From: Takakia lepidozioides
Lineage: Eukaryota; Plantae; Bryophyta
Direction: 5' to 3'
Assembly: GCA_030704615.1 (NCBI GenBank)
Contig: CM060734.1
Coordinates: forward strand, 31,124,001-31,188,000
Length of the DNA: 64,000 bases
This document shows, one piece after another, positions 1 to 64,000 of the stretch. A program made the translations under genes and the position numbers. The number at the start of each line of letters is the position of its first letter. Position 1 is the first letter of the stretch. The notes below the pieces were generated by a model, which did no database searches, was not told the DNA's origin, and saw nothing but the letters and a program-made list of their open reading frames with translations.

Positions 1-428
1 TGTTCGTCATACATAGAAAGATCATAGATTTTACGAAATGATTATGAAATACGCAGGGACCAGACGAAATTTGTTTGGAAGACGGCCGTTCGTAACTCGT
101 TATAACTTATTGGTTAACATCAATTTTTCTTGTTCTCCAGCTTTTGGAGTTCATTGCAGATACCCACATACACGTCATGACCAAATATGACATCATTATA
201 AATTTGTTTACAGGGTGAATCACTTCTTCCCCATCACACGAGTGTAAATGTGGAAAAAAACGCTGCTCATGCAATTGAAATTGGCAAGTGCCGCACATGT
301 ACATTGTGTATTAACAAAATTGGTGATATACAAAATTGACGGAATGCTATCACTGTGTTTTCCAACAATATTCAAGGTACAACAAGAATGCACATTGTCT
401 ATGTACTACGCTGCCAGTCATTAAAAGC

Positions 429-1340
429 CTAGTCGTCACTGTCCGATGACAAGGAATGTGATGTTGTGGTCTGATTTGCACTGCCAATACGGAAAGCTTG
501 CGACCGTGATCTCGTGGTCAATGAGCGGCCCAATGACATGTGATCAATTCTGGCCTGCATCCGCCTACTTCGCGGCGAAAGTTGACTTTCTTCTTCACTC
601 TCACGACGTGACGGAGGTGGATCGACAACAAGTGCTCGGGCTACATGCAAATCGACAACGAGGCCGTCCACATTCGGCAATAGTGCCCCCGAAACACAAT
701 GATAACGGTCTGTCCATAGTCGCCTCCATTGCTCTACAACTGCCTTGATGGTATTTTTAAAACTTTCTAACTACCTCTCACGGGCCCTGTCCATAATCAT
801 TGTGTCATTTCGACGATAAGCCGCCTCGTATACCTCATTCATTTGGCGTTGACATATTATAGCATCTTCCAGTTCGGACAGCAACAAATGTCTCCCAATC
901 GGTTCTCGGTCATACAATTCGTTCTCCTCCGGCACCCATAGAATTTATGGGAGCCGGATAAACCTGGACCTTTTCTGACTCCAATGCCCTCCCAGATTGC
1001 GGAAAAACTGCTGTCTCTCCCACCAATCAGGAATGTCTCCCGCAAGTATGGTTATCTCCCAGTTAGATGTGACCCAGAAATATTGGAGATCTTTGACGTA
1101 TGTCGAATTTCCGGCATGTATGCCATGCATCTCTTTGTCTGCATCCCATACCAAGTTCTTGCCCCAATGCAAACAATTCAGAAATGTGAATGGTAGCCCA
1201 TCCAATGGGAGGTTGTGTCGATTGTATTCAAAACCTACGGGCATCCGATCCTCCAAGCCCACCAACTCATAGAAACGACAATGGATTGGTGTACGGCATT
1301 CTGGGCAAGCGTTCATCCGCAAACTCTTGGTAAGTTCCTC
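429..1340 (-). pseudogene. Degraded unknown gene, probably transposon-borne, with a RING-like CPxCR motif
   Basis: Minus-strand ORF pieces (ACPECRTPIHC..., LWVPEENELYDREPIGRHLLLSELEDA..., ...SHSLSSDSDD*) join only through frameshifts or stops. They lie downstream of a triplicated TATA-containing module. No family recognised. Confidence 0.3.
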
Positions 1341-1611
1341 TAGACTATGTCCGTGACATCACCCCCTCCTCTAGCGCCGAGTTCCTCGAGGAGCGGTAAA
1401 ATCTTGGACTTGCTTAAGATCGCGGCAAAAAATACCTCTCACCCAACCAATGGCCTCCTTCTCCACGTGACTACGTGTCGTGGAATAATGAAATGTCACG
1501 CATACAGAAGTTGTGTGGAGAGGAAATGAGGGGAGAATGAGCCTCCCTTGGCTTATACGCCCCTTCCCCCACCTCATTCCTCGGGCCACGCGCAAGGCAA
1601 ATCTTCTAGAA

Positions 1612-2800
1612 GCAACCGCCCACTTGGCGGTCGCTCTATTTTCCGAAAAATAAAATAAAAACGACCGCCAGAACTGGCGGTCGCTCCATTTTCTGAAAAT
1701 AAAATAAAGAAGCGACCGCCAGCATTGCCGGTCGCTACATTTACAGGGACATTAAGAATTAAAGCGACCGCCAGTATTGGCGGTCGCTTCATTTCGAATT
1801 TTTTTGAAATAAAATCGTCATTTATAAAACTAAAATAATTACAGCGACCGCCAGTAATGCTCCATTTTCAACAAAATTTTAATAAAAGTGACCGCCACTA
1901 ATGGCGGTCGCTGCATTTACAAAAAAAAACACATTCGAAGGTATGTACCAGGGGCTGGGCACTGGGAAAATTGGGTGTGGTTTGGAAAAAATTTGGCATC
2001 ACGAGTAAGAGGAAAATGGAGCGACCACCATTACGACGACCGCCCGTAATGGTGGTCGCTCAATTTTCCTCCAAAAAACAAAAAAACGACCGCCAGTAAT
2101 GACGGTCGCTGCATTTTTATAAATAACAATTACAGCGACCGCCAGCAATGGCGGTCGCTGCATTTTCTAAAAAAAAAACTTCAAGCGACCGCCAGTAATG
2201 GAAGTGAGGGGAAAATGACTCGGAGCTTATATGCCCCCCCGCCTCATTCCTCGCTCCACGCGCAGGGCAGACCTCGTAGAAGCGACCGCCACCTTGGCGG
2301 TCGCTCTATTTCGCAAAAAATAAAATAAAAGCGACCTCCAGTAATGGCGGTCGCTGCATTTACAACAAAAAAAAAACTTCAAGCGACCGCCGGTAATGGA
2401 AGTAAGGGGAGAATTTGTCCGAGCTTATATGCCCCCCCCCCCCCGGCGCCTCACTCCTCGCTCCATGCGCAGGGCATACCTCGTAGAAGCGACCGCCACC
2501 TTGGCGGTCGCTCCATTTAGAATCCCAAAAAAACGATCGCAAAATATGGCGATCGATCCATTTTCCAAAATTAAAAAAACAACCGACTGGCGGTTGCTGG
2601 ATTTTCAGAAAAAATAGAAATTTAAAGCGACCACCAGTATGGGCGGTCGCTCCATTTACATAAAATATATTACGAACGACCGCCAGTTCTGGCGGTCGCT
2701 GAATTTATGAAAAAATAAAAGACGACCGCTACTACATCGTGTTTGCTGCATTTACAAAGAATAAAAAATAAATGCGATCGCCAGTGATGCCGGTCGCTGC
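1612..2800. repeat. Array of about 20 palindromic GCGACCGCCA-N4-TGGCGGTCGC units with A/T-rich spacers
   Basis: Units seen at about 1612, 1661, 1711, 1763, 1887, 2086, 2134, 2281, 2330, 2488, 2626, 2676 and 2773, plus half units; spacing about 50 bp. A ~100-bp module recurs at about 1525, 2200 and 2400. Confidence 0.9.
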
Positions 2801-2911
2801 TTTAAAATAAAAATGAATGTAGAGTTTTATCAACTGTGCCGCTACAAGAAACCTCCATGGGTAGATGGTTAGCTGGAAGCGGCAGTTGTAGCGGCACAGT
2901 TGATAAAATCA

Positions 2912-3660
2912 GGCGAGCATGACATTGAACAATGGTCTGTTTGTAACAGAACTCCAACCATCGGCATATATAGTGCTTCCATATTTTCTGATGCACTCGC
3001 CCGTGTTATCGTTAAACTTTTGGGTAAGCTCGGTCATGGCGTCTTCTAGCAATCATGTGCGGAGATTATGATAAGTCGGAGGCACGTACGTGGATCTGGA
3101 CTCCGAGGTTGCTCTAACGGCAGAAACAAATGTCGGAAGCCTTGTCACATTAAATGATATGTTGGCCTCGAAGAAAAACCGCATCAATTTTTTATCCAAC
3201 TGTTTTTTCGCAGACAAGTTAAGACCTTCCTGCATGGATTGTTGTCATAATCCTCTACTCCGTTGAAGTGTAGGGGTACAAAGAGGTGTTGAAGCAGGTG
3301 TTGCTCCGGCACAATCTACTTGTCCAAGGACACCTGAAGCCTCACAAGAGTCGCCTTAGGTACTAATCGGGGCATCCTGACGGGAAGATGGAGTGTTCTG
3401 CTCAGAGGTCATGTCTAGATCTAGAGACATTGGAATATTGCCTCCACACTGGGCAAAATGGCTTTTTACCCGCATAGATGCTTTTAAGGCATAAACCCAC
3501 CCCAACGCTCTTCACACCTCCATAGCCGAGGTGAGCGAGCAACCGATCCTTACGATAAGAAAATTTTAATCCACATAGGTTGCACTCAAGACTACCAGTG
3601 GTACTGACAATGTTCTGGATTGCCGTATACCAAGGGCTCCATTCCTCCCTCATCTTCACC
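2912..3660 (-). mobile_element. hAT transposase remnant (BED zinc finger plus DUF659-type region), truncated and frameshifted
   Basis: ECNLCGLKFSYRKDRLLAHL (BED finger); FFFEANISFNV...PPTYHNLRT; KYGSTIYADGWSSVTNRPLFNV (first catalytic D, DGW motif). Stops and frameshifts lie between the blocks. Confidence 0.85.
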
Positions 3661-4040
3661 CAATATCCACTCCCATGGGCCCTAGTGATGTAAGCAATAA
3701 AAAATAGTCACCTATAAATGAACGTGTTGTGAATATAGAGTACAATGCGATAGCCCAACACTTCTACACCTGTCAGTAACCCAAGTGGGTCAATATGGGT
3801 TGTAGTGTTGAGCTTATACAAAATATGCTAAAGTGGCTTTGGTGGAAGCCACAACGGCAAAATGTGCACACCTTCCTCTTGGGCTACACTCTCGTTCGAT
3901 GGAAGAGAACATCCAAAGCAACCTCAAGTGTTTGCGCCAGAAGAAGTGAGGAGCTTGGTGACATTGCTCCCTTATATATGATCCATGAAGGATAAAAGTG
4001 AAATGAAAGTGAAATGAATAAATGACGAACCAATAGCCCC

Positions 4041-4941
4041 TGTCAAGGACGAGAACATGACTGAACACAAACAAGAGATAAGACTAGAGGTACAAAGCTA
4101 GACAAGAAGTCAAGGTCGGCGTGGCCGAATGCACGATGAGTAAATAGAAATCAAGACGATCTTTATAACAATGAACAAGAGTACAAGATATTGGAACACG
4201 ACTTGAATACTGGAATGCTGGAAACTGGACTGGAGTACCAGATACTGGAAACTGGGCTAGGGTACTGGGAACTAGAAACAAGAGTAGCTTGAACTGATGT
4301 TGGCGAGACTGAAGAGTGTCCAGTCTCGCCTCCTATATTGGAGAAAATCCAAAATCCGGCGAATGGTATTTGCCAAGTATTCGGCTCTTCGTTCTTGACT
4401 CAAATGATTTATAGGTTCCTGCAACCATCGATAGTGTCCAACACCTTGAACTTGGGACCACGCAGTGATTTGAACATTCTGATTTTCGAAACTGCCTTCA
4501 AACATGTATCTCTTTTTCTTTCAGTCGAGGAAACTTGGAAATTGTGGGCAAGTGCCAGAGACTGAGTCATAGCTGTGAGAGAGGGTGGGCCAACATTGCA
4601 TTGACATTCAGGGTGCGCATTTTCAAGGCAGTGTTCAGTGTTTGATACCTGAGCTAGACTGTGCGCAGTTAGGGAATCGTGTAGCTCATCCTTGTGTTTA
4701 TCCTTGTGTGCACAGACAAATTTATGGAGGAAGGTTGAAGCTGCATGGTATAAGATGGGTTCGGGTGTGTTGCCTCCCCTTGCACCTGCACATTTGGAGA
4801 CTCAAGCTGCATCGATTGCCAAGTGGGCACGCTCACTGGGCGCCTCAACCGAGCAAGTCGAGCGGATTGTCAGGTGTCTGAATAAGGACTATCTCTTGTG
4901 TTTGAAGAGACCTGCTCGTGTGTGTTGGTCTGGATTTCACA
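4041..4941 (-). mobile_element. Possible LTR-like sequence
   Basis: TGTCA...TCACA ends with GCCCC/GCCCT flanks (4/5 match), internal ACTGGA(A) repeats and a TATA-like motif near 4335. Boundaries uncertain. Confidence 0.25.
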
Positions 4942-7781
4942 GCCCTCTAACTTTCGTTACTTGTTTAGGCGCCATTGCGCAGAGATTTTGGGTTGGGTAG
5001 ATTGCAAGGAGGAAGGAGACCCCATTGGATTCAGCGCAGAGGTAAACGACATTTTGAGGCTCGAGGTTTGGCATGACTTCCAGGCCTCTTATGCCAGCCA
5101 CGATGTGGCTCAAACAGCTGGCCAGGGAGAGAGGTAATCGTACTGAATCCTCTTTTGATTTCAGGAGTGAGGAGATGGGCAATTTGGCCTACTCTTTGCG
5201 CAACTCTCAAAATCCTATATGTGATCCTGTTGGTCACTCCCAAACTATGGAGGACATGGGGATTTTTGGATCCACAGTGAAAAACCCAGTGGCCGAGCTG
5301 CACTTTCAGGATGTGGCATCATCCAGCAATGCCCACGAATTTGGATCATATGGCATTGTGGTAGACAAGACATGAGACATCCTGATTGGTACAGAGAATT
5401 ATACTGTCTCTTTTTTTGGTGTCTTTGGAGTTCATGTGGTGTTGTCACAGTCGGGCAGTTGCAGGGTACGGTGGACCAAAAGAGGCAGATTTTTCCTCCA
5501 TGAAAGTCCATATAGGTACCTCAAATTGAGGGAATTTATCCAAATATTTAATTTTAGATGATAGATATGATATTTAGTAAAACGTCCCACCCCAAATATG
5601 CTAAAAAAATTTTATTAGAGATTTTAGTATTTAATTCTGAAAAAATAGAAAATCATTATTTATTTCTAATAATTAGAGATTTTTGAATTTATTCCATGTA
5701 TCACTTTGCACCTCTAGATTATGGGTTTTTACACCTTTTTAGTAATGATGATATCCCAAAAGCCTCTAAATGAGGATGATGTACATTAGTCCATACCTCT
5801 CATTCCTTGATGTTTTTAATCCATACAAAAGTGCATTTGGGTAGCTTTAAAAAATGGCAGGCTCCAGTCCTTATATGGCCTTTCATTTCCTCTCTTTATT
5901 CCGTATGGGGCCCGCTTCCAAGCCTCAATGTGGAGCTGCTCCTTAACTACAACAAGAGGTCTAAATCTAGGGCCTGTTCATGCCTAGTCTTTGAGACTAT
6001 CTGGGTAGTATCCTCTGGCAGTTTTGGAAAGCTAGATGCAATTGGACTCTGGAAGGTTCTAATGCTACTGATCTACTCTTCTTACTAGGGTCTTTTTGGA
6101 CCTTACCATAGCTGCTAAGTTGGCTTGGAAAAAAGCGTCTGCAGATATCACCAAAGCTCCGGAACGCCAACAAGCAATCCTCCACAAATTCGGTTCTACC
6201 TGGGGGAGAAGGGGAATCATCTGCTCCTGCTCTGGTCCAGATGTCTGCAAGTGGCCAAGGCAGATCCCTCCTCAGTGGAGGGGCAAGCGAACCCTCCTCT
6301 TCCGCTTCCCCGGAATTTGACAAGTCAAATATTAACTGGAAGCACGTTAGGCCCTCCACGAAAACAAGGCTCTCCTACTTAAGATAGACCTGCTTCTTCC
6401 TTATCGACCTCATTGGCTTCTCAACATCTCGCATCTCCATTTCAGAGTTCAATAGTTCTTTGGTCTTTTTAGGCTAAGGTTCACATTTTAGTCTGGTGGG
6501 TGATTGCAGCCTACAGTGTCCATTTTTTGACGTAACTACGTCATTTTTCCTGTACATAGTTTGTTGGTTTTGATCTACAATCTTATATTTCTATGAAATT
6601 TATTAAAAGGGACTCACAACATTGTACCTATCTACATGTAGTATCTACCTTCTGAGACCTGCCGCCAAAACCGTTATCTCTAGAAGTAATGGATTTTATG
6701 AAAAGTCCATAAGCTTTTGTTACAGTCCATACAAAACTTGTTATGGACTCATTATATGTTAGATTTTGTAACATAATTGGATTAGGGGACTTGGCCCTCC
6801 CTTGCTATTATGATAAAGAATCTAGTGTGAGAGTTTTGTAACATTTTTACTCGTCAAACTAAATTTTATGTATTTTATCAACCTACCAATAACAGCCATT
6901 TTCATAAAGTCCTTTACAATATGAAAACCAAAACACCCCATGAACTGTCTTCATTAAATACAACCATTTATTATAGATGAAGGGTGGGCCAAGGTCAAAT
7001 TTTAAAAAACATGTACTTTTGTGATTATGGTCAAGTTTGGATTACGTCACGTGTGACACGTGACGGCATATATCCTCCATAATATCTTTCTTTTCCTCAT
7101 TTGAAATGACAGTATCCCAACAATAGACGTTCCACATGATATAATGCAAGTGAATCCATGTTTTGGTGTTTTTTCACGATTTAAAAAAAAAAAATCTTAT
7201 GTACTTTTATGTAGGCCACATCTTCAACTTTTCGGTCCACTCTTCGTTGCAACTAGCCTGGTACTCATAAACCTAGGCATTGCTCTAGGTTGATTATTCC
7301 TAAGCAGACACCTGATCGTGAATACACCCTCAGGACCTTGCTTGTTCCATTTAGCTATGTTTTTCCGTTTAGCTATGCTACTTGTCACTGTTCTCCGGAG
7401 AATCCATCACGCTTGTCGTGTGTGTGGGCCTTATGGCGGCCTTGTGCCAATTGGGGTTTTAATTTTTTCCCCCTCAAATAATCCATATTAAAACGTCTCC
7501 AGGGCCACTGTTCCCTGTTCTCTCTCAAAAAATTTAAAAAAAAAATGGCACCCCTAATGTGTTTTCGCTATTACTTAGGTGTATATGGTGTTTTTTTAGT
7601 CCATATGGTTTTTCATGTGTAACACTGCAGTCCATAAATTCAACTTTAAGAGTCCATAGCTCTTTCATAGATGATCATTTTTACAATAATTTTTTTGGAG
7701 TATGTCTCTACTGTAGTTACAAATCTTAGACCGTATAAACTTGTATGAAATATTGAGTTGTGATTTTACTATAAAAGGTAC

Positions 7782-9300
7782 CATGAGGGGAAGTAGACGA
7801 TAGTAAATCAGATTCTGATTATGACTATAATCCAGTCTAAGACGATGACCTTGTTGACATTGACAATCCTGACTTCATGGACTATTGTGTGGACACGGGG
7901 AATCCACAACGTGAGGTTGGATTATATGATTTGCTGCCCAATTGGGAGCAGTGGGGTCCTGCTGAGTTGTTTGGCATTGATGACATGTGGAACTCCTCTG
8001 CTACTAAATTGCCAGACATTACATGGTTAGGTGGGGAGTTGGGTCCTCATTTGCCTTTTAGAGATTCAGCAAATCTAGTTGATTTTTTCAATTTGTTTTG
8101 GCCACTGTCAGTCATGCGCCGAATTTGCAGCATGCCAGGACAGAAAACGTGAATGGAAACCTGAAAAGAGGTAGATGGTGGTACCCTATCACCGTCCGTG
8201 AATTGAAGGCTTGGCTTGCTGTTCACATCCACATGGGAATAAAAAAAATTCCTGACTAGATTGTATTGGAAAGCCAACAATGTCTTCTTCAATTGCCCTC
8301 CCATCATGCGCATTATGTCCCGCAACTGATGGGAGGCAATTCTGAGGTGCCTCCACCTTGTTGACAATAGGGATGTATGCACTATTGACACCGACCCTGC
8401 TTTTGATAAGTTAGGTAAAACCAGGTGGTTGCTAGATGCACTAAATGGTTTGTATGCCACGTACATGAGCCCCGAGCAGAATTTGACTGTGGATGCAAAT
8501 GGTGAAGTATAAGGGCAAGTATGCCCGAATCCAGCAATACCTGAGCAAGAAGCCCGTGAAGTGGGGTCTGAAGGTGTGGTGTTTGTGTGGTGCATCTTCT
8601 AAATATGTTCAGAAGTTAGAGGCCCGAGTGGGCTTTCCTACGTGCCTTGATTTGGGGAAGAAGGGTGAGAGAACCTGTAGGCTGGACTATCGTGTTCACA
8701 TAAGTGGCAAAGTAGCCGCTATTGCCTGGATGGATGTCAAGTTGGTGACCATGATTTTCACTGCCATTTCCCTTGTCGGTCCTGATTGCTTCATACAAAG
8801 ATGGCACAAACGGGCAAGATGTGCTGTGCCTACCTCCTCTATTGTGGTTCATTACCAGCAGCATATGCGGGGAGTGGATGTTCAGGATCAGCTGCGGGGA
8901 TCCTACTCTGTTCAGACCTGGGACCATAAATGGTGGCACCGCTTGTACTTTCATGGAGTTGACACTTCTTTGGTGAATGCTTACATATTGTACCTGGGTT
9001 TTATGAGAGGAAAGGGCCGCACTCCTCTTAGCCACATGCTTTTCAATTTGGAGGTTGCAAAGGGACTAATTGTGGAGTGGGTTCTCCCAGGAGAACAGTG
9101 ATGCCAGAGGCAGATGTGCCCAACCTGGGGTCCGTGCATTTCTCTGTAGGAGGAGGAAGTGTGTTGCTTGCAGTATGCATCAAAGGTATTTTTGTCATGC
9201 ATGTGGAGATGTTTTATGTGCCTTGGACGATGCTTTGTCAAGAGCCATAGCCTTCTATAATTATAGGTACTTCTATGTTCAGTTTTTGATATGGTTGATT
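7782..9300 (+). pseudogene. piggyBac transposase pseudogene (DDE_Tnp_1_7 / PGBD-like)
   Basis: YLSKKPVKWGLKVWCLC; YQQHMRGVDVQDQLRGSY; KWWHRLYFHGVDTSLVNAYILY; C-terminal Cys-rich RRKCVAC...FCHAC...LC. Frameshift at the first catalytic D (~8495); the DNFF second-D region is missing. Confidence 0.9.
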
Positions 9301-9759
9301 TCCTACTGCAGAAACGTGGAGACCTTTGATGCCAAAGAGGAGGTATCCTCCTTATGACACTTTTTCTACGTAGTGGTGTTCCGTCTTTTTTTGAACACAG
9401 TGGTGTGTTTGGGGGTTGGTTTGTTGTTGGTAGCCATGAAACGTTTGTACTGAGGATCCAGCCGTAGAGAGTCACTTGACAGTCCAAGGAGAGGTATGAT
9501 TTTGTGGTTGTGCAGTTTTGGGGTTCACTGGGTCCTAACCTGGATGGTTTGTTTGCTACTCCAGCTTTTTGCCTTAGTGTCCATGTAGATTGAAGGTACG
9601 TTTTCTTTGCTGCAGCAATTTTGTGTTTCAATTAGGACTGAGTCTATTTTCTTTGTGTCTAGTGTAATTAGGTGGTAGTCCCCCAGTCAAGCGGGAGTGT
9701 GCACAAGGGTGGAGACTCCTTCCCTCCCTACTAGGGAGGAGTCTCCCCCCTCGTGTTCA

Positions 9760-10441
9760 TGTGTGAGTTGCCAATTGGGGCAAGTTAGTGGGTTCAACTC
9801 CCTCTCACACAATTCGGCGTGTAAATGTGGGTTCATCTCTGGTTTTTCTGAGTCTGAAAAGATGCTAGTGCTGGTCACATGTTGGTCTTTCTTTGTGTGA
9901 GTTGCCAGTTGGGGCAGGCCACTGGGTTCAATTCCCACTCACACAATGGAATTCTCTGTGTTCAGGTTTGTATGCTGTCTCATTGTGTTGGAATTTTGCT
10001 GGCCTTCAAGCTTGTGTGGCTGCCTCATCGTCTCTGAATTTTGGGAGTGTGCAGGTTGTGTGGAACTTGGCCAAAAGCCTTCAGCATAGGCTGCCAGTTG
10101 GGGCAGCTCCATGGGTTCAAATCCCACCCATGCTTAGCTACTAAGGGTGGGTGATGAAGGTTTGTATGCTGCCCCATTGTCTCTGAATTTTGCTGGCCTT
10201 CAAGCTTGTGTGGAACTTGGCCACAAGCATTCAGCATGTGCTACCAGTTGGGGCAGCTCCGTGGGTTCAAATCCCACCCATGCTTGGCCACTAACTTCTA
10301 AGGATGGGTGATGAAGATTTGTATGCTGCCCCACTGTCTCTAAATTTTGCTGGCCTTCAAGCTTGTGTGGAACTTGGTCATAAGCATTCAGCATGGGCTG
10401 CCAGCTGGGGCAGCTCTGTGGGTTCAAATCCCACCCATGGG
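9760..10441 (+). ncRNA. Tandem array of five 52-nt tRNA-like elements lacking an anticodon arm (putative)
   Basis: Units at 9760-9811, 9894-9945, 10083-10134, 10233-10284 and 10390-10441. Each has a 7-bp acceptor-like stem, a D-like arm with an AGTTGG-type loop, a 3-nt linker and a T arm (consensus GTGGG-TTCAAAT-CCCAC). Expression is not shown. Confidence 0.6.
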
Positions 10442-11030
10442 TGGGAGATGAAGGAGTTGGTTGCTGTGCTTGATTCTGGCTTTTGCCTTCATGTTGTTGG
10501 ACTCCATTTTGTGTGCCTTAGGCTTGTGTGGAACTTGGCCAAAAGAATGAGAGCAGATGGTGGAAGCTGCTGTGCACATGAATGGCACTACTAGGCCGTC
10601 CTTCTGCTTCAGCAAAACTGCTGCTGCCTATGCAATTTGACCCCCCTTACTTTGACCAGCTGTAAATCAAAAAATATGAATCCAATTTCTGCATTCTATG
10701 GCTCATCAGAATGCCAATGTGCTGGACAACACCTATGAGCAGGATGAGATCCTGCAGATTTCACCCCGTCATTGAAAATTGCAATCAAATTTCCCTTATT
10801 GTTTAGGGAGGGGGCCCAAAAAATGGGCTCCACACTCAACGGTGGTGTTTCTCTGATTTTTGCCTGATTGGCCTGGAAATGTACTGGTGTTTGCAAGGGG
10901 TAGGTACGAGAATAATGTCTTGTCAATTTTCCCAAAAACTTTTTTTTCGCTGAGATATGCTCATTTTTCTAAGCTGGGGTCCATTTTTTTTCAAAAACTC
11001 AACATTGGGCACTGGGCGCTTAAGGGTTAA

Positions 11031-11309
11031 GCATCGGCTCGGCCACCTACTAACCGACCCAAAAGACATAAACAATGAGATATGGATCCAAGCGTCATCA
11101 TCCTACACACCCGCTGTTGCAAACTGCCTACATCGCAACCAACACAATACCAACCGCATGTGCCAAGTTAAATACTACCCATGGCATGATATAGACGGCT
11201 TCTCATTGGATAAACGTGGCTCCCCAACAAACTGTATTCTTGACCTATTCACAACTCACGTCTATGAATCCTGCCTTAGAGCTCTCTCTAATTCTAAAGC
11301 CCCGGGCCC
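11031..11309 (+). mobile_element. Non-LTR retrotransposon fragment (region just before the RT domain)
   Basis: ...YESCLRALSNSKAPGP matches the KAPGPD motif preceding LINE RT; cut off at the (GA)n run. Confidence 0.6.
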
Positions 11310-11800
11310 AGAGAGAGAGAGAAGACTCCGGCCAAAGCCGGCGTAACTAAGAGCCAGTTCGCCTCACGGCTACTGCTCCCTTTCGGGGTGGGCCCTCTCT
11401 AAAAAGGTGTCCATAGGACACTAGGAGCCTAGAGGAGCATTTTAGATCCAGTGGCACAAGTGACATTTTCCAATGTTCAGGAGGAATTCAAAGTGATTAA
11501 TATGTTTCTAGAACAACAAGCCAAGGTACCGTGGGTACCTGGGGTACCTAGGATACCCTAGGTACCCCGGGAGCCAGAGAAGGGTCAGATTCGAGTTTAC
11601 GTTTGTTAGTAATAATGGCTGTGAGGGAGCGTAGGGCAGTGAGGTGTATTGCTTTGAAACATTTATGAATGGAGAAGATAGTGAGTTTAAAGTTGGTGTG
11701 TAGTGCATCAATACTGGCGTTATGAATGCTGCCTCTAGTGCCAGCCGTGATAACCGTCAAAGGACCAGTGACCCAGCCCTTATGTCGAAGCGCAAGGATA
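11310..11800 (-). mobile_element. 5'-truncated LINE 3' end with (TC)n tail
   Basis: C-terminal ORF piece TVITAGTRGSIH...IHLTALRSLTAIITNKRKLE, stop at 11548, then a 3' UTR and (TC)n at 11310-11321. Confidence 0.5.
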
Positions 11801-11890
11801 AGTGACGCATATTTTAGCCGTTTGTCTAACGTTGAGTCAGCGGGGTATCGATCATGGCAGTTGTGAACTCAATAAAGTGGATGGTAAGGT

Positions 11891-12620
11891 CACTACAACA
11901 GATTTCGGCTTTTACGTCTGCTATTTTCCAGTCGTATCAGCCTTTTACGACTGCATGAGTGCCCAGTCAGATAAACCCAGTCAGTTGTTACAAATGAGTC
12001 GTAAGCGCCATAGAGTCGTATCTGCCAGTCGTGGAGCTCACTGTTGACGTGGCAACGGGGACGCCTACTCATAGTCATTGATAAGACTGTAGTAAATGAC
12101 TGCGAATCCATGTCAGCTTCACGTGGAATGGAAGGGATATGCCACGTGTCACGTCCAAGGGAAGGCGACAGGGTCATCATGACTGGCATATACGACTTCC
12201 GCGGATTAACCCCAGGACAGCACGTGGAGAATACCGGGAACGACACGTGGCATGATAGGGTGACTGGAGATGACACGTGGCATGACAATATGGAGCGGGA
12301 GGGTCTTTCGTGACTGACATATATGACTTTGGACGTTTAATCCCAGGTTCACACGTGGAGTCAAATTACGCAGGATGGGGGTGGGGTGGTCGTTATGACT
12401 GGAACATAGGACTTCCATGGCGCACTCTGGATACTGCACGTGGCACGAGTATGGGCAAACACGAGGGGTGAAAGTGGCACGTGGCGGAGGCTCTGTGGAT
12501 GGGAGGTAGTCGTGTACATGACCGTAGCATTGAAACACGAAAGCACCATTGAAAGCATACGAAAACACCATTGAAACATGAAAGCACATTTGAAATTGGA
12601 ACATCGATTCAAATACAACG
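11891..12620 (+). mobile_element. CACTA (EnSpm) element left end with subterminal repeats
   Basis: Starts CACTACAACAGATTTCGGCTTTTACGTCTG; AGTCGT/ACGACT subterminal repeats; a near-identical terminus occurs at 28326. Right TIR not found. Confidence 0.7.
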
Positions 12621-13739
12621 TGACTTAATGTTAAGAGATCCGTTCCATAATCTAATCCGATGCTGCTACAAAAATGCACAAAGCTACAAAGTCTAAGTAG
12701 ACTTCCAAATGCCTGAGTAGAAGATGCATACACTGGCTTGGCCGGACTTGGTCACCCACCTTCAACTGCTATCCAGCCCGAAAATGGCAGAAGATACATG
12801 AGCAAGCTTTCAGGCAATATAGCAACATTGACATATGTGAAACAAACTATATGTCTAAGCACCATTACACAAACTCGATGTGTGCAAAATGGAAGATTGC
12901 AAGTAGGGAACAGTAGCATGAAATTCTTCACTGAACTGCAGCTAACACCAACAAATGCCAGTACTGTTGGATGAGAGTTCACTACACTTAATTCATGTTA
13001 GCCCTCTCCTGCCCCAAACTGTCTGACTGCCCATTCTTATGGCACTTACACAGATTCTCTCTCAAGTATCACGAAGCTTTTATCAATAAGGAAGCCCCGA
13101 GTTACCCTGTACATTTGAGAACTTAAAGTACTTAGTAGCACAACAAACACAACTGCTGGCTGATCAGAGCGTAAGGGGCATTGGCTCCCAATATAACCAC
13201 TAGGGATTATAGGAACGCTATTTCTAATATCACGCAGCTATGGAGGAGGGATGAGAGAAAGAGGAACAACGGAGGTCGTGGTGCTTACTGTGCGTCATCC
13301 TTCGAAGCAAAGACTGAATGGTTGTACTTTATGCATGGAAATGACGCCACGACTGATGGCTCCATTCCCCGCAAGCTTCGATCAACCTGAAATGAAAACA
13401 GGCGTGACAAAGCCCAAGTTCATGCTGGTGCTTTCCGTGAATTGATCCAATGACTTGCCTAGACTTTCAAGTGAACCAATTTTAGTCATCCCATCAGACT
13501 ACATCCAACTTCCCACATTTCAAAACACCATGGCATATATATAGATGATGGGATCTAGCACTCTGTAGACGCTCATTGTTGGTTACAAGTACTGCGACTC
13601 TTTAGGCGCGAGATTGCCCAACTGCATTGTCCCAACCACCCAAGTTGTCGTCCATCCCACTGCCACTTTGACTTGTTCATTCTTGTCTATTGCTCATCGT
13701 TGAGCTTCACCCCTTCCCCCATCATTTGCTTTCAGGTCT

Positions 13740-14030
13740 CCAAAGCCTCATCCCGCGCTCCTGCTCTGCATACCCTGCAAGCATCGCGTTCCACGACACC
13801 ACTTCTCGTTTAGCCATAGTGTTGAACACTCCCTTGGCATCCTCAATGCACCCACATTTGGCATACATGTCCACCAGGGCAGGGTTCAGAATGACATCTG
13901 GTACAAATCCAGCTTTGACGATGTCACCATGGACCTCTTTCCCCTATTCTAGAGCTCCCAGCCTTGCACACGCATTGCAAACACAAACAAACGTGATGTG
14001 GTTGGGCTTCACCCTTTGCACATCAGTTGC
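13740..14030 (-). pseudogene. PLS-class PPR gene fragment
   Basis: KPNHITFVCVCNACARLGALE*GKEVH...[36 protein letters not shown], with an in-frame stop. Confidence 0.85.
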
Positions 14031-14399
14031 TCACCAGACTGATTTAATGTAAACTCAGGGCAGAGATCCTACCTTTGAATAACAAACAGAAGCAAAGAGG
14101 AAAGGGAGAGTAATTGCACCCAACTCAACTAATCACACTAGTTCCTATGGTCAATTGCATCTGCTACTCTCTCTAATCTGACAGGCATTCACCTTTTTGC
14201 CTCGGTTGTCCCACCATTTACTGGGGTCAGCAGAGTATTCATCCCACAGCTTCTCCTCATATCTGTTACCTGTTTTTGGATACTTTCATATTGTCACATT
14301 GGCAGTATCATGTCAGAGTCATTCCAAACAAGATTCACTCAACCAGCTAACTTGCAGAATTCAACAGGGAAATTTAGGGCCAATTCTGATAAGAAGGCA

Positions 14400-15870
14400 G
14401 CTCTGAAGATGTCGCCATGGACCTCGTTGCCCTTATCCAGATCTGTCGGGGCAGTGTGCAGAATGACATTTGGTACAGCTACATCAAAACATTTTGCATA
14501 CATGTCCACCAGGATATTGTTCAGGATGATAGTTGGTACGGTTCCAGCTCTGGAGATGCCGCCTTGGGCCTCTTTGCCCTTTTCCAGATGTGTTAGGGCA
14601 GTGTGCAGAATGACATTATGTACAGCTACAACAGAACCTGCAAGCATCGCATTCCATGACACTGTACACCATATCTCGTTCAGCCATAGTGGCAAACACT
14701 CCCTTTGCATCCTCGATGCACCCAGATTTTGCATACATGTCCACCATGGTATTGTTTAGAGTGACAGTTGGTACAATTCCAGCTCTGAAGATGTCGCCAT
14801 GGACCACTTTGCCCTTTCCCAGATCTGCCAGGGCAGTGTGTAGAGTGACATTTGGAACAACTACAACACCACCTGCAGGCATCGCATTCCACGGCACTAA
14901 ATCACGTTCAGCCATAGTGTCAAACACTCCCTTAGCATCCTCGATGCACCCACATTTTGTATACATGTCCACCAGGGTATTGTTCAGAGTGACAGTTGGC
15001 ACAATTTCAGCTCTGAAGATGTCGCCATGGGCCTCTTTGCCCTTTCCCAGATCGGCAAGGGCAGTGTGTAGAGTGATATTTGGTACAACTACAGCAACAC
15101 CTGCAGGCACCGCATTCCACGACACCAGGTCACGTTCAGCCATAGTGTCAAACATTCCCTTTGCATCCTCGATGCACCCGCATTTTGCATACATGTCCAC
15201 CATGGTATTGTTTAGAGTGACAGTTGGTACAATTCCAGCTCTGAAGATGTCGCCATGGACCTCTTTCCCCATTTCCAGAGCTGCCAAGCAGTGTTTAGAA
15301 TTGGTACTTTCCAGCTTTGACGATATCCCCATGCACCTCTTTGCCCTTCTCTAGGGCTGCCAGGCTTGCACGACGCCACGTCTTGTTCAGCCATAGTGTT
15401 GAACACTCCCTTTGCATCCTAGATGCACCCACATTTTGCAAACATGTCCACCAGGGTGTTGTTTAAAATGAAATCTGGTACAATTCCAGCTCTGAAGATG
15501 TCGCCATGGACCTCTTTCCCCATTTCCAGAGCTGCCAGGGCAGTGTTTAGAATGACATTTGGTACTAGTCCAGCTTTGATGATATCCCCATGCACCTCTT
15601 TGCCCTTCTCTAGGGCTGCCAGGCTTGCACGACGCCACATCTTGTTCAGCCATAGTGTTGAACACTCCCTTTGCATCCTAGATGCACCCACATTTTGCAA
15701 ACATGTCCACCAGGGTGTTGTTCAAAATGAAATCTGGTACAATTCCAGCTCTGAAGATGTCGCCATGGACCTCTTTCCCCATTTCCAGAGCTGCCAGGGC
15801 AGTGTTCAGAAATGACGCTTGGTACAATTCCAGCTTTGATGATATCCCCATGCACCTCTTTGCCCATGAC
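14400..15870 (-). repeat. PPR-derived tandem repeats (228-bp and ~259-bp units)
   Basis: The anchor CGCC(A/T)TGG occurs at 14413, 14560, 14795, 15023, 15251, 15502 and 15761 (spacings 147, 235, 228, 228, 251, 259). Units encode GKEVHGDIFRAG...[18 protein letters not shown]. Confidence 0.9.
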
Positions 15871-15888
15871 CAGTTCTGCTACCTGCTG

Positions 15889-16491
15889 CTATGAGCTGCA
15901 TTGTTCATGTTTGAACTCAGTTAAGTCAGCCGCCAAAAGATCAAGTTGTTCTCCAGCAGCTTTCAGGTGTGATTGGGGCAGTCCTTGAAGCACCAAAATT
16001 CTGGCATTAACTACCGTTGCACTACCCACATGAGGAGCTGCCCTCTCCTCAGTAGACTTGGCAGTCTTGCCGAGTCCAACTATCATCACATGTAGGGTTT
16101 GTAGTTCATGTTCAGGCTCAGCCACTCTGGTATGTAAAGGACGAATTTTCTCAGTAGAATCCTTTTGCTGCACTGTCAATAGTTCAAGTGCCTCTTGTGC
16201 GTGACCTGGCTGAGCTAATCCAGCCATCATCCCATTCCATGAGATCACATCGCGCTTGGGCAATTTTGCAAACACTTCCCGTGCATCTTCCACACCCCCG
16301 CATTTGCAATACATGTTGACAAGGGCGTTCCCCATACTGACATTTGACTGAAATCCAGCTCTAATGATGCCCTCATGGAGCTGCTTGCCTTGCTCTATCA
16401 ACAATGGGCTGGAACATGCATTCAAGATGCACAAGAAAATGACCTTATCTGCCTTCACACCTTCTCTTTGCATCAGATTCACTCGATTCAC
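15889..16491 (-). pseudogene. PLS PPR fragment fused in frame to an unrelated non-PPR segment
   Basis: MQREGVKADKVIFLCILNACSS...NALVNMYCKCG...RDVISWNGMMAGLAQPGHAQEALEL, followed by non-PPR sequence. The 5' end abuts the rDNA fragment. Confidence 0.75.
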
Positions 16492-16640
16492 ACAGTAAAC
16501 TTATGCACCCAATTGTCAACCTCACCACGGCACCCGGACTCTCTACATTTCAGCCGACCGACGGCTGCGCGTCGGACGGCCATCTCCACCCGACTCGCCC
16601 GCTCCGCCAGAGCGGAGTGGGGAGACGGTGGGTATCTCGA

Positions 16641-16796
16641 TGACGCTCAGGCAGGCATGCCCTCGGGACAAGCCTCGGGCGCAACTTGCGTTCAAAGACT
16701 CGATGATTCGCGGAATTCTGCAATTCACATTACGTATCGCATTTCGCTGCGTTCTTCATCGTTGCAAGAGCCAAGATATCCGTTGCTGAGAGTAGT
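16641..16796 (-). rRNA. 5.8S rRNA, orphan copy with partial ITS2 (~16520-16640) and ITS1 (~16797-17022)
   Basis: Minus strand reads CTCTCAGCAACGGATATCTTGGCTCTTGCAACGATGAAGAACGCAGCGAAATGCGATACG...TCTTTGAACGCAAGTTGCGCCCGAGGC...GCCTGAGCGTCA. Flanks are GC-rich; no 18S or 26S sequence is present. Confidence 0.95.
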
Positions 16797-17221
16797 TACT
16801 AGTTTGCTACCTGCTCGCCTCCCGCGCCCTCCGCCGGGACGGTGGGGCAGGGGGCGAGCCTGGCTCAGACCTGAGGTTGCTTCATCGTGCCTCCTCCCCC
16901 CTCCCCGGAGGGAGTGGAGAGAGTTGGGGTGGCCCCGTGCGCACCTTGAAGGGGAGCAGGGGGAGGGGAGTGCCCACGACGCCCGGGCCGAAGCCGAGAC
17001 GTTGGACCAGCACACCGGATTTACTTGAAGATGGGACCCTATCAACCATCACCCTCAGGCTTGGCTCTATTGCACCCTTTCCTGCATCCCTATTGGTCCC
17101 TCCAATCGACTCTCTTTTTTCGACCTTCAAAACTTCTGCCAACTGATGTTGAGTAAGTAGTAGAGCAAGCTGGACACTTTGGTGCTCAACATTATGTCAT
17201 CTTTTTAATTTCAGACCAACA

Positions 17222-17830
17222 GGCACTAGCTCAGTTGGCTAGTGCACTCAGTGCCACCCACATGATTCTGGGGTCAAATCTCTCCCCCTTCCCTTGGGCG
17301 GTGTCCCATGCACCATGTACAAGCCTTCACCGCGAGGTTCCTGTGAAAGAGGTTATTTTCAGTGTTGGTCTGGTATATAGGTGAAGGACTGGTATATGCA
17401 CTGGTATCAGTTTTTTCATACCAGCCACAATACCAGTACTCTGGTATGTATACTATACTAATTTATGTGTATATAATGCCTACATACTTGTACTTATATA
17501 TATTTATTTCTTTATTTGTATTGTATTTGTTTTCACTTGATACTTGCTGTTTGATAAACTTGTAATTCAAGATGGCTTTGGAATGATACCAGAATTGATA
17601 TCTGGTACCAGCCGGTGTTGTGGTCATGATACTCATACTCATACCAATATTTAGAAACATATACATCCACCATTATATAGACCAGACTGGTATAAAAAAT
17701 TTGTGATACGTTTGGTACCAGGACCAGTCTGGTATGTCCTGAACCTGATACCAGAACAACACTGGTTATTTTTTCCTCTCACTATAATTAAGGGGCCTGA
17801 TTTGTGAGCTGTCGCTCCCAGCTGTTTCCC
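17222..17830 (+). mobile_element. tRNA-derived SINE, interrupted by a hAT MITE
   Basis: A box TAGCTCAGTTGG at 17227-17238 and degenerate B box GGGTCAAATC at 17271-17280. No complete cloverleaf; 3' end approximate. Confidence 0.5.
17360..17764. mobile_element. Non-autonomous hAT element (MITE)
   Basis: 17-bp TIRs CAGTGTTGGTCTGGTAT / ATACCAGAACAACACTG (1 mismatch), perfect 8-bp TSD GTTATTTT (17352-17359 and 17765-17772), internal CTGGTAT/ATACCAG repeats. Confidence 0.92.
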
Positions 17831-19252
17831 AATGTTTCCAAATGCCGATTTGTTCATTGCTGAGTTGAAATGATTAAAAGTTGTCCATGCACATGAGCTC
17901 ATGGAAGTTTGATCTCCCTCGCGACCAACATATTCTACTGCAGAAGCACAATGCTGCTAACGTTTTGACTGCAATTTATCGCAATGTAAATCACTGCAGG
18001 ATAATTTACATTAGGGTAATTCATACCCTTAGCTGAGGGTAGAAGCCGGTCGTGGTGCTATGTAAGGGGTAGTTCTGTGCTTGGCAACGGAATGATGATG
18101 TTCCATGTGACACCTGTTACATACCCACTTTTCTAGCCCTGCCACCTCGTTATTCTTGCCACATGGGCGCTGGGTAAAATTTATATGTGGCCCATCCTCG
18201 GCACCAACTCCCAAGCCATTTCAGGATATGGCGATTTTGGAAAATTGGAAAAAGAAAAAACACTGCTCTCCACACATAACATTTAAAGAGGGTCACCTGT
18301 ATCAAGACTATGTATTGATTTCAAGAGTAGCAGAAGCAGAATACAGAATACCTAACATCCTTGCACAAATTTGTCTTAAAGGCACTTGGAGGTGGATCAG
18401 CTGTGAATAGGGTGTTTATTTCACGTTATTAAAATTTATCATGAACAAGCATGTTCAGTATCGATTCCCCAGCTCTAAGATCTTGGCGAAGATCGGAGAA
18501 CAAGCCACTGCATGCACAAGGCTCAGCGGGCAATCGAGACACAATGATGCTGTTCTCTGAACAACTATCAGCTGTATCTAATTACTGCAGAGCTCTCAAA
18601 CTATTCACAACTATTCTAACACGAAAAATTCGAAGAAGCTGCCTGCAATCTCAAGTAACCCCTGACAACATTAACGTCGGCCTCCAAGAATTTTCCACGT
18701 TTCAAGATTTCCACTTCTTAAATGCAGAGCTCCAGCCAGCGGCACTGCATTATGTGGGTCGATGCATCCATTTAGTGTGGGACGGTGTATCCTGCACAGA
18801 AACGTTCTTTGATTAATGAACACGGGACGAGCTACAAGTTTCTCTCCTGAATTCAATGACAAAAGCTTCAGAAATTCAGACTCGAGTGAACAACAAACTG
18901 GAACTTTCACAAGAGCGTATACATGTAATGTATTTAAGCACAAGTAGCTAGGCTCAAGCCCGTCTTACTGCTCCATCTCGCAAAGTTATTACAGTAAGTT
19001 CGCCAAACAGACATGAGGACGAGAGATTGACGTCTATAGTGGCACCTATCGGATGTGTGCATGGACAGCACACACAACTTTTAGCCAGAGCTTACTGTGG
19101 AATATGTAGGTACTTCAATTGCACGGACGATTTCCCAAACTAGCTACAGGAGCCAGCTTCACCGGATCTATGACTGGTCCTATAAGAACCTTGCGCTAAG
19201 ATGTACGAGTGCTATTCATAATATATACGTGGAAAAGAGTCTAGAGACTCAC

Positions 19253-19565
19253 GACCGCATCTGAATCCAGCCAGGTCGTATCGGTGGCATCTCTTGGGAA
19301 GCTGCAGAGCATTGCTGACCATGTGCCCGGGGTAGCTTCCAGACATCAGCTCCCGACATAAGCACTGCTTGTTGACGTGCCTCACAGCACTGCAGCAGCT
19401 GGAGGTCGGAACACCAACATGCGCCCCTACCACAGCGCTGTAGCACGGCAATAGGGAGTTGAGGTTGCAGTGCGGTGCCGCGTGTCTTGCACTGGCTTGG
19501 GACGCCATGGCCAGCACAGCCAGCAGGCAGAAGCCGAGAGCAGCGACGCGTTTGTTCCCCTCCAT
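19253..19565 (-). CDS. Non-specific lipid-transfer protein (8-Cys motif, type D-like), exon 1; terminal exon unresolved
   Basis: Signal peptide MEGNKRVAALGFCLLAVLAMASQASA; C...C...CC...CLC...C...C pattern; GTGAGT donor 4 nt after the last Cys codon. Confidence 0.9.
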
Positions 19566-19728
19566 CTGTGATGAGCGGTAGAGTGCAGAGAGCGTTTCTT
19601 ATACAACAAGAGAAGGAGTCTGGACGTGTCCTTGCTACCAAGAAACTTGAGCGCGAGCTTGAGCGCAGTGAACTATAAGCCGCTACGGTTGTTGCTGCAG
19701 TGAGGAAGAGCAGGGCGACGTGGTGGTG

Positions 19729-19736
19729 TTTATATA
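19729..19736 (-). promoter_or_regulatory. TATA box of the nsLTP gene
   Basis: TATATAAA on the minus strand about 165 bp upstream of the ATG. Confidence 0.55.
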
Positions 19737-20445
19737 CGTCTCGACGCTTACCCACCTCCGAATGTAGAGGTTCCATTTGATCATAAATATCAGAAGGCAG
19801 GCTGCGGCGGAGTGGGTGAGTGAAAGTTGGCAACGATCCAGAACGAGTCGAGATAGAACTTCCGTGTTCAGAAGTCGGATCACCCACTTGCTCTCAAGTA
19901 GCCGTTTCAAATTATTGTCTTTCTATACACAAGTTTCATAAACCACAATCAACATTGTGGCCCCCGAAGAAAAATGTGATCAGAATTCCTGCAACTCTTG
20001 ATGCCTTCATTCAAATTCGAGCCCAAAAAAGATATGTTGTAAAGGTCAAAATGCTGTTCAAGAGGTCTTCGAATTCAAATTTAGCAGCCCTGTCATAATG
20101 CCTGCACCCACTTCTTGTGCACTGACTTCCATACAACGGGATCGTCTCAAAACTTTGGACTACCGCACCGGATTATAGCTGGCCTCCGTTGAAGATGGAC
20201 CCTCTAGCACATAATGTTTAAGTTATACTACAGGTACGGTGGGATCGCCACATGTTAGGGGTTTATAAATTATCATATGTTTGTGGATGGAAAGTTATGT
20301 TCTTGACAACCAGCTCCGTGCATGTACTAGCTCTCCCACTGATGAAGTCACGTAACTAAGATTGAATAAGGAATTAGGAAGCTTTCAGAGAAACTTCATA
20401 ACTTGCACAGTAATGCAGAGGCTCTTCTTGGCTCAAGATTACTTA

Positions 20446-20628
20446 ACTAGTGCCATTTGGAATCCATAGATCCTACGATGCAGATGTTTGTAATAAATAT
20501 CAGACTCTTTGTACAACTGGTAGACCTAGCACGGACTAGTGCCATTTGGAATCCATAGAACCTACGATGCAGATGTTTGTAATAAATACCAGACTCTTTG
20601 TACAACTGGTAGACCTAGCACGGACTAG
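20446..20628. repeat. 89-bp tandem duplication
   Basis: Copies start at 20446 and 20535 and differ at 2 positions. Confidence 0.95.
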
Positions 20629-21972
20629 AAATGGTCTTCGAAACTATGTTCATATGTATATGAAGTAGACAGGTCTGGCATTTGCTCATCAAGTGCCAAT
20701 TTCAACGATTGATGTAGATATATGTGAACTCATATTGGAAAATTCCTTGTACATAAACACAAGTGTTGAATTGGGTTGATTATGCGAGCTCTAGTTGAGG
20801 AAAGTGTAGTATGTGTTGGAGGATTGTGATGTTTTGATATGGGCCATGAATGGAGTCGAAAGTAGTATAAACCAACTGAGATAAAATCTAACTTTGAGCT
20901 CTAGATCTATCTTTCACCATGAGTTTCAAAACGTACATTAGCGTGTTGGTGGGTTGGAGGTTATGCCTAAGCACTTGCCGTAGTCTTCCTAAGCGAGCTT
21001 TCATGTTCTGCGAGGCCTGAATCGGATCCGCACTTCAGCAAGCTTACCGTCTTACGGGCAATATGTTCATCTGCATAACACAGCTACATATCTAGACTGG
21101 AATTACCTAGCTTGAATTGAGCTTGAAATTCGTGGATCTATACAAAAATATGTAAGTACTGCTGTCCAGAGTTGACAATTTGCGGCATTCATAAGGGTTG
21201 TCCAATGTCTTCAGGAACATTCTTTGATTTGTGTATACAAACTTGTGCATTTGATCGTTGTTTTCCCTGGATCCGAGCTCTAAATCGTCATTGTAGTGCC
21301 AAGCAAGTTTGAACTCTCAGCACCCAGTAACTACTTTGAGATTAGGGATATGGAGATTACTGCAGCCTAAGATCGAAAGGCCTAAAGTTGGAGGGCGTTC
21401 CAGAAAAATTCCCTTGCACACAATGCTTTGACTTGTAGTCAGTTCTATTTTGCGAACAGGGAATAAAATTTTATTGAAATCATACTGGAAATCCAGTGAA
21501 GAAACGTGAATATAAGAAGTTTGCTTGGAAGTTGAAAACCGCGTTTGTGCACATTATGCATAAACGGTGCGCAAGCAGTGCCAAAGCTCAACGGGCAAGC
21601 GCACTTGTGGCCATATTGAACCATCCTTAGAACCGCAGCTGAAACTATGCAAACATTCACACCTATAAAGAAACTTGACATCTGTCCTTGGAATTTCAAA
21701 CAAATAACCCAATCCCCAATGGAGCTCACAGATCTCTTTCTTCCATCCTGTCCCCGGAGCATCTTGAGCTCTCACTTAATCGACTGTAGCTTTGGCCGAC
21801 TCCAAGTGCTGACATTTTAGTGGGGAACTTTTTTTGGTTTTAGCTCCTGTTTGGAGAGCAGGCTGGAAATTATCTTTGACCCAGAAAAAATTATAATCTA
21901 TTTTATTTTTGCTGGGTGTTTGGCCTCCATATTGGGAATGTGTGGTAGCAATGGGCCATGTCCCCAAAATTA

Positions 21973-21990
21973 TTAACCCCTAAACGCCTT
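21973..21990 (+). mobile_element. Possible piggyBac left terminus of a second element
   Basis: TTAA followed by CCCCTAAACGCC, 10/12 identical to the reverse complement of the right TIR at 11015-11026. Confidence 0.35.
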
Positions 21991-23169
21991 ATTGAAATGA
22001 TAGATAATCTCATCCATAATTCTAGGTTTCATATGATATGGTGAATAGACACAACTCTTGAAGTATCAAGGGTTAGGGTTACACCGATTGGTCAACTGGA
22101 AGGTTACAACGGTTAGTTTGAAAAGTTGTGCTAAGTTCTTTGTCTTCTTCGTAGAGTATAAGCCTTAAGAAACATTAATGGGTAAGTGCAAATCCCATTT
22201 TAGGGGGATATGGATGGAACGAATCAAAAAATTGTGAGGGTCTTCCCGACTTGATTGAAAACATTGGAACCGTTCCGTTTTCAAAAAAAAAAACCCAATT
22301 TTTTCTTAAAATAAGAAAGGTGGCGAAGTGTTGAAATTAGTGCAATGTGTTGATCACTCCCCTCCGGATCACTACAAAAGAGGTATACCCAATTCTTGTC
22401 CAAAAACTCTAAACAATTAGGAGAAGCTGTCCAACATCATGATGAGATACATTCTTATGAAAATTGGGTTGGACAAGCCATTTAGGAATCTCGATAAGAT
22501 TTGTGATTTTGTTTTTCTATATTGCAAAGGTTACATAATATTTTAATACTCGTAAAATGGTTATAAGATTCCAGTTTTTATTAGAAAACATCATGAAATT
22601 AAATGTGGAGGTAATCGATATAATTACGAACATGATTGAGCGGCATATCCACCTCTAGTTTAGTAACGAATAAAAAAGTAGTCGCGGTGCAGAATTTTCA
22701 TTTCTGCATAGGCGTGGAGGTGGCTACAAAATGTTTGGGGATAAGTCGAGAGGTGGTGACTATTAGAATGTCCATCTAGATCCTACCTGGCTACATGTTC
22801 GTTGAGCTACCGTACAATATGGTGATTTTTTCACAGCATGTATATATTGCACGGGCGACACATCTAGAAATGTGGGCAGAATAGCCATAGCCCATGTATT
22901 GTCGAAAACTGGCTATGATGAAAACACCAAGGTAGCATTTCAGGCACCATAGCCCAATGGGGGATGGGCCGCGGTGGCGACAGCCTGCGCCTCCAGCCCG
23001 TCAAACCCTGGCGATTCGGCACACATGGCACGGCGCGGTGCCACATGGCACAAATTGTATTTTTTTAATATTTTTAAACTTAAAATAATTAAAATAAAAT
23101 AAAACATTATAAAAAACTTGATAAATAGCATCCCATCACGTGGCGCAGTGCGGAATACATCCATGAGTA

Positions 23170-23324
23170 CACTACCTTTTTGAAGTCATGGTCGTGACTT
23201 TTCAAATTGGCAGAGTCATATGTATGACGTTTTATGGTCAATGTTTCTTTGAGTCATGGTTTTAGTCATGAAATCCATGACTTAAGAATATAAAGTGTCA
23301 TGAAAACCATTTGTTGGCGTAATG
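23170..23324. mobile_element. Probable degenerate CACTA right end
   Basis: AGTCATG/CATGACT subterminal repeats ending TTGTTGGCGTAATG (reverse complement CATTACGCCAACAA). Confidence 0.4.
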
Positions 23325-24426
23325 TCTAACCCCAAAGAATGGGAAATAGAATGCAACGAGTAATCTTTCCAAGACAGACTTTAGATTCAGATGCTCCATA
23401 AAGATAATTTGAACTCTAGAACATCTTACATGATAAATTTCAACAGAGAATACCACATGAGTTGTAACACATTGAATATTTACGTTTCGTAAGCGAAACA
23501 TTATCGATCCAGCTGAGAAATACCAACAATATGTCTGCAAGACTCTTCAATCAACTAATGACTAAGACTAAATCTTCATAATGACAATAATCACAACATT
23601 AGACAATGTCAAATTTCACAAGTGAAACAAATTATTTTTGTAAGAAATGCATATGACTTTATTGTACCGAATGAGATATGTATATTTTTTCTACAGTAAT
23701 TTCGTAGGCGAAATTATGCAAAGATATGGGCGTCAGTTTCAGATGACTTCTCAAATAACCATCTTTAACTTACCTACTGCATTACAAATTGGTCTCTTCG
23801 AAATGGGCTAGAACTCTCCCATCCGTTGGTGATATGTTCTCACACCATTTATAGAGGAACCTATGCAAGGTGATCACGCTAGCACACAACTGCATCTCAA
23901 GTGTTGTACTTTGAGACTGAAAATGGACACAAGGCATATTGGTTTTTGCTATTTAAAAGGTCACGAAGATTCTAGAGAGTGGTTATTTAAAGGAGGTGGG
24001 AGAAACTTTTGCCAGAGTCTCTCCTTTTGTTAGAATTCAATCATGTCGTGTTCTATGAGAATGTCCTGAGAATGATGTCATGGCTAAGCGAAAGCCGACT
24101 CGGGGAGACATCATCATTAAGATTGTCTGCGAACTAGTGTACGAGTCCATCAGGGTTGCACACTGAAGTGACGTCACGTCGCGTTAGGCACATCGGATCC
24201 GACATTGACGTGGCCATACGTCACGTCAGTCTTATATATAAAATAAAATAAAAATAAGAGATAAAAAATATCTGTCACATAAGCTTTAAAAAGAACGAAA
24301 ACAATCATATGTCAATGGAAAAAAACCAGAAAACTGTCTCGTTCGCTAATAAATTATATATATTTTAGAAATATATTTAATTTGATTTAAATGCCATATA
24401 TTTTGAGATTATTCAAAATAAAATTA

Positions 24427-24862
24427 CGACCGCGAGCGCCAGCGGTCCAACATTTCTAATTTATCTAAATTATATTGGGACCACTAGTGCTGGTGATCCC
24501 GCCATTATATATTTTTAAATATGTACTAAATAAATTAGGACCGCAAGTAGTGGTAATCCCGCTATATATTTATAAAATATATTAACTTAAAAAAAGACCG
24601 CCAATTTTGGTGATCCCATTATATTAAAAATATGTATTAAATAAATAGGGACCGCCAGCACAAGCGGTCCCGATATATTTTAAAAATTAACAATTGACAT
24701 TGGGACCCCCAGCGATGGCAGTCCCGACATATTTTAAAGAATAAATGAATTTAAATTCTAGCGGTCCCATATCATATTTCGAAGATATATTAAATATGAA
24801 TTGGGACCACCAGGACTGGCGGTCCCATATATTTTAAGAATATAGTAATATAACTTGGGGCC
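24427..24862. repeat. Second palindrome array (consensus GGGACCGCCA-N4-TGGCGGTCCC) with AT-rich spacers
   Basis: About 8 degenerate units at ~55-bp spacing, cut off by the LINE at ~24862. Confidence 0.8.
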
Positions 24863-26720
24863 GTGGTTAGTTGGTCTTAGGTAGTGCAGAAGAAGAAGCT
24901 TGGAGGGCTGGGTGTGATCAACCCTCAGGTTCAGATTATGGCACTATTGGCCAAATGGGTTCCTCGTATTTTCACTCACATTTCTTCTCCCTGGAGCATA
25001 ATTGTTAGAAACCATATCATGGATTATATCCCTTCCAGCTCTCATCCCTGGCCACCTTCTCTTAAATGGATAGTGCAGGGTTACCCTTCCAGATCTGTCA
25101 AAGTGGGCTCAAGGGCGTGGCAATCGATCTGGGATGTCTGGCTTTGTATGAGGCCCTACCTGGTGCAAAGAATTACAGCCCTTGCTGAAGAGGCACTTAG
25201 GCAACCACTTTTCCTCAATTATAACTCGGTTTGAAAACGGTGTCCCTCTCCCGAAAGACTCTGTCACCCAGGACCTTCCATCCCGTGCAGCCACAGACGC
25301 TTGGAACTCGATTGTTGATGAAATTCCATCTTCCTGGATCGTCTTTTAACATCTTTGCCAAGTAACCAAGATCATCTCCATGCCTGGTATGGTTCCATGA
25401 GAACACAACCTCATTTTGCTTTTTTGGCGTTGTTTCGACAGAACGCAGTCTTACAGGGGTGGAGATTTAATGTGGGACCCTTTGGCTCTCTCCACTCTCC
25501 TACCAATACAGAGGCCAAACAAGAAGAGCTCACTCCCATCATAATCTATTGTGCGATCTCTGGGCAAATCAATCCGTTGCTCCTTGTCAATATTCAACAT
25601 TATTGTAACTCCTTCTGCCGGTTCTTGAAAGCTCCCCTTAGTTCTCTTCAATTTGACCCCGGTAAATGGGAGTGGATGACAAAAAAACATGATCCTTTTT
25701 TTGCCTATTCGATAAAGAAATGGTACTCCCTGCTTATCCTCCAGAACTCCCTGGATGCCAAACTTTCCCATAAATGGAGGCACTTGTTCGCTGAGCCTAT
25801 TGCCTGGAAACCGATTTGGAATGATGTTTGGAAGAAATAAAGGGCTGCTAAGATCTGTGGTTTTCTATGGAGGCTTGTGAATAGAATCCTCCATGTTACT
25901 CACCTCTCTGCTGATTCCCTCTCCATGTGTCAACTTTGTTCTTCAACGGTTCTGAAAACTCTGGAGCACTTGTTCTGCAATTGTCCTGTTGCCTCCTTCA
26001 TTTGGGATAAAGTTGCTTGTTTCTATGCCTGCTGGGGCAATGATTTTCCTCGTACCCCATCTGTTATCCTGCTTAATTACTACAATGGTTCGTTGTGGTC
26101 TTCATGTCCAATCTGGGCTGCTCTTCGTGCTCATATTTTATGGCAATTATGGAAAACTTGGTGTTCATTTTTGTTTGATGATGTTATGCCCACAGCCAGA
26201 GTCATCTTTTTTAGAGCTCACTCGGACTTATAGTCTGAAGCTCGCAAAGTGTGGGAGTGCCTATGTGCAGCCTTTTACAGATGGAATGAAGAAAAGCGAC
26301 AACAATCACTTGCGCAATTGGATGCTTCATGGGGAAAGGGAGGCGTCTTCTGCATCAGGGTTGCCGAGCTTCGAATTGCATGGTGCAACACCCTCCCTGC
26401 ATGTTGGGAGTTCCGTTAGTGCAAGGCTTCTCCCTGCTGAAGGTGAAGAGTAGAAGGTAAACTGGCGTTATCAGCGCCGTAGTTACATGAAGACTAAATC
26501 TAGAGTTCACCTCTCCTTTGAGCCATCCCTTAAGCACTGATAGGCTTTGCATCTTGGATCCCTGTAGCTCTCTGATAGGACCAGCCTCTTGAACTCGCAG
26601 TATCTCCTTGTTGGTCTTATGGCTTTCTAGCAAGGTTATTTTTTCCTTGCCTGTCTCATTTCTCTGTTATAATAATATTTTTTAGGGCTTCTATACCTTT
26701 TATTATATTTATATATATAT
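24862..26720 (+). mobile_element. 5'-truncated L1/Tx1-type LINE (post-RT region and zf-RVT), degraded
   Basis: VVSWS*VVQKKKLGGLGVINP...ALLAKW; CQLCSSTVLKTLEHLFCNC (CCHC); multiple stops; AT-rich tail. Confidence 0.85.
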
Positions 26721-26969
26721 TTGTTTATATTTATTGGGAACCTCCTAATGTTTTTAAAAATCAAAATATTTATTTTCAGTAATATAATTTCACTTCATCA
26801 GTCGGTTTGACTCATTACGTGTTCTGAAGGTTAATTACGTGCAGTAAAAATTAAAAATGGAAAAAAAAATTATATTCAGTAATGTTGGTTTTTGAGGTGA
26901 CGTGACGCAGGTCGGGAACGTGACTTCCGACTTGACACTGACGTGTTCACTCTTGTAATTGTGTGCCTA

Positions 26970-28290
26970 GGGTGCAGGCGTATGAGATGATTAGGGGGCT
27001 TGAGCCAATCCCGTAGCTATATCTGTTGGAAGTTGGATGAGGGCATTATGGGTGCTGACAAGCAGGCCACATACACGTTTCGTGAGCTAAATAATGCTCT
27101 TGTCTAGTTGCTTAATGTCCGGGAGGAAGAAGAGTGCGGCATGGAACGAATATTGAACCTGGGTTTTTAGGACTGATTGTATGATTGATAATTTGGGCCT
27201 AATGGCAACTGGGGATTTGAGGAGGGCCATGCTTTTATTGGCTAGTTTGGATAACGTGGAGCCTTTTTGAACGTGTCAGGTGAGAGACGGGACCAGTTGG
27301 ATGCCTAGGTAAGTATATGGCTCATCTGGGCCTATGAAGAGGAAATGTTTGTTCTGGTAATGTATATATAATTTGCAGTGGGAGGCAATAGCGGATTTGG
27401 TGAGTCGGGTGTGATTTGTTGCCGCGGTAAAAGCACACTTGTGAAGACTAAGCTCCATACCGGACTAGTGGTTGAAGCGGTATAGTTTGCTGACTTGTCA
27501 GTGTAGGTGTTGTGGTTTATGTGCAATGATGGCTAGCTCATCGGCATATGCTGCAACGGAGATTTCGCTTGAGGAAGTTTTGTATTGATATCCAATCTTG
27601 CCGCGAGCTATCCATCTGAGTAGGGGTTCCAAGAAAATAATGAATAGGTAGGGGCTTAAGGTGTCTCCTTGGATAGTGCCGCGTAAAATTGGGATAGGTG
27701 GGATAGAGCCGTAATAGGCACCAGAGTATTCTGTAGTACTATTTGTATAGATATTATATATAAGTTGAACGACGTCTGTGGGGTATCCAAGGTCTATCAT
27801 GATGGCAAGTAATCGAGCATGATCTAGGGAGCCGAAGATATTTTTAAATTAATGTAGAGGAAGTATGTATCTTGTTTTGTAAGTTTAGCGTATTCTAATG
27901 CGGATATGACGTATTGTATTTGTCGGGTTGTGCTTCTTATGGCTTTGAAGCCCTCTTGGGGATCATTGAGGATGCGATGTTGTTCTCCGTAGTTTGAAAG
28001 CATTGTGGTGAGCGTGCTGGTAAAGAGCTTATAGATAGTGTTGGCAAGCGCTATGGGTCTATAATTGGTGAGATCCATGTGATCATCTTTTTTGAATAGT
28101 AAGATGGTACGGCTATGCTTCCAGGAGTGCGGAATACGTTGTAATCGATAGCAGAGTTGGAAGAATTTAAAGAAGAGGTGGCGGAGTTGCGGGTCAAGTG
28201 CTTGGAGTATGGTGTTTGGTATAAAATTTGGGCCGGGGCTGCCCCGCTAGACTATGCCCGGACATCTTGCTTGTACATGGTTTACCCATA
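26970..28290 (-). mobile_element. Non-LTR retrotransposon RT fragment (RTE/RTEX-like), degraded
   Basis: LTNYRPIALANTIYKL; QEGFK; GTIQGDTLSPYLFIIFLEPL; AYADEL (altered YADD); YTYLGI; frameshifts. Confidence 0.9.
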
Positions 28291-28325
28291 AATTCCCCCC
28301 CCACCCACCGCCCCAACCCCAAACC

Positions 28326-29290
28326 CACTACAACAGATTCCGGCTTTAACGTCTGCCACATTTGCCCAGTCGTAGCATATATGTCTACAAAATGCAAGGG
28401 GGCAGTCCTGGTTGCCATTCGTGACCACCAAAAGTCGTATATGCCACCTTGTACCTCCGCCACGTCAGGATCTGCGGTCAAACACATTTGACCAGATAGG
28501 GGAAGATGATAGATACGACTAGGAGTCATGGCCAAAACTGCAACAGTATGACGTGGGCATGGGAATGTATGACTGCCAGTATTCACGACTGCACGTGGCG
28601 ATTGCCGGTTGCCCAAGGAGTGTCTACGTGGACGATGCAAATATAAATGGATGAAACAGATGCAGGATGTGATTGCAAATGACGACATGTCAACATATCA
28701 TTGCTCGCGGGCACCAAGCCACACCCTGTGAATGAAGGAATGAATGGATGAATGAATGATTAGGATGACTTAGGATGAGTGAACTAAGATGAATTAGGAT
28801 GAATGTGCTTGAATTTAGGGTTGCTAGGTCGCAGTGTTAAGCATGAGGATAATAAGTAGTAAAAACATTTAACTACTGTTTCACTGACCCAGCAGATTAA
28901 CAGTAAACTAATCGACTGTTGGTTAAGGTTAGTGAAACAAAACGACTGCATTATGAACGTATGATACACAAACGCCTTGCTGGCAACTATTGGATGAACG
29001 TATCAAACATAACTTTGTGCACTGGATGAACGTATGAACGAATGATACAACAAACACCTTGTTGGCAACTATTGGATGAACATATGAACAAATAATAATG
29101 CAAATGCTGAGCTGGCAGTATTGGATGAACTGACAGTGAAACTCATTTAAAGATTCATTTTGGATGAATGGATGAAATTAAAATGGCCAAAAAAAATGGA
29201 AAAACAAATGAATGGATGGATATATTGATGGAAAACCCAAAATCCATCCATCTATCGCTACATTCATCCATCCAGTCGTGAGTAGAGGGG
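28326..29290 (+). mobile_element. CACTA element left end, same family as 11891, with a GGATGAA repeat tract
   Basis: CACTACAACAGATTCCGGCTTTAACGTCTG; AGTCGT repeats; many GGATGAA copies at 28730-29280. Confidence 0.65.
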
Positions 29291-29336
29291 ACTTAGCGTT
29301 TTTTTTTTGTCTCCCTTGCCATCTGTTTGTTTTCTT

Positions 29337-29494
29337 TGTGTCGAGTTTGATCGTGAGAGACGAACAAACAGGACGGAGCTGTGTTTGCTTTCTTATAGTG
29401 TCGAGTCTGATCATGAGAGACGTCGATCAGGGCGGAGCTATGTTTGTTTTGTTTCAGTGTCGAGTCTGATCATGAGAGACTACGAGCGGAGCTG
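29337..29494 (+). repeat. ~60-bp tandem repeat, 2.5 copies
   Basis: GTGTCGAGT(T/C)TGATC(G/A)TGAGAGAC at about 29338, 29398 and 29457. Confidence 0.85.
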
Positions 29495-29513
29495 GTGGGA
29501 TAGGGGGCGGACA

Positions 29514-29622
29514 GGGACTCAAACCCTAGAATCGGGGCATGAAGATGTGGTGCACGATGTGGCCATTGACTACTATGGGAAGCGGCTGGCCACCTTCACG
29601 ATGGACAACCGCAATCACAAGG
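29514..29622 (+). pseudogene. SEC13: Captured 5' fragment of SEC13
   Basis: [27 protein letters not shown] matches the conserved SEC13 N-terminal WD40 start. No start ATG at the expected position and no downstream exons. Confidence 0.85.
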
Positions 29623-29659
29623 TGTGGTTTTTTCTCAATGTACGATGTGAAGAAGTTTG

Positions 29660-29985
29660 TCCATCTTGCAACAAAAGGCTTAAAGCCAAATGCGCTTGCC
29701 ACCTATGAGCAAATGATTGAGCAAGGGGTATTGCCCAACAAAGTCATGTTCATTTGCGTTCTCAATGCATGTGCGAGCTTGGCAACCCTGGAAAAGGGAA
29801 AAGAGGTCCATGCTGCGATCGATGTTGGAACAGAGTCATATTTGAATATGGAGAATACTCTCGTTGATATGTATGCCAAGTGTGGGGCTGCAGCTGGCCA
29901 GTGGGGTGATCCCACAGTGGCGAGAGCAATGATGAAGGACAAAGGTGTCAGAAAGGAGGCAGGGCAGAAGTGGCTGCAGGCGTGA
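29660..29985 (+). pseudogene. PLS PPR fragment joined to the end of an E domain
   Basis: [29 protein letters not shown]...LVDMYAKCG runs directly into AAAGQWGD...[11 protein letters not shown]. Confidence 0.8.
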
Positions 29986-30059
29986 ATTATGACAGGGCTG
30001 CTAAATTTGAGTTGGACTTCAGATTTCTTGAAGAGCACTTGGGGTTGACCTTCACAACA

Positions 30060-31280
30060 TCTTTTTTTTGGGCTCGAAATTGAATGAAGGAATGAAGCTC
30101 TACCAAGGGGATTTACCTCGGCAACAAGCCACCTTACCTTTGTCTGCTCGCGGAGTGGGTCTACTCTCCAGTGCCACCACTGCTCCTTGTGCTTTCCTCG
30201 GCAGTTGGGCTCTGGTTGCTCCAGCCCTTGCGCGTCCCGAGTTCTATGTGACCAGCGGCCCCTACTCATGTATAACATTGCTCACGTGGATAACGGTTCA
30301 CTCTCATTCCAACAACATCTCCAATATGCACGGGACCTTTTTCATGCGGGCTTGCCTTATGCCATTTGAGCAGCTGGTTACTCGGGGCTTGGACCATCTC
30401 CAGGAGACCATCGTGGATCGCGTGCACCAACAAACCTTTTCTAGCATGCTTTCTGATGCATCTTCTGATGTGCATCGTGCCAGGCTCTTATCTTGTGGGG
30501 GGACCGGGGGCGGGTGCGTGGCTTATCGCAAGATCCACTATCACACCGTTTCGCTTGTCATCTCCAATCTTTGCCACGGCTCTCCGCATTCATCTTGGCT
30601 TACCACATCCTTATATGCTTGGCTTACAACGTTGTGACCAACCCATCGATCCACTTGCTGTTCATCTCCTTCGTTGTCCATGTGGAGGAGATCGTACAGC
30701 GACCCATGATGTTGTGCGGGACGCCATCGCCTCTGTTGCTCGAGAGGCTGGATTCCATGTATTGCGGGAGCAAACTCACATGCTTCCCTTTCGTATGCCT
30801 CAGTCCACTCGTCGGCGAGTCTACATCGTCCTATCTCGAGATGGTTTATGCACCCTTGCAGATGTTGTCATTGCCAATCCCACTCGATCCGACTTACTTT
30901 CTCGCTCGGCCTCTTCCCAAGGCATTGCCACTTTGATTGCTGCGCAGACCAAGCAACGAAGACTATCAAGACCGTCATCCCACATATGCGTTCCTTCCAC
31001 TGGCTGTGGAGATCTTTGGATGTCTTCAGTTCGACGACTTTCTTCGTATTTGTGCTCATCATGCTGCTAACAACAAGATCAATGGCATTCCCCATGCTTC
31101 TGTCTTTGTAGCTTTCTATAGACAACGGTTTCCGTAGCACTACAAAGGGCACAGGCTATGTCCATCTTTCATCGGGCTACTTTAGCCGGCGTGGCTTCGT
31201 CTCATCTTCATGCTCTTCCCGATGTCACACCCATTTCTTTGTCTGATGTCATTAAGGCAGTTGGATGGGACGAGACTTAA
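30060..31280 (+). mobile_element. 3' part of an RLE-type (CRE-like) non-LTR retrotransposon, frameshifted
   Basis: QATLPLSARGVGL; GAGAWL...LRIHLGLP; HLLRC...HDVVRDAI (zinc knuckle and HD); ADVVIANP; FLPLAVEIFG. Confidence 0.8.
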
Positions 31281-31775
31281 GTTCTAGATAAAACTTGTTG
31301 TCGAGCTGTTTGTCCTATGGGAGAAACTTGTACAGAGCTAGTTCGTCCCATGTTCACTATTAAGATTGCCTGGCGTGTTTCTGTGCAGGATACACAGTCC
31401 CACACTAAAATGGATGCATCAGTACTGGCGCTGTGGAAATTCTGGGGCGGTGGAAAATTCTTGGAGGCCGACGTTGTTGTCAGGGGTTACTTATCTGGGA
31501 TTGGCAGCTTCTTCGTATTTTCAAATGGTACTAGAATAGTTGTGAATAGTTTCAGCTGCGGTAATTAGATACAGCGATAGTTGTTCAAAGAACACCATCA
31601 TTGTGTCTCGATTGCCCGATGAGCCTTGTAGTGCATGTGGCTTGTTCTCCGATCTTCGCCAAAGTTGGGGAATGGATACTTACATGCCTTTTCATAATAA
31701 ACTTTAAAGTGACATAAATACCCTATTCACAGCTGATGCAAGTGCCTTTTTAAGAGAAATTTGTCCAAGGATGTT
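31278..31775 (+). repeat. Inverted, diverged copy of the nsLTP downstream region (18354-18905)
   Basis: Collinear matches on the opposite strand, e.g. TTGGCGAAGATCGGAGAACAAGCCAC, GGGCAATCGAGACACAATGATG and AACGTCGGCCTCCAAGAATTTTCCAC. Confidence 0.85.
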
Positions 31776-34100
31776 CGTTTGCTGGAACTCCGTGGCTAAT
31801 TTTTTCCTTCAAGTTCATCTCGACAGTGCCGTCAGTAATCTTATATATTCGAGATATATTCAAATGTTAACTGCGAGTCCTGGAAGTAGAATATCTCGGG
31901 CGCTCCATGGGCAGGCGCACAAGGGAGATCAAACTTGATTAGGAAATATCTCCATGAGCAGCTCATGTGCATAAGAACAATGGAGTACTTACAACTTTGA
32001 ATCAAATTTAAGGTACGACATAATCTTGAGCAGCAAATGCCAGTCTTCATAGCAATTTTCCTGCACCCGGGGTACCGATGATGGGAACTCGGAAGCCACC
32101 CATTCATCGTGTGCAATCTTATTATCAACCTTTTACAAGTCATGTTCAGAGGTGAAACTGATGTTCTCATTCAAAAATTCATGCTCGCATATTTTCTCCG
32201 AAATGAAACTTGGGTTTACATATCCACATTGTGTTTTATGGATGACACATGATGATTCGATTGAATTAATTTTTCCTGCAAAAACATTCGTAACTTAGTA
32301 AGGTACTACCACAAATAGTCTGAAAGGGATACCAATCTTGAGCCGAGAGAGAGCCTCCTGTGCCACGTTGTGCACGTTCTGAAGTTTCTCCGGGTTTCCT
32401 TCCTCACGATCTTTGCTACGCGCGCGACTTCATCGGTCATGGGCATACACGGAGGAGCTTGTTTGTCAATCTCGAACACAACTTTCGATCCACAAACATG
32501 ACGATATGACCCGGGCCACAACATGTGGCAATGCCACAGTGTAAATGTGTTCAGATAGATAGTGTCCACAAGCACTAAGTAATAAAGCGGTTCATGCCCT
32601 AAAGGCTAAATGTTCGCTGTCATATCTCCATATATACAGATATAATATGACGATATAATTTGGATGTTCAATAGGACGTAGCTGGAGTGGTTGGAAATTT
32701 GAGTGAGGTGAAGCTCCTTCCTTCCCATGTGAACCCAGGGATGCTTAGCAAACCATCAACGATCCACTGCCGCATATATTGCTGCTTCTGTGATCACTGC
32801 TCTCCTCACTGATATTCAGCATCCCGCTCGCTTTGTGAGCTTTGAGGGCCATTTGTAACACCAAACTGCAGAACTTGTCTGCAACAGAAGCTTCCGCTGC
32901 GAGGGGAGGGTTGCTCTTCAGGCACGTATAATTTATAAATCTAGATCCTCACTGTACTGATCTTTTCAAATTCTACCACGGTGTTTGCACGATGAAGGAA
33001 ACTTAGCAATGATCCTTCATCTGTCATCAGTTCAAGCTTAAGAAAGCAGCACCCTAGATTGTACGTAGTTCACCTGCTGCTAAAGCTAACGACAGCTTGG
33101 AAGGAGGCCGGCCTACAGAGACAAAGCAAGAGCTAAGAAAAAAGAAGCCCGCTAATTAAGTACAGAGCCAACCTGGAAGGTGCAAGGCCCTCACTCCAGC
33201 AGCAGCTACTTAATAACTACATTCAGACGGTTCTGAGGCGGTTTAGTTTTGATTCTCAAGATTTCGATCACGTGTCCCATGTGGTATTTTGACTTATCAG
33301 TTGGGGAGCAGGAATTGTTTCCTCATGTGGTATTTTGACTCATCAGTTCGCACTCAGTCGAATAGTTGCACGTCAAGTTGGTCCATACTTGGAAACTTTC
33401 TAAATGCGAGAATGCCCGGAAGTCGTCGCCTTCAACTAACTGCTCCTCGACACTTCGACAATGCATGTGTTGCCCTTATGAGCTGCCATTTGACTATCCA
33501 GTTGAGGCATTTGGAGACACAGAGTCCGGAGCCACAGTCAGGATTTAATGCAACTACGTAGGACCTTCACTTGAGACGCAATCGGGCCAGTCAGGCCAGC
33601 TGGAGGTAGGGAGCATGGCTGACTGGACCTGTAGGAGCAAATCCGTGCCCATGCAGAACTGCTTAAGCGGGCGTCTTCCTCGACAAACATGCAGCTGATT
33701 CAGATCTGAGCGTGCAATGGGACTTTGGGCGTCCAATGAGCTTCGGACTGTGATTATCCCCGCTCATGTAAAATTACCAATCAGATCTTATCCTAGTAGG
33801 TTGGCGGGGAAAACATAAATTGCCTTGTGATGGACTAGGTACTAGTTGAAACCAGAAACACGGAGATCATGCAGCTCAAAATGCAGGAGCCGCTCACAAA
33901 CTCTCGTGTGATAAGTAGGACACTCATTGTCGAACTAATGGTAACTTCCTCGGTAACTTCAGGTTTCCTTTCCTGACCAGTAGCTTCCCTGGTATCTTCC
34001 TTTCCTTCCCTTCCCTTTAGAATTCGTTACCAAGCACGAAGACAAAGTCATCCTAGCCAAGATCAGCTCATCGTATCCATCCAATCTGTAGAGAGCGTCG

Positions 34101-34107
34101 TATAAAA
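34101..34107 (+). promoter_or_regulatory. TATA box of the glycine-rich protein gene
   Basis: TATAAAA about 55 bp upstream of the ATG at 34159. Confidence 0.55.
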
Positions 34108-34158
34108 TGGGATCCTCTTCCACACACACTTTATCGATGGTCTCTTGGTGAGGGAGCT

Positions 34159-36946
34159 ATGGCGACTCTTCATCTCCTTGGGTCTAGGGGACGTATGGCT
34201 CTACCCTCGCTGGCTCTGCTTCTCCTGGTTGCCAACACCCTTATACTGTTGACCTCTGCTAGACTGCTCGACCCAAAAGATTCCGAATTTGAGCTCGAAG
34301 GACAGAGACGTTTACTGGAGATCACTGGCGAAGACAAAAAGGTACAACTAAACTCAGAGCTGTCCGTCCTTCTTTCAGTTTTCAGGGTACAAAGTTTACG
34401 TGCACGCATGATTTCTTTTAATGCCATGTACAAGTCTATTGTCGTATATGCACTGTAGAAAAACCTGCTCTAGTTATTTTGATGGAGGAGCGGGTGTACA
34501 TAGGATTTCTGATCAGGCCTATCAGGCGAAATTGCTATCCACACAGGTCTTCTAATCCCTGCCCTCTCATTGATTTACCATTCCAGAGTATGGCATGTGG
34601 CTATTTTTCGCTGCGGAAGCTATGAGCATAGGCGCTTGTGAGCTAAGTAGACTCAAGATGTCCCAAGAGTTGCAAGCACAATTCTCTAAAAATCTTAAAT
34701 TATACGTGAACGGTACTTACTGGTAATTGCATCATAATTAGATTCTCAATTTGCACGATGTATGGAGCCTCAGATTCACGATCCACAATCCCAGCACGCC
34801 TCTCATGCAGAGATGAAGCTGACCCGTCGGATGTTTGCGATGACCTGTTCAAAACGTTTGCTTATTTAAAGATTTCTCTTGGTGGAATTGCAAGGCTTGG
34901 TCGAGATCTGCACAAAATCAATGTGCGGATACAGGGTTCAAATGATCAGTTTGATCTTGAATTGGATATGTAACAAGCTCCTTAATATTGTGTATTTGCT
35001 TGTCCCAATATACCAGCAGGTAGAGACTTCTTCTGCACAAACAGAGGTTCCCAACAAAGTAAGCGAAAATGTTGATGGAGAAGAAAAATGGGGCCACGGA
35101 CGGGGACACGAAGGTGGTCATCGTGGCGGTGGATGGGTGAGCCAATTTTGAGGATGTTCAGATACAGAGCTAGTCCTCCTTTTTGCTCCCTTTAATTTAG
35201 TATCATGAATCATCCTGGTCCCTGCAACTTCCATGTTTTTATTACTAAGTATATATGGAGATTCATGATCCACAATCCCAGTAGACTAGATTGATTGATC
35301 ATGAAAAACAATTTTGAGTGAATTTTGTGTGGGTCAACTGGTCCAGCTCATCTTGAATTAAATCGGCCAAAATATGAGCAATACAGTTGAGGCTTGGTCG
35401 AGATGAGATCGAGATCTGCACAAAGTGATGTTTGGTTGACCAGATCAACGTATGGATATATATATGTATGTCATTGAATCTGTCAAGTGGGATATCAAAC
35501 TGATGCATATGAGTCCGATTTGTTCCATACCAACAGCGGGGCCACGGCCATGGACACGGTGGTCGTGGTGGAGGAGGAGGAGGAGGATATGGTGATGACA
35601 GTGGAGGAGATGCCGAAGTGAGCCAAATTGAGGGTGAGAGCAAATATGGAAGAGGTAGGGAATCATACCAGACCACCACTGGTGACAGAAATCAAATAAA
35701 AGCTTTGTTCAAGTGCGTGTGCACGTGGTGGGCAATGAATGCTCCAGAAATCGCTGGATATACTAATCTTCGTTATGAAATGTGCTTGACCTTGGCCTCT
35801 ATGATGCCTGATCTGGACTATGTCTGAGCTTGGACTTGACCATCTATGTAACTTCCATTTAGGTAATCTGTACTCCTAGATATGTAACTCACAACTTTTA
35901 TCTGTCGGTCTAAACATATGTATGTAGGCTTTGAAGTGAGTTCACTTGTTGAGAGCCAGTCCCGGAGCTCTCCTGGAATCATAAGTGCACACAAGGTCAT
36001 TTTGCCAATGCAGATTGTACAAGAAAGCTCCTGACAAATAACTACTACATGCATGTATAGATACAGTCTATTGCGTGAAGTTAAATTATGGTTGGAGAAT
36101 TCATACATATATTGGTGACAGGTGGAGGTGGATATGGAGGAGGGGGATATGGAGGTGGCGGTTATGGAGGAGACCGTGGTGGTGGTGGATATGGAGGAGG
36201 CCGTGGTGGTGGTGGATATGGAGGTGGCCGTGGTGGTGGTGGATATGGAGGTGGCCGTGGTGGTGGTGGTGGTACTCACGTTTCTCCCTGATACAGTTTT
36301 TTCACACATCTAGGCTTCCACTTATAAGCGCTGGAGTGAACTTGTTGCTGGTCCTGCAAACTGATAAGCTTGCAGTTACACTTGACAGTGCATGCAGTTG
36401 AGAACTGACCAGTCCTAGAGGCGCTCTCCTTGTGTCATAAGTGCACACAAAGCTCCTTTTGCCTCAATGCAGGTGGTACGAGAAACTTGAAAGCTCGACT
36501 GACAAATAACTAGTCTAGAATATAGATGCAGTCAGATGCAGTCTATTGCGCAGAAGTTAAATTTTGGTTAGACAATTACTTGCTTTGAATATGTTAATTA
36601 ATACATGTATATTGGTGATCTCAGGTTATGGAGGGGGAGGAGGCCGTTATGGTGGTACTCACGTTTTTCCCTGATTGAGTTTTTCACGTGTACATCTAGG
36701 CTTACACCTTTTAGCTCCCTTTTAGGCGTTGGAGTGAACTTGTTGCTTCCTGCAAATCGATAATCTTGCAGTTATGTACACTTGACACATGCACATCTGA
36801 AGCTCACTTTGCCTCACAGATACTGAACTACTTCTACAAAGACATAATGACTTCTCTGTTCTGATCTTCTCTAGCACTTGCTTGAATTTAAGTAGTTTGA
36901 TTAATAAGCAGCTTCGTGATGTCCAGGTGGAGGCGGTGGAAAATAA
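34159..36946 (+). CDS. Secreted glycine-rich protein (GRP-like), 6 exons
   Basis: Signal peptide ending SARLL. Phase-consistent GT-AG exons: 34159-34341, 35017/35020-35136, 35537-35654, 36122-36271, 36625-36654, 36927-36946. GGGY/GGGR/GHG repeats. Confidence 0.8.
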
Positions 36947-38988
36947 CTGCAGGCCACGAGCGATCTCGTCCAAAAGCTGCGTCACAGGTAGATTTCCTTG
37001 GTCTTTGCTACCGAAACGCAGTTGCCTGGTTTCGAGCAGAATATTCTCGCTTGCTACCTTAATAGGACTATCTTCATTCTATGTTTTAAGTCACTCTGGA
37101 CGCTGTTGCATCCGACCATATTCATTCAATTATAAGTACCGACTCCCGAGCTAGCTGCTTGATTCCAGAAATGTTCGTTGCATGCATGCACATGAAGCGC
37201 AATGCTATGCCCCTATTCTTTCTTCCTTCGACCCACATATATGTACTAGTTAATTCCTGAGTCTTCTACAATTACCTTGGTATGTCCACTGCAGCGCAGT
37301 ACTTACAAAAGTTAGAGAATCTAAACTTCTAATCACAATCTTGAATGAATCACAAATTAGGAGCTGATATATGCCAATCGACGTACAGGGTTCCTGCATG
37401 GAGGCGATCGGATTGCCTGTCTCTTGATTGCCTGTCTCATGATCAAGAAGCGTGTGATTCAGCAGTACCAAGCAGTCGCTTCATTGGTCTTTAGGTGACT
37501 ATGTTCAATGTTTGATCTTAGTAAGAGAGCTACTAGACTTGCAGAATATATAGAACCAGACTGTACGTAGGCTTTTGTAGGAGACCAGGGTCTTGAGTTG
37601 TAAGCTTAATTGTGGGTACATGGTTGTTTATACATAAAGTACGTAGCTGCTAAGTATATAGAATATAGTGCTCCTGACCTCCTCCTGGCACTGGCTGCAG
37701 TGTCGTGTTGGCTTATCCGACCAGGCACCTAAGCAGTCTTGCCACACACTGTTTTACAGTACCTCGGTTGATCTGTACATATGTTTTACATGAGTAAAGT
37801 TCAAAACCCATGCAAGGTTTTTTTGTATAGATCTTGATCAAGTGAAAGTGAAAGACCTCAACCTTTTTGCCTACTGAATTGCAATTTGGCCTGTAGAGTA
37901 TTGTTGAAATGTATTTGAATTGGAATGCTCGTCGAATCCCTCAATTCAGATCTCTACACGAGAAAATTTCTCTAAATGCTATATAAGCTTTTAGGACTAC
38001 TTTCCTCTCCATCTCTCTTTTTTTTTAATCAGAGGGTCTGTAGCCAAAAGGCTACTTCGAACGTCTTATGAGTACATTCTTTTTTATCACATGGATTGAG
38101 ATACGAGTCACAGTACAGCGAGACGTTCACAGAAAAGTGTCAAGTGTACTTTATGCTCTTCACATGCAATGGACCAATGCAATGTGTGGCTGAGTACGAG
38201 CAAAGGGGGAGTAGCCACGGTGAAACCTGTGGATCAGGCTGGTATGATGAGCAAGATGGACATCAAGTCCTATAACGGGGAAAGCAATCAAGAACGGTGC
38301 TACTGCTCGTCACGTTCTGATTGCTTCCGTTATATCTTATGTTACTCTTACTCTTACATTTTCTCATGGGGCAGCTTCCAGTAAATCGAAAAGAGGGAAG
38401 AAAAGAGTTGAATCAATCCAACAGAACTCATATTCATGTTTTTCTTTCCTTTCCAAGTGCCCAACAAGTCCAGAATCGTTCATTACTAGACAAACGACTA
38501 ACAACTTTAGTGACTTGTACAATGTGGATCAGGGTGGCTTCTGAGAATACACATGTGAACAACTGGCAAACGCTATTTGAAGTTGAAAAAATTCCTAGGC
38601 ATTTTCTATCCATCAGATAGTTTGACAAGAAAAGCTCTCACTGCCAAGTTACCTCGTCTACTCTCAAATAGACCAGGCTATCCCATCCTTCCAAACACTA
38701 GTCCTGATGCTGATTGTACCAGCAATTGATATATGATCCGTACTGGCCCTCTCTGCCCTAAACTCAATCGTTGACACTCCATTCTCTTAATCGTCAAATT
38801 CCAACACAAGTATTCACCTTGTGACAGTAACCTTACAGGACTCAATGACAAAATTAATACTACAACACCACTGGAAGTAACCAAGATTCCTCAGTGTCTG
38901 TCTTTCCTAATTCCCTACGGTAGTATTATAAGGAGAGAGGCTACCTTCAGAAAAAAAACTTGTATGCATGGACATGCTGCGAGAAAAA

Positions 38989-45215
<6,227 letters not shown>

Positions 45216-45908
45216 AGCCAGGCCCCCTTGAAGCTCCTCTGTGCCTCCGAGTTTAGGAACCCAGCAGTTAGCGATTAGTTAGTAAGTTAATTAGATATAA
45301 TTAGTCAGACATGTAGAATACTTTACCTTATTAGTGACTGTGTTAGTAAGTTTATTAGTAAGCTGCGCTTGAATTTCAGCGCCATCACAGGGAAAGACGA
45401 TTCTATACCAGGAACTGTCATCCCGATGGATAGAGCCCCGGATTATGGATGCAAACCCGCGTAATCGGCGCCCCTATCAATGAGAAATCGAATTCATCCG
45501 TTTGGCGGGGCTGGAATGGGTGCTAGAGTAGGGCGGGAGAGCTGTGAGCTCGCAGCGATGGCTGCTTGCATCGCTTCTGTGCAGGAGCCATGCACAGGCA
45601 GGCCATGAGGGCGTCGCTGCCCGCTGCAGCTGCTGCAGCGGGGCAGGAGAAGCACTGGGACTTCTTGGTACACTGCCATAATCTCTTATGTGACCGTCCG
45701 TGTGTATCATACAACATGTTCTGAGGTTCAGTTTACTTTGCAAGCAAATTGTAGCTCATGAACTTCTTTGATGAATTTCTTGTAACGATTGCGGTGGCTC
45801 CTGTAAAAATTCTCTTCCCAGAATGGCTAGAAGTTATTGAGACTAGAGGGATGAGACGCTGCGGGAGAGAAGCAGGGAGTTTCTGCTTCTGACGGGAGTT
45901 TTGTGGAC

Positions 45909-48900
45909 ATGATGCAGGATCAAATTGAGGCACCGCAATGGGTGGACCTGACGGCAGAGGATGCATTATCCGGAATAGAGGGGTATGCTGTCTCATAGCC
46001 TTCCTGAGAAGTGTGAACTGTGTTGTAACTAATGAAGGTAAACTGTGCCTATGATTTTTTACAGTGTGAGTTGTGGACGTTAACGCGCGACAATTTCTAT
46101 CAGGGTAGGATGCCATTTTGAGCCACTACCTCCTCCGTCACTCCGAAAGCACAATTTAGAGTAACTTCCATACGGAGTAAAGAATAATTCAATCTGAATA
46201 ACGTCTCATAGAATTGTCAGTCTGAGCCGCTGCACAATGTTGGGTGTAGCTGGATTCATCTACACAATTGTGATTAGGGAGGTGGTCAAACGGGTTGATC
46301 CTGTAGACTTGGCCTGATACTGAGATATATGCAGTCAGATGTGGAGACTAACCACTTGATTTTGACTTTGCGTGTGATGTTGGCAGGGACGATCCCTGGT
46401 TCTATCGTAGCCACCCGAAAGATGCTCTTGCCCTTTCTTTATTTCGCCCCTTTGCACTTTCCGTGTTATAAATATAATCTGGATCTGTATTTTTGTGTAG
46501 TTGCACCTGTCCTTCACCATTGCAGAAGCTCAGGGGAGAAGCTGTGAAATTGCAACGAAACAGACAGACTGCATTGTCTCAAGTTGATAAACGCAGTCTC
46601 AAAGCTATGTGTGGTTCACATAATCATGGCCATTATCTTTGCAGGATTGTGTTTTGCATTGAATTATTTGGTGATCTAAATCCAAGCAAATTATTTGCTT
46701 GGATGCAACTTGTAAATGTGCTATAATTTGTACACGTACAGAATGAGGGGCTGCAGCAGTAGTATCAATAAGCACTGTTTATGTCATGTGAGGCAGGCAC
46801 CATCAGATGTCTCTCAAAAGTCTGACTGGTCTTCAGCCAACAAGCAGCAATGAGAGCAGCTCAAAGGGCAACTCCCGACAGTATGAAAAGAAAAAGGGTG
46901 CAGCTAGCAAATCAAAGCATTTATCGCACAATTCTCATGACAGCCTTTCACTTATTGCAAAGGGTATATCAAAGGATGAAAGGTCGGACATGATTAGGGT
47001 GGCTAATCATCATCAAGCACCTCCAAGGAATAAAGCCAAGAACCTTCAGCCTGAAAGCATCCAGTATTGGCAGGACAATACTAGGTATTGCTTGTGATAT
47101 GCGGAAGATGTGGTGTTTGATGCTTTTTGCAATGTAGGTACTCCCTCGGAAAACTGTGCTTTAGCAAATTCGAAGTATGATGTGTTCTAGAATTTCAGAC
47201 TACTTTACGACACAGAAAGGAAGACAGGACATAGTGGTTATTGTTGATAGCTGCTATCCATCCCATTGAAGTGCCTAGGCTAATTTTGTTGTCTGAATGT
47301 TCTGTAATTCCACCCAGATTTCACAGCTTTTAGTGGCTAACTAAGGAGATAGAACTGAAAATGACATTTCAATCCGCGTAAATAATGTTCGTGGCATTTG
47401 GTGTACAATCTTTGCAAGTACAGTCAGATTGAATTGATTTTCCCCATGTTTTCTCCAGGCTTTTCAAAGATGAGGCTTGTGCACCAGCTTCAGTCGAAGT
47501 TGAAGTTAGATGTGTGGAGGATAGTAAGGCTGTCAATCCTTTGAACAGACTTTTGAGTACGCTGAGCAACAAGGATTCAGATGTATCACCGATACTCTCC
47601 AAGTCACCTGAGAGTTTTGAGCATTCCAAGCGGCTACCACCTCTCACCCCTCCTACCAGAGCCCACTATGGCCAAAGTAATTGTGTAGGTGATCGTCATG
47701 CTTCCCTTGAAAGTGTGAATTCTGAGGCATACCATGTCAACCAACACACTCAGCGAGGGAGCAGGGAATCCTCTCTTGAAGCATGTTTACCTTTGCCATT
47801 GGTGGCAATGCCAGGGCATTTGTCAAGGGGCAGTTCAGATGGGACAAGACCAGCAGCTGGCATGCCATGGCAAGCCTCAGATAGCACACGATTAGCTGAC
47901 ATACACCTGCGAAGGCTGAGGAAGAGCTTGGGGTCAGCACTGCGGGTCAAACAAGAGGACAATTTGGAGTCTTCAGTGTCACAAGGCAGCAATGAGATCA
48001 GCTTAGTCGAGAGTGGAGCTGTAGATGACACTGGAGCAACTGCACAGGCTACCAGGTTGGGTTTGGAAGGAGGCAAAGTTGCCAGCATGTTTGGGGTTGG
48101 ATTTGAAGCAAGCTCGGAGTCCAACTCCTGTGGAGGTTTGGGAGGTTCGGATGTTGACAAGTTCAGCAATGTTGGGTTGGCCCACCAGTTGGGTAATAGA
48201 GCCATTGGGATCACCAGCAATTCATCTGTCCGTGCGTTTGACGACATTCGCAGATTGCGTAAGAGCTGGGGTTCAGCACTTCGAGTGAAAATGATAGGTA
48301 AATAGCTATGTCCCGGTTGCTAGTGGGGTGCATGCCTTGAATAATGTCACTGGTCGGCTCCCTGCTGCCCTGCCCATGGATTTGCTTATCCTGGTCACAT
48401 GAACCATAATCTGCCCTGTCATCTGTTGCATCAGATGACCACCCAGCCCTATCCGGAATATACTATGGGAGAAGACTTTGATAGATATCTCCACATGTTT
48501 GAAGTGATTGCTGCAGTGATTGGTGTGCCTGAGAATTTTTAAATAGCAATCTTTAGAATGAGCATGAAGAGACTAGCCCGTGACTTGCTGCATGCAGCCG
48601 TCATGGATGACCCCAATCTCAATTGGACGTCGGTTGGTGAAGATGAATCAAATCGAAGCTGTCTTAGTAAACCGCCACCATTTTCTGACAAAAGAGTTTG
48701 CAGTGGACCTGCAAGTGAGTCAGTTTCTTCTGTGTCTAGAGGAGGGTCTGTACATTCTTCTCTGACTTCATTTTATCATACAGTCAATATTAATATGCTG
48801 GAAACACAAGGGGCAGCTCAGGTGCAAGAAGATTCTAAAATCAAGGCAGAGACTGAAGAACACATACCGCAAGTGCAGGTGTCATCCTCAGGGGTAGGCG

Positions 48901-51900
48901 ACCAAATTGAGACTGCTCCAGTCACTTCTGCCGGGAGTATGACCTTCGGTTCTCTTAAAGTACAACCCACCCATGGGACAAATGAGCCACAACTGCAGAA
49001 AGACCCTCCTCAGCCTTTCTCGACCTCCAGTGGTGAAATCAAGACATTGCAGAAGTCCAGGCAGACCATGTCTGATTGGGGGCAATGAGATCAAGTGGTC
49101 ATCAAATTTAAGGGGTTCTGTCCAACAGAAGCAACCTTTGAGAGCAACTCCAACTACTCAGTGTCAGGCTTTGTGTGACAGGCTCAGCAAAGGTCATACT
49201 TCCACAGGTGGCAAGGAGAACTCAGATGTACAGTTCCAGCCCAAGTCCAAACTCACTACAGGTAATACTGCTGTTATGCTGCAAATAGATGCAAGTCCTG
49301 GAGTTGACATTTTGTTGACCACTTAATTGGTTTATCCTGTTTCAACTGTGTGCTTGTCGAGTCCTTTAAGGGAGGAATAGTTTGGTGGTAGTCCTAGGGC
49401 CACCCACTCGGCAAGCATGGTAATCTCACAACCGAGATATTTAATCAGTGAGGCCTAATATGAAACTCCATGGCTGGTAAGTCTTGGGCATGCTCATCTT
49501 TTTATCTCATGGTATGACTTTACTTCAGTAGCTCAGTGCGCAAAAACCAACAGTGCTGTCTGGACCTGACACAGTACCCTGCGCAGCTGCCATAAAGGTT
49601 CAACCGTCCGTGTTGCGGATGAGTATGCCAAGCTTTCAACATAGTGTAACTGCAAGGCAGGCTCAGCAACCAGTTGGCCGAGGAACAGTTACTAAATCAA
49701 ATCGTAATGTGGTGAAGAGTGGAGAGCCCCAATTGCCAGCCAGTGTTAATTCAGGGCGCAGTAAAGGTGGCTCATGTTGCATCTCCAGAAAGTCTGTAGG
49801 AGGGGAAGGAAATGACCTCAGAAAGAGTTCTGTAGTCATGGGCAGCAAGGTAGTGTACCCCTTTCAACCTTTGTAAAAGTTATAGCCTGAGATGGGGTTT
49901 GTCCTGGACTTGCTGTCGATATGTCTTGACTTCAACTTGGCCAAGGTCAACCCAGTATGGTTAGACCTTAGAGAAGATGATCAAATTTGTAGCAGTCATG
50001 GGGGCCTCTGGGACAGTAGAACCACAAGCAAATCAGTTAGTTTTATCAAAAAACCCCAAATGTCTCTGGGAGATGGATTGCCCTTTTTACGTGTTATTAG
50101 GAGGTTTGCCATTTGATGCAGTAGGACTAAACAAGAGAACCAGAGGAAGTAGCCGGAAAGTTTCTGATCTGTCATGTGAGAATATTTTATGGAGTTTGAT
50201 TCACAGTCTTCCCCCTTTCTCTTTTGAGAAAGAGACAGGAGATGAAAGAAAAGAGCTTTATCAATTCATAGTGTGAATGAGAATCCCAAAGAGCTTGTGG
50301 GACAGCAACACACAAGATTGTACTCATAAGACGTTGTTTGCCGTAGCCTTGTGGCCATTGACCCCGCGCCCAGTTTGAGTGGGAACAAAAGGGACAGAAC
50401 CTACCTCTGTCAGGGGCTGACGTTGGTAGTAAGACTTACCTCCATATAAAGAATTAATCCGGGTTTTCCAGATATCCTCTAGAAATCCCTTCACACAAGC
50501 ATCAATCTGCTGTGTGTGATTTGCCCAAAAACTAGGCCTCAGCAACACATAAGAAACAAAAGCTTGCACAAAGGTGAACCGAAAACATTACACGTCAGAG
50601 GGAGGCCCAAAGAGAATGTACTCATAAGACGTTGTTTTGCCATCAGAGGGAGGCCCAAAGAGAGTATGACAGAGAGAAAGAACAGCTACAAAAACCAAAC
50701 AACAGCTAAGAAAATAGGATCCCTTGGGAGGCCAGAACCCCGCTCCAGGAGGGTTTGTGTCTTACAGGCTCCTGACCTAGAAAGAAGGGTAGGACTCTTA
50801 CTCTTGTGGCTTTTTCTTGGTTTTGGTGAGTTGTTACATGGTCAGGTTTTTTATATAATTCTTACCTGGGGTCTTACCCCTTCCCTTTCAGAAAAAGGAA
50901 AAGAGCAGAAGGCATTTTACTGGATCTTGTCTCCTGCCAGCAGAGTACTGAGCGCCCAAATGTGCCGGCAGTTATGCGAGCAAGCATGTCAGCACTCGCT
51001 TCAACCAGCCTTAGACAGATCAGCAGGCCCATGCCAGCCAACAGGGCAGGTACCATAAATGGTGACCAAAAAGCAGGCAGACATGGAAGTGGAGCTGAAG
51101 ATGTGGCTGCGCTTATTGCTGAGGTATTTAGCTGCCCTGAACGCATTTATATCCCTTCACACAGCCCAGAGTGATGGGCAGAAGCCTCATGTCCTGCACA
51201 CACCCCAGGTATGTCATTTCTGTGGTAAATACAGGGCTATAAAACTAAAATCAATAATCCTGCAACAGGCTGTTGAGTTTGCATGCGGATAAGTGCCTCT
51301 GTACGCGCCTTAATGGCAGTTGCTGGAAAATAGGATTATACCTGCAGCTGAACTGTGGGGATAAGCTAAACCCTGGTGGGTGCAAACCCCAGAAAAGGGT
51401 CCGGGGGGGTTAGTTTCCTGCTGGGGCTATAAGGCTATGGCAAGCCAACATTTGCAGGGAACGGCATGAGTACGTTCTAAACGCATATATCAATTTACTC
51501 CTTCAGTAGATGTGAACAAGGATATCAAATGTAGGTTCAGTTTTTAGCAATACATGATCAGTCTTTCAGAGTTATTACAGGACTTCACAGTTACAGCCAG
51601 CATTCACACAGAGCAGGTTTTCAAGTCTACAAATCAATTCGAATTGTGGGTCCACTGATTCATATGGTTGGATTGTACGCAGCACAATAAGAAGTTAGGG
51701 CCCACGCCCCGGTATGAGCCAAGGGTTCATTCTGTCAAGCACATCAAGGAGGTCTGCATTTGTCCTACTCAAAACAGTGTGATAGATCATGTCTTTAGTG
51801 CTAGAGTACATCTGCTCTTCATCCCATCGGTAACATTTTCACAAATTGCTGTGTCGACTCTTTTGATTCACATCACTATCAGCTGACCCAGCTATTTTTG

Positions 51901-52085
51901 CTGGTTGATTGTTTTTCGCCTGCTTCCCTATATTGTTTTGGTTGGCTTTCTTCTCATGTTGGTTGCCATTAACTTGCATATGTACAGTGGGAGAACTAAA
52001 CAGGACAGCTTTACTACAATTTGCAACCAGCCGATTGTGAGAAGGTAAACCAGAGATTACTGCCTCCAAGAGGATGCTGCAGTGA
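45909..52085 (+). pseudogene. Multi-exon low-complexity gene with a TPX2-like N-terminal motif; apparently disrupted
   Basis: QIEAPQWVDL...DDPWF; large Ser-rich exons; KEN motif; terminal exons ...LIAE | HNKKLGPTPRYEPRVHSVKHIKE | WEN*TGQLYYNL with in-frame TAA at 51997-51999. Apparent frameshift near 49080; no canonical donor after 46415. Confidence 0.6.
50320..50400 (-). repeat. Dispersed short retroposon-like 3' end ending CTTATGAGTAC
   Basis: Related copies at about 38033-38080 (+), 44495-44562 (+), 50610-50645 (-) and 56627-56740 (-), usually next to TC-rich tracts. Confidence 0.7.
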
Positions 52086-53208
52086 TCTTTGCTTCATTCA
52101 TTGCCAGGCCAGGCGCAGCTACCAAAGATCAACCCTCCAGCACTGAATGACAGTTATGGATATCAGTTTTGGATCAGATTGATTGAAAAAAAAGCAGATA
52201 GTTATCTGTCCAATGTCTTAATTGCGGTGTCAATCCCATAGCTGAACCCCTTAATGGGGGATGTCATCTGCATACATGCCAATGCCATTGAAGTAACACC
52301 ATGTGTATGGGGAGCTATCGTGTACAGCATCTTAGCAATGTGTCTCCTTGATAATCAAACATTTGGACTATTACAGTAACTCTATTATTATTTCAGTGAA
52401 ATAGCTTAGCATTGGAAAGCACCGAACCCCCTTCCCAAGAAATTCCAGCAAGGCTATTTAGGCCGGGCAGTTAAGTAGATCAACTTTGCCATGAGACTCG
52501 TCTTTCATGCTTAGGCATTACCGGAATGCTTCGTCACACTTAGCCTGGTAATGACAATTCTACTCCCCAAACTGTGGAACTATCCAGCAAGTGTGTCAGA
52601 GAAATTTTGGGGCTTGTTTTACCCAATATTCTTGCAGATCACAGTTGTAGGAGTGTTCCGTGTACAACTATACATTGCTAACTATCAAAAGTTGCCCAAT
52701 CCATTCAGTTCTAAATTGTGAGGTCAAGTCAAAGGAGCTCAAATAAAGTCTAGGAGCTATACATGGTCTGTGCCTTTTTGTAGTTGGAACATGGTGGATA
52801 TACATGGTGGATGACACCAGTCTTGTCAATGCCACAACAATGTGAAGACCCCAATCTTTGACTGGGGACCAGCACCCATCAGGGGCGTTAGAGCAGGCTA
52901 TCAATGATATAAGGACTTATAAGGCAATACCAATAAGGCCAGCCACTTGGTGGATAGACATGCTAAGGTAGTCAACCTCAGTCACAGTGGCTATCTATCA
53001 TTGTTGGATGGCAACTGGTATGGTGGCAATGTTGATTGTTTTTTTCCATTAGGACTTTTTCTCAATGTCATCTGCCATTCTAACCCAGTCTGAGATTGAA
53101 GCACAATCACTCCATGCCAGTTCAGGCCCATGAGAGTTTCCCCTGAAATTCCCTTAACATGATTTGATCTCCTTTATCAAAAACTACCAAATTGTGTTGC
53201 ATAAAACA

Positions 53209-56200
53209 TTAAGGAGACGGATTCTCGCCTCCAAGCTTGATGTTTAACTTTTCCCCTCTTTCGATAAGGGGTGGAATCTCAGCAGTTCTGCCTAGGCTAT
53301 GTAGTAGCATTACCAGTAACTCAAGTGTATAACCTATCTCAGGACCGTCAGGCCCCAGCTCCCTCTCCTGAATTGCTAACACTCGCCACATTAGCGTCAA
53401 TGCCTCCTCGTTTCTTCCCATGGAGTGTAATATGGAAGCTAAGCAGTTGCACGCCTCTCCTGCACAACCACCGAGACAAGATTAGCAAGCCTGCTTGTTG
53501 CTCTTCTAGCTACAAGAGTAGTACACACATACAATGGGTTACAAAGTTTCTGGTACATCAATCCACAGGCCTGCGAGGTGACTCCCACAGCCAACAATGT
53601 TCATTGCATGGTTCAAAAGGAAGAGCTCCCCAAGAAACCACGTGCAAGGGAAGAATGAACTTGGATAGACAGTGGGCTGATCACCAACTTACTTTGGATG
53701 TCAACTCATTGGTGTACCAGTACACGGTGAGAATCATAGGTTAAATGTACCCTGTTGCTTTGAGTTCGCTAGGATTTCAATGTCAGTCTCTCACAAGAGA
53801 ACCTTGTTCTTGAAAGTGGTTCAAAATAAAATAGATGACCAGTATCTGAATCGAAAACTAATGTAAGAATAGGCTTGGACTCTTATGACCCAGGTAATGG
53901 CAAGACATGCATGCATGCTGTCAAGCTCAATATTCTCTTGGGCAGGCTCATGTTCACTGCATTTTAGCCAACCTTGCAACCTGACATATCAGAACCATAC
54001 AAAACTAAGAAGTTACACTTAAGCAACTGAGAATCCAGGAAATGGATATCACTAATGAACTGCTTAATGGATTACAATTCAAGGCTTCTCGAGTAAGGCT
54101 CTTATTCACACTGCCATTTTCTTCCCTCTGCACTGAGTGTGGTTCTTTCCCCCGCCCTGCCAGGGGTTGGCTATCTTGGCTTGCCAAGCTTACCATCAAG
54201 CTTTCTGGTTTTTAGCGTTATGGAGCTGCAGCTTTCCTCACAAATGAAAAGACACATAAAGAGAGTTCTCTCACCAACGATAGCACTGTGGGAGCCATAT
54301 GCAGCCTCACGAATTTGCAATGCTTGACGAGCAAGCGTCTCTGCTTCATCCTGCTGGTCCATATGGTGAAGGGCAGTAGCCAGGCACTCTAGAGGGACAG
54401 AAACCTGTGGAGAGTTGGGGCCCAAATTGGTTGTCACCAGCTTCAAACTGCGCCGGAGTAACGGTTCGCACTTGTCGTACTTTTCAGAGGCTGCATAAGA
54501 TGTAGCCAAGTTTTGAAGGTGCACTACCAACTGAGGGTCATTGGAGCCCACAACTTTTTCTTTCACCTGCAAATTCTCCTCCCATAGCTCTAGAGCCTCC
54601 TCATTCCTGCTCACGAGGCAAAAGTTCATTTGACTGGTGAAATTCCTTTCCTAGAGAGCCCATCACCAACAAAACTCTGCTCACAAGAAATGGTGGCAGT
54701 GTATAAAGCTAGTTCAAAAACTCACCGTTCCAGTATGTTAAGGAGTTCTGCTAGATCAGTGCGGACTGTCTCTATTGTCGGGTCATCTTCAGAGAATTTG
54801 CTGCACCCCTTCATTATTTGCAGCCCTTTTCGGTACAAAAACACAGCGTGATCCACTTCACCTGCAGTTTATGAGAGGGGAGGTGATGTAATGATGATTT
54901 TCCCTTCTAGAGATACAGGAACCTAGCCTTCAACATTAACGAAATTGCATGGACAACCAGCTTGTACTTCAGCAATGTAGATTGTAGTGTGAATATATTA
55001 TCGAAACCTTCAGACTGAAGGATTTGAGAAATACCTCAGAAAGTCATTCTGGGGTAATCACTTTCCCTCTTTTAAACCAGGTTCAAATACCACTTGTAGA
55101 CAACAAAGCAGCCCAATCAGAAAAGGGTCAATTCACCTGGGAATTAGCAAAAGGAGTAACTGGCATGGATACCAGGTGGAAAAAAAATCAGACACCTGTG
55201 AGGTGTGAGAAAGGTCTTTCCAGTGTTGGACAGCTCTCAAAGTCTGCACTAGGTTGCACGTGGTTATCAACGCGGGTATCAAAGCTGCAGGGTCTCAAAA
55301 ATCAAATACCCGGCATTCGTAGATAACCAGCAGTACAAAAATCTAGAAAGAAGACTATATCTGGCGTAATGGCCGGCCAATACCCCATTGCTACTGGGCC
55401 GATACCCACCCTAAAATCAATAACCGGATGCATATTTGGACCTTTGCATTAGCTGTTCATAATTTTGGTTATTTTAAACCAAAAAATCTGACATACCCAG
55501 ACCTGGCGGGTATCATAAATATTTGAGAACCAGCTAACACTGGGTTTTTCTTCCAATCATGATAAACAGGAAGCTACATCATCAAGTCAATTTGGCTACA
55601 AGGTTGGTGAGAATAGCATGTGGCCCTTTCATTCAGGAGAAGGTGGACTTCCGATTTTTTCTGTTTTCAGAAGCAGCTGTCGCACATAAGGAAAAATCCA
55701 AATTTCAAAGTTTTGGTAGCTAGGAGTTTGATGCCTCGAGGAGAGAGGTGTCTGCTGTTGAGCAAATGGGCTCGAAAAAGGCCCAGGGGAAAGGAGATTG
55801 TTAACGTCTCTCTCCTCCAATGGGAAGCTCCCACAACCTGATCTGAGATGGTCAGAGTGGATTGGTCAATCACCTTTAGCAACTTTAATCCGGGCAACTG
55901 CACACGTAGCCACCCCAACTCTCCCATCGTGTGGTCCCCATGCTTTCTCTTCCAGCCTCAAAGCTCTGCATACAAATCAAGTAAAGTGAGAGCTCATTCA
56001 TAAGGTGCTAAAGACTTGCCGTGTCAGTAAATTTATTATTTGTTCCAAGTGTTCTCTCTAGATTTCCTTCCATCAACTTACTTAGCTTTTAGATATTGCC
56101 ATCTTCTGGAGTAACCTCATCCCAAATGAAATGATAAGCTCCACATCCATAATATGTATCCAAGCTTGTGCAGAAACAGCTAACGCATGTTAGTTTCATT

Positions 56201-59200
56201 GTTGTGTCTGACTTCCAGCTGCTGATAAGGAAATGAAACACAATACAAGGCAATGCTTGTACTTCTACCATTGTCATGGAGCAGGCCCTTTCTGAGTCCT
56301 AGAGCAACCATCGCAAATTCTGGAAAACCCAAAAAAGGTGAGAAAAGTTCCTTGGTCCACATTACTTCTTGGATTTTGTCAGATCACACCACCAGCAGAT
56401 AATGCAGACTAAAGATGCCAGCATCATCACAAAATGAGTTGCACGCCCAGTCTAGTCAGCTATTATCCTTCATGAAGCACAGAGTTCATTACCTCCATTG
56501 CAAGGGCCTAGAGACAGACAGAAAGAAAGAAAGGAGAAAAAGAACTTTAACCTTCACAGCGGCCTTAAGAGTCCATGGGACAAACTAGAACACGAGGTGG
56601 ACACATCGAAAAACCCCTACGACACCCGAGAGAGAGAGAGAGAGAGAGTACTCATAAGACTTTGTTTGCCATAGCCTTGTGGCCATAGACCCCACACCCA
56701 GTTTGGACGGAAATGCCAGAAGGACAGAGACAGACAAAGAAAGAAACTTTATAATTCCGGCAAGTAGGACAGTGAGAAAACACTTAGAGGAAACATACCT
56801 AAGACATCTATGCCGGTAGGCTGCCAAGCAGTCTGGGTCCTCACAAACTGGAAGGTTCTGCCAAAAAGATTGCATCCACCGGAACCTCTAAGGGCCTAAG
56901 AGACAAAGAGAGGGAGACACGGAGATTCAAACCTGAGCATCGACAACTCAGCCTCATCCACCCTACCCTCTTCCAGAAGGGAATGACCGAGATGTGAAAG
57001 TGGCACTGTCAAAGTCTTGTCATTGGGACCCTTGGCTCCCTCTATAATAGCCAGGACCCGCTCATAAACCTCAATAGCCTTCGAACCTTTGTCCATTTCA
57101 CTGTAAGTGTTGGCTAATCCCAAGAGCACCTTCACTATGAAAGGGCTGTCTTTACCTGTCAACCATAGTGCATGCATCAATTGACAAACATACTTATTTG
57201 CAAACTTGCCCGTACTGGCAGGAAGGTAATGAAAGTTCACCATAGCATGAGAGGTTTCTGAGCACTAGGTTTGATTCGTGGTAACTATTTCAGACAATAA
57301 ATGAATTCCTGCTCGGGGACCTGCAGTACGGTATGAATATCTTGATCAATTATCTTCAACAACAACAGACCATCTCTTGATATGACTCGGAATACCTCTT
57401 ACGTCCCAGAGAATGCAGACATTGAGGGCGTGTGAACCTTACCAAGTAGGTCTTCCTGAATCTCAAGACTTCTGAGATAAAACGGAAGTGCCTCCTTAGG
57501 CTTGCCCAGTGCTGTGTACAGACTCCCCATATGTTCTAATATGTTGTCCATCAAAGGCTGAGATCTACCCGTCCCCACGTTGTCAAGCACTTCCTTTGTC
57601 TGGATGGAGGCACCAACCCACAGACCGGAATTCAACCATCTCCACATAATCTTTACCTTGGACTTATAATGCCAATGAAGACCAACAACTACCCCATTTG
57701 AATCTCTAGTGAAAATTTCTCCAGTTGTTCCTTTCTCTGCACTAAATCCAAGAATCTTGCTTATAAGTGATATTTGCTGTCATCCTGAGGGCATTCAACA
57801 GCAAGTGGCTCCTATCCATTTCTAACCTCCGTAGCTCCTACACTCCAGGACTCCCAACTTAGGGAGAACCCAGGATTTAGAGAATCCATTGCAGACACTC
57901 CTCACATGGGTACAGGCAGCAATCGAGACAATCTTTTGCAAACAAGGTAAGCACAATTCACAACAATTACATATTGTTAAGTTGCAATGAGTCTGGAATG
58001 CTGATTACTGCTGTCCTCCCCAAGAAATAACCCACCATTTCCTCTGCACTAACGCATCTGTAAAAAGAACTACTAGAAGATGAAAGGAATGAGAATTTAA
58101 TATAGGGGGATATGAAAAGGGGAGATAAGCAAGGGGAGGGGAAACAACACCGAGAATCAGATGCAAAGCAGGGATGATTTCATATGAAGTCTTAAGCAAG
58201 TGAAAGAGGGACTGTTGCAACAGAATAATATACACCAAAGAAGAGCGTGGAAGGAGCCACCAAATAAGAAAGCATTCACCAACCTGTTCCAGAAGAAGGT
58301 TGACATCCTCAAAATCACCCAAGCTCATATGCAGCTGAGCTAGTACATCCAGCATGGCAGCTTGCTCAATGCCTTGGACCCCTGACTCCATTTGCTCTGA
58401 CAGGGCATAATAATTAGCTTGAATTACGTCACGTGCAGTTTCTTCTTCCCCTTCTGCTATCATCCTGTTCACCTCCTCATACAGCTCTTGAAGCTGTTCC
58501 TCAAGCTCAGTCATGTGATCGACCAGCTGCTTCATTTCACTCACTTTAGCAGGATTTCTGTTCCATTCGCACATGAGCCAAGGTTTAAGCTCTCATGGTC
58601 ACCGGAAAAGTAACAGCTGAAATGTCATGAGAAACAGCTATAGGCACCGCGCACTAAAAGCCATTCTGTGCCATACCTTATCCACAACGTAAAAGTAAAT
58701 CTCATGGCCCAAATGAAATATGGTGTCTGCAGTGTGCACCCCTTATCAGGACTGTGTTTACGTTAAATTTTGAGACTTCAAATGAGGTTATAATTGCTGA
58801 AAGATTCGGGAGAGGCATTGAATTAAGTAAAAGCTCCAGACAAAGTTAGCTTTCTGAGCTAGGATATAGCAACCTAAAGTTAACTTCAAAGTTGATCAAA
58901 AGTATCATACAGCACATGGTATCACACAACACATCAAAACTCAATGCAAAAACGGTTTAGGTGGGAAAGACAGGCAAAACAGTACCCAATCTCTCGCATC
59001 ACTTGCTGAGCCATCTCATTGTCATTTACAGCCATAGCAATTGCAAACCGGTTGAAGTGATCCTCTCGCGCCTGTGCTGATTCATCCTTTTCATTTTCTC
59101 CTATCTCAACATTGCTCGAGCCCTCAATCTCACCTTCAGATTGTGTGTTTCTGCAAGCACATACACAATTGCACTCTCAGCGAGCATTTACAAGGACAAA

Positions 59201-59867
59201 GTTGAATTTGGATGGATTTCCAGAAACATATAGTGGGCTTTCACTTACATTGAACTCGAGAATTACTGCAGCAACCACCTAGATGTACTTGCATGCCGAA
59301 CAATTATTTCTCTTGGGCACTTAGTCAATGGTTTGCAAAACTCTATGGTCAAATGCAAAGGCTCCACATCATAGCTCAACCTGTAAACACCTACATGGAG
59401 CTAGACTACTCCCTACTACAGCCAAATGCGACAAGACTAATCCATGATTTCATTTCATATTCACAATTACTTGATGTTCCTTTTGTCCCTACCCAACACA
59501 TGTAACTGCAGCTATGCAAGCGACCAAAAGACTGCAACATTTCATCTCGACAAACGTCATAAGCTCCAAAACTGGATAGCAGCAGAAATATGTAGTAATC
59601 ATCTGTGATGTGTGCAGGTGGAAATGAGTAGAATATATAACAAGCAAGAACGCATACATGACTGAAGCAGGCGCCCTCTGCCAGTCCAAAACTGAATCAT
59701 CGTCATCTTTTGAGGGTCTCCGAAAAAGCCTTTTGTTTCTGCACGTTGGAAAATAGTGCATAATGAATCTCTGCTGCTGACTGCTCTTCATCTCTCCATG
59801 CATGTATTCTCTTTCTTCTTTCTTTCTCTGAATATGATTTCTTTCTGTTTGTCTCAATCAGCCTCCT
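53209..59867 (-). CDS. TPR protein (kinesin-light-chain/nephrocystin-3-like repeats); 5' part unresolved and apparently frameshifted
   Basis: Phase-consistent exons ~58616-58284, 57599-57443, 57155-56933, 55965-55874, 54861-54726, 54606-54275, 53459-53209 with TPR motifs (LQNLATSYAASEKYDKCEPLLRRSL). Upstream exons at ~59151-58986 and ~59865-59658. Resemblance to the Arabidopsis WTG1-like family is from memory only. Confidence 0.8.
55221..55542. mobile_element. Older hAT MITE in a TPR gene intron
   Basis: Degenerate 21-bp TIRs CAGTGTT...CTCAAA / TTTGAG...AACACTG; TSD GGTCTTTC / GGTTTTTC (7/8); GGTATC/ATACCC internal repeats. Confidence 0.75.
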
Positions 59868-60697
59868 GCAAATGAAATAAAATTTCTTTCTTTCACTCTT
59901 CCTTGCTTCTGATCTCTTGGGTCCTCCCACTCTAGACACATCTAAATTTCAAGCTTGCTCACTTCTAATAAGGCAGCTACTCTAGGGATCCCTCTTCCAT
60001 GCTTATGCTGGGACTAGAAATAAGGGTGCTAGTAGTAAAAATGCAAGTTCTGGGTTTAATAAATTGACTGCAGTGGTATTTTCTTTCATCTTCTCGCCAC
60101 TCCACGTTAGAATCAAGTACAAGACCACCAGGGACAGGTTAAATCCCATGGTTCCATAGCTGCAAGGCTACTGCACCATACCATCGCAAAGCCATTAGAT
60201 ATGAGGACCTTCTCTCTCTCCTCGTCTATCAACTGGGGCACAGACCAACATTGCTTACAGTTTCTTTGCACTACCGGCGGCAGCAGTGTTACACCTGTTG
60301 CATGTTGGAAGCTTTCGTAGGCCAAATCTATCCAACCACGGTCTGAATATTCGTCAGTTACAAGCTAGACAATGGAATTTGAATTCAACCCACCTGTGTC
60401 CCTCATAACTGAGACCTTGCAGCTTTCTAATACAACTAGTAGAAGGCCAGCCTCCTTTGCAAGGCATCATCCTCCAGCCATGTCGTTGACTGTCCTCTAA
60501 GACATCCCTACTAACTTGCAGTGAGCACACACTGTTATTGCATAATGCTTGATTCCTGTAGCACCTAAAACCCTGGGAAGAAATGCCTGGAGCTGTTGCA
60601 ACAGTGTGCCACTGCTGGGTGAGATTGAACTCCCTGCATAGCAAACAACCCAGTCCTGTCAGACCCGGTTCCACTCTCTTCAACGTGCTCTCTCACT

Positions 60698-60965
60698 TTC
60701 TCTGCACAAAGATTAGAGAGAGCAGCCGGCGTGTCGTTGGCATTTCCAAGCTTACCAGTTCAGAGTTGATGGCCAGAAAACCCTAAACCCTGAAGAAGCC
60801 ATTCCCCGATACCCAGTTGTCCTCTCATCCGCGTGCTACATCTCTCTATTGCTCATTCTCTCAGCACAAAGATTGTAGAGAACAACTTGCGTCTCGTTGG
60901 CATTTCCAACCTTACCACCAGTTGACAGTTGATGGCCAGATAAACCCTAAACCCTGAAGAAGCCA
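60698..60965. repeat. ~105-bp direct duplication containing telo-boxes (AAACCCTA)
   Basis: 60698-60801 and 60856-60965 both end GATGGCCAGA(A/T)AAACCCTAAACCCTGAAGAAGCCA. Confidence 0.8.
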
Positions 60966-62339
60966 GGTACATGGTAAAGAACCAATAGCTAATTATGAGA
61001 TTAAAATTATTTATCAACTGGATGAAATGGGCATGCACCTGCTTTCCCTCTACTAGGCCTTTCATGTTGATACACAGGCATAAGTTTCGGAGTTGTTCCA
61101 ATAACTTCCACCAGCTTTGCATTCACATGCTGCTGAGTTAGCATGTTGCATCGTGTACTCGTTCACTAGTATCAATTACATACGAACCTTAACACCAAAT
61201 GTCAGATATCAACCAGTATGTCCTTCACTTAATTGCTGTCGTGGCTTCAAACTACCCCAAAACTTACCTGTCTGCAATTCGTAGATACATTGCTGCGCCA
61301 AATCACCCATTCGAATAATATCCACATGCTCAAAATCAATTTTCCAAGAAGAGGAAAGTACTGAGCGATATGGAAGAATCACAGAGTCATGGGAGCGAGC
61401 CTCCAGAAACAGCCCAGCGACGCTATGTGTAAATGACACACCACTACTCAGAAACCTTCGGCTCTTTGAAAGACAAGATACAATCGCCCTTCTCCCTATG
61501 GAAATTTATATATCACAATGTCAAAATTGGATGATGTTCTCAGGTGGCTTTCACCAATAAATAATGGGTTCCAAGAATTCGCTGTGGAAGACCTTCGAAT
61601 GTGATGGCATCTAGGTGAAAAAATAAAGTGAAACACGGAAATTAATCAATAGTGCATAACATGGTACCCAGACATGCATGAGTTGAGCAGAATCGAACTT
61701 CCTCACCTACTACTGAGAACAGGAACTGACGTCAAAGACTGGCGTGGGCACAGAAATGCGTTAGCCATGGTGGCCAGAAGAACTTCCACCTCTCCCTGCC
61801 TCACTACCCACCGTCTCTCATGCAATGGCCTGCTCACATATCCCTTTCCCCTTTCAGAAACAACATCTCGAAAGAACGAAGGGACCCTTGAGACGAGCTT
61901 GCACTGTGTGTTATCTACCCATCCTCAACTCAAACGTGACGTTAACTAACAGTCCTGATTTTTCTTTTTTTAAGGGAAATAAATCGGGCCTTGGTTACTG
62001 TGAGAGGAAAATGTAACCTTGTTCCCCCTTGAAAAGGCCACTACCCGGGTAGTAGGATTTGAACCCAGTATCACCCCCTGCTGCACAATGTGCTGTAGCT
62101 ACAGACTTTGATGATATGCTTAAGTCGCCATGTTGTTCTTTTTCTTTCTCTTTTTTTGTAAACAGGAGACAGTGGGCCTGGATTGAATTTTATGGAGATT
62201 ATTGAAGGGAAAAAAATTAAAACCCTTGTAAGGCACATGGCCGCCATCAGGCCTAAACGCACGGCAAGCTGGATACCCCCCAAGAACGGCTCAGAATTTT
62301 GTGTGGCCTCGTCGTTATGAGGCTGGTCAGACGACCGTC

Positions 62340-62540
62340 AGGCCGTCTCATTAATATAGGAGCAAACTACCTTCATGCGTCAAGGACTTCGATTTTTTTG
62401 GCATATGAATTTTACAACTACCTCCATGCAGGTAGTTTTAGGATTTTCTACATGAAGGTACTTGCAAAACCAAGCTGAACTACCTGCATGAGAGTAGTTG
62501 CATACCACCTCCGTGGAGGTAGTTACGGTAAGCGCCAATC
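62340..62540. repeat. Transposon-like subterminal direct and inverted repeats (ACTACCT.CATG / CATG.AGGTAGT)
   Basis: Several copies in both orientations. Confidence 0.5.
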
Positions 62541-62954
62541 ACCGGATCTACGTTCAAGGAATGGAACGTGGGATCTGCATCGCCACATCGCCATCGACCT
62601 ACCACCAGACCACATCCTCCACCATACCAATAGTTCGACGTTTTTTCGATATATACTCATTACGACAAGGCCACACAAAATTCTGAGGCCCCCAAGAACA
62701 ATAACGAGTAGCAGTGCTAAGCAAGGAAAGGGTGCTCCACGAATGTGATATTCCGGGAGCAAGTCCCCGTTTGAAGAACAATTCCAACCTAGAGCTGAAT
62801 CAAGGGTACGGAGGACCAAACTAATAATTGTAGCCATCAGTCTGAGGACGTGGAGAAACACTAACCTCCGACATAATCACCTGAGAGAACCTGACGAAGA
62901 TCAATGAGAGAGAGACAAAGCTGTCTATGGTAAGAAATCGTGGAAGTCTTGACA

Positions 62955-63043
62955 TGCTTCCAGTTGTCATTATCCGATTTATCAAACTCTGGGGAAGCGG
63001 AAGAGGAGGGTTCGGTGATGCTGCCACTGAGGAGGGATCTGCC
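62955..63043 (+). repeat. Coding-like dispersed repeat, inverted homologue of 6259-6345
   Basis: SNSGEAEEEGSVMLPLRRDLP versus SNSGEAEEEGSLAPPLRRDLP. Confidence 0.75.
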
Positions 63044-63660
63044 GTCGCCATCCACAGGACTCAGCCACCCAATCTCTGAACAGAATGCGACAAAGATCAT
63101 TGCCACCAGGGCTTAGTGCGATGAGGATGTTGTGAATTGCATGATAATGAATGAATTGAAGGGACCGAGTTGCATAACATGGAAGGGGACATGAGGACAT
63201 GATTGATTTGCAATTTTTTGTGAGGTGGGGCGAAGGGACTTGCGAGTAAATGATGAAGAATGGAGAGCCAAGCATGAGGCTAAGCATGGCGGTAGTTTTA
63301 AGAAACTTGGCCTGGCCGAGCTTCTGATGGAAATATGGAGCCACAGAGTTTGAGACTGATATTGTACGTGCATGAGATCAATCAGTGGTGTCTGACCGTC
63401 AGTGGGAGTCGTTGACATCGGTGGCGACGGCAAGAGGATCCATCGGATTCAGAGCATGGTGCAATTGAGGCAGGGATGAAATGGAATGGCTGGGGGTGCG
63501 AATGCAATGCAGGGGAGGATGAGGATGATCATGGTGATGGAGGCGGGTCGCTCTCGATCCGGTTGCCAAGAGTTGTATGGATGATCCGCTCGAAGTTGGA
63601 AAAAGGTTATCCAAACAACATGAGCCCCAGACAAAGGAGGAGCATGATGAGATGACTGAG

Positions 63661-63945
63661 GTTCCATACTGTCAAGCTGTCTGATGTATGCTATGACAGG
63701 CACTAGACCAGACCAGATATAGCAGTTGCAGTTGGAATGGTGAGTCAGTTTATGGCAAATCCGGGGATTGCTCATTGGAAAGCAGTCAAGAGAATCTTTA
63801 GGTATTTGAAGGGGACTCAACAGATGGTTCTGCAGTTTAAGGCTGGAGTTAATGATGCTTTGGAAGGTAGTTGTAATTCAGATTGGGGTGGGGACTTGGA
63901 TAGTAGGAAGTCCACCACAGGTTATGCATTTACTTTGGGCGATGT
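63661..63945 (+). mobile_element. Ty1/Copia RT-RNase H junction fragment
   Basis: LMYAM...RPDIAVAVGMVSQFMANPGIAHWKAVKRIFRYLKGT...SDWGGDLDSRKSTTGY. Confidence 0.93.
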
Positions 63946-64000
63946 GGTTGCGAACGCTCTTGAATGAGCTGAACTTCATCCAAGTGAAAGCAACCCCGAT

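Follow-up and report, generated by a model that had tools for sequence, protein, structure and literature searches.

The stretch of DNA analyzed here, hereafter the window, comprises 64,000 nt of the forward strand of Takakia lepidozioides (GCA_030704615.1, CM060734.1, positions 31,124,001 to 31,188,000). It contains a decayed piggyBac transposon with the remnant of a transposase gene, a long hairpin, and five short tRNA-like units located ahead of the right end (Table 1). The carrier is recognized as a piggyBac by its DDE_Tnp_1_7 transposase and by its TTAA target site with CCC...GGG termini, the left end of this copy being degenerate. The open reading frame (ORF) at 8493-9101 matches DDE_Tnp_1_7 with an E value of 4.5e-18 and 66 bits, against a cutoff of 22.4, and the right terminus reads AGGGTTAA at 11023-11030, with CTTAAGGG followed by TTAA at 11019-11030. 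A subterminal motif composed of an A run and TGGCACCCC is mirrored near 7540 and near 10985. An initial annotation, made from the sequence, had placed five units of 52 nt on the strand that encodes the transposase, in the interval from that gene to the right end. This arrangement holds to the nucleotide: the array spans 9760-10441 on the + strand, downstream of the ORF at 8493-9101 and upstream of the right end at 11030. The adjoining hairpin at 9697-9758 is GC-rich, lacks U-rich or A-rich motifs, and has a predicted folding energy of -39.9 kcal/mol (z -6.1), which none of 200 shuffled sequences equaled.

Table 1. Features of the piggyBac copy and its cassette, in window coordinates.
Feature	Position	Strand	Description
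Left end, approximate	7488-7560	+	TTAA, degenerate terminal repeat, subterminal motif A8-10TGGCACCCC mirrored at right end; family depth in run X1 begins here
Transposase remnant	7790-9360	+	Stops and frameshifts; DDE_Tnp_1_7 ORF 8493-9101; Cys-rich C-terminal piece 9070-9357
Hairpin	9697-9758	+	About 24 bp; G-rich 5' arm, C-rich 3' arm; end 4-5 nt 5' of unit 1
Unit 1	9760-9811	+	Type A; closing stem TGTGTGA/TCACACA; T loop TTCAACT; 73.6 bits (covariance model)
Spacer, units 1-2	9812-9893	+	82 nt; T5 run at 9843-9847; no structure beyond chance (z -0.25)
Unit 2	9894-9945	+	Type A; closing stem TGTGTGA/TCACACA; T loop TTCAATT
Extra segment	9946-10635	+	690 bp missing from common form; carries units 3-5
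Unit 3	10083-10134	+	Type B; closing stem AGCATAG/CCATGCT
Unit 4	10233-10284	+	Type B; one D-stem pair broken (TACC)
Unit 5	10390-10441	+	Type B; last two closing pairs gone, at end of repeat
Right subterminal motif and right end	10976-11030	+	...CTTAAGGG then TTAA

Architecture of the 52-nt units

In each unit, a closing stem of 7 bp encloses a D-like hairpin with GG in its loop and a T arm (GGGTTCAAnTCCC), joined by a short linker. The D-like hairpin reads (G)YTGCC / GGCAR(C) around the 6-nt loop A(G/A)(T/C)TGG, a linker of 3 to 5 nt leads from it to the T arm, the anticodon arm being absent, and the T arm has a 4- to 5-bp stem and a 7-nt loop, TTCAA(A/T/C)T, with the 3' strand of the closing stem directly after it. 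All five units share TGCCARYTGGGGCA (with one mismatch in unit 4), then 7 nt, then GGGTTCAANTCCC. Within the 64 kb, GGGTTCAANTCCC occurs five times and TGCCARYTGGGGCA six times, against 0.01 and 0.14 occurrences expected by chance, and the one motif match outside the array, a D-like match at 26026, is judged to be chance. The units therefore have the layout of the top half of a tRNA without its anticodon arm, as the initial annotation had proposed: 7 + 5 bp form the acceptor/T stack with nothing between their 3' strands, a GG occupies the D-like loop, and the T loop follows TTCAAnT, the listed variants TTCAACT, TTCAATT, and TTCAAAT all being found. The stack is seen in all five window units as well as in two related elements described below (L001 and L052), and in all of these the T loop is of the TTCRANY type, realized as TTCAA(A/T/C)T, and GG closes the D-like loop at tRNA spacing.

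The units are tRNA-like in architecture and are not tRNA genes, since ARAGORN finds none in the 64-kb window and the Rfam tRNA models give only subthreshold matches. These are to tRNA-Sec only, with 18 to 20 bits against a threshold of 47 (E 1.3 to 4.5) and only the acceptor and the T arm aligned. The Rfam mascRNA-menRNA family yields no match at E up to 10 within 8000-12000, and an Rfam search of the related loci L001, L015, and L053 gives no match. Could the units belong to an ordinary SINE that exists independently of piggyBac, as the initial annotation had asked? They have neither a SINE body nor a SINE tail, and within the window all five lie inside the piggyBac and none elsewhere. However, contigs of runs X6 and X7 (see below) include single units whose flanks do not resemble this element.

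The stems differ between units in a way that preserves pairing. Units 1 and 2 (type A) have closing stems unlike the consensus of units 3-5 (type B), AGCATGG/CCATGCT; both sequences are as first described, and four of the seven closing pairs are changed on both sides. The swap reported for the D-like stem is located at pair 9-24, where unit 1 has T-A, unit 2 has T.G, and units 3-5 have C-G. Across the five window units 90.6% of the cells are paired, compared with 31 to 55% when the 3' partners are slid as a control, and the structure that RNAalifold derives de novo is about the same as the unit model. Pairing that persists despite a different sequence, as noted in the initial annotation, is upheld in the window, and it extends to at least two divergent lineages (see below).

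The family form in the moss genome

Is an array of five units typical of this transposon? Logan contigs of DNA runs from the same organism (run X1 among them) and of a plant-metagenome run (X5) were mapped onto 7488-11030. The family is highly repeated, with a summed contig depth of about 1000 to 3000 over this interval. One joint connects 9945 to 10636 with one T between (depth 954 in X1 and 6.6 in X5). Because a high-depth collapsed contig makes this connection, the common cassette of the family consists of the hairpin, unit 1, the 82-nt spacer, and unit 2, with TTTTGACCCCCC immediately 3' of unit 2. The five-unit array is present in this copy as annotated, but it is not the family norm, the common form having two units. 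Units 3-5 fall within a tandem repeat of 157-bp period at 10056-10439 that is made of a spacer plus a unit. Further joints lie in or beside units (9782 to 9924, 9812 to 10213, and 10422 to 10117), indicating that unit number varies by recombination between units. At 10088, unit 3 of this copy has an A and the family contigs have a G, which restores a G-C closing pair; several of the pair-breaking letters are private decay of this copy. A search for further copies with a spurious ORF spanning the cassette found none.

Contigs of X6 and X7, whose label as RNA is a guess, also contain units. Several of them continue into sequence unlike this element, and some have shorter variants of the hairpin followed by TTCA and a unit. 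These contigs are compatible with expression and also with diverged subfamilies and establish neither, since the label is a guess and the contigs carry no ends.

The behavior of the array raises the question of whether it has any function at all. An anticodon-arm-less tRNA or SINE fragment could have been captured once by an ancestral piggyBac and multiplied by unequal recombination as a neutral relic. The joints in or at the edges of units, through which unit number varies, are in keeping with such an origin, as is the location of units 3-5 in an ordinary 157-bp tandem repeat, and the units of this dead copy decay about as fast as its spacers.

The same fold in divergent piggyBac lineages

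A comparison of the transposase fragment with representative proteins gave 4180 relatives, and 56 loci (L001-L056) around the closest ones were examined. A covariance model built from the five window units only (R1) finds a full-length unit at L001:2133-2182 (17.7 bits, E 0.007, 206 kb searched), on the gene strand and about 210 nt 3' of the ORF of P0001, the best-scoring transposase relative. All of its helices differ in sequence from those of the window and yet pair (TCCAATT/GATTGGA, CCAC/GTGG, and TCAGG/CCTGG, with the loops ATTATGG and TTCAATT). The model extended with L001 (R2) finds a unit at L052:1273-1324, identical to L053:1639-1690, with 18.5 bits and E 0.002; the minimum-energy fold of the L052 unit is an alternative structure. 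A weak match of 13.3 bits (E about 0.15) lies at L015:1277-1323, where the D stem is lost, the T loop reads GTCAATT, and the best fold is one long hairpin; L013 contains the L015 unit shortened by a deletion. The L001 and L052/L053 lineages come from metagenome contigs, and in both the fold is 3' of the transposase on the same strand. Since AAGGGTTAA right ends follow further 3', the units of L001, L052/L053, and L015/L013 are located inside their elements, as are those of the window; this right end is present in at least 20 related loci.

A rule-based structural scan gave L001 as its sole nonwindow match with 7/7 closing pairs and a 5/5 T stem. At its loose cutoff, shuffled sequence produces 1 to 4 matches per 250 kb, and AT-rich candidates upstream of the L003-L008 transposases resemble such chance matches and were rejected. 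A further candidate at L052:8424-8469 (12.3 bits), which is 7 kb from the transposase and has an unpaired D stem, was also judged to be chance.

A joint alignment of eight sequences has 92.2% of its cells paired, compared with 31 to 46% in slid controls, and at 14 of its 17 pairs both sides have changed. In 500 shuffles, neither the covariation score nor the paired fraction ever came up to the observed value, the alignment being one fitted to the model. Five closing stems and four T stems, all different, occur in it, and its constant parts are the T loop and the D-region GG. Three or four independent lineages, L015 being a weak one, stand behind this cross-lineage covariation; they come from an iterative search for which the E values are roughly calibrated. 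Apart from the unit, nothing longer than an 11-nt word in the T loop is common to the 3' regions of L001 and the window element; at the DNA level the two elements resemble each other significantly only over 122 bp of coding sequence (70%), and transposase identity between lineages is only about 50%.

These comparisons weigh on the neutral explanation. Neutral DNA would not keep its pairing through a full turnover of stem letters, as the double changes record, and the unit would not stay recognizable despite 3' flanks that cannot be aligned and transposases so far diverged. Many relatives without the cassette agree with a dispensable relic, though taking all this evidence together, we regard such an origin as improbable. 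We consider it likely instead that selection maintains the units as a structured RNA element within one clade of plant (moss-type) piggyBac transposons. Distant relatives preserve the pairing with different letters, so that the fold probably serves the transposon in some way.

The distribution of the unit also informs us on its role. It is absent from L002-L012, L014, L016-L051, and L054-L056 at E values up to 1 to 10, some of these contigs being too short to inform, and about 45 related piggyBac loci can be said to lack it. Many of the unit-less loci reach the AAGGGTTAA right end, meaning that the unit is not needed for transposition and that the cassette is an accessory of one clade rather than a piggyBac requirement. 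The question put by the initial annotation, whether related piggyBacs carry the element, is answered in both directions, with the fold in L001 and L052/L053 and, weakly, in L015/L013. The pattern TGCCARYTGGGGCA-N7-GGGTTCAANTCCC has no match in metagenome, prokaryote-genome, and viral collections, which indicates that the exact sequence is restricted to this family and is no microbial tRNA-like element.

A role of the DNA itself was weighed as well, in which the units are subterminal transposase binding sites or cruciforms used in transposition. In insect piggyBac, palindromic internal repeats are bound by the Cys-rich C-terminal domain, and the window units offer a parallel in that they have a right subterminal location and are built of short palindromes. 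However, no matching array exists at the left end, the sequence of the closing stem is free to differ between unit types within one element, which a sequence-specific protein would not tolerate, and the resemblance of the conserved loops to the D and T loops of tRNA holds in one orientation only. We find this role hardly credible.

Another question is whether the units serve their neighbors, as punctuation that frees functional spacer RNAs or the hairpin, the cargo being something other than an mRNA end, in the manner of a tRNA-guide array, a tRNA-snoRNA gene, or the tRNA-hairpin precursors of MHV68. The initial annotation had suggested spacer RNAs of this kind. The common form is a unit, a spacer, and a unit, the long hairpin adjoins unit 1, and the type B spacers contain GTGATGA ... 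CTGA with a faint Rfam match to snoU82P (14.4 bits, E 2.5). A C/D snoRNA was nevertheless rejected as the content of these spacers, the C and D boxes occurring in one repeat only and not being kept across the three, and structured spacers were rejected as well, since their folding is no more stable than that of shuffled sequence (z -0.25 to +1.3). Conservation of the spacers does not extend from one lineage to another, L052 and L015 yielded no second unit, and the L001 contig stops about 140 nt past its unit. This lack of conservation and of structure beyond chance weakens the case for functional spacer RNAs, which we hold to be very improbable. The neutral relic, the transposase site, and the spacer cargo are all less likely explanations of the array.

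Possible uses of the fold by the transposon

The surroundings of the unit are partly conserved along with it. A G-rich tract, TGGGGGG(A)GTAGG, lies directly 5' of the unit in L001, L052, and L015, and about 35 nt further upstream are common to L001 and L052. In the window family, the G run that forms the 5' arm of the hairpin takes the same place as the G-rich tract of the relatives. We infer that the + strand is read as RNA; G.U and A.C pairs, 3 against 3, do not decide the strand.

How could a transposon benefit from such a fold? The top half of a tRNA is what RNase P and RNase Z gauge and cleave, and both kinds of RNase P determine how far the 5' end of the acceptor lies from the G19-C56 elbow. 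A stack of 7 + 5 bp, G18-G19, and T54-T55-C56 are recognized by PRORP and by RNA-based RNase P, and these enzymes can do without the anticodon arm. The units keep the 12 stacked pairs, the GG, and the TTC, and the anticodon arm is dropped. As the preferred mechanism, we tentatively suggest that the transposon might use the units as RNase P/RNase Z cleavage signals. The unit has a 12-bp acceptor/T-arm stack and a D-like hairpin whose GG could dock on the TTC of the T loop. The transposase transcript would read through the cassette, and RNase P, which in plants is PRORP, would cut at the 5' edge of the first unit, so that the resulting mRNA would end in a very stable hairpin or, in the relatives, in a G-rich tract. 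As in MALAT1/NEAT1, such an end may protect the mRNA even though it has no poly(A) tail. A cut by RNase Z at the 3' edge would release small tRNA-like RNAs and spacers as by-products. There might also be a cost: plant mRNAs without poly(A) are good substrates of RNA-dependent RNA polymerase, so that lacking the tail might be a disadvantage for a transposase mRNA.

Plant enzymes with a suitable range are known. PRORPs cut tRNA-like structures at the ends of mitochondrial mRNAs as well as a nuclear tRNA-snoRNA precursor, and Physcomitrium has PRORP paralogs in the nucleus and in the organelles (PMC10941002). The closest precedent for the proposed cleavage comes from the vertebrate mascRNA/menRNA. 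The published accounts describe an RNase P cut at the 5' edge that creates the mature 3' end of MALAT1/NEAT1 and an RNase Z cut that frees the small RNA (PMC8457004; PMC12941219). The cassette resembles this system in having a tRNA-like fold, here in a putative long transcript, directly after a strongly structured and potentially protective element, and in a T loop of the GGTTCAAATCC type. It differs in that the host is a plant DNA transposon and not a lncRNA, the anticodon arm is absent rather than reduced, 2 to 5 units are present rather than one, and a plain hairpin or a G-rich tract stands upstream where MALAT1/NEAT1 have a U-rich/A-rich triple helix. Nor do the units match the Rfam family, and their cleavage by RNase P and RNase Z is proposed from the fold.

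Several other systems invite comparison. In plant mitochondria, partial tRNA mimics with an acceptor and a T arm, the t-elements, act as sites for RNase P and RNase Z and set mRNA ends (PMC1920247; PMC10941002). The units are likewise partial mimics, but t-elements are organellar, single, and found in host genes, whereas the units are repeated, have a D-like hairpin, and belong to a nuclear transposon. Plant nuclear tRNA-snoRNA precursors are processed by PRORP (PMC10941002). That arrangement differs from the cassette in using full tRNAs or cloverleaf mimics with defined cargo. The same difference applies to the tRNA-miRNA units of MHV68 (TMERs) and to synthetic tRNA-guide arrays, in which a tRNA module is the RNase P/RNase Z punctuation that frees neighboring RNAs; no conserved cargo was found in the spacers here. 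To our knowledge, tRNA-like structures that borrow tRNA-processing enzymes are known from only a few settings, namely, two vertebrate lncRNAs, plant mitochondrial mRNAs, some viruses, and tRNA-snoRNA genes. Our literature search found no tRNA-like element described in piggyBac or in any DNA transposon. What is new is an anticodon-less, repeated tRNA-like structure in the 3' region of a plant DNA transposon; the kind of element itself is known.

A mimic under selection would add a new way for mobile elements to exploit host RNA or Pol III machinery, with a possible benefit in making or protecting the transposon mRNA or in shielding it from silencing. A more specific form of the cleavage proposal, which we put forward as rather doubtful, is that a bryophyte piggyBac clade evolved a MALAT1-like 3'-end system via host RNase P/PRORP and RNase Z. 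The transposon would then have a poly(A)-independent, exonuclease-resistant mRNA along with small tRNA-like RNAs. It would be the first DNA transposon to use tRNA processing in this way, and the first case of its kind among nuclear protein-coding transcripts of plants. The anticodon-less minimal design would also tell which tRNA features evolution keeps when only elbow and acceptor recognition matters. piggyBac ranks among the leading vectors for gene transfer, where a compact natural module of 52 nt for setting RNA ends or insulating an insert would be useful; it would also give the tRNA-guide arrays engineered for plant genome editing a natural counterpart.

The main rival to a cleavage signal is a Pol III function, in which every unit, through its internal B box and part of an A box, would be a small gene of this polymerase or a TFIIIC/TFIIIB site; we rate it as unlikely. 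The product of such a gene would be a tRNA-like RNA of about 55 to 90 nt ending at a T run, and the benefit could be a silencing barrier, a roadblock to read-through, or a small RNA acting in trans. B-box (ETC) and tDNA sites can bind TFIIIC and act as chromatin barriers, an option that the initial annotation had also raised. The units share an internal B box, a partial A box, and 3' T runs with ETC sites and the heads of tRNA-derived SINEs, but at 52 nt, with no anticodon region, no SINE body or tail, and a piggyBac-only occurrence in the window, they are unlike either. The B box, GGTTCAAnTCC, is perfect (11/11 positions), and the A box is matched at positions 14-19 only (A14-G15...G18-G19), positions 8-11 being mismatched. 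Plant tRNA genes have an AT-rich/CAA upstream context, whereas the sequence immediately 5' of the units is G-rich or a GC hairpin; TATA-like stretches do occur 20 to 45 nt 5' of the units in L052 and L015. The covariation of the stems is also expected of a folded and processed Pol III RNA, but TFIIIC binding to DNA alone would not demand paired closing stems and does not explain why the closing stem covaries, in which the units also depart from ETC sites.

The T runs 3' of the units strengthen the Pol III explanation, being found in several lineages. A T16 run begins 11 nt after the L052 unit, a T7 run 2 nt after the L015 unit, and a T5 run 32 nt 3' of unit 1, and the common form of the family has TTTT right next to unit 2. 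On the other hand, the L001 unit is followed by TTT only, and T4 runs are frequent in these AT-rich spacers, where chance may account for some of the signal. Cleavage and Pol III transcription are not mutually exclusive, and the runs right after the units (T16, T7, and TTTT) fit a Pol III gene and are superfluous for the cleavage model.

G-rich sequences 5' of the tRNA-like units

The G-rich tract TGGGGGG(A)GTAGG is common to three divergent piggyBac lineages, represented by loci L001, L052 and L015, and in each it lies directly 5' of the tRNA-like unit. In the family found in the window, a long hairpin is formed by the G run paired with a C run. This G-rich sequence may cap the 3' end, adopt a G-quadruplex or act as a protein site.

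Coordinates of features around the tRNA-like units
Feature	Position	Setting
G-rich tract	L001:2116-2132; L052:1261-1272; L015:1259-1276	adjoins tRNA-like unit
Long G run/C run hairpin	window 9697-9758	window family
CCCACCCAT/ATGGGTGGG complementarity	window 10127-10160, 10277-10312, 10431-10452	type B repeats; last site at the 3' end of unit 5
GTGATGA ... CTGA	window 10148-10204, 10300-10360	spacers 3' of units 3 and 4
Tandem repeats	L001:2230-2325; L052:1440-1700	3' regions of related elements
CCTGGGGTACCTAGG/CCTAGGTACCCCGGG, near-perfect GC-rich palindrome	window 11475-11579	just outside piggyBac right end

Relatives lacking the unit

Related decayed piggyBac copies (L047 and L048), located on ENA ERZ25073694 contigs of 0.25-0.9 Mb that look plant-like (a PPR gene is present), carry no unit despite their AAGGGTTAA ends, which shows that the presence of the cassette varies by host genome or subfamily. 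A more distant piggyBac relative on JGI and Logan contigs (L003-L008), found in many samples, is also without the tRNA-like unit; it encodes an intact 1164-aa transposase (P0009), followed ~600 nt 3' by a conserved 128-aa ORF.

Repeats and pairing 3' of the units

Short tandem repeats also occur 3' of the unit in L001, with GATGAATTGTGTTTTT as the period, and in L052, at ~180 bp each, indicating that repeat expansion beside the unit is a recurring trait. Within the type B repeats, ATGGGTGGG lies a few to 25 nt downstream of the unit 3' strand CCCACCCAT, to which it is complementary; together they make a perfect palindrome after unit 5. The tRNA-like fold would have to compete with this alternative pairing.

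Two type B spacers contain C/D-box-like motifs, which not all of the repeats keep; Rfam returned a faint snoU82P match for these spacers (14.4 bits, E 2.5). The palindrome beyond the right end is embedded in a repetitive GGTACC-type stretch, and its sub-threshold Rfam matches, tfoR at 22 bits and mir-607, are probably due to chance.
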